Below, one piece after another: positions 1 to 64,000 of a stretch of DNA of 64,000 bases; positions within the stretch are counted from its first letter, which is position 1; each line of letters starts with the position of its first letter. Location of the stretch: NCBI GenBank assembly GCA_039545335.1, contig BCIN01000011.1, positions 62,001 to 126,000 on the forward strand, in the 5' to 3' direction. The DNA comes from Kondoa subrosea. Taxonomy: Eukaryota. The notes beneath the pieces are model-generated. The model was not told the origin of the DNA. It searched no databases and saw only the letters and a program-made list of their open reading frames with translations. A program made the translations under genes and the position numbers.

Positions 1-1481
1 ATGTCGACCGAAAATGGAATAGCGCTTAACGGCAAAGGTATCACAGAAGGTGCGTGTCAAGCGGTCCAGCCTCTTCATAGGCTGCGATTCTGATAGCGCG
101 ATGCACAGACGAAGCCGCTTTATATGACAGACAAGTTCGCGTTTTTCTGGCATTGATCCTAGCTGCCCGCTGATCTGGACTGCCAGATCCGTCTATGGGG
201 CGTAGAAGCACAAAATAGGTGAGTCCTTCTACTCACATGCTGAGATCTCTTGCAGAAACGTAATGAAACCACAGAATGCGTGAAGCATCAATACTTATCA
301 TTACCCTGCGTGGATTGGCCTCAGAAGTATGCAAGAACATTGTACTGGCTGGAATTGGTTCTCTTACTTTATTGGATGATCAAGATGTGACAGAAGAAGA
401 TTTGGGGTCGGGTTACTTTTATCGACAAGAGGAAGTTGGGCAGAAGGTGAGAACATTTGGATATTCTGCTACGTGAATGTAGCTCAAACGCCAATATTGT
501 CACAGAGAGCCCAATCTGCTTTACCGAGGATACAAGCGCTGAATCCTCGCGTTTCTGTTTCCGCTTCCAATGACATGTCAATCCTATCGAACGAAGGAGC
601 ACTGCAGAAGTACAGTCTGGTCTGCCTGACAGATTCAAATACAGAAACTATTGTTTGTCATTTATCCCTGCCTTGAACAGAGTTGCCTGATATGCTACGG
701 TCCAGACCAAAGTCAACGGTCTGTGCCGGAAAGCTGAAGTCAAGATGTACGCAGCATCAAGTTTAGGACTAAGTGGATATATCTTTGCCGATCTGCTCAA
801 ACATACTTATACAATGTACGAACGGTTTCATTCTCTAGATTGATCCAATCTTAGCCCGAACCTGTCGTACAGACAACGAACGGATCCGAAGGCCAAGATT
901 GAAAATGGAATGGAACCACCGAAAATCACAGTCAAGAAGCAGCAAACTTTCGTTCTTTTTTCAGAAGCTTTATCCCATTCTTGGTCAAACGCTAAACCTG
1001 CTTTAAGAAAGAAAAATTTACCTCGGATGACTGGCTTGTTCGATACGCTTGGTGTGTTCCATCCTTTTACAACTGAGCATCAAAAGGCTAACAAGTTGTA
1101 TCAAGTACTATTGGCTTACCAAGCTGAAAATGGTGGGAAACTACCGACGGAAGAAACCAATGTGGATCATTTAATGCAAATTGGTCAAAAGCTCTTACCA
1201 AGTAAAGGCATTGATGCTGCCATTCTGGATAAGGGTCGTCTAGAGTCAGTCCAGTTTTTGTTCAGCTGTTATTCAGCTGGAAGAATTCCTGGCATGACAG
1301 AATGCTTTGCGCAACCGCTACAGCCGATTTCAGTCCTTCCTGTGCTGTGGTTGGAGGTGTATTAGCTCAAGATATCCTAAATGCTGTAGGAGGAAGAGAA
1401 GCGCCGTTGGTGAACTTCTTTGTCTTTGATGGTGAACAAAGTAGGTCTCACATCAATTCGCTCAATGTGAGCTATCAGTGA
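1..1481 (+). CDS. AOS1: SUMO E1 activating enzyme subunit 1 (Aos1/SAE1/Rad31), ~8 introns
   Basis: Spliced translation gives DEAALYDRQIRLWGVEAQNR, LRGLASEVCKNIVLAGIGSLTLLD, RIQALNPRV and C-terminal PSCAVVGGVLAQDILN..NFFVFDG. ATG at 1, TGA at 1479-1481. Confidence 0.93.
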
Positions 1482-1732
1482 TATCGATTCTATAGATACG
1501 GGCAGTATATACAATCTGAGCGTAGAAAGAACATGAAATCGCACAGCATCTTGAACAAGACATCGAGCCCTTGACTGAAATAGCCCTCTGGATGTATAGT
1601 AACCTAGCGCTGAGTTGCTATTCAGTCGTTGCCGCATATGATCAAGCTACAACAAAATGCGTCACTAGCTATGAAATGGTCGGCTTGCGCATATGTCTGT
1701 CTACTACTGGGAAGCAATCGCATGAAAGCTCT

Positions 1733-2243
1733 CTACTGATCGCTCTGTGTACTAAGATAGCTAGCATTCAAAGCGTCACTCTTGGCCAGGATCAAGGTCT
1801 TTCCTTTGCCTGCTGTCTCGCTGTGGCTACATTGAGCTGAAGCCTTTGCGCGGGAGTGTTGATAAGCTTACCGAACTCCCATTTTTCCTGTTCCTGTACT
1901 GTATGGTTTGCTTTAATATGCGTGCGCAGTTGGTCCACTCTCGAAGAATTTGATAGGGTTGTTAACCATTTGACAAAACGAGCAGGAACTAGAGCTTTTG
2001 ATCAGCCACTCCTTTCTCTGAGAAGATAAGACTGTAGTCTTACAATGCTTGTACTTTGCAATGAAATTCCAGTACATGCCCAAAGACATTGCCATATCGA
2101 TTGCTCTCTAGCTTGCAATCGGCCAAGGGACATTTGTACATAGTGTTTGGCCTAAAGCCGATTTGCACAGGCTTGAGGTGAGAAGGAAGAGTGTATGTAC
2201 CGTCGGCTAGCTGTATCGCTTCGTTCGTCGCTGAGTCTTGCAT
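1733..2243 (-). pseudogene. Small two-finger C2H2 zinc-finger protein, second finger interrupted by a 1-nt frameshift (pseudogene or assembly indel)
   Basis: Finger 1 is YKCPLADCKLESNRYGNVFGHVLEFH. After a GT-AG intron, CSFC..IKF is in one frame and SRVDQLRTHIKANH is in the next frame. Confidence 0.6.
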
Positions 2244-2955
2244 TGAAGGTGATGTATTCGTAATGAAAGATAGTAAAGAGTAAAGACCAATCATGATAGA
2301 AATATAGAAATAAGTAGCAGAGCGCAAAGTGAGCGCAAAGTGATATCATCTTGGACGCAAAAGAGCAAGTCGACAAATATAGTTTATTTTTGTCTTTGGT
2401 GTATGATAATGAAAGAGCAAAATGGCTACATGCACGCGCAAAATCAGGAAGAGCTCGACAGACAGTAGACTCAAGCGGGCTCTTAGAGGCATTGTCATAC
2501 AGCTCGAAAGTGTTAAGCGTTTGTTATTCGCCAACTGATTCCAGCAAGTAAGCAACATAGCTCAAGATGCGAAGCATGAAGATAGAAGATTGAGAAAGAG
2601 AGGTCGCGCGGCCGGAGCTCGTATGGCATAAGGACGATACCTAACATGCACTGGCTTGGATTCCTCTGCTATGTATAGCAGGAAATCATAGAATCTAGTC
2701 CTGTCTCTTTGGTGAACTGTCTTCCGTCGGCTATCATAAAAGACATCTTCCGTGCTCGACCTGCGTTCTTGATGAAACGAAACAAAAATGATTTCGCGCA
2801 GGACTGCTCTGTCGATGCCAGTTCATTCTTTACGATACCTCAAAGCAGATAGTCGAGATACATGGATATAGCGAGCGACTCGGTGGTACCTGAGAAAGAT
2901 CTGTTTTCCGCAAACGAGCAGTCCAGCGTCCTCTAAACCGGGTCTTCGGGAGTCG

Positions 2956-4457
2956 ATGCTCGCCTGGTTCCGCGCGCCGACTATAGACTGCCATTTCTGC
3001 GGGCATTCCACAGACTTGAGGAAAGGCAAACAAACAACAAGAAGTTTTCGATGCTCGGCGTGCAGTACGTTGAATTTCCTGCGTAAAGATGGGAGTTTGG
3101 ACGAAGCACAGTAAGCTGTTCCTATTGTGACAGCGATTCCAGCTCACGTCGAGCCGAAGTCAACAAATCTACTCAAACCCAAACTTGCCTGCCAATATAG
3201 CTTCCATTTCTCGCAGAGCTGCTTCAAGACCAACACAGTCGGCTGCTTTCACTTTCTGTCGAGATTGTCAGCGGAATCAAGAGCTTCAAACGCATCTCTT
3301 GGCCAGCTATTATGGAGACGATGATCTGCCTTCGGACGAAGAAGAGCGCTTGACTGCTCAATTACCAAGTTACCGAACAGCTTTGGACGATCGATACCCT
3401 ATATGCTGCTCAGACTGTGGTCCTGCTGCTGCGAAGCTACTGCAGAAGAGGGATAACCAAAGTCGAGCTGTTGCGCTGAACAACAAGATCGTGCAAGCTA
3501 CTTCTCCCAAAAAGGGAGGACGAGTGGAGCGAGATCCAAGAGCACGGTTTAGATGGAAGAGAGACGGCATTCTATGGAGAATCAAAGGAATACTTTGGAT
3601 GACATGTCAACTAGCATCGCTTCAAATCTTTGTTCTGGGTTCGTCGGATAAGCAGAGAATGACAAAGATACTCAAGGCTGTTCGATGTAGGTGCTTCTTT
3701 TCCCGATCGACTTCGCAATATCTTGCACCAATATACCTTCGTCTATACATCACTTATATTATTCGGAACCTTCTTCATATCATTCTGGAATCCGCTGTGG
3801 GATCAATTACGCGGGCACCGAGCTCGTAGCTCTGCGTCAAGTCAAATCAAGCTCAAAGGGTTCCAATTCTGGAACATTTCGCTCTTCATTGCTTTTCTTC
3901 TACGCTGTTTCTTTCTCACCTCTTTACGGCTCACTTTCTTTGATTCTCGTATCAAGATACTGTCCCTTTTCTGCCTTTTAGCAACTCTTTTAGTGAGTCA
4001 CTGTCTTCCTCGAAAAACAGTACTTTGCTGACATCCAATACAGATCCTGCCTATCGCTTTCATCAATCTTCAAATCCAACATCCCGCTCCAGTCCGCTTA
4101 CTTCGACCGGCTCAATTCCCCTCACGACCTCCCACTCCAACTAAACCGAATCTACCTTCTTCTTCTAACTTAGATCAATTTGTTCATCCTCTGTTTGGTC
4201 AAATCACACCTTTGAACAATATACCTCATCAAGAATCTGCTACAAGGGATCCGAACAGTATGGATTTGGATGACTATGTTTTCGATATCCCAAAAGTGAA
4301 TAAGGAGTCTACTGGATTGGAGAATCTGTTATCGAGTGTACTGGGTTTGAAAGATGGTCCGGTTTTCGATGAGAGTGCGGTAAAAGTCGAGGAGAAAGAA
4401 GGGTTCTGGGCGAGATTGAAGAGGAAGACAAGTAAAGCAGACATGAAGAACCGGTGA
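2956..4457 (+). CDS. IMA1: Inner nuclear membrane protein Ima1 (Samp1/TMEM201 family)
   Basis: CHFC..FRCSAC..N, FCRDCQRNQELQTHLLASY, LDDRYPICCSDC Cys pairs, followed by hydrophobic TM segments. Confidence 0.85.
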
Positions 4458-4519
4458 GACAGTGTTATGCATGGTGTACAAACAGCTACAAGTGAATAGA
4501 ACGTACAAGCCAGTCATTA

Positions 4520-5729
4520 CTACTCGAAGCGGAATGGACTGTGCTCCACTTCTGCTGTACACAGTGCTTTCAGATCTAGCTTCCTCTTCTTTGACTGCTC
4601 TGCTTCCGCTTTGTTGAGACCTTCTATGAAGATTTCAGATGCAGATCTTTTGTGAGAAGATCTTGCAATAGATTGAGATTGTTGAGGTGAAGCAGGTGCA
4701 GAAGACGAGCGAGCAGACAGGCGAAGAATGGAATCTTGACTCTTGCTTTCCGATTCTGGAACAGATGAGGCCTTCGTCGGATCAGCATGTCTTTGCTGTT
4801 GCGAAGGCAGGGAGGCCTTTGCCTTGAAGATAGAGTATTCGCTCGCTGGCGCATCTTGTGGATCTTCAATCAATTTGTGTTCCGCTTGGCAAGGCTTGTC
4901 ACTTGTGCTCGATGTAGGTAGATTGACATTACTGCTAGCTAATGATTGAGATGCGGAAGCTTTGGCAGCTTGAGCACCACCATAGAAGAATCGAGCAAAT
5001 GGGTTGAGCTTCCGCATAGACCGAATGTCAGATGTTATCTTCATCGACTCTGGTAGATGACCTGGTCCTGGGCGGTAGAACTCAGCCTGTATCAAGCAAG
5101 CATGAGCCACGCAATTACCTTTTTCTGCATTCAACTCGTCGAGCTTGCCAAGCTCGATGTCCCAGCAACTTGTAAGACTTCCATCCGATAGCATGACATT
5201 ATATCGCCAGAAGGCAAGGACCTGTATGAACTATCAGCCCCAGTAAGTATTGCGTGCAGATAAATAGCCACCTTGCCATATAGTACACCTTCGCGCTTTC
5301 CACACTGTATCCCTTTGATCTTACATGGCATTGCACGCTTCGATAATCCAGCTTTCCATGAACCATCCATGTTCACTTCTCGCGTGTAGACTTGCTCGTC
5401 CATCTGCAATACTATCATTTAGCTATCTGACATGCTTCTGGACCTATTTCACTTACCACATACGCTGGCCGGGAGCGAAAGAAGCGCCAAACGAAAGCCC
5501 GGAGTAAATCTTCGCTCAGCGAGCCTTGTTTCGCCCGAGCAGCAATACGCAAGCGATCTTCAGCTGTGATACCACTAACAGGCACTTTCCTATCGACTTT
5601 AGGTAAACTCCGAGGAATGGAAGCCTGGTCCTGTTGTTGACTGAGAGCACGATTGGCTGGAGGTCGCACCGAAGCTGTATTGATGAGAGACTGAGCGAGC
5701 TGCCGACGTGTTGCATCTGAACTTGACAT
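4520..5729 (-). CDS. Hypothetical protein, 2 introns, Ser-rich C-terminus with basic KKRK motif
   Basis: Three ORF pieces join in frame through canonical GT-AG introns (GTAAGT..TGCAG, GTGGCT..TACAG). No family recognised. Confidence 0.6.
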
Positions 5730-5900
5730 ATGTATGACTGGCTTGGGTATTCAGCAAGCCAGAAGAGGATGATTGAGAGCGAGAAGCCGAGTATTGGAAG
5801 TTGTACTAATCCGAGGAAGCATTCTTCCGGGGTAAATTAGATGATAACAACTGACGGAACAAAGGACGGGTAATCTGCTCTTGCTAAATACTTGTATTGG

Positions 5901-7829
5901 TCAGAAGTCTTCTTCTGAAATCCCCTTCGTGGGAACTCGGCCAAGCTTTCCGGCGTAACTTTGAGCTGCTGCCTTACCGTCTTGCATATTGATGCCATAT
6001 AGAAGCAGTGGCAGAGGCACTGCTAGCATGATAAGAATGAAAAAGAAGCCGCATCGTATAGATCCCAACGCATCTTCGAAGGTGTCCAATCAGCACACTC
6101 AGCGTTACACCATCTGCTGGGACTCACTGGATATAAGACCAACTACCAGAGGTCCTATGAAAGACGAGCTCTTGTCTGTGATAGCGTATAAGCTGAAGAA
6201 TCGAGCCTCAGCACCAGCAGGAATTATTTCGGCAAAGGTTGCCCGAGCAAAACTCTGGAAAATACCATAGCAGGCACCAAAGTAGCTAGCCAAGCAGTAC
6301 ATCTCCGTCGAGGTCGTCAGAGAACCCAAGACCATAGAGCTATTACGAATTGCCGGAATGGTTCCCAGACAGGCGTATATCGGTAACAGTAGTGAAAAAG
6401 CAAGAGATAGGTTGAGCATTTGAATATTGGACAGACGATATTTAGTAGCGAGTTTGGGTGAAAACAGAGCGCCAGCAAGTGCAGTGCAAGGCACAATGAT
6501 GCCTGTAGTAATAAAATCAGACGATGAACAGTTGACTTGGATCATGTTGTAGCTCGCCTATGAAGATACAAGAGCTGGGAGACATCCCTATTTCATTCTT
6601 TGCGAATACAACAGACACGGTGGTGATTGTTGCGAAACCATCGCTGAGGAAGAACCAGGCCAAAAGAAAGCGAAAGGTATAGATCAGATCAGCAGCTTCT
6701 CTGACCAGTTGATATAGACTAGCGACTCCCATCCATATACTTGTGCGGGGCTTGCTTCTGATCGAAGCATCTTCTAGAAGGTAGATACATGGCAGAGTGA
6801 AGATCAACCAATCTGCGACTAGTCAGCATGGAGAAAGATAATCGCGATAGATTGACTTACAGAATCCAGTAGCACATATGGCAATTCTCAACGACAATGT
6901 AGAGCCCTCCATCAAAGTGACTGGAACGAAACAAAGTCCAAGAGCCAGAATACCAGAGGCGCAGCCAAGTACAATCCCGATTGCAGATATCCGGGCGGTC
7001 TCGGCAGATAGAGCCTCTTCGTAATATTGCTGGGTATCTTCCACTTCACCGGCAGATTTCCTGAATTGTCCTTGAACTCGACTTTTGGCCAGGCTAGGAA
7101 TGTAGGAATTGAGGCAAACAACGGAAAGGCCAAAGCAAACGTTTCCGATGATCGCAAACAGAGCAGATACCGGCCAAAAGACAGATTTTGAGCTAAGCGG
7201 TCCAAACATGATTGTTGACGAAGCACCAACGAAAGCAGAGACCAGAAGCATTTTCTTCCTTATCGCAGCTGTTTACGTTGCGACTACATAAGCTAGAAAA
7301 CAATAGCTCGATAGAAGCACGGACGATCATCAGCCAGACTCCCGAGCAGGACGACAACTATCGCTTGCACAAGAACGCTTGCGGAATAAGAGAAGAGAGA
7401 GAAGGAAGCAGAGTCTATCTCTATCCCCATAAGGCGGACGAGACATTGCTCGCCTTCGATGTCGGAACATGCTTGAGTGAGATTGCCAAGATGACCATTT
7501 TCTCTAGCAAACTGCTCGAGCGTAATGGCTGCATACGTTTCATGAGTACTATTGTAGAGCAAAAGCGGAAGCCCGAACGTAGAAAAATTGGCAGAACCTT
7601 GACAAAATCATCAGTATCCATCGAAGTGTGCTCTACGCGTACTTACAGCGGTTGAGAACACTTCCGACGCCCAGGAATACAGGAAGAAGCCTCTTCGAGT
7701 ATTCTGGGAGGCCAGAGATCCTTGTTTGCTGTGATCTCGCACTGATAGACTTGTTTCGGGATCAAGCAGGTTCGCGTTCTCGTCTTCTGTCGCTTCGTGT
7801 ATGCCTGTCAACTCAATAACATCTCTCAT
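5901..7829 (-). CDS. ATG22: Autophagy protein Atg22 (vacuolar amino-acid effluxer, MFS)
   Basis: LYSWASEVF, ITLEQFARENG, IDSASFSLFSYSASVLVQA, FLLAWFFLSDGFATI, IIPAGAEARFFSLYAITDKSSSFIGP motifs. Confidence 0.92.
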
Positions 7830-7971
7830 GGCTGCTCGAGTCTAAGTCTCATGCGGAAAGAATCTTTCTTTCTTCGATGATTAGTATATGATTAGTAATG
7901 AGAAACTACTTGCAATCTAATGTGTACACCTTGAGCGAAACTGTCCAACCCACATAAATACATGCAAATGC

Positions 7972-9142
7972 CTAAAACTCTTGTCCTTGACTCCAATGTT
8001 GTTGATTATGCTCGTCGCCCAAAAAGCTATTTCTTCGGATCGCATCTTCCCTGCTTATCTGATCCCTTTCACTCTGCCGCCTGCCAATTTCTCTTGGATC
8101 AAAATTACTCCACTCATCTTCCCTCATCTGCACCGGTTCTGGTCTAGTTGTAGAAGTACTTGCTATCGGCGGCCACTGTGGTATTGGGTAACCAGGATTC
8201 GGCGCATAAACAGGATTCGGGTCATAATACCTACTTCTCGGTTGATGAAACAGATGGCTGCCAATCATTGATGGAGCAGGAGATTGAAGTAGAGCGAAAT
8301 TGGCCAAAGAAGTAGGTATTGTGCTTGTATTTCGAGAAATGGGTGGAAATGAAGTCATTTGTGGACCGAGAGCTGTTCGTAAAGAAGGTAGAGATTCGCT
8401 TGATGATACTGGAGATGTTACAGACCTAGAAGAGGAAGCTGTAGGTGAGGTAGCTAGATTTGATTGACTGCCTTCCGCTAATTGAACTTGAGGTCTTGGA
8501 TTACCATTCTTTTCCTCCAAGTAGGCCTCATACAATGGCGCAAGTAGACCTTGTTCTAAGCTTGCTCTCAGGTCTTGCGGCGGCATGCCAGAATCGCGCC
8601 TCAGAGCCGTATTCTCAGCATAAAGTCTGCACCACGTGTGTTATTCAGCTTGGTAAGCATTTAATAGAAAAGTATGACCCACTTATCTATCAATTCAAAA
8701 GCATGAGAATAGCTGGCCTCCATAAGATTTGACTGCGTCTCCAATTCTTTGACTTGCTGATCTTTCTTATCTATAAACTTGTAGTAAGCTTCTGTCTACT
8801 GAATCGAATAAAGCTGATTTGCTCACTTCTGAAAGTCCTCTGCGATTAGGTATAAGCTTGAGACAAGGAAAGAGCTGAACTGCTGACTTGTGCGACTCTA
8901 TTCTGCTCCTTTCGTCTCTGTGGACCGCCAGGTATTGGTTTTCTCCCTCGCTTTTTGCCTACTCTCGGTGCGCCAGTACCCGGTACTTCGCTCCCTTCTA
9001 AGATATCTGATTCTACAGAAGGTCCAGCACTTGCATTGTCTTGAGATTGTTCATTCTGAGCTGATAATTCGGCAAGTAAGGTAGCCGCATCTAGTGTTGG
9101 AGCCAGCAAATAGTCTTCCTCTTGATCAGAAGCGGTATTCAT
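7972..9142 (-). CDS. bZIP transcription factor, Yap/AP-1-like (paralog 1)
   Basis: KKRGRKP..RRKEQNRVAQ|RTFR|NKKDQQVKELE basic region assembled across introns, then a Pro/Ser-rich tail. Confidence 0.82.
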
Positions 9143-9534
9143 CGAAATACACAACGCCTTGAGAAGATAGAGAGGAGATGCAAGTAATGGCAATCCGAAA
9201 AGGCGTTTCTGCAAATTCGATGGTAGCCAGTTGCAGACGTCGCTGGCTTCTAGGCACAAGCAAGGCCACCTTGCTGTGTGCAATTGAGCAATGAAAGCGA
9301 ATGATTGTACAAGAAAGAGCTGGTTGAGAGGAAAAACATCCCTCAGCTCAGCTGAATTGAATTTCAGCTGATCTAAGCAAGAAAAGCTGGTCGGAACGAA
9401 GAGAATTTCGATGCCCAAGGTAGAAGGCTTCCCTCGTGCTCTATCAAACAAGGAATGCAATGCTGGTTAAATTTAACATCTAAAAGATTGGGAATCAAAA
9501 GAAACTTCAATACCGAAACTCCATACTAAACTCT

Positions 9535-10070
9535 TCATCCTTTCTCTTGTACAATCGCATCTTCTTGTTGCGTTGAGGTTGTATCATCGACTTCCATTGA
9601 TCTGGATACATTCGGTGGAATCTCTTCGCTGTACTTGTCATAGACTTGATTCAAACAAGTTGTCGAGATCGTCCGCATCAGATCGTACGGCTCTTGACCT
9701 AATTCTGCTCGCATGGAGTTATTATCTTCGTTAATCCTTTGGCGTCACATTAGTCTGCGCTGCCCGACTTATTTCGACACGAAACTTACCTCTTCATCAA
9801 ACCAAACGATTCCCTATAGGTCTCTGGCAAAGCAGCTACACTCTCTTCCAACGTTTTCAAATTGGTTTCCTTTTTCTCACGATGACTTTTCTGCGCTTGT
9901 CTATGCAATTCTTTCCTTCGATCATCTGCTCCCTCTCTTCTTTTAGGTCCTCTTCTCTTTCCAGCCGCTAAAGCACTCCCACTTGCACCACTACCACTTG
10001 TTGTATCCGTTGTAGTAGCTGAATCTCCAGAAATCAAAGACGGAGCCAACCCAACAATCAAGTCTGGCAT
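9535..10070 (-). CDS. bZIP-like protein, divergent basic region (paralog 2); 5' end uncertain
   Basis: KRRGPKR..RRKELHRQAQKSHREKKETNLKTLE. One intron, then INEDNNSMRAELGQEPYDL...EKG stop. Confidence 0.7.
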
Positions 10071-10778
10071 AAGAACAGGAGCGGTCGGAGAATCAGCTGA
10101 TGTAACTATTCATAGATGATGAAAGAATGGACATCGATGAGCAACATGACTATATAAGCATGAATAAGAAGACGAAGCATACCTTGTCCTTCATTTGAAT
10201 GATTGCTGCCGACAGATGAACGATCATCTACGTCACCTCCGCTAGCTGAACGGTAGAAGAAAAAGTTGTGGGCATACATTCACAAGTAGGAAGAAGAAGA
10301 AGAATCAACTAACTAGTGGGTGTACTACGCCTTCGATCAAAGGGAGGGATCTCGAGGCGAGAGGTGGAAGCGAATGGGGTTTCTGACATGATTCAACTGC
10401 CAGGGTGAAGATTCAAGCTGGCTTGTATTATGGGAGTACACCGCGAGGCCGTTACTTGCTGACAGTAAGCAAAGATTGCTGAGCGAATTGTTGATTGGTA
10501 AGGCGAAATTTTAAGTGAGGTGTTCGGACCGATGAGCAGGTGGGTCGAAGGAAGCGAGCGGCAGAAGGACACAAATTACTGCTTCATACTTCGTTCCATC
10601 CCAGTACAGAGCACTGATCCAGGATCCCAAGCCAGAGGAGAAAATCCGTCGTGTTCGGAAGACGAGCGATTGCAAGATTTTGCTAAGACATTGTTCAACA
10701 CGGGCCACCAACTCTAAAATATATCCAGCCCTATTTGGCGTATACCGAGCTCCTGAGTCTGCTCTGGGATAACCCAGG

Positions 10779-13344
10779 ATGTTCTTTTCGGACGCTATCT
10801 TGAGCAAGGTGAGTAGAGCCATAGAATATACAAGCCATCGCGTCAAAGATTTATTGTTGATGTCTCGCTATTCAGCGTGGTCCATTGGCTAAAGTATGGC
10901 TGGCCAGTCATCTGGAACGCAAGCTCACCAAAGCAGCGTTACTGCAAGCATCAATCCCTAAATCAGTAGAAGCGATCATGGGCCAAGAACTCGTTCCAAT
11001 GGCTTTGCGTTTGTCAGGCCAGCTCTTGCTCGGTGTAGCTCGAATATACTCAAGAAAAGCTAAATACTTGATGGACGATTGCACGGAAACTCTGTCCAAA
11101 GTGAAAATGGCTTTCAGGCCTGGTGCCGTTGATATGACTGAAGAACAAGCGACTGTAGCAAAGAGTGCTATTACTCGGCCTGATACTGGCAATGAGTTTG
11201 ATATGCTATACAACGATATGAATTATAACTATATGTAGGTGCCTATTGTTCAAATTCGCGATAAGCGATATTGAGATCAGAGTCTGCTACAGGGATCTGG
11301 ACGAATTGCTTGCCACACCTATGAAGACTACATCCAAGAAATCTATCACTGCAGCTAATGCTGATATCACTCTTCCTGACCACGATGACTACGACATGAA
11401 TATCAGCCGCAATGATTACAATGACTTTGATCTCGATCTGGATCTAGGCGGAGCAGGTATCGACAGTCAACAATTCGGTGGATCTTCTTTCCAACTCGAT
11501 CTAGACTTGGGCGACGATTTACCTTCACCTCGATCCAGGAGATCCAGAAGAGCTCAATCCGCTGTTTCTGGTTTAGGTGATGATCCAAGTGTTGAAATAG
11601 GGCGTGATGCTGCTGCTTCTTCAGCAAGAAAATCAGCTGGCGGTCGACTTTCTTCCCTTGATCCTTTTGCAATGGAAGAAGATGGTGAAGCTAATGACAA
11701 TGCGGACAAGACTTTGGATCAACCTAATGCGACCAATATGGATATAGATGATTTCCAAGCTGAACCGGATGGCGCGGTCATGAATGATTTAACGTTTGAT
11801 GATTTTGGTGGTGGAGCAGGTGGATTTGATTTGGGCTTGGATTTGGACGCTCCTCTGCCAAGATCGAATGCTCGCGATAGTGAGTCTCCGATCTAAGTGC
11901 CCAACTCATCTCATATCGCTTGCAGCACCTCGAGCCGAAACTCCTGCTGCAAATGAAGAGAATCAGCTGGAAACTGAGATCACCTCTCGTACAGCAAAGA
12001 GAGTCGCTGATGCTGTTGACGCGGCGGAGGATCAAGAGAATATCGATACTACAGGCGGAACCAAAAAGAAACGAGCTACCAAGAAGAGCAAGCAGATTGT
12101 AGATGCAGTAACTGAACTTGAAGCTCAAACGAATGCCAAATCGCGCAAGAACGCTGCTGCACAATACAGTCAAGGTACTCTCGTCACTCGGTCTGGTCAA
12201 GAAGGTTACGACGAAAGAATGAGAAGAGGGCTAATTGATCCACCTCGCTATTTACCTGCTTCTCGTTTACATCTTCGACTCATGGAAATTCAAGCTGATC
12301 CAGTTGCATACTTCTTACCCCGACCTGTTAAAGGCAACAAGGATCTATTGGATGCCGCTCCGCCTGGTCTATCTCCCGATCTAGCTGCATTGTTCCAATT
12401 TCAATCACCTGCTGCATTGAGAAGAAAGAGAGCAGAAGAAGCTGCAGCAGCAGCCGAACAACAGGACGAGGAAGACGGTCATACTTCCAAGAAGATGAGA
12501 GGGGATGAAGATTTATCAGTTGAAGTAGGTCGACGCGATGGCAGCGTTGCTGCTTCTGCTCGAGCTGGAAGTGCTGCTCTACAAGGATTGGATAATTTCG
12601 ATTTCAGCAACGTTGGTGGTGATTTCAATGATATGACAACTGGATTCGATGCCGGAGTAGATGGTTTCCAATTCGAGTTGGAAAAGGAAGTACCGCTCAA
12701 TGATGATCAAGCCAATATGAGAAAGAAACGTGGTAGTTCAAGGGCTAGTTCAAGGGCTACTTCGGTTGCTCCCTCCCTGTTTGGCGATGAAGATAATATG
12801 GCGAGAGGTGGTGGATTGTTGGCTGCATTTGATGACGTCAACGCTCCCTCTGGAACCAAGACTCCTTCTGTTCCACAAACACCTAGTCAAAGATCAAGAG
12901 TCGCAGCGGAAGATGAGCAAGAACAAGAAACCAACGCGTCTACTCTTGCGAAACCAAAGGGCAACTGGAGCAAGAGCACCATTACTGCTATGCGTGTTTT
13001 GAATAATGAATTGGCGCCTGACCCAGTCATCGAAGGTGAAGAAGTGCAGGAGAAGGCTTTGAGTTTTGAAAAAGCTTCTGAAAAGGTATGTCTCAGTGAT
13101 TGTCTCGCTTAACATTACTGATGCTTGTATTCAGGCATCACGTCGTGCTGCTGCTGGTTTCTTCTTTGAATTGCTCGTTCTCGGTACTCGCGATTGCATC
13201 AAGGTCGAGCAAAAAGACCCATATTCCGATATCTCCGTCGCGGCGAAACCAAGGTTCTGGGACGTGGCAGAATCAGCGCTGGCCGTCCCTTCTTCCCAAT
13301 CTCAGTCTCAGCACGTTACTCCTGCGAAGTCAGTCACTGCCTGA
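10779..13344 (+). CDS. RAD21: Cohesin kleisin subunit Rad21/Scc1
   Basis: MFFSDAILSK|RGPLAKVWLASHLERKL, MALRLSGQLLLGVARIYSRKAKYL; C-terminal SRRAAAGFFFELLVL..VEQKDPYSDI winged helix. Confidence 0.96.
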
Positions 13345-13527
13345 TCGAACACTACACTTGGTCAGTGGAATGGGACAATGTTATAGCATGGATGGTTTTT
13401 GGTTTGTATTGTATAGCAAAAAGATGTAATAGTAGCTTGAAGCTTGGTTGCGGATGTCTGGCAATGAATAGAAAAAATGCTTGATATCATACAAAATCGG
13501 TTGTTCCAGCGCCTTCTCTCTGTAACT

Positions 13528-14272
13528 CTACTTATCATAGACGGTCAAGTCTCTTCCAGCTCTCTGACACTCTTCTTCTATCACTTGTTTAGTTTCTTCC
13601 CAAGGCGTAGCGAATCTGCGATATTACATAAGCGAGCTCGATCATGGGGTATCAGCATGAATATAACCTCAGAGCATTTAGCTTGCAAGAGTTAAGCTCT
13701 TTACCAATAGTTTTAGGATCTTCGAGCAATTGACGCATAGCAGATCGTGTCGAGGTCAGTATCTCCGCCGGTGGATCTTTGCGTGCCCCGTAGAAACGAG
13801 AGGTCATGAGACAGGCAATAGTGAAGTCCTTGCTGTTTAGTAACATTGTCAGTGTCTCCTCCCTGAATGTAGAAGGGCTTGAACTTACTCTGGAATCAAA
13901 AAGCAGGTACCAATCTGCTCTACATCAGCTCTAGATCTTAGACTCAAATAATAACTCGCAACGCACAAGATCATCCGGCTTGTTCGCGCTACAATGATTC
14001 TGACACGAAGCTTCAGCTCAACACGCGAAATGACATGCAATACTAACCTGGTATTGCACGAAGGCAGAAGGAAATTTCGACTTGAAGATGGCAGCGATAC
14101 CAGAAGACCAGCTTCCGACGCAATTGCAAGCATGAATCAGCTGTACAGGCAGCATATACATGAGAACAGAACAGAATCGATGAATTCTGGGCTTGTCGCA
14201 ACATACAACTGAGCCTTTGACAGGACCATCAAACAGGTCTCCTTTGATCTGCGTGATTCGAGGCGCTGCCAT
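13528..14272 (-). CDS. POA1: Macro-domain ADP-ribose-1''-phosphate phosphatase, Poa1-like
   Basis: [58 protein letters not shown]. Confidence 0.85.
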
Positions 14273-14434
14273 GTCCGCTCAAAGATCAGAGATGAATCTG
14301 TTGAAGCTTGGTTCAAGAAAACAGCATCATGACAATTCGAGTTTCTTTACATCATAGAGCGACGTTATACGGGTTTCCTTGTTCTCTACTTCATGATGAC
14401 TAGTATACAATTTGATAGTTCGCGCAAGATTTAC

Positions 14435-15111
14435 TCAGAAAACGAATCGCGATTGGTCGAGGGAGGAGAAATTGCACAAACCCGTCTCCGTTCTCCCTTC
14501 CACGGAAAAGGCTCTTCTGATTCTTCCAGCGAATGTCTGCGGAAAAGGTGATGGCTGAGTGTTGGCCGGATATAAAGGGATAGGATTCGCTTGAGAATAG
14601 GAAGGAGGCGGAATCGTTTGCTCATCTGCAAAGACGGACTCATCGGGATGGAGATGTGTAGGTTCTTGATTTGATGTAGGTGAAAAGATGAACTCTGCGG
14701 CATCTTGCGTTTCCTGATCATCCACTTGAGCGACTCGGTATGGGGCGAAGCAAAAAGACGTACGCAGTCTGATAGACACTCCAGAATCAAGTGTAACCAT
14801 CTGATCACCGTCCAAATCCTCTGCTTTGTTGAAGCGTTCTCGCCCAGAGACAGATGAAATAGAAGAACGGCTTGCAAGCGTTTGATGGCGAGATCGGGTT
14901 GTCCGAGTTTCGACAAGTAGGTAACCATTGTGTTATGGAAAGCACGCCGAGAATGACCGAAAGCTCGAAGAAGTTGATAAATGGTTTGGGTTCTGACTTC
15001 CGTTGATAATGGCGAAGCATGAGAATTGGCAAGAGAAGAGATGCATTTCGCTAGACTTGGTTCTTGAATACCGATATCTGAGGGGAATGAGAGTGTTGAC
15101 CAGCGATCCAT
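14435..15111 (-). CDS. Hypothetical protein with PPSY (PY-type) motif
   Basis: MDRWST..LSDC joined by a GTACGT..GATCAG intron to ETQDAAEF..IPPPSY..RFVF*. Start uncertain. Confidence 0.45.
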
Positions 15112-15808
15112 GCCAACTTGACGTGTAGGATGCGCAGTATGGCGAGTTTCAAGTGCATCGAGTGAGGTCTTGTTTCTAAAGCTAAGCAGGCGCATCTTGC
15201 TGACAATGATTGAGCGAAAGATGGAAAGTAGCGGCAATCGAGTATGCCAATATCATTTCCATCTCAGTGGCTGGTGGCTTGGTGGGTAACAGAGGCCTTA
15301 TCACGCGTCCGGTTTCTAGCGAAGCAGTCCGAATTTTAGTTCAATGCTGAGGACATGACGCAGGTGGAGACGAGTAAGAAGAGAAGGGGGAGAGTAAAAG
15401 CACATTGCGGTTCCTTCAGCAGCGAGCAAACCCAATCCGAAAGTCATTTGTTCAGGCGCTGAAAATTTCTTAGATCTTGCTTGAATCTTGCGGCCCTCTG
15501 CCTTTAGAAGAAGAAGCAAGTAGTTGCACCGGAGACATGAGAAGCAGATTCAACAGAGCACAGCATCAGTGAGAAAGCTTGATCGCTGAACCGGATCACA
15601 ACTTCAAAATACGTGCTTGTGCCAATGCAAGCACTGAATAAATGATCGAGATCTCCTGAGATATCACTGGAATTGTATAGCCGGGTACTGCCAGACATAG
15701 GCTGCTGTCTTTTGTAGCGATTGAGTTGATACCGTTCAAGAAGAAGAACCATTTCAAAAGCACTTGAGTCTCGGCGTATCTGCGTTGAGGCGAACCGCAC
15801 TGTTTCTC

Positions 15809-16945
15809 ATGGCTACTGGACGATGTCTTGTCTTCGGAAGCGCGAATATAGACGAGTTCTTCGTGTTTGCTACTTTTGTTTTGACATCCCAGAACTTGCT
15901 GAGCCTGTCTGCAGTGTTCCACATATTTGCAAGTCAGGAGAGACGATTTCTAGCTCTAGCTTTACTCGCAAACCAGGAGGCAAGGGAGCAAATCAAGCTG
16001 TGTCTATAGCGAAAGTAAGATACGTTGGTGCGAGTTACTGAATTTTGGCTTACGATGAACAGGCTGGTTCTAGCGTCGACTTTGCTGGTCATGTTGGGTA
16101 TGATGGTCAAATGCTGTGCGAAACGCTCGAGTCCTTTGGAGTGGGACTGAAGCACCTGAAACAGCTGGATAACGTAAGCAAACGTCCCAGACATAGCTCT
16201 CATGCTCACAATCTCTCAGGTCCCTACCGGACGAGCTATCATACAAATAGATGACTCGACAAAGGACAATTGCATCGTCTTGCTGCCTGGAGCAAATCAT
16301 CATACAACTTCTGCACTGCCAGAAGATCTCTCTGAATACACTATGCTCGTCTTACAAAATGAGATACCTTTGCAGCATACAAAAGAAGCACTACATCGAG
16401 CTAAACAGCAAAAGCTAGTAACAATGTTGAACCCTTCGCCTGTCTTTCATGATTCTTCTTTCCCTTGGCATTTAGTTGATTGGTTTTGCTTGAACGACGA
16501 AGAGCTGAAGGAAGTACTTCTTGGACTTGATCCTTCGAATACGTTGTCAAGTCGAGAAGATCAGATGAAGGCTTTACTTGCGTCTTTCCCGGATATGACA
16601 ATAGTTGTCACACTTGGTCCGAATGGTGTTGCAGTTATGTCCAAGCACTACTCTTTCACTCTGCTAGCTGGTACATTGAAAGGTCCAGTCAGAGACACGG
16701 TTAGCTTTCCTTTTTACTGTAGCTTCAAAGCTAATGAGATGCAGACTGGTGCCGGGGACTGCTGCTCAGGTTATATCGCAGCCCTTGTCGCTCAAGCTGG
16801 TGAAAGTGTTCGAGACATTGAAGTCGCGAAGCAGATCCTTTCGACAGCTCAACAAGCTGCAGCTATGTCAGTACAAGTAGAAGGTGCTATGGAATCAGTC
16901 CCTTCGATGGCAATGGTGCAGTTAGAATTGGGTGTAATCAGCTAA
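15809..16945 (+). CDS. RBK1: Ribokinase (PfkB family)
   Basis: VFGSANID, PGGKGANQA, PTGRAIIQ, LQNEIP, LNPSP, VTLGPNG, DT|TGAGDC. Confidence 0.92.
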
Positions 16946-17529
16946 CATAATGTAGTCCATTGTAACTGCTTGAAGCGCTACATGTTTATATGAAAGGGTA
17001 TGTTCTACGTAGATGTATCGCACATCCGACACCGGTGCACAAAGTGAGCCCTAGATTAACTGGAGAATCCGCGACTAGGTGTAGATTCTAGAATCAAAGA
17101 TAGTCGAGATGAACTTAGTTAGACTTCTCCTTCTATTATCTCCTCCGTCTGAAGAGCAACGAGTCTATGAGCAAACACCAAGCCGTATCTGTGACCCAAG
17201 AAAGAGGCACAATCAGATGTTGCTGATTTGTACTTTCTTGCTCACCTTCTTCTTGCCCGCAAGTTGTCTAAGTGTTTTGTCCCAGTCGAGGTAGCTCAAT
17301 TCTCTTTCTCGATCATTGTATCGCACTCGGCAGCCAATGTTACGGCGCCCAATTCACAATGCTTGAGGTATTGACTTCGATGACATGTTCTTATTGGGCT
17401 AGAGTCTAAGCTGCCAAGTCAAGCTGCAAAAGAGCTTGCCAATAGGAAGTGTAAGCTTAGCCGTGCGAAAAAAAAGCTATTGCGCTCACCTTTCATTCAC
17501 TTCCTCTGCGTTTGGAAATAACAAGATGA

Positions 17530-18255
17530 TCAACCCAACAATCTTTTCTGCGATCTAAGGTTGTTTTCCGCTTGAGCCAACAACACTCGAGCGTAAAAGT
17601 ACTGCATTTTCCTAAGCCAAAGCGGTATCTCTTTCCCGTCCTCTTGTCCAGTGACCCGATTGATACGTTCATAATCATGACCCGTTCCAAATCCAATCCT
17701 ATAACCCTCTTTTACTTCTTCTACTTCAAACGAATGTCTTCCTGATGAGATACAGCGATATGGTAGACCCATGTAAGCGAGGTATTCGACTGATCGCACA
17801 AATATTTCAGGGATAGCCCATTCGACTAGTAGATTCTGATTAGGAGGAGCTGTTTTAGTAGTGAAAGCGCCATTAAGTAAAGATTGACCAGAATGGAAAC
17901 CTTGATGACCTTGATCCCCGGGATTGAAAGTAGCAGAAGTAAGTAGACCAATGAATCTCGCTTCGAGTGAAATGGTAGAACAGGACAAGAAAGTTTTAGC
18001 CCAACATGAATGAATATCGCTTTCCCCTTCAAAAGCTGAGCGGGGTACAATAGTAGACAAATAAGGAGAATCTTGGATTGATGTGTATTGCGAAGGAACG
18101 CGAGGAGATAACAGCTTGGAATCGCTCGAGGGAGGAAAGCTCAAGGGGTATCGTTGCTCCAGTCTGGATGCTTGGTAGTAGCCCAGAGCACCTGTAGTAG
18201 GTATAGCTGCAAGCAGGCCGGTTATCAGAGGCCTTCGATAAACGAATGCCATCAT
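17530..18255 (-). CDS. Hypothetical single-exon protein with N-terminal hydrophobic/targeting segment
   Basis: Uninterrupted 260-codon ORF (first ATG 18312, likely start MMAF at 18255/18252) with protein-like composition. No family assigned with certainty. Confidence 0.6.
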   Translation of the reverse strand: MMAFVYRRPLITGLLAAIPTTGALGYYQASRLEQRYPLSFPPSSDSKLLSPRVPSQYTSIQDSPYLSTIVPRSAFEGESDIHSCWAKTFLSCSTISLEARFIGLLTSATFNPGDQGHQGFHSGQSLLNGAFTTKTAPPNQNLLVEWAIPEIFVRSVEYLAYMGLPYRCISSGRHSFEVEEVKEGYRIGFGTGHDYERINRVTGQEDGKEIPLWLRKMQYFYARVLLAQAENNLRSQKRLLG

Positions 18256-18282
18256 CGTATGAAAGCAACGTCGAAGTTCAGA

Positions 18283-19734
18283 ATGCCATTGAAAGTCAGC
18301 ATATGCCGGCATGGCGAGAGTGTAGATAACGTGCGTCGTAATGCTGGATTATGAATGCAATGGCTGATTGGCTTCGATTAGACAAAGAACTTGTGGGCAG
18401 GTAATAAACATCATCGAAGGAATGGAATGAGAGCTACAGCTCAACCACTACAGGTCACAAGGACTCTCCTCTCACTCGACATGGAATGAATCAAGCCAAA
18501 GCGATAGGCCAGTATTTCAAAGATATCAAGTTCGAACGGATCTACTGTTCTGATCTCAAGCGAGCTGCACGTTTCTTCGCTCTCAAACCCAGTACAGAGC
18601 TTACTTCCAAGATAGCACTGGACCGCTCAGCAGATACATGCTGCGAACAAAGCTTCTGAATCGTTACCGATACCGATTGTATGTCGTCGTAATGATCCTA
18701 TATAACTGTTTAACACTCTTTACAGGTCGATCCTCTGATACGAGAACAGTTCTTCGGGAAAGCAGGTAGGTTCGAATACTAGCCTTCAGCTTCATGTTTG
18801 ATGCTGTGTTTTCGAATTCGAATTCTACAGAGGGATCATCATGGAGTACAGGGGTATGTACTGGCGATTAAGATGCATGGTCTTCTAACAGGCAAGTAGG
18901 CACACGCACATACCGGTTGGCCGCATGTAGGCAATCCTCTTCTATCGTACAAGATCGACTTACGGTCTTTCGCAGGATGACAAGCGACGTTTCCGTTTTG
19001 AAGAAGGAGAAAGTCTAGAGTAAGTCCAATCTACCTTTATTGACATCTTGACTCATTTTGATGCCTAGAGATGTATCGTGTCGAGCTGGAGAATTTGTCA
19101 CGCGAGTCGTAAAACCTTGGCTCATCCTTGTAAGTCCCATTTGATCGCGCTCTCACAGACTGTACTGAATTTATACAGTCCACCTCACCCGAATACTCTT
19201 CTTCTACGCCTCACATCTGTATAGTAGCGCATGGCATAGTCAGCTACTTTCCCTTCCTTTCCCTCTCCAGTCCTGACTGCATTTCATGGCAGACCATCGC
19301 AGAACTAGTCCGCTCTATCCTTCTTCTCAATCCAAATCAAGATCCTTCCTCAACTCGCTTAGGTTCATTAAACAATACCGGTTTTCACACCTTACAACTT
19401 TCTTTACAATCATCATCATCTCCACCTTCTTCTATCTTAGTAGAAGAATGTCGGACCTCTCTTTTCGAATCAGATACACTTTTACCTAAAGCTTTGAGTG
19501 CATTTGATACTTTGGATTTGAATGTCAAAGTTACTGTACTCGCTCAACAAAGGGATGGTCATCTAAGTGGCGTGAAACGACAAAGTGGTGGAATTGGTTC
19601 TAGTGCTTATGATGAGAAACAAAGAGACTTGAAAGTGAGCTCGCGTTTCCATCACTGGCGCGATATCAGCTGAATGGAATTGTTTTCAGAGCTTCTTTGG
19701 AGGCGGAGGCGGGACCAATGCTGCAGGAGTCTGA
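18283..19734 (+). CDS. Histidine phosphatase / phosphoglycerate-mutase family protein, many short exons
   Basis: ICRHGESVDN, WAGHKDSPLTRHGMNQA, CSDLKRA|HWTA, LIREQFFGKAEG, EGESLE, IVAHGI motifs. Confidence 0.9.
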
Positions 19735-20212
19735 GTTGCGTAACGGCGAATGTACGAAGGGCTTCAAGGTCAGAATTCAGCATCTCCATATGCAATTGGG
19801 GTTCGCAATGTACTATTCTTGACATACTAGCTTCCGTCTCAGTCTTTCCAATACATCTATTGTAATACAACTCTTTTCTCTCATAAAGCGGAAGCTAGCT
19901 TTGAATGCAGCGAAGTTGGCAAGGAAGTGTTATCTTCTGCACAGAATTGGTGAAATACGACGGAAGGGGAAGCAACCAGTGCTCTTTCATAACAAATAAG
20001 GATAAAGGAGATACTACTACAGGGAGCTTGAACGATACGCGATGATTTCAAGCGCTTTATGTACTGAATGGATATTCAACCTGGAACCGAATACAACATT
20101 CCCCTTCTGTTTGAGTCAATTTAGTAATGCTGTTGAAGTTGAAAGATACAGAGCACAGTAGTAGTAATAAGATTGCAGAAGGCGTTGAGGTTGCGGGTAG
20201 AAGGTTGATGGT

Positions 20213-21712
20213 TTATGATCGAGATGGTCTGGCTGAAGGTGCTGGAGTAGGTTCAGGTGAGAACATATCGGCCTGAGAGCATTCAAATCAGTATTCGCAA
20301 AGAACATGACGAACAAAGTGCGATTCACCAAATTAGAAAATACATCAGCCATAGCATTCACAACTGGTGCAACGCTGACGGAAGCCGCAGAAGCAGAGGA
20401 CCGACTTTCAGATTTGACAGATTGAACGGAAGCGATTGATTTTGATTCGATTCTTTCTGCTCTGACAGATTGAACAGAAGCTACTGAAGCTTCAGATTGG
20501 GATTCGATCCTTTCCGATCGAGCTGAAGCTGCTGATGCAACTGATTGAGAAGAAATTCGCGCTTGTCTTGCAACGGAAGCTGCTGATTGAGAGGAAGCTG
20601 CATCGGCTGCTGATTGAGAAGAAACGCTGGCCCAGTATTTAGCATTGGCTACAGAAGATTGGGATTGTTGAGCTGCCCAAGCTGCGTCTGCTGATGCTTT
20701 GCTAGCGGCTTGTTCTTTAGCCCAAGCTGCATCATCTGCTGCCTTCTTATCGGCTTGCTGTTTGGCCCAGGCAGCATCATCGGCAGCTTTCTTTGCGGCA
20801 GCAGCTTGATCTGCATCGTCTTGTTGCTGAGAGCCTTGATCATCGCTGCACAAATCATCAGCGTGAATTGGCATAAAAGCTTTCCAGCGCACTTGTTGTT
20901 ATTGTTGTTGGAGTCCAAGTTAACCTTTGGTACAGATACTGGGGAAGGTGCGGGTGCAGGTGCAGGAGAATCATCACCGCCGCAGCCACCGATAGTCCAG
21001 CCTGATGTCAGACTGTAAGCATTCAATAGTCAAAGGGAAGAGAGGACTGAACGCACTCATTTGGAAAACGCCAAGACCTAAACCGCCGAATTCCTCAAAC
21101 AGACTTTGACTCATGTCAAGAGCAGCTCCATCGCTGTACGTTAAGACATTCTTTAGCTCATACAGAGCAAAAAAGCTGTCGGACGCACGAAGGGGAACAT
21201 CCGCCAGAATAAGGGCACAAATCAACAATAGTTGCTTCTTGGCTCTTGCCGCCGTAAGAGATACAGATCTTTGTTCCGCACCAAGGGGAAAGGTTAGGGT
21301 TGCCATTAGGAGCAGGTTTGGTGTCCCAAATGACTGTGTGCAAGTTAATCCTTCAGCGATTTATACCGCTTAAAGTTCACTTGTACCCACCTTGACCGAG
21401 AGCGACAATCTTATCGCTACCGGAGTTGACACCACTTTGAAACGTCTTATAAGTATACTCTGACCGGAAATGGTAAATAGAATGGAATGGCACTGACCCA
21501 CAAGCACCTAGTCCAGCTTGGTACCAAGTTGCTCTACCACCGTAAGCCCTCTTCTCAATAGTAGATCTCTCAACCAATGAAGTAGTGGAATTGGCAGGTG
21601 CGATTCTACGTTCGAAGCGAGCTTGCTGAGGTAAATCAACTACACCGTATTGAGCTGCTGCTAGAGCTGAAGTGGCCAATAAAGGCAGAGTTGCTATGAT
21701 TGTAGTGAGCAT
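20213..21712 (-). CDS. Secreted expansin/RlpA-like DPBB protein with Ala/Ser-rich repetitive tail
   Basis: Signal peptide, KR site, GRATWYQAGLGACG, IVAL, CGTKICISYGGKSQEATIVDLCP, LDMSQSLF. Confidence 0.87.
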
Positions 21713-22107
21713 TGTAGTACTGTATGTTTTTGTAAGTTTGGTTGTGTATATATTTGGGGCCAAAGTTGCGAAAAGGAATGGAATGAAAACGAGTGTGAAG
21801 TGGTTCTAAATGAATGTGGAGGGGAGTCTTGGAAGTCTTGAAGCCTTGAACGAGTTCTGGTCAGTGATGGTTAGAAGCAAGACCCAAATCCGGAAAAAAA
21901 ACATACAACGTCGCGCGTTTTTTCGGTTGAGTGTGTATCTATTTATGAAGGCGCGAATCCTGAGCGTAAGTATGCGATCAAAAGCTCGGTATAGAGCAAA
22001 AAGCAAGGGAGCAAAAGAGAGGAGACGAGCTGAAAAGGAAAAGGAATTGGCACTCCGTGGCACCGAGCGTTTCTATTGAGTACATTTCTAATAAAGTCTA
22101 AATTCTT

Positions 22108-22816
22108 TCAAAGCATCTCAATGGTGGCCGGTGCTGTGGAGAAAGCTCAAATTAGGGTGCACTCTTCGCAAGAAGCAGGAACACTTACGCTTGCTCGAAA
22201 TATCATAGACCACGCGATTGATGCCTGCAACTTCGTTCGTGATTCTTGACGAAATCGTCCGCAGCACAGCAGATGGGAAATCGAACCTATTTATCTGCAT
22301 CAGCTACATCACATTTTGTGCAGTAGTGAACGTACCAATCCGCCGTCATGAAGTCATCCGTCTTGACCGCTCTCAATGCGATAACTTGTTCATAAGTTCT
22401 CTTATCTCCTTGTACACCAACAGCTTTCACAGGGAATAGAGCAGCAAAAGCTTGAGAAATATCATCATACAGACCAGCTGCTCTGATTTCTTCAATAAAG
22501 ATCGCGTCCGCAAATTGTAGGATTTTAACTTGTTCTCTTGTGACTTCTCCTAGTATTCGAATAGCTAGACCTGGTCCAGGGAAAGGATGTCTTCCTACTA
22601 GATGTGATGGAATACCAAGCAATCGTCCAAGTTGTCTTACTTCGTCTGTCAACCATGGATTGATTTAATGAGCTAAACTCAGGAAGGTACAGCCCCTAAC
22701 TGACCTTTAAAGAGCTCCCTTAGCGGTTCAATGAGTTTCAACTTCATATCCTTGAGTAATCCTCCAACATTGTGATGCGTCTTGATAGTAGCTGAGGGTC
22801 CTTTGAAACTAATGCT

Positions 22817-22847
<31 letters not shown>

Positions 22848-24394
22848 AACAAGAACTCAATCTTGCCCCTCTTCTCACCGGACGGATCTTCCTCCAAAGC
22901 TCTTTCCGCTGCTGCTTCTAGTTTAGCTGCTTCTTCTTCAAAGATGTTAATAAAGGTGTTGCCAATAATTTTCCTCTTTTGTTCAGGATCCAAAACTCCT
23001 TCTAACCGTTTGAGGAATAGATCAGAGGCATCTACTACTGTTAAATTGACTCCTAGATCTTTGTTGAGCATTTCATGAACTTGTTTAGCTTCATTCAATC
23101 GGAGTACGCCATTGTCAACCATGATCGCATGGAATCTGTCAGTGACAGATCCCTACTCATTAGCTTAAAACTAAAAGGTTGGACTGTCCGCTGACCGGTC
23201 CCCAATTGCTTCATGCATCAATTTGGCAGCGACAGAAGAATCTACACCTCCACTAACTGCACCAATTACTTGAGCGGTAGGTCCAACTAGTTCTCGGATC
23301 CGCGTTACTTCTTTGCTGATGAAAGCTTCCTGTCATTCGAACCCTTGATCGAATACTCATCACGAATAATCGACAGAGATCGTACTGACCATCTTCCATT
23401 CTCGTTTTATACCGCATATGTTGACAAATCGATCAAAGACTTCTTTCCCTCTCAGACTATGAGTGACTTCAGGATGGAACTGTAGAACAGATGTATTAAA
23501 GGTAAGCTGATATGAGCTTGACCTTGAGACATCTGCCTACCTGTACACCATATATTGGTTTCGACTCGTGCGCTATCGCTGCGAAAGGTGCCGAAGGAGT
23601 AGTAGCGATTATTTGAAATCCATCGGGTAGGGAAAAGAGTCTATCCGAATGCGACATCCAGACCTGTTCGAAAACAATGTTTCCATGCTAAGCTTCTCAA
23701 TAGCTAAGCACGGCGAATACGACGAACCTGCATATCTTCTGTTATGCCCGCAAAGAGTTTATCCAGATGATCATCTTCTTGACCATTTGCTCCGTGCTTC
23801 TTTACTGTAATAGTAGCTGGTCCATATTCCCTATGATCGCAGGATTCGACTTTCGCTCCAAAGTGATTGCCCGTTTCCTGTCGCCAATTCTCAGTCATGC
23901 AAAGCAATTGCACAGATATGAGAGCGTACTTGCAAACCATAACATATGCCTAGTACTGGTACGCCGCAAGTGAAAACATCTGGATCTACTCTTGGTGCAT
24001 CTTTGTCGTAGACTGAATAAGGTGACCCAGACAATACAATGCCTGTCAGTGAAAGGAGATAGGTACAATCAGCCTAAGCTGAATATCACTACACTCTTTC
24101 TCTGACCTTTGGGCTTCCATTTGAGTTCTTTGATTTTCTGCGTGCAAGGCAGCATCTCGCAGTACACCTATAAATCAAAGTCATTGAGCCCAAGCGAAAA
24201 TCGCTAAGGCTCAACACCTGCTCACCTGAAGTTCTCTACATCTCCTTGTAATCAAATGTGACTATTCTCCCGCAATTGCATAAATTCAACTATTTGCTCT
24301 TTACGAAACAACGCGCGCGCACATATTGACTACCAAAATCCAATACTAAAATGGTATCAAACGCTTCGGATATAGCTTCAGTCGGTGTAGACAT
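22108..24394 (-). CDS. GUA1: GMP synthase (glutamine-hydrolysing)
   Basis: [68 protein letters not shown]. Confidence 0.97.
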
Positions 24395-24456
24395 GGTATT
24401 TGTGGTTTCGAAACAAGAGTCATAAAAAAGGCAAGCAGGGCTTTGGCTTCGCTTAC

Positions 24457-25953
24457 TTAATCCATTAATTCAGCTAATTCCCTTTCTTCTTCTTCAGTCA
24501 TCAAATTCTCTTCCTTCTCTTCAACTTTCTCTTCCACCACAACAGGTTTGGACCGAGGTGGATTGAGCATCTCATCCAATTTCCATTTCCTGATCGTCCC
24601 ATCCAAAGATCCACTGACGATCCAAACTTCCACATCCAACCCATTCTCAGCTAATCTTGTCCATGTGCGTAATAATGATACTTCATGATAATGTTCATCT
24701 AACAAACGTAGCAAGCCAGCAGATTGTTCTTCTTTCGTTTTAACGGTTTTCCAAGTTGATGTATCTGGTTTGATACGTAATAGAGGTGAAGATAAGTCAA
24801 AGACTCGTAAACCTTCGTCCGTTGATCCGGTCAGACATAAATCTTGTTCAAGTTCCGGTAAAAGAACAGGTAAGGGTAGAAGAGACTTGACAAAATAAGG
24901 ATGTTCGATACAGAGAAGAGGGATTGGCGGATTACAGAGATTGGAAGGGTCGAGGGAACATTTCAGAACCTTGTGATCGCCCGAAGCTGTAACCCGAACA
25001 TGCTAACGTATAAGCACAACGCTTAAACATCGTATGGACGGCTCACCTGTCCATACTTGTTTATCACCCAGTATGAGATCATACACCGCTGTTTCATGAT
25101 GTCGAAATTCCACATATTTGCTCGTCTTCAATACTCCTTCAGATCGATATATCCTCCATATACATATCCGGCCCATACTATCAGCTGACCATAAGGCTGC
25201 TTCTTTCGTAATTGCATCATATTGATAAGCTAAACATTCCAGAGGCCTCGTATGAGCGCGAAGGGAAGCTAAGAATGGCGGAGAAGGATTAGTGAAAGAG
25301 GATCGATCCCATGTAGATATGTTAGAGAGATCCCAAAGCCGGACGTCTTTATCTGAACCGCCTGAGACTAGGATATTGAGTTCCGCGATATAGAGCAGAC
25401 TCTTGACGAAATCCGTATGCGCTTTTTCAATCGTGCAGATAGGTTTCCTGGTCTGTAAGATCTTCGTTTCACCCTAGCATATATGCAAGAGCGAACGAAG
25501 ACTCACTGTCGTGTTCCAGAAAACTATGGACTGATCCCAACTTCCAGTGACGAGTATCGTTTGATCTCCTTGACCAAGTAGAAGAAGAGAGGTTACAGGA
25601 CCTTTGTGAGCATCCCGGAAGATAGATTTCGTCTTGCCTGACTTGACAGAATCCTCAATTTCAGCAAACTTCCCTTTGGCTTGACAATGAGAAGTCGCGC
25701 ACCAAGAGATCAATCTTTTTCGCTACAAATCCAGATTCAGCAACCCAGAGGTCAATGCCACGTATTAGCATATCCAGAGGCTTGGAAACCAGTTGAATAG
25801 GTTGCCCATTTTGAGGTTTTGATGACTTGACCTTTCTTGCTTCAGCTCTACCATCTTCTCCCTTAGCATTTTGATACCCGATAACAGTGATTGTCCGCAC
25901 CTGAATAGATCCGCTTCAGACTGGAAGAGCAGATCAGTGTCACTCGTTTGCAT
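24457..25953 (-). CDS. WD40-repeat protein
   Basis: HKGPVTSL..LVTGSWDQSIVFW, HTDFVKSL..SGGSDKDVRLWD, IVSGSLDGTIRKW; acidic C-terminus MTEEEERELAELMD. Confidence 0.88.
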
Positions 25954-26055
25954 GGCCAATACTTGTGTCGTCGAATTGGGTCAAAGCCCCTGAACAACAT
26001 TTCAGGCGTGGGATTGCCTCTCGTTGCTCTCTTCTGATCGCTATCTGTCTGACTC

Positions 26056-27649
26056 ATGACTCTTCCCGCTTTCCTTTCACGCAATAAAGCGCCTGTCCAA
26101 TTCAAAGTTGTCGAACCTCCGCCTTCGAGCAACAAACGAGCAGAGAAGGAGAAGCAATGGTTTGCTTCTATACGCAATGCCAAGAAAGATTCAACTAGGC
26201 GAACAAGAAGTCATTCTTCTTCCAATGCTATTGAAGTACAGAACAGCAAATCATCTTCCCCTGGCAGACCTCCTTCGCCTGTTCCTTCTATTAAATCGAC
26301 TGTCTCAAAGAAATCTACGCTCTCTAGAATCTTATCACATAGATCTAGTCAATCTAGGTTGAAGCAGAAACAGGAAGATCAAGATGAATTAGCAGCACAG
26401 TATGATTTTGTCATTTCAGCAAACAGTCCACCTTTAGGATCTATTCCAAATGCTTCTACTTCTACAAACTCGCTGGCGAGTAAATTGCAAGATTTAGCTA
26501 CGGCTCATGCGGATGGATTATTGGAAGATGAAGAATATCGGGAATTGAAGAGAGCTTTGTTCGAGAAATCAAATGCGACTGCTTTACCTGAACAAAGCAT
26601 CGGATTAGGGATTGGAAATGAGGAGAACATGTACAAGTCTTCTTTGGGTTGGCATTCCAGTATGTCTACAGATAGCAGTTGAGAGTTCAAGCTGATTTGA
26701 TGCTGCAGCTACTACACTCAAGCCTGAATCTTCAAACTCACTAGCTATACCTGCTCAAAATGGCAAAGCTCGATCAGTCAGAAGCAATCGCCATTCACTT
26801 CTTCCTGCACCTTCCATAGCTGGATCGTCTTCTCGCTTATTCAGAAAGGCCAGGTCTTCGATGTCATTGAAAGAAGACTGGGAGACACTCAATCAGAATC
26901 ACGCTGCGGAACAGCTGGCAACTTCAGTACACGAGAACCGCGATAATGCTTCAATTCGATCAGGCAGTACTCATCCTCGACGACATGCCAGTACATCTAG
27001 TCAATCTATTCAATCTACTTACGGGAGTCCCGGCGTTCGTTCATCTTCAAAAACACCTTCATTATATGCAACCTCATCAAGAGCTTCTTTCAATTCTCAT
27101 ACCTCTTCAGCATACCCGAGATCCATGCAATCTTTCAGTCGACAATCTTATATATCTCATTCCTTCGAAAATTCTACATCTACAGTCGAAACAAGCGTAG
27201 AATTGCACAATTTGATTGTAGAATTGCAAGCGGAATATGAGGGTGTGGACAAACAATTTCAAGATCTGATCATCAGAGCAAGAGAGAAACATACTCGTAG
27301 CGGAGGATCAGATCAATCCCATTCATCTTCCTTGCAGTCATCACCTATCTTGCAATCACCTAAAGCTGCTTCTTTACGCTCACCAGTCCAAATCCGTTCT
27401 CGAAGTATTAGAAGCTATCTCTCCTCTCCATCATCTAAAAGTAGTCCTCCAACTATCTCTCCACCTCAATCTCCTCCTTCCGTCTCGTATGAATTCGATA
27501 GTCCTCAAGATCAACAGCAATACGCTCAAGAAGTAGATCGAATTACCGCTAGGAGGAAGAAAGTCGCTGAAGGGTATAGAGAACGCCTGGAGTACCTGCA
27601 GATTAGATTGAAGGGAGCTCAGTTAAGGGAATCATTGTCAGCTGGCTGA
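26056..27649 (+). CDS. Ser-rich hypothetical protein with SHOCT-like helix pair and coiled coils
   Basis: Two long ORFs bridged by a probable intron. KLQDLATAHADGLLEDEEYRELKRALFE resembles a SHOCT motif. Confidence 0.7.
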
Positions 27650-28217
27650 TCAATGATTGGTCTTTCACTTTTTTGTGTGTATTTGTTTCGTCCGTCTTGG
27701 GAGTGTTGATAGGATTGTACTCTACTAATATTCAGGCTCTGGTAGTCTGTCGATAATGACTCGAATCGAGCGGAATTGCATCGATCCCACAAGTTGAAAA
27801 GCGAAAGAATTCTGGTTTTCTGCCTATATCTTGTCCTATGGTTCCTGAGGCACGTCTGATGATCGAGTATCTGACGGTCTCTCGTTCGCTTCTTGCTGTG
27901 TTGTCTCTGCCGTTCCGAAGGGTGCTTCTTGCTCGTCTGCCCTTTTTGAGCTGCCGAACTCTTAAAGTACCATTCGTACATGTTCTAAATGCTCTATTGG
28001 TGCTTGCATCTAGACTTTCCTAGTCAGTAGTCTATCTCGCGTCTATCCAGAATATCTAATTAGCTGAATATATTCGCTTGTTACATTCGGCTGTCCATTG
28101 CCGTTGCCGTGAAGCCATCCGAGGCGATACGAGAGTGGACAGGGTTGTTAACCATCGATCTACTCTTTTCTGCTCTTCTCTATCCTTGGCCTTGCTGTTC
28201 CCTCCCCATTCTACGAA

Positions 28218-29041
28218 ATGTCTCTCCCTTCCGATTCAATGGTACAAGCGTTGGGCTTGAAACAAGGCGTCGATCATCCTCATATTGCATTTCATCTGCT
28301 CGGCTTTCGCAACGATGACTTTTGCAAGCGAGCTCTTTCCGAAGCCTTCATCCCACATTACAGCAGAAGTCAAGCAGAAGTGACTTGGTTACGACCGAAA
28401 TCTCTAGAGAAGCTGCTCGAGTTCGAGGTCGAAGCTTGGCAGAAGCTTGAATCTATGACGACCATCTCTTACTTCGCTATTATAGCCATCGACGCTCAAG
28501 CGGATTCGGAGAAGCGACATAAATTGGCAGGTCATGTCGTCTTTAATTGGTTCTTTGACGGCAATACTATCAAATCTAATTGCAGACAGATCAGAGTTGC
28601 TGATCCTTGGACACGAGCTAACATGGGATTTGCTGATCATCCTTGGTTTGTTTTCATCCTGTATCTTCGCGGTAAGACGAGCTGACATCGAAGAATCACA
28701 CTACAGGACCATCTCGAGAGCTCTAGATGCTATGACACGCTATGTTGGTCAAATGAAAGGCATCAAGAGTCAGGAAGTCCTCTTTGCGACTGAAGCTGGT
28801 AGATCCCACGGACTCAATTGCGGATATAAAGGTTGGTGAATTTTTTCGACTTGAGCGATGAAGATTGATCAGTGCATACAGCACTTTATGATGATAAGCA
28901 CGCGGTCGATATTTCGCCGAAGGGTCACCCGTCATCATTGGATTTCTGGTATCATTCCGAGTCCGGTAATGTCGCAAAGTATAGGAACAAGCTTGCTGCT
29001 TCGTTCTTAGCTATACCTGCCCATCAAGCTCACCGTACTTG
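28218..29041 (+). CDS. Hypothetical protein
   Basis: 155-aa ORF continued through two putative GT-AG introns. No family recognised. Confidence 0.5.
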
Positions 29042-29418
29042 AGGAAGTAGACCAGTTGTGATGCATGATCTGTCTTAGTCACTTACTACTCTATATACGT
29101 TTTACTGAGACAATTGAACCTAATCAGCAGTCAGAACTCAATCTGTCCTCGCCAGCGGAACTGGCTAAGCCGCCAGCTCGAATCAGCATAACTGGGATTT
29201 GACTCGCAGGTTGTCTCGTGACACTCCTTGTATATATGTCAGCAAGCTGGTACAGATGGATATCTCTCGGAGTCACTTCGTCGTGTAACAATTGCAGTAG
29301 CTTGGCCTACAGTCTCCTATCCTTTTTGCTCATTTCCAAAATCGAAGTGTTGAGGCCCTTTGCGAGGATGCCTTAGCTTTCACGTTTTTCTTCTCTCTCT
29401 TACTTGCGTACTACTTCC

Positions 29419-30591
29419 ATGACATCTCCTTCGAAGTCGATCGAGCCCGCTACATTCGCTTTGGAGCTTTTCCAATTGCTCAGAAGCGATACATGTTTCT
29501 ATACGAAAGGCTATACCGGGACTGCTACAGGGCATGATCTGATTCCTTTACTCTCTGGTATGCTCTTGCATTCTTCTTCTTCTACTTTGATTTGCTCATG
29601 GGCGAAAAGATGAGCGATTCATGAATGATCATCGAATCTGGGCGGCTCTTTCAAACTTACCTGTCCCTGCTTCTGCTCCATTAGCTCTCAATACAAAGCT
29701 CTTGGCTACCTTTGCTACGCAAGAGAAGTTATTCGACCCATCTTCCATCTGCCTGGAAGTCGATCTCGACGTGCGCGCACCAGTCCAACTCAGTCGATAC
29801 TCAACCAAAGCAATCACCATCCCTTCTAATCATTCAGAAGCACTAAGATGGCCCTGGCAATCCCGCAGCAAATCAAGCTCAATCCTAACCAAAAAAATCT
29901 TCTACCCATCTTTAACAAAACTTTCGTTTGAAGCAAATTGGTGGGGGTACAACCTATATTGCCCCGCTTCTTTGTTAGCGAAAATGGCTCCTACTATTAG
30001 TGGAGGTTTATCTACTATTGCGGCTGTTTCGATTGCTCTTGCGTTCATCATTGGTGCTGCACCTACTTTGGGAGCTCTCATACCTGCTGCTGCTTTATTG
30101 ACAGTCAGTACCAATTCTGTTTACACGAAGAAGGATTTGATTCTTCAATTAACAGATGAAAGGAATCGCACCTAGTAAGATCGTTGGGTGTAATTGGAAG
30201 CATTAAGTTGACTTGACGTGGCCTTATAGTTGTTGGCTACATTTCAGCCTTCATAAAGTGAGCAGATGTTTGATTCCAATTAAGGAATCTAACGATAGAG
30301 ATCAGGTTCGCATGGGACAAGGTTTGTCTGAATCAATTATTTAGAGGCTGACTGATTGCAACAAGGACAGATCAAAGGAGCAGACAAAGGAAGAGGAATC
30401 GTTTTATCAGCGACGTGGATCTTGCCTGTAGCATTGATGTGAGTCTTTTCATGCTCAACTTCTGGGCAAGCCGTGTTGACTATAGAATTGCTAGACCTCG
30501 CTCGTGGGATGTGGAAGATCCGCCAAAGGATGTGAAGTTAATTGAACCCGCTCGAGTCGCTCCGGTAATTCAGCCTATGCCAAGCTCTTGA
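29419..30591 (+). CDS. Hypothetical fungal protein with WWGY and ADKGRGIVLSATWILPVAL motifs
   Basis: Exons join in frame: ..WWGYNLYCP..LLT|MKGIAP|IVGYISAFI|KFAWDK|IKGADKGRGIVLSATWILPVAL|PRSWD. Confidence 0.7.
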
Positions 30592-30878
30592 TTTCGTTAT
30601 GGGAGAGTATGATCAGTTTACGAGACAGAAACAGGGTATAAAGTAGAATTAGCGCATAGACTGAATAGTATGCGTAAGGCAAAGAAGTAAAGACACCACT
30701 TAGAGAGGTTTGAACCGAACACACATGCTCGAGCGTGTTTGGTAGGATCGCTGAGCATTCGCGATTGATCTTGGAGTTGCTATGAGCACATAAAGAATTG
30801 AAACGACGAGACCAGACGAAAGCGAGTCAAGAGTCGAAATCGAAGCAATGCGCAAATGAACCAAAGTTACAAGCGACT

Positions 30879-31654
30879 CTACGAAGCTGGAGCTCCTCGA
30901 CCAACACCACCGAATCTGTGCGTATACCATCAGCCTCAATGTTCACCGGCAAAAACGACAAAGCTTTGGCGCACCTTGGTCTGAAATCACCTGGACCTTG
31001 TTCCTTCTTTCCCTCTGCTCCATCATCACGACGACGGTAACCTTCATCACCTCCGCGGGGTGCACGGTAAGCACCACCTTCTGGTCTTCCAGCTCCTTGA
31101 GCAGGTTGTCCAGGTCTAGCAGCGCGAGGTGCTTTTTTGTGAGTTGCTGGAACGATCTCTGTGGAATATGGTGAATGCGAGATCAGACTAAATCTGATTG
31201 CTACATCTCCATGACCCACCTGAAGGAAGGTGAAGGTATTCTCTCAAGTAATCAATACCCTCGTTAGTGAGAGTGTACTGTAAGCCGACGAAGGACCTGG
31301 ATCAGCTTCATGCCGATGAACCTTGTGTCGTGACCCACGTAGTAGTACTGCCATGAGAAGGAAGTCTTGACGAAACCTTTTGAGGTGAGAGACTGGCAAA
31401 GCTTGATGACTTGCAAGTTAGGGCAATCTAATTCCAAATGTTTTGGTGCATTGTACTGTTGAATTCATCAGCTTGATTCCTCTGATGGATTACTGTGCAG
31501 CTGACATCCTTCTTAGCGACCTATTCGAGAGGGGAAAGACGAGCATAAGTTCTGTATGTTCGGACCAAAAAACTTTGGATGTTTGGCTCACCAGGACGCC
31601 CTCCTTGAACAGATTTTCGTAGATGGTCTTCCTGTTGTTCTTAGGGATGATCAT
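30879..31654 (-). CDS. RPS10: 40S ribosomal protein eS10
   Basis: MIIPKNNRKTIYENLFKEGVL|VAKKD|YNAPKH..PNLQVIKLCQSLTSKGFVKTSFSWQYYY|YTLTNEGIDYLREYLHLPS|EIVPATHKK. Confidence 0.97.
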
Positions 31655-31747
31655 GGCGGGCCTTGGACGTTTAAGAGCTCCTTTGGATGAATTTAATCCA
31701 CAGTTGAAAAAAATTCAAAGAGTTAACGATAAACTTAGCCTTATCTC

Positions 31748-31766
31748 CTCTCTCTCTCTCTCTCTC
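31748..31766. repeat. (CT)n/(GA)n microsatellite in the RPS10-PFK26 divergent promoter
   Basis: ctctctctctctctctctc read directly. Confidence 0.85.
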
Positions 31767-31892
31767 GAGCTCGAAGCGTGAGAAGAGCTTTGTAGGAGAG
31801 CATACTACACTGCAACGATATCCAAGCAAGCACGAAGTGTCACCTCCCTTGCATTGAGTGCTTCGTCGCGATAACCCCGCTTTCACTTTATC

Positions 31893-34192
31893 ATGGCCGC
31901 ACCGCTCTACAAACCAGCTTCAGGTCGTCTCTTCCATGCTGTATGCACCAATTCTTATCCACTGGATTCATCTCACAGAGAGATTAGGGTCGAATCGTTA
32001 TCTCTGTCGTTGGTCTTCCAGGCATGTCTTCTCAGCTTATACCTTGAAGGTAGCAATCTAAAAAGATTTGCAGCTAGAGGCAAGACGCATATCTCTAGAT
32101 CTCTCGAACGCTACCTCCGTTGGCTAGGCGTGAAAACAGCAGGTGTGCTATCTCAGACATTATCTCATTCGAGATATGTCTTCTGAGTCCGTGCACAGTC
32201 TTCTCCCTTGGTGATCATCGACGTGAAGTCTTAGGACGAACAGCAGATTTACCAGCCGATTATTTCTCTCGCAAAGAAAACAGATCACCAGAAACGATTG
32301 CCTTGAGACAGAAAGTCAAAGATAGTTTGCATGCTAAGATTATACATTTCTTGGATGAAGAAGGTGGTCAGATTGCTATTCTGGACGCTAATGTGAGGTG
32401 TTGCTGGAAGGAGATTTCAGTGTTTCGCTGATTCCTTTCTATCCTGCACTCACAGAACGGTACGATAGCGCAAAGAGAAGAATTGCGAAACCTCTTTGGA
32501 CCTATGGGCATACATATGTTCTTCATCGGTAAGCAGGAACACGTCTTGGCTGACTACGGTTTAGCTTAAGCGGGGTCTTCTGGTCTTACAGAAACCATTT
32601 GTACCAAGAGGGAGATCATTCAAGCCAATATCAGAGCGTCAGTGCCGCTCACCTTCCCAAGGCGTCTTCGCTGAATTTCGTGACAGTGTAAAGCTATCTT
32701 CGCCGGATGTCAGTGCTAGAAAGATGAGCAAATCAAATTTTGGATTACTGATTCATGGCATTGACAGTACAAAGGTTGGGACCCAGAGAAAGCTGTAGCA
32801 GATTATTGGGGTCGAATCACGGAGCACGAAAAGACTTATCAAACTATCGAACAACCTTCTTTCCCTTATGTCAAAATCATCAATGTTGGTGAACGGATCG
32901 TAGTCAACAATATCCAAGGTTACTTGCAATCGAGGATCGTCTTCTTTTTGATGAATATTCATAATCGATCGAGAACGATTTGGTTAGCTAGAGTGCGTCC
33001 GTCAATTTCAAGAAGTCATATAAGCTGACTTGGACGCTTTGGATGCACAGTCTGGGAGATCTGAAATTGAACATTCGTACAAAGCGGATTCCAATTTAGC
33101 TGCGGAAGGGATTCTCTATGCTGCTCAATTACACAAATTCATCACCGAGAAGAGGAGGAGTATACACAGACAAAAGATGAGAGAGAATCCGGAACATAAG
33201 TCGAAACCTCTAAGAGTCAGTGAGAAGTGTCTTAGAATCGTTCAAAGATTCTATCGTTCGTCTTCTGACAGGTCTGGACAAGTGCTAGAAGAAGATGCTT
33301 GGAGACTACGCAGCCATTTTCTGTTAGTGGCTATACAGTAAAACAGTTTACGCAGATGATTGAGATTAACCCGTATGTGCTTTCAACGGTCCGCTAACAG
33401 AGCTGATTGGGCTCTGTTCTATGTACAGAGGTGTAATCGCAAGTCCGAAGCTACTCCATCAGTTTATGTGCTGATTGAGAATCTTTGCGGTTGCAGGATG
33501 GAATGACACCTGAAGAAATTCAAGAAAGCTATCCAGAAGAATGGGCTCGTGCCCAAAAAGATGCTTTCAGTCATCGCTACCCTCGAGCAGAAAGCTATCA
33601 CGATCTATCAGTCCGACTTGAGCCTGTCATCTTCAACTTGGAACGAGAACAGAATGATGTGCTTATCATCGGTCATGCTTCCGTTTTGAGGTGTTTGTTC
33701 GCCTATCTCAAAGGCTTGGCTCCTCAGTGCGTAGTGCCACATCATTGCTGTAATGTCAGCTTATGATGTGTGCATGGGCACAGAGATATTCCAACGATTG
33801 ATTTACAAAGAGGAGACTGCATTGAGGTATATTTTCCCTGCCGGATGAGCGTCGCACACTGATCCAGTTGCTCAGATATCACCATCAGGTAACAGATCGT
33901 AGATCGACCTCTACTTCAAGCTGATGAGATCTTGCGGTTGTTACAGCTTATGGTATCACCTCAAAGACCCATCACTTCTTCCAAGATTCTTCTCATGTGC
34001 TGGCCGATTGTATGTGAAAATAATGACCGCTGTAAACCAGCTCAACCTTCTTTCCTGTTTTCAGCTGATTCAGCTTATCAATACCAATATGGATCTCCTG
34101 CATCTTCTTTCTTCCCAACTCCTCGAGACCCGCCGGCGGAACTACCACCTCATCGCCTCCCTGTGAAGAGACTCAGTATCAACGAATTCTGA
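31893..34192 (+). CDS. PFK26: 6-phosphofructo-2-kinase / fructose-2,6-bisphosphatase family (probably kinase-only)
   Basis: GLP|ARGKTHISRSLERYLRWLGVK P-loop, VKLSSPDY, GYLQSRIVFFLMNIH, RYPRAESYHDL. Phosphatase motif reads LAR|SG instead of RHG. Confidence 0.93.
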
Positions 34193-34425
34193 GTATGCAT
34201 GTAACACTAGCAATAATTGCAATTTGATGTCTATTGAACGCGAGCATAACAAGGCATGAATGTCATTTCGTGATCTGTTCACTATATCTGAAGCTAAACA
34301 ATGTTCTGTATATTCACAAACAAAAGACGTGATTATACCCAACTACTAAACATGTATGATTGAGATGGTCCGTAAAGAAATTGATAAAGATGCCCAAGAG
34401 ATTACTATACGTATACTAATTTTGA

Positions 34426-37400
34426 CTAGTGAAGAGCTGTCATTTTGGCCAATTCTACAACAGCGATCAGCTATGAAAACGAAAGAGACGATTCTGTATT
34501 GCTTACGACGAAAGGCTTTGATTGATTTCCTCCGTGTCCGTGATCCCGTACTCGGTCTCGCTTCGAGCAGGGAGCGTTGTACAACCTCCTGAACTGCCTC
34601 GAGAGAAGGTTCAGCTCGGCGTGACACTGTTTCGACAGAAGTGGATGATTCGCTACTGGCAGCCATTGCGTCAGCCATAGGATCCATTCGCTCGTGAGAA
34701 GGAGAAGGTAAAGTGGGCGATAAATTAGGTCTGAATATGCTGAGAAGGGAAGAGGAACTGGATTGACGTCCATTAGAGGAAAGTGAAGTTGTCGAGCTTC
34801 GCTTGGAACGCCAACCATTGCTTTTAGTATTAGCCGTCTTGTCCACATCGCCATATATAAAGCTTGAGGCGTAAATGGCTTGAGCATCTTGTTCAGCTGA
34901 TCCAAGGGATGGGCCCATCCGTGCGCGATGAGCATCTGTGAAAGATGCTTTGCGAGAGAGGGAACCGAAGACACCACGAATACCAGACCAATGCGGTCCA
35001 TCTTCAGGTGTAATCATCACCGGACTAGGTGGAGCAGTTGAAGCAGGAGATAGGGAAGGGGTTTGAGCTTCAGAAGGATGAGAAGAGCCAGAAGACGAAT
35101 GCGAGCCATTTCTGGCTACACCTGCACCATCTGCTGCAGGCAAAAACACTTCATCGGACAGTTGCGGTGAACCCAACAAGGATCTAGTGCGCATTCGAAT
35201 TGATCCCGCCCAAGATCTTCTGATGTTGCTAGGTTGAGGTTCTGCAGCTGAAACACCTCCAGTTGTTCTGCTTCTACCTAGAGGTGGCGGCGCTGGTACA
35301 CTCTTTGACATCTCTGTCCCAGCAGCTGGTATGTCTATACTGAGCCTTCGCTTCTTTGGTTCTTCTCCCACTTTGATGTTTACAGGTCTGAAGGTGTCAG
35401 CGAAACTCTTGCGCCTTGTAGCTACATTCGTTTCTCTTGTGGTAGCCCTTCGCGTGAGGATAGGAACATTGTTAGCTGGAGCAGAATGTTGTCGTTTGTG
35501 ATCGCGAGATCTCTGCCGCCCATCAGGACTTGAGCTTCTCGAGTTTGCAGCTCTCGCAGTCAAACATTCGTCAGAAAAGACGTCAGATAAACGAGAGTCG
35601 ATAGTAGCTCTGTTGGCTGAAGGTGTCCGGCCAAGAAAAGTGAGAGTCGACTGAGAAAGACGAGATCGAAGATGGAAAGGTACTGCTTGCCCTGAGCCAA
35701 GTCTTGACCCAGAATTATCTTCTTCGTCAGTCAAGTGAGCGTCTTCAGCAGATCCACCAAGGTCTGGCGACATAGGCATTTGGTGATAGTCGACAGGTAT
35801 GCTTGATATGGTAGTCTCATCGAAATGCGATTCTGTGTTGCCAACCAAAGCCCAGGCTTCTCGACAGATAGCCGAGGCTTCTTGCAGACGTCGAGTCCAA
35901 AGGTGCTTCTCCGCGAGACCGGTAGCAGCGAAGTCGAAACGCTGATCCCCATGAACAAGACGAAAAGAGAAAGGCAATGCACCTTCTTCCGTTGTATTTT
36001 CGACATCGAAAGCTCGAAGAGGCAGCCAATGTCTGGGTTCGTAGCAATCTGCTCGCCTGACTTTCGCCAAGACAAGATGTGTAGTGTATAGGAAAGCGCC
36101 ATAGTATTTGACTTTGAGATTCGGACTATCCGCTGAGGGATATTGGATGAAGTAGAGTGCGCCAATCATATGCACATAGCCAAGAACAGATAAGAAGGTA
36201 GGTTGAATTGCCTGTAAATCAGGATCTGAATATTAGCTTCCACAAAAGATGAATACTAGTATCAAGCTTACCTGAGGCACTTCCAACCTTCTGGCGACCA
36301 GAGCACTCTTCCTCTCCACTTCCATCTGCACTTTCGCCGCATCCACCGCTTCCGCAGCACTCTTGACAGCTTCCGTAGCTTTTCTAACGGCTCGCGCAGC
36401 CTCTTCCTCCTCCTCTACATTCACATTGACACATTTCTCCAGCCCAGCAAGCATCATGGGGTATCTGCATATCCTTTGAATTGGTTTGATAGCATAATCC
36501 CTAACTCTCAATCTTGGTCCGAAACCTATCGAATCAGGGTAACGGAGAGCAGCTTGCATTGCGCAGTTTTGTTGATAAGGCTCCCAATAGGTTTTGGATA
36601 ACTCGTACTGCCGAAGTAGAGCCATAGCATCTGCATGTTTTGCGCAGAACTCCTCATACAATCGAAGACTTTCAGCCTGCAAGTCAAATGATCAGCTCAC
36701 GAGCACCTAGCAGCTACAACGAAGCATGCCTCAGCCAAGATAGCTTCTGCTACTCTTTGCAAAGCCAACAAGACTTTCGTGTCGTCCCAGCCCTCCTTGT
36801 TCTCGTTGCGCCAAGCTATCGATTCTTCGATCTGATCGAAAGCAGCCGATAATCGTTGGTGGAAAGCAAGTAGATCATCTGCGTTTCGACGGATAGAAGC
36901 ATTGCATTCCGGTGTAGATTGAGGTAAGAAAGCCAGAGTGTCAAAATAGATCTGCAAATCGTACAGACAGTCAGTTGCCTTCTTCCGATTGAAAGAAAAG
37001 GGAAAGTAATGACATGTATGAGAATCCGGAGATCTTGCAAATACCCATCTTCCGTGCTGACTAATTCCAACAAAGCTCTGTACCTTCTTTCACTCTTGAA
37101 ACTGGTTGATGATTCAGGTTGTGAAGCAGCAGACATAGATTGAACCAAAGCCGAATCACTCATCTGCCGAGGTAGGATGACTGGTTCATGTTCGAAAGTG
37201 GTTGTAGGTTGAATGGGAGAAGTCGTGGAAGTGGCAGATGTATAGAATTCAGCCACGCTGACTGGAGAATTTGGTGCAGAGGATAGAGCAGGTGAAGAAT
37301 GTGATCGCTTAGGAGAGGAAGCAGGAGAAGACCGTAAGAAAGAAGGAGAAACGAGGATCGAATCTGGTAATTGAGAAGTACTTGCTATTGGAACATGCGG

Positions 37401-37874
37401 TGCTTCTTCTTTTGCTTCGTCATCATCTTCCAGATCTGCAGGTTCTCCACTGTAGAAGCTAAAAGAAGGCGCACGTCGGTCGGTAGCGCACGCTGGACTT
37501 TCTTGAGGAGAGGAGGCAATCGTGCCGAGGCTTGGCACCATTCTTGACAAGGAGCTGTATGAGGATCTGTTGTGATTGCTGATCTCGCTCAGAGCTAGAT
37601 GTAGAGCTTTAGGTGGTGGCGGTGTAGAACGGCTACTGCTTGCTGAAGGAGTTGCGTAACCAGAATTTGACATAGGCGAATCTCCAGGTGATGCAAACAC
37701 ATCTTCACTTTCTGATCTGCTGGATCGAGCAAGAGGTGTGTTGCATGAAGAGTAGGAATCGTTTTTGGCCATAGAAAGGTTCAATGCATTGGTGGACAGA
37801 TGGCTTTGAAAGTAATGACTGTCCGAACTTCGATCCAGTCCGGTCATGCTGATTGAAGGCGGTAATACTTCCAT
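34426..37874 (-). CDS. Rho guanine-nucleotide exchange factor (DH-PH) with Ser-rich termini
   Basis: RALLELVSTEDGYLQDLRIL, LYEEFC, DYAIKPIQRICRYPMML (DH), then YYGAFLY..LVLAK..YEPRHWLPL..EKHLW (PH-like). Confidence 0.88.
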
Positions 37875-39132
37875 CCACTGGTTGTGAGCTGAAGCTGATA
37901 AGGCCAATTTCTTCAGCCCCAATGCGAATCTTTAGAGTCAGACTTCGGATTCGGATTTCAATGAAAGGATCCCTGTGTTAGCGCTGAATGACTTGGCCGT
38001 GCCGAAGCTGGGCAACTGCTTGATTCAAAGGATTGACAGGCTTGTGTGTAGCAGTGCTAAGAGTTTATTGGATGGCGCCCATTTGTGCTTATTCAATGTA
38101 TCGACTTTTGAATTGCAAGAAATTTAACAAAGGCAGACACTTCTTTGACAGAGGAGGTCGACGTTGAGAGAGCAGATTCCTGCCAGAAATAGCTGGATCC
38201 TCGATTTGGGAGTCAAAGCTGTGAAACTGTGCTTTGTTTTTTCGCTTCTGTGCACAGTTTGTCCGAGCTTGTGACAGCCGCTAGGAATATGTAGAGGGTA
38301 TTCGTAAGTCCAGTCAGTCGTATAATTAGTGGCAGGGTCGTAGTCCAGGAAAGAGTGCGCTGAGGTGATAAAGTTCAATGAATTGCCTTAACCAGCAGAA
38401 TTAGTGTCGGATGCTCGCTTTCTCTCCGCTGTCTTCGGCTCGCCAGCTCTCCTTGTGCTGCAGTCAGGTATACTACTTTGCTTCAATTCGCTGTGCACAG
38501 CCAAGTGAAATATAACATAAGCTCTCTGATCCTACTCAATTGTCTCTGTGATCGTAAGATTTTCGCGCGCGCAGTGCCTGCAAGTTTCCCGACCTCTCTC
38601 ACGCGCAGAACAATGCTCTTGAAATAGATTTCTCCCGCTTCCCGCAACCCATGTGAACAATCCTTTCATATTCATATCTTCCACGTCAAGTTCGAGAACT
38701 CAAAAAGAGGCTCGGCCGGAGGTAAGCAGAATATCCGAAACCTTCGCTAATCACGCGATGGAGAGTAATTGATGTTCCATAGGTATGACAGCAGACAGAG
38801 ACCTTCACAAGCCGCTGGAGTGAACCAATTTTTATCAAAAATGGAGAGTATCAGGAGACAGACATTGACGTCACAGAGTAGAACAAGGAGGGCAGGCTCA
38901 GATATGACACAACATTCATCAGAAGTAGATGAGGGACAGAAGTTAAAAAGATATAGCAAGCGGAAAAGAAAAAAAGCCATCGAAGTTGCATCAAGAACGA
39001 GTAGACCAGCTTGATTTCGTCGTGTTAATGCATATATACAGTCACTGCTAAGCACATCAGCCTTTTCGAAACTCCGCGATGATTGCCAACTCACCTAGCA
39101 CCTAAATGTACACATTTGCGATATGCCAACTT

Positions 39133-39644
39133 TCAATTCCTCTCCACTCTATTGAGCCTCTTGGCAGTCCTAGCATTCGTCTTTGTCCTTTGTCCATTGA
39201 CAGGGTACCCCATAGCATGCCTTCTTCCTCTCAAACTACCAATAGCTCTTTGATGTGCTATATTAGCCCTAACTTCTCTTCTCAAATCACTCTCAATCAA
39301 TAAATTCGCTAAAATATCATTCTTCTCTGATGTTTGTTCAGTAGCAGGGGAAGAGGAAAGACCAGGGAAAGAAGCGGTTGGCATTGATGGCATTTTTGTG
39401 CTGCTGGGAGCTGACAAGAGAGCAGACAAAGAGTTGATTTGAGGTTCAGAGAGTTGAGAAACCTGTAGACGATCGTGCAATTGCAGACGACGACATATTT
39501 GCAGAGAAGTTGATGGTCCAATGCCTTTAAATGAATTTAGGGCAATCTGTACAAATCTAGTGAGCTAATTGATAGCCTGAAGGGCGTATGGGAGTCTACT
39601 TTTACTAGCGACTTGTCCTTGAGAGTTACGCCTAGCAAATTCAT
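39133..39644 (-). CDS. SWS2: Mitochondrial ribosomal protein uS13m
   Basis: [50 protein letters not shown]. Confidence 0.92.
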
Positions 39645-40674
39645 GAGTACGTCGCGGTTTGGGTCACCAGCGAACATGATATTTTTGCAAAGAGAAGCTC
39701 TGCTTAGTAATATACTTTTAAGCCGATCTGCTCAGCAGTCCTACAGGTGCAACGAAATTCGCTGGTGGTCACTTCAAGGCGAATCTCTACACATTGCCAT
39801 GGCGAATGTACTAACACAAGCAATCAACACTACTAGAAGTGTCTTTGACTCATTTGGGCAAGCGAGGCTGTAGAAGTACAGCTTACAAGCAATGTGCTGT
39901 GTGAGCAAATCTGATGATCATCTTCAGCTTCATTTTGTGAACAGCAAAGCTGTCTAAGCAAGTGCTTTAAGATGATTCTGCTTCACAACCCTATGAATAA
40001 GCAAGAAGCCTGTTCAGGGAGAGTACGTACCGGCAAAAGTGTCCCTGATTCGTGTGCTGATCATGATGATCGCAAAGTCGACGACTTCCCTATCTTTGCG
40101 ACAGACTAAAAAATGACCCGGGCGATCGATCAAACTGACCGACCAAAGAGAAATATGGGCGTAATCGCTCTTTTCCCGTATGTGATTGTAGGGAACGAGC
40201 GAAAGAGCAAAAGTAGAGAGGAAGAAAAGGTAGCTTGTCAGACAGGCTTAAGGACGGGAATGTAGAGCTGAAACACAAGAACTAATACAAAAGGATGATG
40301 ATGAGATGAAATAGGCACTAGAGTGGAATGCTGCTCTATCTGGTAGTATTTAGTCTGTCAAATCGAAAGATCTGATTGCGATCACTCGAACTCTGCGGCG
40401 AAGATGAGCAGACGGACGATACAGCAAAGCCTTCAGACAGACAGGAGTCTTATGGACGCATATTGAGAGCCTTCAGACATGGCGGTGCTCGGTCAAGAGA
40501 GTAGAGAGACCCAACCATATTTCGCTTTCGCGGCTCGTCCTACACCGGCGAGAATGGCGTCAAGACAGTATACCTTGTTGAGCATATAACCCGTCTGGCT
40601 TTCCATACGCAGTACAGCAGCCACAGCTTACTCAGCACAGCACACAAAGGGAGTCAGAGATTCCAGCTAAGAAT

Positions 40675-43333
40675 ATGAATTCCACTTCATCTCAGCCAAA
40701 CAATTGCGATCTCGACAACGAACGGCCTGCCAGGATGTCTATACCAGCTTCTATGTACATGCAGCATCATTCAGAGCAGCCTTTGGACAAAGGCAAACAG
40801 GTGGCCGAATCTAACGATCTCAGCGACGAAGAGGATTTTTACAATGCTGACACAACTTTACGCGACAACGGGGTGGAAGAGGACGAGACACCGATGGAAC
40901 AATACGCTACAAGCAGAAACTCTTTCTTTGGCGGCTTCGATTCTGGTGTCGAAACATCAAACTCCCCTTTGGACCGCTTAGCGCAGACATTAGCTATTCA
41001 ACAACAGGAGCTCTTGCGATCCAGAGAACCCTCACCCGGTCCTTCCATGTCAGATCAGCAGGCTTGGCCTAGCACTTCAGCAATCGCCGAGCCAAACTTC
41101 GCATCTGCAAGACCTGGTCGACCACAAAGGCATCCTGGTCATTCCGTAGTAGCTAATGGAGCACCTTCTCTCCCGCCGAAAGAATCTTCCTATATTGATC
41201 CGCTTCTACATCAGCATAGACAGAACTCATCATATTTTCCACGAGAGGAGGAAGTTGATCTCTCGATACGGTCACATAGCGACCGACAACGGACTCAATC
41301 TACTCCTCAAAACTTTATGTCATCGAAAGAAGAACCAATGCCAATGCCGGGCGATGCTGCTGCTCAACTAGCAGAATATGAAAAGAATGGTAGAAACGTT
41401 CGACCGAATTCTTTCTATGGCTTGGACAGACCTGATCTATATACTCAAGGTAGACCACTGAATGGTCTGCCGTACTCCGCTCACAGCCAACCCGGATCGG
41501 AAAGATCAAGATCGCTTTCTTCCACTTCACGCTCCCCTTCTTCTTCCACTCTCGCAAGAACCGCAGATCCAGATACTCAACCTATAGCATCCTACCTTCG
41601 CGATCAGAGTCATCTCAAACCAGGTACCAGAGCTTCTCTACTCTCTCACGCCAAAACGCTCGAATTGTACCGAGCTAACGTAAAGAAGACTAATGAGCCG
41701 GATGTCATCTATGAATTCGCCCTCTTCATCTTGGAAACGGCCAAAGAACTAGCTGAACTGGCCGGTACTTCCTACCTTGCGGCTTCTACTTCTTCACCCG
41801 ATTCCAACGATTCTGGTTCCTCGACCAACTCGCAAACCGACATCGCTTCCCTAGCAGCACCTACAAAAGGCGAACGACCAAGATCTTCTTTAATGATGAA
41901 ATCTAAATCTACTCTTTCAGCTTTAGCTCAATCCGATCCTGTTTCTGAAGCTCCTCCTCTAACATTATCAACAGCAGCAGATCCGCAAACCGCTAAAGCG
42001 CATTGTCGAGCTATGCAATTGGAAGCAGCACAATTGTTGAGAAGAATAGCGGATAGAGGTCATGTGGCTGCGCAAGTTTATTTGGGCGATATGTATTCTC
42101 AAGGAATTGGCTTACCTAAAGGCAAACCGGATTACGATAGAGCTTTCCCACTCTTTGTTTTGGCTGGTAAACATGGGAATGTGGAAGCTGCTTACAAAAC
42201 TGGAATGTGTTGCGAAAAGGGTTGGGGTTGCAGAAAAGACAATACGAAGGCTGTTCAGTGGTATAGGTTCGTCACACACACACGATCGTGCGTTATATTT
42301 GAGACTCATAATGATGTGTCCGAACAGGAAAGCGGCTATTGCTTTACATCCTTCTGCTATGCTTCGTTTAGGGATAGCTGAAATCAATGGTGATCTCAAT
42401 CTACCTCGTCGACCAAGAGAAGGTTTCAAATGGTTGAAACGAACTGCCGAACTTACTGAATCCATGGATCCAGCACCACCTACTTCTATTGAAGCATTAT
42501 ACGAAATCGCTCGCTTGCATGAAAAAGGAATCGAACATGTCGTTTTTGTGGATTTCGATTACGCTGCGGAATGTTTAGCTAGAGCTAGTGAATTAGGTCA
42601 TGCGCCTAGTGCGTACAAATTGGGTGAATGCTATGAGTATGGAAGAATGGGTTGTCCTCAAGATTCGGCTTTGTCTATTCATTATTACAGTGCGTCTCTT
42701 GAGTTCAATTTGGTCTGTTGGACCTACTGAACCTGGTGTCGCACAGATATTGCTGCTCAACAGAACCATAAAGAAGCTTGTTTTGCTCTTACTGCTTGGT
42801 ATCTGGTTGGATCTCCTGGTGTTTTGCCTCAGAGTGACACGGAAGCGTACCTTTGGGCAAAGAGAGCAGCTAATCAAGGGCTGGCTAAAGCCGAATATGC
42901 TATGGGCTATTTCACCGAGGTTAGCATTATCTCATTTCTTCAGGCAATAAGTTGATGAGTAATGACAGTCTGCTATTGGTACACATAAAGATGAGCAGGA
43001 GGCTTTGGTGTGGTATCAGAAAGCAGAAGAGCATGGCGATAAGCGAGCTGTAGCCCGGATTCAAGCTATGCAGCAACAACAGCAACATAGTGGATACGGA
43101 CAACCGAATGGAACAGCAGAAGCTCAATCAAGGCAGCGTGTGAGTATGTTCCATGCCGTTCTGGTGCCTGCTAAGAAGTCTATGCTTTGTAGCCTGAATA
43201 CTTCCAAGACGTTAGTAATCAAGCTCAAGCAAGACTTCCTTCACATCGTTCCGGTCGCTCTTCGCCGTCGAAGCGATCCGTCTCCGCTCCAGCTGGCAAG
43301 AAGGGCACCAAAGAAGACTGCATCATCTCTTAA
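40675..43333 (+). CDS. SKT5: Chitin synthase activator Skt5/Chs4, Sel1-like repeats, C-terminal CaaX
   Basis: TLELYRANVKKT, LLRRIADRGHVAAQVYLGD, LAGKHG..AAYKTGMCCEKGWG, YKLGECYEYGRMGCPQD; ends KEDCIIS*. Confidence 0.9.
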
Positions 43334-43673
43334 AGATTCACCTCATATTTCACACCTCGCCTCATGTTTAATACAACTACTACACTACTTCATACTAATG
43401 GTCAGCGTTTAACAAGAAAGTACAGATTTGTCAGGGACTCTCTTGTGTAGCTAGAACTTTTGCATTGCATACATAGATCTCGCATTCCAATTTACGTGTC
43501 TCTTTTGTCTTTTCGGGACTACCATTGAGCTCGATACCCCAATCAATTATACCAAGCATTACTCGAGCCTCGCGTCCTGGTCGACCTGCATTGTGACCAT
43601 CCGTATCTGGTTTTGCAATACGTAGGAGGTCAGAACATCGAAGGCGCTGGAACTAAGATCGCTGTCCTACGCA

Positions 43674-44779
43674 ATGGCAACCACAGTGACGCTGTCTGCA
43701 GAAGAGCTCGCGCAGGTTGAGCAAGAGGTGCAGGACTTGTTGGCAGCAATGAAAGCAAAAGATTGGAAACGGATGGCGAAGATGTGTGAGCGCAACGTAT
43801 GCGATACCGAGCGTGAAATAGTATATCTGGAAGCTCGTACATATTTCGTCCTGCGACGGCTTGGCTCTCAGGCGCCAGAAGTCTTCAAGTATCTACTTGA
43901 AACAGCAACTTCCTTACTCTCGAATTCTTTATCGCATGAAGCAGCAATTAACGAAAATGATTTTGAGGCTTGGCGAGAAACATCCGCATCTGGGTTCAAG
44001 ATATCTGCGATTGTTCTGAGCCTCCTGGCGGCCATGAAATTTCTGCGTGGTATACGACCTATTTACGTCGAACAGCTTCAAGGGCAATTGCTTGATTTTC
44101 TACTTGGCTATACTGTTTCGATTGGGACTTTTATCACGATGACTGGCAAACGAGAAGGTGTGGTAACATCTCTGTCCGTGGCGTACAAGTACTTCCTCTT
44201 GCTCTTCAGACGTCACCCTACCATTCTTACCACTCTGCAGCCTAGGCGACTTCGGACATTGCGAACATGTCTGCACGATCTAGCAACTACTGTTCTACCA
44301 CAGATACGCTCGACAAATGCTGAGGAAGATCTGATTATCGCAGCAGTCGGAATAGAATTCGTTGCTGGAGGAACTTTAGATGGATATTTTGTTGAAGGCA
44401 TCACTCCGGAACTGAGAGCGCATCGCAAAATACCAACTGTCGAAGACCGGATCAAGCATCTCTTTTCTTTACCCTCGTACAAGAATCTTGTGCCCGCGGG
44501 AGGGCTGCTGTGTCTCTACTGCGGTCAATATCAGGTCACTTTGGGATCAAGCGGTGATGACAATACTGGCGAAGCGAAAGAATCGGAAACGCCTGTAGAA
44601 AAGAAGTTCTCCCTCTGCTCTCTTTGTTCTTGTGCTTCGTATTGTAGTAAAAGCTGTCAGAAAGTACGTAGTATCTCAACAATTCGCTCTCGCTGACCTG
44701 GATCCAGGCTGATTGGAAAAGTCAACACAATGAGAAATGTTGCAGAGGCGTTATTCCCAATGAGGTAGCAAGCGTATGA
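43674..44779 (+). CDS. MYND-type zinc-finger protein with helical N-terminal region
   Basis: CLYC...CSLCSCASYCSKSCQK|ADWKSQHNEKC. Confidence 0.8.
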
Positions 44780-44986
44780 ATCGCTTCAATTGCTCCCTTT
44801 AAAATCCAAGTTGTGTTTGAAAAGAGGAATGCATAAAGAAGGGTCTCGATCAGCTGAAAATATGGCATATCTGCAAGAGCCTCATTTCTGTTTTCGTAGC
44901 TCTGGCAGTTATTCTTATGCTACCACTTTCGGTCCCTTTCTATGGCAGATGTTGACATTTGCTTGTCTTTCCGTTAAAACCTGGTA

Positions 44987-46460
44987 TCATTTCTCACTTG
45001 CCCGTTTTTCCGGCATCAATTCGTACATGAAAATACCAGTTGAGTGCAGCTCGCCAAACTTGTAGTAATGCCTCTCCTTCGTTACCATAAGTTTCGCTCC
45101 ATACTTCAATACGGCGGACCAACTTTCCGCATTCTGACCCGGCGTCAGTCAAGCTTTGATTTTTGAGGACAACTTACTGAGCTGTGTACATCGGCGAGGA
45201 CGTATTTGATCTTGCGCTCTCTCACGATGCTTTGCTCAAGGCAAGCTCTGCCCAATCGTCAGTCTTAAGCTCAGTACTCGTCTTCAAGCTTACTCCCATA
45301 GTAAAGGACCTAGATGCTGGCGTGTCAGCTCTTTCCGAATATGAGCACTTGCGAAGAGGCATCTGCGTCATCTGGTCAGCGAGCTGAAGAATCGCAGAGA
45401 GCGAGATTTACCGGCGAAAGCAATCGTGCTCAGTGTAATTCTCCAAGCACATGTACCCGATGACCATACCTTGATGTTCTGCGACCATGCACTGGAATAT
45501 AGTTAGACTATTGAACACATGACATTGTGAGCTACTCAACTGGAACTTCCTCTTGTAGAATATCGATGAACCAAGATAATCTTTCGGCTACAGTGCGAGG
45601 AATGGATGAAGAAACAGAACTAGAACGTAAGAGTGACTCGTTTCGGATATCATTCACTGAAGGAGAGAGGCTCAGTTGCGAAGTATCTTACTAGCCTAAC
45701 AACTGACTTTCTTGCAGATCGTTCACAGTAGCTTGACGAATTGTGACACTGCTAAGATCGAAGGGCAGCTGAAGAGCGATAGGCGGACAGGGCGTCGAGA
45801 AATCTGGATCTGGGAATCCCAGGCCTTTGACAGATGGCGCTGGTCCAAGATATTTCGAATAATGCTCTTCATCACATGTCTTTCCCAAACGTTCAGCTAT
45901 ATTGATCAGGCTTTACTCATTCCGTCAGATCAAGGTAATGCCACAGCAACAGTTATTCACCTGCCGGAGTGATGGAACCCTGCTTTGAGAAGCCACTGAC
46001 GCGCAGCAACATTGATGGACAAGATTGGCCCTGCATATCTGTATCAGAACAAGCTTTCGGGCATGATAATCTGTAACTCACGAATGCAAAGATACAAATG
46101 TAATTGAGATGTTTTATCATGCGCTTGGAGTGCAGCGAAGAGAGCAGATGCAACGCCTTGCCTTCGCTGCTGTGCACCAACGATAACACAAAGATCAGTC
46201 GTGAACTCGCAGCCGTTGCCAGGCAAGTAGCAATTCCAATGAGCATCGAAAGCAGCAAAAGCAATCACTTGGTCTGCCTGGATAGCAACGAGACTCGGAT
46301 ATCCGTAATCTGTGAGTTTCTTCAACCAATGTGAGACATCGTTGTTCGTTGACAGGATGTCCCAGGCGAGTAATCCTTCTTCCATGACTAGATTGAAGAG
46401 TGCTGTGATCTTTGGGACATCACTTTGCTTGGAGTCACGAATTGAAACGTCCTCCAGCAT
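44987..46460 (-). CDS. Tandem (two-domain) GNAT acetyltransferase, Pat/YncA-like
   Basis: Domain 1: VSIRDS..GYPSLVA..QRRQGVASAL..NVAARQWLLKAGF. Linker. Domain 2: VTIRQATVNDL..VAEHQGMVIGY..TRQHLGPLL..NAES..LKYGA. Confidence 0.75.
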
Positions 46461-46652
46461 GGACGTAGCGGATGAGAAGAATGAGAAAGGGCTGCCTTTG
46501 ACCGTAAGTGAAGGAGCGGTGTATTTAAAGTAGCACAGCATTGACCAATATGGCAACCGTAGGAAATGCTTCGAAGAGAAAGTGGATATGTAGCAATCAT
46601 TGCCAGAGCAAAGGAAAAGGAGACAAAAAGATCGACTGTTGCTCGTCCTGCT

Positions 46653-47475
46653 CTACCAGAATTCGGTCTTGCTCCATTCTCGTAGCTTGGTGATAGCTAG
46701 ACAATCGTCTTTATGTACTTTCCAATCCACACTCTGACATTCCTAGCTAGATGAGTCAGTGAAGAGTCACTAGAATCAGTGGAAGGTTTGCGAACCTTTG
46801 AGCAATATCGTGTCTTGCATTTCGCACGTGCGTTCTTTTCAGTTGCTTTGTAGCACACTACACAAGTTGTCATGTTTGCATCTGAGCGCTGCTCCAGTCG
46901 AGTGTTAAGTTGATGCAGGCGCTCAATATTGCAGGGCAGGATCTTTTTGCACCGGGGTGAGCTCGCTCAGACAGTCATAAGAAAGAACTTACAGTGACTA
47001 CACTCATATCAGTGATGGGGAACCCATTCATTTGATAGTTGAATCGCGCATCCTTCAGGCAAATAGTACTTCCAACTTGGCATTTTCGAGCATCATGGAT
47101 CATATTCGGCGTGTACTACAATAAGTTTAGCATTGAAACACCACATTGGATGATGCTTACGAAAGCGGCAAACCCAAATAAAGCTCCCAAGCGATCTTTG
47201 ATCCTGTAGACTGAACAACGATTCAGTTGTTGCAATCAGATCGAAGTGTTTCACTCTACCTGGACGGCCACCACGACTAATATCTTCCGTTATCTCGCAT
47301 AAGATGACCCAAGTCTCATTAGCATCAGCTGGTGTGAGAGGGATACTGTCTATTATGCCGTATGAGACCGCCGCGTCATAAGATAGCGAGGAAAAGACAC
47401 GCCATTGTCTGGGAAAGAGAACGAATCGTCAAGATTTAGCTTATGCTTGCGCTTCACAGAGCTAGCTGTAGACAT
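46653..47475 (-). CDS. MYND-type zinc-finger protein (one Cys ligand apparently replaced by Arg)
   Basis: Spliced: WVILCEI..RP|VYRIKDRLG..AF|Y..VGSTICL..|ILPCNIERL..CVVC..NARAKCKTRYCSK|ECQSVDWKVHKDDC..W*. Confidence 0.75.
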
Positions 47476-47738
47476 GACTTTGCTGGAAAAAGTAAAAACA
47501 ACGCGAAGGGTGCCTCTAGTAGCTGAAGCTAAGCGGATACACGAATAGAAAGTAGATGAGATCCAGAGGAGATAGGTTTGAAGCAAGCTCTCTGTAGTGC
47601 TAACTGGCTCGACGTTACAAGATGACCGTGTCATTCAGTCGGAACAAGAAAAAAATGCAAACGCTTCTTGGACCTGTACCAAGCTGTATTGATCGATACC
47701 TACCAGCTGAATAGTTGTACGATACCTTATCCATCACT

Positions 47739-49084
47739 ATGGGCCGCACCATCAAAGCTCAAAGCAAGACTCAGACAGTCAAGCAAAATGTCGAAGTAGC
47801 AAAACCTTCTTACACGGCCGCGGATGTCCTAGTCAAGGCCAATGAACTGATAGGCAATCTAGAATTTGATCTAGCTCATCAATTCTGTGTTCGAGCTTTG
47901 AAGCTGGAACCTGAGAATGCTTCGGCGCTGGAAACTATCGCTGCTGTCGAATTGGAACTAGGGAGTCCTGATACAGCTAGAGAAGTGCGTCAGAGAAGTA
48001 TATGCGGGTCGATAATGATCTGATCTCATCATGTAGCACCTCTTGAAAGCTGTTACTCTGCTCAAGGATACCAGACCATCAGCTTCTGCTCATCTTTACC
48101 TAGCTCAATTATCAGAACCTCAAGAATCTCTGCAACATTTCACACTAGCTTTAGAGATACTCAAGAGTCGGTTAGATGGTTTATCGAAAACTTCAAATGG
48201 ATCAAGTAATGGAAAAGAAAGAGAATGGTCTGAAGAAGAGACCGATATCCGGCGTAGTGCGAGTAGAGCGCTAGTCAGTATGACTGAACTGTACCTCACG
48301 GATCTTTGGTCAGTCATCGCGGTATACTTGTTCAGCCTAAGCTGATAGGTAGCACGGGTCATTGACAGCTTCGAAGATAATGCGGAAACGAAATGCGAGG
48401 AACTGCTACAACAAGCTATCCAATTCGATCCAACAGATCCAGAAGTCTATTCCACCATGGCCTCTGTTCGATTATCTCAAGAGAGGGAAGAAGACGCAAT
48501 AGCCGCTTTAGATAAATCTTGGAACATTTGGAGAGCTGCTGCACCTGGAACAGCAATTATCCCACCTTATGCTTCTAGAACTTTTTTAGCTAAACTCTTT
48601 ATTGAAACAAATCAATATTTATCAGCTTTGGAAATCTTAACTGTTTTGGAGTATGAAGACGATACGGATATTCAAGTTCAATACCTTCTGGGTTTATGTT
48701 GGTACTGTTTGACGGATCAAAGGTTGCATGGGACTAGTCCTCCAGGTGGAGAAGGATTAGGCTTGAATGAGACTGGTGAAGAGTGCGGGATAGAAGCGAG
48801 AGATTACTTTGAGACATGTTTGAAAGTGCGTCGGACATGTCAATCTTGCAATATCGCAATTTTGATTTAGTTCCAATGTACAGCTTCAAGCAAAAAAGGA
48901 GGAAGAAGACGAAGCGGATCAAGCTATGATTCAGCATGTACTAGAAATGAGGGATGTCCTTTTCACCAAAGCTGGTATACCGCCTGTGACTGAAGGCGAC
49001 GAAGACGATGAAGTGCAGTCCAATGGAGCAGGAGAGTGGGAAGATGCTAGCGATGAGGAGAAGGATGTAGAGATGGCAACCTAA
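47739..49084 (+). CDS. ACL4: Assembly chaperone of Rpl4 (TPR protein)
   Basis: HLYLAQLS, ALVSMTELYLTDLC|FEDNAETKCE, MASVRLSQ, PPYASR..LAKLFIE, acidic tail. Confidence 0.85.
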
Positions 49085-49255
49085 TGTAGACTAATGCAAT
49101 ATCACCTAAAATAATGCTTCATGCACACCTCGAGCGTAATTTGTACAGCTCTACCGGACTTTACACCGCTCGACACATTTACACAGCTTGAGCCAAGAAC
49201 CATGAGTATTACTCCGTTCTGTCATAAAGCAACACACCACGAATCAGTATCTATG

Positions 49256-50140
49256 TCACAGCGACCAAATTGCACGCAGAAGCAGAGTCAAACAGTCGAC
49301 TTGACAACAATCGCAGCAAGGAAAGCAGCAAGAAATGCACCTTCCTGCAATCACATCCATAGGCCGTACATACTTCATCTGCTCTTCCCAACAACAGCTG
49401 TTAGACGCGTCAGTACTCTGCTCTATCCTAGTGAAGAAAGCTGTCTCACCAGCAACAAATCCCAGCACAGCAGCTCAACCATGATCCACAACTCGAAGGC
49501 GCATTAGGATCATACTGTTCTTGTTTTTCATTCATCCCTTGAGCGTAATTCTGACTAGGAACCATTCCTGGAGATCTTCGAACTGGGATTTCTCTTCTTG
49601 ATCCTCCTTGTTCAGGTGACGGTGAATTGGTATAACCTTTTGCTCCGGCTGGGTATTGATAATTTGACATATCAGGTACAGGTGCTTGATTTTGTTGCGC
49701 TGCCTTGAAAGTAGGACGGTGAGTGAGAACAACAAAGGGGATTTGACAAGAGCTTACTCTTCGTTGCTCGAATTCGCGAGCTGGATCCCAACGAGGCGCA
49801 TCTTCTTGCTGATACTGATAAGCTGGAGCTTGTTGAGGTGATGAATATGTTTGAGAGGGTGCTTGTGTAGCTTGCTGAGCTTTCTGTTGTTGCAATTGAG
49901 ATTGTAGCTCGGCACTAAACAAGCATCAAACGACAGAGCATTGTTACATAGACAATGAACTGACTAGTATTGTGCTCTTGCTCGAATCTGAGCATCTGTT
50001 TGTGGTTGTTGGGCTTGAGCGTTACTTGCTTTCAAAGCGGATTCATAGTATGCTTCCAAGTTTTCTCTAGTCCATCCGGAAGCGGCATTAGTCGTTCGAG
50101 CAGCGGCTGGAGGAGGCTGCGAAGGTTCAGGATAGGACAT
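49256..50140 (-). CDS. Gln/Pro-rich protein with C-terminal cysteine-rich (CYSTM-like) tail; 3' end uncertain
   Basis: Q/P/Y-rich exons, then CGSWLSCCAGICC|CCCWEEQ and CISCCFPCCDCC. Confidence 0.72.
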
Positions 50141-50496
50141 CGCGCGATGGGTCAAGAGAAAGATGGAAGTGCTACGCGCCAGAGAAGCATTGCACTGGAA
50201 GAAACACTGCCTTTGTTCTTCGATTTGGCTCGACATGTCTTTGGCGAGACAGAGTGTGCAGAGGGATACAGAGCGCTGACGAACCACGATAGCAGCAGAA
50301 AGAAGACAAGAGAGACACATGCAAGCGAGAGAAAACAGATTGCGACAAGATCAACATGCACGCAGACTTGCGTCTGAGCGGCCCGAGAAACTTGAGTGAA
50401 GCAGACCATGTCACGGAAGCAGGAGTCATACATGTCAAGTGGGATCAAACGGAAACTCGAAAGGTCATTGTTGCTCGACAACGCTGATGCGAGCGA

Positions 50497-53400
50497 ATGC
50501 CCTCTTCAGCAGCAGAGGCGGTGGATGAGCAGGAAGATACCCCTGTGACTGCTGGACATACCACAGATCCCAATACCCAAGGCGCAAATGCACAGATCAA
50601 TGGACAAACAGCTGAAGATAATAATGAAGAGTCGGATTCTGAGGATTCTGAAGACGATGAAGAGCCTACATTGAAGTACTCGAGGCTGTCGATCCCTCCT
50701 GAACTGCTGGAACGTGACAATGCGTCTGCTTTAGCCGTCTCGAATCGTTTCCTGGTCAGTCCTATTCTGTGAGCTTTGTCCATCACGGAGCTCATGAGTG
50801 GTATAGGCTATAGGTACTCATGCAGGAGGAGTAATCATATCTGATTACAACGGTCACATCGCAAAGAAGTTCAAACCGCATACAGCTTCAGTCTTAGGTC
50901 TGAGCATAGATACTGGTAGCGAATTCGTTGCCAGCGCTTCTCTGGATGGTCAAGTCGCTATCGTCTCTCTTGGAGATGCAGACTCGCACGTTTTCAATAC
51001 TGGTCGACCGCTACGCGCAATAGCTCTCGAGCCAGACTTTGGGAAATCTAGAACTAGACAATTCGTATGTGGCGGGTTATCCGGCGCTCTGGTACTACAC
51101 GAAAGAGGATGGCTAGGTCATAAAGAAGTCACTATCCATTCCGGCGAAGGACCAATTTGGGCAGTTTCTTGGAAAGATAGCTTGATTGCTTGGGTCAACG
51201 ATGAGGGCGTCAGGATCTACGACACTCGTTCAAGCAGTAAAATCACCTATATCGCTAAACCAAACAATGCACCTCGAGTGGATCTCTTCAAATGTTCTTT
51301 GCATTGGCAAGATTCTCGAACGCTCTTAATCGGTTGGGCAGACTACATCAAAGTAGCTATTTTGAAAGAGAAAGAACGATCTCAGCTCAGCGCTGTAGTA
51401 CCAACGACTTCTTCCTCTCTGCAAGCTGAAATCACTGCAATCTTCCAAGTTGATTCCATGATTTCTGGCATTGTACCTTTTAAATCAGATGCCTACATCA
51501 TCCTAGCCTACCTGACAGAAGAATTAGATCCCAATTCAACAAAAAGACAACAAGCTTCTCGACCTGAACTTCGAGTTATTTCTCATCACGAAGGTGAAGA
51601 GCTTTCTTCCGATGCTCTTTCTTTAGCTGGATTTGCAAAATATCAATGCAATGATTACACCCTCATTCCTGCACCAGAAGAAGAAATTTATTACGTTCTC
51701 TCTCCGAAAGAAATTGTCGTTGTTAAACCTAGAGATCAATCGGATCATATTGCCTGGCTTGTTGAGAAGAGGAAGTATGAAGAAGCTTTGACTGCAGTAG
51801 AGAAAAGCGGTATGGCTGGGGTATTGGAAGGTTATGATGTAGTTGAAATTGGGACAAAGTACTTGCAGCATTTAGTAGCTGAAGGTCGGTTCGACCATAT
51901 CTGCTTCAGTTTATAGCTGATGCGTAGATATGATAATCGACAGGCGAGTATGCAAAAGCGGCAGAAACTTGTCCAAAAATTCTAGGTCAAAATGCCAAAG
52001 CATGGGAAGATTGGATCTTCTTGTTCATCGAAAAGGGTCAAATACAGGTGAGCTAGAGTCTGAAAAACCAAGTACACAACTCATCGGTGTCATAGACTAT
52101 CATTCCTTATATACCTACCCAAAAGCCTCAGCTTGATCGAGTTGTCTATGAAATGGTCTTGGCTCACTTCTTGCGTTACGATCCTCCTGTCTGTCCTGTG
52201 TCTTGTCGGGCTCCGATGAATACTGATAGTCTGTCAGGCACTTCTTCGCACTATCCGTACTTGGCCGCATGCAATCTTCGAGAAACCTACAGTCATCCTA
52301 GCGATAGAAGGCGCATTGGATAGGTCAAAAGACCAAAATACACTCATGGAATGCTTAGCAGACCTGTATGCCTCTTTTCATTTCCGATATCTAACATTCT
52401 GATCGATAGTCAACCTAGATATCTATCAAATCGTCAACCTGGCAAAGCTCTGCCATACTTCCTCCGCTTACGTCGACCAGGTGTCTTCGATCTGATTAGA
52501 GATAACAACCTCTTCACCGACGTGCAAGATCAAGCTGTACTTCTGCTTGACTTCGATCGAGATGTCAGCAAGAAACAAGGTAAACAGCCAGCCAAGGACG
52601 ACATTGCACCTACAGTATCCAGACATGGCGCTGCTATCGATCTGTTGACAGAACACACACATTCCATCCCTGTTCGTATTCATTTATATGCTTGTTTTGG
52701 AGAGCAAGATTCTTACACCTTGAGCAGATACCTCGCGTTGTAAACCAGCTTCGTTCTCACCGACAATACCTTTATCAATACCTTGATGCTCTCTTCGACA
52801 AAGATCCACATCTAGCAGCTGACTACAGTGATCTCCAAGTGAGCCTTCCACAGAGTGAAGTAATACGAGCTGACAAGTAAATCAGGTTGACTTATACGCT
52901 GAGTATGAGTATCCTCGTCTCATGGATTTCCTGCGCTCGAGCAGCTACTATGCTTTGGAAAAGGTCCGTCCATACTTTTGATAAGTTTTACTTCTTATTG
53001 AAACGGAAGCCAGGCCTACGAAGTCTGTAGTAGTCGAGACTTAATACCGGAGATGGTCTTCCTACTTGGTCGGATGGGCAATAATAAGAAAGCCTTGAGC
53101 CTAATCATCGAACGACTGGGCGATGTGCAAAGAGTGCGTAGAAGGGGGCATAAGCCGAACTCGGCTCAAGTGTTTTCCTTCATATGTACAGGCTATCGAT
53201 TTCGCAAAGGAACAGAATGACGGAGATCTTTGGGAAGATCTGCTCAAGTATTCCGAAAGCAGACCGAGTACGTCTTTGTCCTGAAGTGCTTTTGAAAAGC
53301 TCAATGTATATCTTAGCTTTCATACGAGGACTGTTGGAGAACGTTGGACCAGAGATAGATCCTGTCAATCTGATACGCCGGATCAAGAACGGCTTAGAAA

Positions 53401-53994
53401 TACCTGGCTTGAAAGGAGCGCTCATCAAGATCTTGCAAGACTTCAATTTACAGGTATGCAAGATTGAGATTATTCAGCTAGATCTGATGTGTTCCGATCT
53501 TCTATACAGATTTCCCTTATGGAAGGCTGCGAATCGATATTATACAGCGATTGTCGCTTGCTATCTGTGCGGCTCAACAAGGGTCAGACAAGAGCTTACT
53601 CTTGCACTCGTGAGTCGCTGCCCACGAAGATCAATTATCAATGCTTACTAACATCCGTGCAGCCGCTACAATTTGCGACGAATGCAATACTCAACTCTTC
53701 GATCAATCGCTCGGCCCAAATGCACCATCGACTAGAGCAGTCATCGTTATGTTTCTCTGCCGACACGTCTATCACGCAGGCTGTGCTTTTCCGTCGGTAG
53801 AAGCTAATCTTCCTTCAAGACCTGAACATGCTCTTTCAGCTTCAAACTCGCTTCTGAGTAGCGACAAAAAGGTACAAGATTTTGATGGACAGTTTCGCAG
53901 TCGGACTCGATTTGTAGCAGATCTGCGAACGCAGGTGAAGACTGTCTGTCCTCATTGTGAGCAGAAAGCGAAATTAGGCGTAGGGCGATCTTAA
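50497..53994 (+). CDS. VPS41: HOPS subunit Vps41
   Basis: EEPTLKYSRL, WD40 region (IALEPDF, IAWVNDEGVRIYD), PRDQSDHIAWL, clathrin-repeat region, C-terminal RING (CDEC..FLCRHVYHAGC..CPHC). Confidence 0.95.
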
Positions 53995-54043
53995 ATGTAC
54001 ATAGAATTCCACTTTAGAAACCCTCATGCATAACTATTACATA

Positions 54044-55933
54044 TTACAGATCTTCCTGTACTCGTTCAACCCCTCGTCTAACTTGCATAGCTGCTGCTTC
54101 TTGACCTAACGTGCTGTCTTCAAAAGGCGATATTGGAGCAGGCAGGAAGAAAGTTCTTCGCGGCCTTTCGTTATTCGCCGGCTGTTGTTCTGGTTCTTCA
54201 TCTACATCCATGTTTTTCCCATTTGTAGTGGGTGAGCCGCCCCTTGGTCTCCGCCTTCGTTGTGGTCTCGTAGATGCAGAAATCTCGTCTGCTGCTACAG
54301 GTTGAACTCGTTTCCGACCAAACGAAGAATAGGAAGTGATTGGTTCTGTTTCGTCTTCTGAGGATATATCATCGCCATACCGAGCGATATGAGCGTCTCT
54401 TGTCCGTTCTGTGCGAAGTCACCGTTGATAACATCAGTTCAAGACTGATGCTACCCGAGTGCTACGCACGAGATATCCTTGTATCGAGGTCTTCGTCTGA
54501 GTCATACTCTACTTCTGGCAGCGGTGGTGGAACGCTTTGCATTCCGACGCTGGGTGCGAAAGGTAGATGCCTCAAGCCGTCAATAACACTTGATCTGTGT
54601 TGCATCAAAGACCATCAGCCTAATTGGGCTATGGACTTCGATCATCGCACCTTATACCGTCAAGGTAGTTTTTAGAATTCTGATTATCCATATTGTTATT
54701 CGGTACATCCAATCGGAATTCAGGACCAAAGTATTCGATATACTCATTGAAAGGTAGATGAGGTGATTCGGCAGTGAGATCTATGTCTGCTAGTAGACCA
54801 GTTTCGTAGGCCCAAGTACGAGCGACGTTGCGAATTGTATAACCTCCTCCGCCTAACACCATGAGAGGGATATTGAAAGATTTGACAAAGGTGATACAGT
54901 CGGCATGACCTGTACAGTCCACTCAAAATCAGCAAGAAGTTTGCCAGATTTCACAAAGCACCGCACCTTTCATTGAAAGATTGAAAGATCCTAGCTTATC
55001 TTCCGCCAACGAATCCGCACCACATTGCAAGATGACTGCTCCAGGTCGATACCAATCCATAATTGCTTGTATGACCGGCCGAAACACGCCTCGATACGAT
55101 TCATCATCAATCCCATCTCTTAAAGGTACATTGACCGAATAGCCTTTTCCTTTGCCTATTCCTCTATCATGTAGATCTCCCGTTCCAGGAAAGAAGTCTC
55201 CAAATTTATGGAAAGAACAAGTCATGACTCTATCTGTTGTATAGAAAGCTTCTTCCACTCCATCGCCATGATGTACATCAATATCAATGTACAACACTCT
55301 TGCATGAACACGTAGGAATTCTAACAGAGCCAGTACGATATCGTTGACGTAACAGAAACCAGAAGCTTCCCTTTTCTTTGCATGATGTAAACCTCCAGCC
55401 CAATTGACTGCTATATCTGATAAACCGGTATTGAGTCTTTGAGCAGCAGCAATAGAACCACCAGCTGAGATAGCGCAGAATTCGAAAAGACCTTCAAAAG
55501 CTGGACAATCCGTTCCAATGAGATAACGAGTTTCTCTACCAGTTAATTCTTCTACTGTTTCTGGTGTGACTCGGGATAAGAAATCAATGTATTCATCCGT
55601 GTGGAAAGAAGTCATCTTGTGTGGTGTTGCTCGAGCAGGTCGAATAATGTCCAGATGCTTGTCTAGGCCGTAATTGACAATCAGATTATGGGCCATCTTT
55701 ATTCGATGAGGCTTCATGGGATGGTGCAGGGAGTAGGCATCTGGTATCTACATCAGCTACTGTCGGACTCTTTGTGATTAGAGCTCACAAGTGCCAATGT
55801 CATCTGAACGAGCGGAAGTCAATAAATGCGACACAGCTTGAATCAAGCAGCTTACTGTCGTAGTAGCTGCAGAATCATTAGTAAGGACTACTGATAGAAG
55901 TGACAGCACCTACTACGAGACTTTGCGAGGCAT
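54044..55933 (-). CDS. RPD3: Class I histone deacetylase (Rpd3/Clr6 family)
   Basis: [58 protein letters not shown]. Catalytic residues intact; exact orthologue (Rpd3 vs Clr6-like) not resolved. Confidence 0.93.
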
Positions 55934-56560
55934 TGCACTTTCTATCTTCAGCTCAAGCAGATCTTGCCTTTGATGCACCAATAGCCTTGTGCTGCTTCCG
56001 GCTACAAGCCTGCGCCTGTTCACTGGACTGACACTCGCACTACGATATCAAATGCAAAGCGCAGCTCTGGGGTATAGCGGTCGTCGAAATCAAGACTCAA
56101 AAGTGCGAGAACTCTTCGGATTCGTCCTTTTGCGAGATGCTAGGTGCTGTTCTTGCCTTCCTTTTCAATCCGTGCTACAATGCGTCTTGTGCCCTGTCTG
56201 CCTGTCTTTGCCGTAAAAATCTCGTGAAATCATCATATCTTGTCGCGAGGTCAAGTTCGCACTGCGTCGAATATCCCGGCTGTCTCTTTCCCTTCTCTCT
56301 CATTGCCCAGTCACAGCCCTCTTCGGGTCACAGGAAAGCCAAGAGCTCTAGAGAGAAACGGAGCTCGCGGCTAGCGGCGATGTTGAAGAAGAAGGCAGCT
56401 TCTGTGTTTGTTTCCCACGCAAAGATCCGGTCCACGCAAAGATCTGGTTGGCTGCTCTCTTGCTATCTCTCTCTCTTTCCAGCCCTTCCTCGCATCCATT
56501 TGACATCTGATTTCTTTCTCTTTATCGCTCCTATCAATTAACAGTCAATCCTCCATTCCA

Positions 56561-57653
56561 ATGCAACCAAGTATGATCCGCAACATTGGCTTAGCAGGTT
56601 TGTGAAGCCGAGATCTTAGCCAGTACTTTCCTGATCTTGTTCTTCATCAGGCCCAGCCTTCGTTTTCTTGGGTGGCATGGTGAGCGACCTCAGATCATAA
56701 TGGTATGAAGCCAAATCTGATCTCGATTGAAGTTTCTACTCATCGTCTCATTCGCATGCCCTATTGTCAATTCCGTCGCCTTCCTCAAAGCACCCGACGG
56801 AGTCAATTACTTGAGATCGCCTTTGCTATTGGGTCCGTATGGATGCGAGTGCGCCGTCGTGCTCTTGCGCCAACTGCTCAACCGTGTCTAAAAGTCGTCG
56901 CTGGTAACCAGCGTTATTTTGGGTCAGGCAATCTTCGCTTCAATATTACTCGTACGTCTTGCAAGCTAATTCTTCAGTATTCACTTTGAACGAGCTCTTG
57001 TTTCTAGCTTTACGTGCAATTGCGGTTCTCCACCCGGTTGCTGCAGCATTCGCTTTTCTGGCATTCACTGCTTTCACTATGAAGACCAAAACCAGTAATA
57101 CAAGGTCTCTGATTCCTGCTTTCACCTTTTTGGCTTTTATATTCGCATTCTTGTGAGTACTTACTATTCTTGACCTACTTAATTTCAACCTGATCGCTCT
57201 CCTCTCCAGTGCAATGGTTTTGGATGCCATCTTCTGGACTCGTACCAGAGATCAACTCAACACACACATAGCGTCAACTAAAGCTTTCTTCTCGCACGCA
57301 ATGTGGTTGATGATTGCTAGCGTATGCTTCCTTTGTGTTTCATTGGTCTGCTTCATCATTTTGGAAGGTCAGCTAGATCGCTGTATTGCTATTTTACAAC
57401 CTGCTTATGCATCTTTGCAGTGGTGGAACGTCATCAATCTAAGGCTGAAGCTACTTCATCTTATCTTCGTATTACCGAAGCAGTGAAAGAACGTACTCAA
57501 GATGCCCCGGAATTGGATTCAAAGACCTGGAGTTTGTTCAGACGCGTTTCTCTGGCACCATCTTATCGCACTACCGATCCAGAAGCAAGCGGGACCAGAT
57601 TCGCTTCTACTAATGCTTCCGACATGCAAAAGGAGCCTGTCGATGTGAAATAA
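56561..57653 (+). CDS. SUR7/PalI-family tetraspan membrane protein
   Basis: N-terminal TM, LLLGPYG, LRAIAVLHPVAAAFAFLAF, two further TMs and a soluble tail. Confidence 0.7.
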
Positions 57654-58678
57654 GTGTCGATGCAAGCAGGGAAAGAAGAAGAGGATTGGACTCCAGAAAA
57701 TTGCTGAATGGACAATATGCAAACAATTTAGAAACTTATATAGTACACTAGATTCAATATGGAATATAGAAACCTTGCCATTTATTGTCAATGAGCGCAA
57801 TATTCACAATTGTCGTGTTCTGAATCGGGAAAGATAAGCCTGGGCAAGCGAATGGAATAAGCCCACTATTGCATTAACGCGACATTAAATAGTGGCAAAG
57901 ATTGTGCAGACAAGAAGTCGAAATGCAAAATCGGTTTTGCAAAATCGGGTTTCATTGACGAAAGATGCAGAGTATGTTTGCCCTTTATACTACTCCGCAA
58001 GCTCGTTATAGAACGAGTGTCAGCTATTTTGTTCTTGATACTGACGAGCAGAGTCCTTGGTAGGGCGCGAATCGACATGCGATATGATAGGTTTACTTTA
58101 GCACTTTCGAGATCCAGAAGATATCTCAAGTTCGACAGATACGTGAGTAGCATGAAGCAGCGCATCCTCGAGCCTATGATGGTGCAGTGAGATCCCCGAC
58201 CTAAGCAACGGAGTTGCTGGGAGGGCTCTAACGAATTACGCCACACATGGTTTATGGCATTTCGAGTCTATAAAACTAGGTCGGGGATTAGCTTCGGCAG
58301 AGGCGGTTGTGATCTTAAGAGTTCAGGGAGTAGCAAAGTAATTTTGAAGACTCGACTTCATCGACGCAAGAAGAGCAGCAGACGCCCAGATCAGAGAGTA
58401 GAGTGACAAGATTGGTAGACTACAGCAGCTTGATTCGTAGGCACAAGCGCGGTACAGGGGAGTTCGCAAGATGATGTTCAGCAGAATACACTTGTGCATC
58501 AATCTGAGGCCACTCGATGGAGCCATCGGCTGCCAGCGCTGTTGAAAGTGCGGTATCTATGTCATGTGTATCTCTTTTGACGCGCACATCGTGGCCTTAG
58601 GTGAAAATGCATGAATATTGAATTCTGCACTCTTGCTCGAGCAGCGAGTGATCTTCTGCTGTCCCTCGCTCGACTATC

Positions 58679-60326
58679 ATGGAATCTCCACCTTTGCCTG
58701 CATTGTCACCTGGAACAGGCTTGGAAAGAGTGTCCTATTTTAGCGAGCATGATTCGCCAGCACTTAAGCGAGTCATAAGCCTGCGTCTGTTCATTCGTGT
58801 TTCTGTTTCCTGTCAGCTCATTCCATGTCTCAGCTCAAGTATGTCTGTAAGAAAGACACAAATGCGAATCTCATCAAGTTGCAGGGTTGCTATACACTGC
58901 TGAATGTGATCAAAGCTTGCGATAACTTCTCTCTACCTACCAGCCCGTGGTCTGCTTCCCGTATCCAGCAAGATCTTGCATCATCTCCTTCTGACACTCT
59001 CGTTCCTTTCTTCCTTTCTTTACCTTGGCCTTCAAGCAAACAGCAGCAACCGATAGGTTTCGTTCTTCCGCAAGTCTTGAGAGAGCTCGAGAACGATAAC
59101 GCGAAGATGTCCAGCATCAAATGTGATCCATGTTGGGTTTTCGCAAGGGAAGATGAGCAAGCACCTATTTGGGCTGTGGCATTTGCGCAATGGATAAACG
59201 AGGCTGGAGACGAGACTTTGCCCCTTCGGACTGAACATATGGATCGACTTGTGAGGAACTGGAAAGAAGCCGGCTTGTTTGCTGATCCATTGCAAGGTGA
59301 AATCTCTCCCCTTACATTGTTAAACCGCCATTCTGACGGCATAATAGGCTGGAGGGACGAGCGATATTGTGTCTGGGCACCTCACCAAGAGTCAAGTGAC
59401 AGCTCAGCAACACCTTTACCTGGAGGTTCGTAGCTGATTGACAAAGGCCAGAGATCAACAACTTATATTATCTAGGCAATGTCGGTCTACTGATGGAACG
59501 AGCTGCAACTCCACTCTTCAGCATAGCTACTTTTGGTGTCCATCTGACAGGTATGCTATGTTTCCTTTCTCGTTACATTTCACTGACCTAAGCATAATAC
59601 AGGGTACTACATTGACGAAAACAAGCAATATCACTTCTGGATCCCTCGGAGATCGGCTACTAAGCAGACATTCCCTTCGATGTTGGATAATTGCGTGGCC
59701 GGTAAGTCAGCACTGTATGAGTTTATTCAGCGCTCATACATAAATACAGGCGGAATAACCGAACGAGATGGGCCACTTGAATCGATCGTGCGAGAAGCTA
59801 TGGAAGAAGCATCACTTTCTGCTGAATTTGTAGAAGAGCGTATCAAGAGCTGCGGAATGATATCTTATGTAAGAAGATCAGTCGATACAGGATGGCTGTG
59901 AGTGACTAGACACACCTCATCAACCATGTGATATTAAAGCTGAGTGCAGATATCCTGAATGCGAATGGGTCTACGATTTGGAATTCCCTAACGATCGATC
60001 AGTCATTCCGAAACCGAACGACAGCGAAGTAGCAGGCTTCAATTGCTACACAACAGATGAGGTAGTCCAACTCATGTTAGATGGGCAATTCAAGCCGTAC
60101 GTTTACTTCTGCTAATCTGTAGAAAACGCTGATTTGCTGTTGACAGGAACTGCGCACTTGTGCAAATCGATTTCTTTATTCGTCATGGCTTATTGACCTA
60201 TGAATCGGATTCCCGTTTTATGGAAGTGTGTAAGAGCCTGTAGGTGCTATTCTTCTTCACCTGGTTCAGCAGCAGCTCACATCGCTGAGCAGACGTCGGG
60301 ATTTCATGCTTCCGGGACCGGCATAG
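58679..60326 (+). CDS. Nudix hydrolase, YJR142W/Tnr3-N-like (copy 1)
   Basis: IKACDNF, GWRDERY, MERAATPLF..FGVHLT|GY, WIPRRSATKQTFPSMLDNCVA|GG, REAMEEASL Nudix box, YDLE, FKP|NCALVQIDFFIRHG. Confidence 0.88.
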
Positions 60327-60414
60327 ACCCAGTATAAGTGAATAATATAACAGAACTGAAACTTGAGTTGTTGTACAATTGCAAACACTTGGAATAACAT
60401 GATAATACCCTTTT

Positions 60415-62612
60415 TCAAACGGCCATGATAGGAACCTTCTCTTCCACTTTTGGCGCTTGAGATGCTTGAGCAGCTTGTGCGAACATATGGTCGGCAAGCC
60501 CTTGAGCGAGCTGATAAGGAGGACCTGTACTACGTGTGAGCTTTGTGCCTGCATCGCGATGTAGATCGCCCACCAAAAGCGGCCAGGTAATCGGGCTTGT
60601 CCCCTCTAACGAAAACACCTCGAGGATTGGAAAACTCGAGGAAACCTTCTTTGCCATGATGACGGCCATAGCCAGAGTTGCCGCTTCTACGAACCACCGC
60701 GGCACATGAGCGAGAGTACGGAAATCTTTATTCGTTCTCACCCTCCGAAGCCCATTGATGGCAAAGCACCTGGGTATATCTCAGCAAGGTTCACTTTAGT
60801 ATCTGATGAGATCTACCTTGAACTGCAGCACAGTTGACAGAAGCTCCACCACTGCGGAAAGATGGAGATGAGTGAATAACGAAATGCTTCTCGTTTTATC
60901 ACTTACGAGTTTGTGTTGCTCAATACTTGCTCAATAGCAGCTTTATCCTCTCCATATACATACAGACCAAGAGGGCGAGGTTGAGAGTTGATATGATTGA
61001 TAGCGTCCTCAACTTGATCATAGGATTTGAGTGATAAGATTGGACCGAAGATCTCTTCCGATGCTACTCTGGTGTTAGGCTTGGCTTCAACTACCACGGT
61101 CAAAGGGATTTGTCGCTTATTTTGGCCGCTGGCTGCTTCTGACTCGAGTGTGACGACTTGCGCCCCGCTTGAAGTTGCTTCTTTGACCATGTCTTGAATG
61201 CGTTCCATGTGTTTGCTGTAAGAAGAGATGTGAATAAGCAGCCAAGTCGACCATCAAGCAAAACTCACGTGCTGATGATACCAGTGCAATCATCACTCTT
61301 TGAATAGCTAGGGAATTGACTTTTCATCGTTTCTTGCGCCAATTCAACGAACTTCGACATGTCGTTTTTCGCAACATGTACAGTGTCAACCGAGATGCAC
61401 ATCTAGTGAAAAATGCTCAGCTGAATGCGCTGATAGGACTGTATGATCTACTGACTTGACCGCTGAGAAGCATGATTCAGCATATAGCTCACAGTATAAG
61501 ATGTGCTACAACTTACTTTTTGACCATTTTGATGTTGATGATTGCATCAACATTGGCTTTGGTGACAGCTCCAGCAAGCATAATAGCAGGACACTAGAAG
61601 GTCTCAACAAACGAACCCGGTTCATAGAAGAGGACTCACTTTGCCGCCCAATTCTAACGTGAGAGGGACCTTTCAGCAAAGTTAGCGCAAGGCCACGTAC
61701 ATCGGAAGGCGATATCTACCAAATTAGTAGCCGCTTCTCTCATGATCTGCTTAGCTACACCAGGTGAACCTGCATACCAACGTCGGCATGCGTCATAGCT
61801 CGACAGAGCAACAGACTGACCAGTGTACAATAAGTGATTCCAAGGCATCTTGCTGAAAGCTTTTGAAAGCTCCAAATCGCCATTGACGACAGCGACAAGA
61901 TCACGAGGGAAAGTAGCAGAAATCATCTTCTCAAGTAGTTTTCCACAAGCAGGTGAGAGTTCGGAAGGTTTGATAATAACTCTATTGCCTGCTGCTAGCA
62001 TTTCGCACAAGGGTCCCACACTGAGGTCGAAGGGAAAGTTCTACAATGCGTGTTAGTACTGGGCGCAAGCTGGAAGCTGAGTCTTACCCCTAGCGAATGG
62101 TATTAGTATATGTTGCATGAAGTATTGTAGAACTCACATGGTACAATATTGCCAATGACGCCCTTTGGCTGATACCTGATGAACGCTCGTCCATTGCCAT
62201 AGATGTTCTCATCCGTATGGCGAACATCATCTGCTGTCCATTGTTCCAATTGTGATGACACATGCTGTAGATTCAACCGTCATTAGGGAGAGCATTGGTA
62301 ACAGGAAGAGCTTACCTGAGCACGACCAGCAGGACCTAAGACCTCGATTAAATCCGAAGCCCCAAATCTGCAACTCACAATATGTCAGCTTTGTGACTTC
62401 ACATGCAAGAACCATATGACCAACGGATGATTGCCAAAGTCAGCAGATAGAGCCTGTCTAATCTCCTCGCGATGCATCATCATCATCCCAGCGATTTTGG
62501 CCAGCCTGTTCTTTCGCTCATCCAATGACGGGTTCTGATCCTGGAGGAAGGCCTTGCTCTGCTCTTCGAAGATCTCATTCAGCGCTTCTATTGCTTTAGC
62601 ATCGTTCGACAT
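60415..62612 (-). CDS. Aldehyde dehydrogenase, coniferyl-aldehyde dehydrogenase (CalB)-like, ~12 introns including 2-nt and 7-nt micro-exons
   Basis: ADFGNHP, YQPKGVIGNIVPWNFPFDL, LAAGNRVIIKPSE, LYTGS, LELGGK, KNGQMCIS, EEIFGPIL, PRPLGLYVY, GFGG..GYGRHHG. Confidence 0.92.
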
Positions 62613-63174
62613 ATTTGACTTGGTGCTGGTGCTGAAGAGTCAAGACGCAAGTACAGTAAGAGTGCATGAGAAAGGGTCTAGCGGTTTGCCGGATGTACAG
62701 TAAGCGGTTCTCTTGACGCGGAGTCCATGTGGTTTGAAATAGTGCCGTGCTGACTGGCTGGAAGGGGACCAAGACTCATAGACGCGCCAATCTTGCCAAT
62801 CGAAAATTCGCCAGGTTCTTGATATAGCTGCCATTCGTTCTCTTCCTCTGCTGCTGTGTCTCTGTTCTTCCACATCGTATACCAGAGTTGTGGTGTATGG
62901 CTGTCTCCGGCGATGCTAAGTCAAATGGATGCAGTCTTCGGGCTATTGTTTCTCTTACACCTATTCTGCGAACAACTCTTCTTTCGCCTCTCTACGTGTT
63001 ACCAGTGGTTGCGCCGTTGATCTGCTCTTGGAGCCGTTTGTCAAACAAGTCCTGCGCAGTAGTCGTATCTCATGATGAAAGAGACAATTGTGTTACGTAA
63101 GCTTTTCTGTCAGATGATCTTATGATAATCTTAACGCCTCAATCTGCAGCCGAGGTGCGTCTTCAAAGCGGCCA

Positions 63175-64000
63175 ATGAGAGATGCACAGCCTCAAGTGTA
63201 TGTTAAACAGGGTCATACTACTCTGCTTCCTGTCATCAAAGCGGCTAACAATTTCACCTTACCTACTGGACCCTGGTCAGCCGAACGAATGAAGAAAGAA
63301 CTGCTTGAGTCTCCGGACGAAACCCTTGTCCCTTTCTTCCTCTCTCTACCTAAAGAGAATGAACCTCAACACCCTGTGGATTTCTTCTTCCACCTGTTCT
63401 CGCAGCCTTACAGGCTGATAATGTAGAAAACGAAAAGCGACCTTGTTGGGCTTTTGCGAGAGATAGCGAAGAGTCATTTGTTTGGGCTGTTGCTTTCGCG
63501 GACAGTCTGAACGAAACTACTGAAGCGGCCTTGTTTGAGCGTAACAAGCAGATGGATCGATTGATCAAGAAATGGATAGCTCAAGGTCAATTCGAAGTCG
63601 TTCTCAAAGGTAGGTTTGACGTTTGCTATTGTTACGAAGTGAATTCTAATGCCGCTCAGGGTTTCGGAATGAAAACTTCTTTGTGCCATTGCCTAAGGGA
63701 AAAGAAGACAGTCCGTCTGAAACTATGGGCTGATGTGTTCTCTTACTTTGATTGCCAGCCGGAATTGCTTTGGCCATTGACAGAGGAGCTGTTGGCCTGT
63801 TCAGCTTCTGGTCTCACGGGTCTCTGCTCACCGGTGAGCTGAAAATATAGATCTAGAGAAATAGACTATCTCATATCATGTTCAGGCTACTATATCGACA
63901 AGGAATCAGGCCAATATCGATTCTATGTGTCTCGAAGATCATTAACCAAGGCAACATATCCTGGTAAATTAGATTGCACAGCGGCCGGAGGAATTGCAGG
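63175..64000 (+). pseudogene. Nudix hydrolase paralog (copy 2), frameshifted near 63378; start uncertain, truncated by window end
   Basis: Aligns to copy 1 (TLLPVIKAANNFTLPTGPWS..TLVPFFLSLP; CWAFAR..WAVAFA; GYYID..YVSRRSLTKATYPGKLDCTAAGGI) but needs one extra G at cct-gtg-g(g)a-ttt. Confidence 0.75.

Follow-up and report, generated by a model that had tools for sequence, protein, structure and literature searches.

The aldehyde dehydrogenase (ALDH) gene described here, from the basidiomycete Kondoa subrosea, raises the question of how the tryptophan of the conserved VPWNFP motif is encoded, given that recognizable coding sequence ends on the first base of the Trp codon and resumes only at the following Asn codon. 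The answer that emerges from the 64-kb stretch of DNA that was analysed (hereafter, the window, within which all coordinates are counted) is that the gene most likely needs an exon of only 2 nt to encode this essential residue.

The ALDH gene and its family

60415..62612, minus strand: ALDH coding region (coniferyl-aldehyde-dehydrogenase-like), with 15 exons, 14 GT-AG introns of 46-57 nt, and a 1482-nt CDS for 493 aa

The 15 exons are all in frame across the 493 aa, and the gene model is collinear with 10 homologues and 11 further relatives. Identity to relatives reaches 53-58% over the full length (57.6% in the case of the Phenoliferia orthologue), with the best matches found in Pucciniomycotina yeasts. 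The ELGGK, NGQMC, and EEIFGP motifs are intact, and Asn124, Glu219, and Cys253 align with the homologue residues; we take the Cys to be catalytic and the Glu of ELGGK to be the general base, the Asn of PWNFP being listed with them. Asn124, directly after Trp123, is presumably the oxyanion-hole residue.

A Pfam profile search was carried out with four exon pieces, two of which matched PF00171 (Aldedh) above the gathering score (cut-off 23), namely exon 5 (39.8 bits) and exon 11 (62.9 bits). Exon 5 is 70-80% identical to relatives. For exon 11, an exhaustive representative search returned 2220 proteins at E <= 1e-3, the best of them only 55% identical, and the top identity in a word search was 47%. 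Among solved chains, 9nxl comes closest (E 1.4e-86); it is a steroid aldehyde dehydrogenase. The predicted protein is placed in the aldehyde dehydrogenase superfamily (PF00171), in the ALDH3 / coniferyl-aldehyde-dehydrogenase-like branch. No named substrate-specific equivalog was assigned: among NCBIfam models, the orthologue P0311 scores best with MdlD, at 260.9 bits for a cut-off of 550.

PWN[FY]P is present in 10 out of 10 collinear homologues, and the homologue alignments stop exactly at the Trp codon and restart at AAC (62040). A scan of 307 relatives gave 189 motif instances, in which the position of Trp123 is occupied by Trp (186/189) or Phe (3/189), in every instance exactly one residue before Asn. 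The annotated protein of the nearest named orthologue, RQP46_008533 from Phenoliferia, reads VPFNFP, and Trp is therefore not invariant in the clade. From six ascomycete-like fragments, a phase-1 intron can be deduced that splits the Pro codon, 3 nt before the intron 3 site. Orthologous DNA was also sought in metagenome contigs with a degenerate pattern (GNIVP codons, then T and a GTRAG donor); there were at least 119 matches, and none of the 119 loci listed showed ALDH similarity (tblastn, E <= 1e-3).

Anatomy of the probable 2-nt micro-exon

62138..62264, minus strand: exon 3, 127 nt, with the 3' end ...ATT GTA CCA T, phase 1 within the Trp123 codon
62090..62137, minus strand: intron 3, 48 nt, GT-AG, with a GTGAGT donor and a CTAG acceptor
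62088..62089, minus strand: exon 4, the 2-nt micro-exon GG, bases 2 and 3 of the Trp123 codon (VPWNFP)
62041..62087, minus strand: intron 4, 47 nt, GT-AG, with a GTAAGA donor and a GTAG acceptor
61821..62040, minus strand: exon 5, 220 nt, with the 5' end AAC TTT CCC, Asn124-Phe-Pro (Pfam Aldedh, E 2.7e-10)

Direct reading of the minus strand gives, in order, ...GTA CCA T, a 48-nt intron, GG, a 47-nt intron, and AAC TTT CCC, with the branch motifs TACTAAT and TACTAAC, exactly as an earlier note on this DNA had claimed. The first motif (62108-62102) places the branch A at 62103, 13 nt before the end of intron 3, and the second (62058-62052) places it at 62053, 12 nt before the end of intron 4; the TACTAAY sequence occupies positions 30-36 of both introns. 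The GG exon is directly bounded by a YAG acceptor and a GT donor (CTAG-GG-GTAAGA, 62093-62082). Introns 3 and 4 are each complete alone, with their own donor, branch site, and acceptor. At 48 and 47 nt, they are of the same size as the remaining 12 introns (46-57 nt), and one intron of 97 nt would have roughly double the length usual in this gene. Removal of all 97 nt gives CCA TAA, i.e., a stop immediately after Pro122, which bears out the claim that excision of the region as one intron breaks the protein.

A strict intron signature, defined as GTRAG, a length of 40-65 nt, and ACTAAY 8-20 nt before YAG, occurs three times in all on the two strands of the window (128 kb together). We conclude that introns 3 and 4 are more than chance, because two of these three occurrences are precisely these adjacent introns.

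Uniqueness of the splice solution

Enumeration of every GT/GC-AG one- and two-intron solution around the site yielded nine that are in frame, two with a single intron and seven with two. PWNFP is restored by just one of the nine, the 2-nt exon, in agreement with the claim that only back-to-back introns around GG restore the motif; the remaining eight lose VPW or VIGNIVPW, or gain residues through the use of GC donors. The core reading of the earlier note thus holds insofar as the 2-nt exon is the sole canonical splice solution and fits all the sequence evidence; it is well supported but unproven at the mRNA level, where the junction sequence proposed as its check, CCATGGAAC, is ambiguous (see below).

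A second micro-exon and cross-exon complementarity

61463..61516, minus strand: intron 8, 54 nt, upstream of exon 9
61456..61462, minus strand: exon 9, a 7-nt micro-exon, C GGT CAA, encoding N-G-Q just before the catalytic Cys253
61403..61455, minus strand: intron 9, 53 nt, downstream of exon 9

The same gene contains a second micro-exon, of 7 nt, which is collinear with the homologues and without which KNGQMC is not restored by any solution; its donors are GTAAGT and GTCAGT. It is as necessary to the gene as the 2-nt exon. Sequence-similar copies, as expected of proliferating symmetrical introns or introner-like elements, were not seen within the 64 kb searched: neither micro-exon unit has a further copy in the window, the best other match being 12 nt long. 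A tandem-duplication origin of introns 3 and 4 is unsupported, their global alignment score ranking only 5th among 91 intron pairs.

A stretch in the 5' part of the upstream intron is complementary, in each of the two micro-exon units, to a segment that spans the downstream intron's acceptor and the first bases of the exon that follows:

62124..62135, minus strand: helix 1, arm 1, intron 3 positions +3 to +14
62036..62047, minus strand: helix 1, arm 2, the 3'-terminal 7 nt of intron 4 with its acceptor AG, followed by exon 5 nucleotides 1-5
61506-61499, minus strand: helix 2, arm 1, intron 8 positions +11 to +18
61404-61397, minus strand: helix 2, arm 2, the terminal AG of intron 9 and ATGTGC of exon 10

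Helix 1 (62124-62135 with 62036-62047) consists of 11 Watson-Crick pairs and one G-U pair, and its first arm extends over part of the donor of intron 3 (+3 to +6); helix 2, in the unit of the 7-nt exon, is of 8 bp. The longest Watson-Crick run is 11 and 8 bp in the two micro-exon units, versus 3-5 bp in the other 11 consecutive intron pairs, so that the micro-exon units rank as the top two of 13 pairs (p = 1/78, in a test framed after the first helix had been seen). With the same geometry across the window, runs of at least 11 bp were found at 0.0007 and of at least 8 bp at 0.007 of the sampled positions.

Both helices are present in the minimum-free-energy and centroid folds of their units. 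Overall folding energy is unremarkable (z of -0.94 and -0.37), and only the closing helices stand out. Predicted probabilities drop with longer flanks: from 10 to 300 nt of flank, they are 0.93, 0.59, 0.14, 0.58, and 0.51 for helix 1, and 0.83, 0.34, 0.03, 0, and 0 for helix 2. Predicted cross-pairing is also high (0.92) in the unit formed by introns 2 and 3, where it is made of short helices. The whole window was also scanned for donor-proximal arms that pair over an acceptor lying 80-150 nt further downstream. The 10 rows obtained represent eight distinct loci, including both micro-exon units; of the six others, all with a donor-to-acceptor helix of at least 8 bp, one has a weak inner micro-exon candidate (55733, plus strand) and the remaining five have none.

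Proposed splicing route

The explanation that we favor, and that we hold as a whole to be quite probable, is that 62137-62041 would correspond to two independent, canonical spliceosomal introns of 48 and 47 nt around a constitutive coding GG (62089-62088). The anatomy of the sequence, the single canonical solution, and the intact gene are shown; the mRNA, the sequential removal of the introns, and the helix mask are the inferred parts. Joining ...CCA T, GG, and AAC... would generate Trp123 of VPWNFP. Because the intron 3 acceptor and the intron 4 donor are only 2 nt apart, they could hardly be engaged simultaneously, and their removal is probably sequential. By pairing over 12 bp with the intron 4 acceptor and the first bases of exon 5, the start of intron 3 may in addition mask the outer acceptor until intron 3 is gone and force the order of splicing, with intron 3 leaving before intron 4. 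This would keep exon 3 from being joined directly to exon 5, a lethal outcome. That splicing is ordered is a reasonable expectation, to which the cross-exon complementarity lends indirect support. It is more doubtful that, under fungal intron definition, ultra-short exons would be kept in the mRNA by such a built-in RNA mask, enforcing order and making skipping impossible.

Alternative readings

The earlier note had also suggested that skipping of the 2-nt exon could act as an on/off switch via NMD, a proposal whose one basis is the immediate TAA produced on skipping. Such regulated inclusion appears unlikely. The premature stop would indeed be followed by 11 exon junctions downstream, and helix 1, which draws the outer donor and acceptor together, would in that case promote skipping by looping out the unit; however, the acceptor AG lies inside the helix and would thus be masked rather than presented. 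Masking of splicing signals by RNA structure is a known phenomenon (PMC3239191). The presence of the same arrangement at the 7-nt exon, in a housekeeping-type catalytic motif, further argues for a constitutive device.

It is improbable that GG is not used productively, whether because this is a decaying or non-functional copy, because the main transcript skips the exon and stops after Pro122, or because VPW is deleted in frame. Two in-frame single-intron alternatives are available for the latter, with donors GTACCA at 62144 and GTCATT at 62159, but these donors are weak and the residues that would be lost are near-invariant in the 189 motif instances. More generally, the uninterrupted frame of 15 exons and 493 aa, the intact catalytic Cys, Glu, and Asn motifs, and the 53-58% identity along the entire protein all speak against a non-productive gene.

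A single non-canonical intron of 95 nt (62136-62042), removed in one step, seems very improbable, even though a G at both 62137 and 62041 leaves the junction ambiguous: this excision, with TG...TA ends, would produce the identical cDNA, CCATGGAAC, without any micro-exon, and the junction sequence alone is therefore no proof of the 2-nt exon. Against it, each half has its own full donor, TACTAAY at positions 30-36, and YAG acceptor, and both halves fall within the normal intron size of the gene (46-57 nt). To our knowledge, TG...TA ends match no known spliceosomal class. Finally, an assembly or sequencing error concealing, e.g., an intact TGG beside one intron is highly improbable, as a small indel cannot account for 48 extra bases with a complete intron signature, the window is free of N, and the gene's 12 remaining junctions are clean throughout.

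Significance

If the 2-nt exon of the favored reading is real, any automatic model of this ALDH would be wrong at the cofactor and oxyanion motif, and likewise at the 7-nt exon beside the catalytic Cys. It would also represent one more micro-exon inside a conserved motif, as in fungal P450s (PMC12940212). The complementarity at both units provides a concrete and mutable hypothesis for how the spliceosome can include a piece of coding sequence that is too short for it to bind as an exon, a point left open in those parts of the micro-exon literature that are compared below. Herein would lie the wider interest of the finding.

Comparison with known systems

The closest parallels are found in fungi. 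Long-read annotation of the basidiomycete Coprinopsis cinerea reports 13, 57, and 27 exons of 1, 2, and 3 nt, respectively, i.e., 97 of at most 3 nt, with the 57 exons of 2 nt distributed over 50 genes, and to call such exons rare, as the earlier note did, is thus an overstatement for basidiomycetes (PMC12230235). Omission of the 1-3-nt exon leads to a premature stop in 63 of 89 C. cinerea gene models, and ultra-short exons are enriched in P450 genes (PMC12230235). These exons resemble the ALDH GG exon in their basidiomycete host and short introns; they differ in that the exons of C. cinerea are backed by long reads, whereas GG is predicted from sequence (PMC12230235). The part of the C. cinerea study covered here names no ALDH case and describes no flanking RNA structure (PMC12230235).

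Fusarium CYP621A P450 genes contain a 1-nt exon that was inferred from a phase mismatch and from an apparent intron whose length exceeded twice the median, and that is conserved in 20 orthologues and supported by 18 SRA reads (PMC12940212). As in the ALDH gene, this micro-exon lies in a conserved motif (PKG in that case), with G as exon base between AG and GT; in contrast, it belongs to an ascomycete, measures 1 nt instead of 2, and is backed by reads and orthologues, whereas the ALDH exon is predicted from sequence (PMC12940212). It was missed by automatic annotation, and the view that exons this small routinely escape annotation agrees with both fungal reports (PMC12940212, PMC12230235). A literature phrase match for "2-nt exon" and its variants brought up no natural fungal micro-exon among the matches listed. 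In Arabidopsis, the 1-nt exon of APC11, proven by substitution of the exon base and cDNA reading, is also a constitutive ultra-short exon required for the reading frame, but in a plant, between long introns, and with mutational proof (PMC4674806).

Two other systems share the stepwise removal proposed here. At the zero-nucleotide recursive sites (ratchet points) of Drosophila, an acceptor also adjoins a donor, but nothing is retained and the introns are very long, whereas the ALDH gene would retain 2 nt between introns of about 48 nt (bioRxiv 10.1101/006163). A zero-length recursive site was rejected for this locus, where two bases separate acceptor and donor and loss of the full 97 nt creates the stop described above. 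Fungal stwintrons similarly involve two consecutive splicing reactions in a short intervening sequence, some with terminal inverted repeats; stwintrons are nested and wholly removed, and their inverted repeats span 45-55 nt, whereas the ALDH introns are neighbors separated by coding bases, with an inverted repeat of 12 bp and no sister copies in the window (PMC8469720). A stwintron was also rejected here, as complete excision destroys the ALDH reading frame. The ALDH 2-nt exon would thereby add a new example, well supported but unproven, to the documented tiny exons of fungi; while this type of micro-exon is itself already known, the cross-exon complementarity at the micro-exon units is new here.

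Anatomy and family of the ALDH gene

The gene resembles those encoding coniferyl-aldehyde dehydrogenases, and its model comprises a CDS of 1482 nt that encodes a protein of 493 aa. The features relevant to its two micro-exons are as follows.

62612-60415, minus strand: CDS of the ALDH gene, 15 exons and 14 GT-AG introns of 46-57 nt
62138, minus strand: last base of exon 3, which reads ...GGC AAT ATT GTA CCA T
62137-62090, minus strand: intron 3, 48 nt, GTGAGT...TACTAAT...CTAG
62089-62088, minus strand: exon 4, 2 nt (GG)
62087-62041, minus strand: intron 4, 47 nt, GTAAGA...TACTAAC...GTAG
from 62040, minus strand: start of exon 5, AAC TTT CCC
61516-61463, minus strand: intron 8, 54 nt
61462-61456, minus strand: exon 9, 7 nt (C GGT CAA), supplying N-G-Q just before the catalytic Cys253
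61455-61403, minus strand: intron 9, 53 nt

Reading the minus strand gave the same coordinates and motifs for introns 3 and 4 and for GG as the earlier note had reported. In both introns, TACTAAY occupies intron positions 30-36, which places the branch A 13 nt (intron 3) or 12 nt (intron 4) from the 3' end. A strict intron signature (GTRAG, 40-65 nt, ACTAAY 8-20 nt before YAG) has just three occurrences on the two strands of the window, two of them being the neighbouring introns 3 and 4.

Two of the four pieces of the gene tested against Pfam matched Aldedh (PF00171), namely the translations of the two longest exons, exon 5 (E 2.7e-10) and exon 11 (E 2.8e-17). The model is collinear with 10 homologues, PWN[FY]P being present in each, and with another 11 relatives. 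Asn124, Glu219 (ELGGK), and Cys253 (NGQMC), which we take to be the catalytic residues as in ALDHs generally, are all in place. Among solved chains, the fungal orthologue is closest to 9nxl (a steroid aldehyde dehydrogenase, E 1.4e-86), with class-3 ALDHs ranking next, and no NCBIfam model reached its equivalog cut-off with this orthologue; the predicted assignment stops at the family level, without a substrate. With 14 introns in 1482 nt, the gene has about one intron per 106 nt of CDS; Vps41 (about 50665-53967, plus strand) seemingly has far fewer per length, judging by the spacing of tblastn matches.

Besides Vps41, the window encodes a histone deacetylase, Ima1, a PfkB kinase, and a Sel1-repeat protein, with Pfam matches in 5 of 18 long ORFs, and its GC content is 45.6%. 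The best relatives of Vps41 (50807-51916, plus strand) are from Microbotryomycetes, at only 57-59% identity, while agaricomycetes reach about 45-50%. The window is basidiomycete, with its best matches in Pucciniomycotina, and its lineage appears thinly sampled.

The 2-nt exon as a solution for the PWNFP motif

When three homologues were aligned by tblastn, the alignment stopped precisely at the Trp codon, running into ...GNIVP-CEF on the upstream side and resuming with NFPF at 62040 on the downstream side. Every GT or GC donor and AG acceptor nearby was then enumerated, allowing single introns of 35-160 nt, or paired introns of 35-120 nt around an inner exon of at most 30 nt. The two in-frame single-intron solutions rely on the weak donors GTACCA and GTCATT and lack VPW or VIGNIVPW, and among the seven in-frame two-intron solutions ...GNIVPWNFP is restored only by GTGAGT(48)-GG-GTAAGA(47). 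The earlier note's claim that VPWNFP is restored only by two introns around a 2-nt exon agrees with this enumeration. Removal of the region as one intron, said in the note to frameshift the protein, takes out all 97 nt and leaves CCA TAA, so that translation would end with Pro122; retention of intron 3 leads to a stop 11 codons further on. Among 307 fetched family members, 189 genuine motif instances were found, with Trp in 186 (171 PW, 11 AW, 3 SW, and 1 TW) and Phe in 3, and in every one of them exactly one residue precedes Asn.

A single excision of 62136-62042, with TG...TA ends, would yield an identical cDNA, since G stands at both 62137 and 62041. The predicted 2-nt exon is, with good probability, the best explanation of the site.

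At the second micro-exon, which directly precedes the catalytic Cys, KMVKNGQMC is restored only by the 7-nt exon among the solutions enumerated. Both micro-exons sit within the two most conserved catalytic motifs.

Complementarity across both micro-exon units

RNA folding of the 2-nt unit (the micro-exon with its two flanking introns) predicts a closing helix, helix 1, of 11 Watson-Crick pairs and one G-U, in which positions +3 to +14 of intron 3 (62135-62124) pair with the final 7 nt of intron 4 and the first 5 nt of exon 5 (62047-62036). The 7-nt unit has an analogous helix 2 of 8 Watson-Crick pairs, between positions +11 to +18 of intron 8 (61506-61499) and the AG of intron 9 plus ATGTGC of exon 10 (61404-61397). 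In each of the 13 consecutive intron pairs of the gene, the 5'-terminal 25 nt of the upstream intron, with 3 exon nt added, were compared with the 3'-terminal 15 nt of the downstream intron, with 10 exon nt added. Watson-Crick runs reach at most 11 and 8 bp at the micro-exon units, against maxima of 3-5 bp at the other 11 pairs. The micro-exon units are thus the top two of 13 (p = 1/78, in a test framed after the first helix had been seen), and only 1 of 169 mismatched combinations has a run of at least 8 bp. With the same geometry, runs of at least 11 bp and at least 8 bp occur at fractions of 0.0007 and 0.007 of the positions sampled window-wide.

These helices call for caution. Part of helix 1 is supplied at no cost by the donor consensus together with the Asn-Phe codons. 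The z-scores for overall folding are unremarkable (-0.94 for the 2-nt unit and -0.37 for the 7-nt unit), the predicted probabilities of the helices fall as the flanks lengthen, and predicted cross-pairing is also high, albeit made of short helices, at the I2-I3 unit. A comparable donor-to-acceptor helix is found at six other loci of the window, five without an inner micro-exon candidate and one with a weak candidate. At 58187-58279 (plus strand), a perfect 12-bp complementarity joins the sequence just past a donor-like GTRNG site with a YAG that lies 93 nt downstream, possibly marking an intron whose ends pair.

A possible splicing order

The analysis establishes the anatomy of the gene and the need for the two GG bases. 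Since the intron 3 acceptor and the intron 4 donor are 2 nt apart, introns 3 and 4 would be removed separately, one after the other. Helix 1 could further mask the outer acceptor for as long as intron 3 remains; with this acceptor hidden, the intron 3 donor would be barred from joining the acceptor of intron 4 (the skipping that leads to TAA), and intron 4 would be completed only once intron 3 has been excised. Alternatively, the helix may serve regulated skipping. It may also be a leftover of how the introns arose. The similarity of introns 3 and 4 to each other is not unusual (rank 5 of 91), and neither micro-exon unit is repeated within the window. As for ordered removal, the paired arms at both micro-exons provide a testable mechanism.

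Relatives and intron positions in the motif

With exon 5 as query, 1759 of 1810 candidate proteins reached E <= 1e-3; the top matches, at 76-80% identity, include a protein from Phenoliferia and two from Chaetothyriales. In 34 relatives inspected, the motif reads PW in 26 and PF in two (the annotated Phenoliferia protein and one other), the remaining six (P0020, P0331, P0335, P0339, P0377, and P0417) being fragments that start with ...A-W-NFP. The closest named orthologue, the annotated P0311 of Phenoliferia psychrophenolica (57.6% identity), has VPFNFP instead of VPWNFP, its Phe being either a true residue or created by the gene model where a codon is split in a similar way. In all six fragments the codon ahead of that for Ala is NCA or ATA, as expected from read-through of an acceptor NAG|CN TGG. 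This pattern implies a putative intron that splits the Pro codon of VPWNFP in phase 1, at a site 3 nt upstream of K. subrosea intron 3, and hence argues for a motif intron in ascomycete-like relatives, at a shifted site. Two further relatives are of note: P0324 ends as if an intron were present at the position of intron 8, and P0019 apparently lies between introns at the sites of introns 10 and 11. When metagenome contigs were scanned with a targeted DNA pattern, none of the 119 matches listed was an ALDH locus.

In a quick, unrooted tree of 59 sequences, most of them without taxonomy, the fungal sequences group in a single clade (SH-aLRT 99), in which the K. subrosea protein is sister to that of Phenoliferia (SH-aLRT 97), and which is placed among bacterial groups at 53-54% identity. 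The clade shows just 53-58% identity to fungal and bacterial relatives alike. Bacteria and fungi may have exchanged the gene long ago, with introns gained afterwards.

Comparison with known ultra-short exons

No report of this particular case was found in the literature searched, and the supplementary lists for Coprinopsis cinerea and Fusarium could contain similar ones. The long-read annotation of C. cinerea includes exons of 1 nt (13), 2 nt (57, spread over 50 genes), and 3 nt (27), and leaving such an exon out creates a premature stop in 63 of the 89 gene models that have one (PMC12230235). In Fusarium, 18 reads support a 1-nt exon that CYP621A genes require (PMC12940212), and for Arabidopsis APC11 a 1-nt exon was proven by substitution (PMC4674806). 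Fungal P450 micro-exons are noted to arise where introns fall in motifs (PMC12940212), and both ALDH micro-exons are similarly located inside conserved motifs. Because two bases must stay, the ALDH site is neither a zero-length recursive splice site nor a stwintron; the predicted 2-nt exon belongs instead to the already known class of ultra-short exons.
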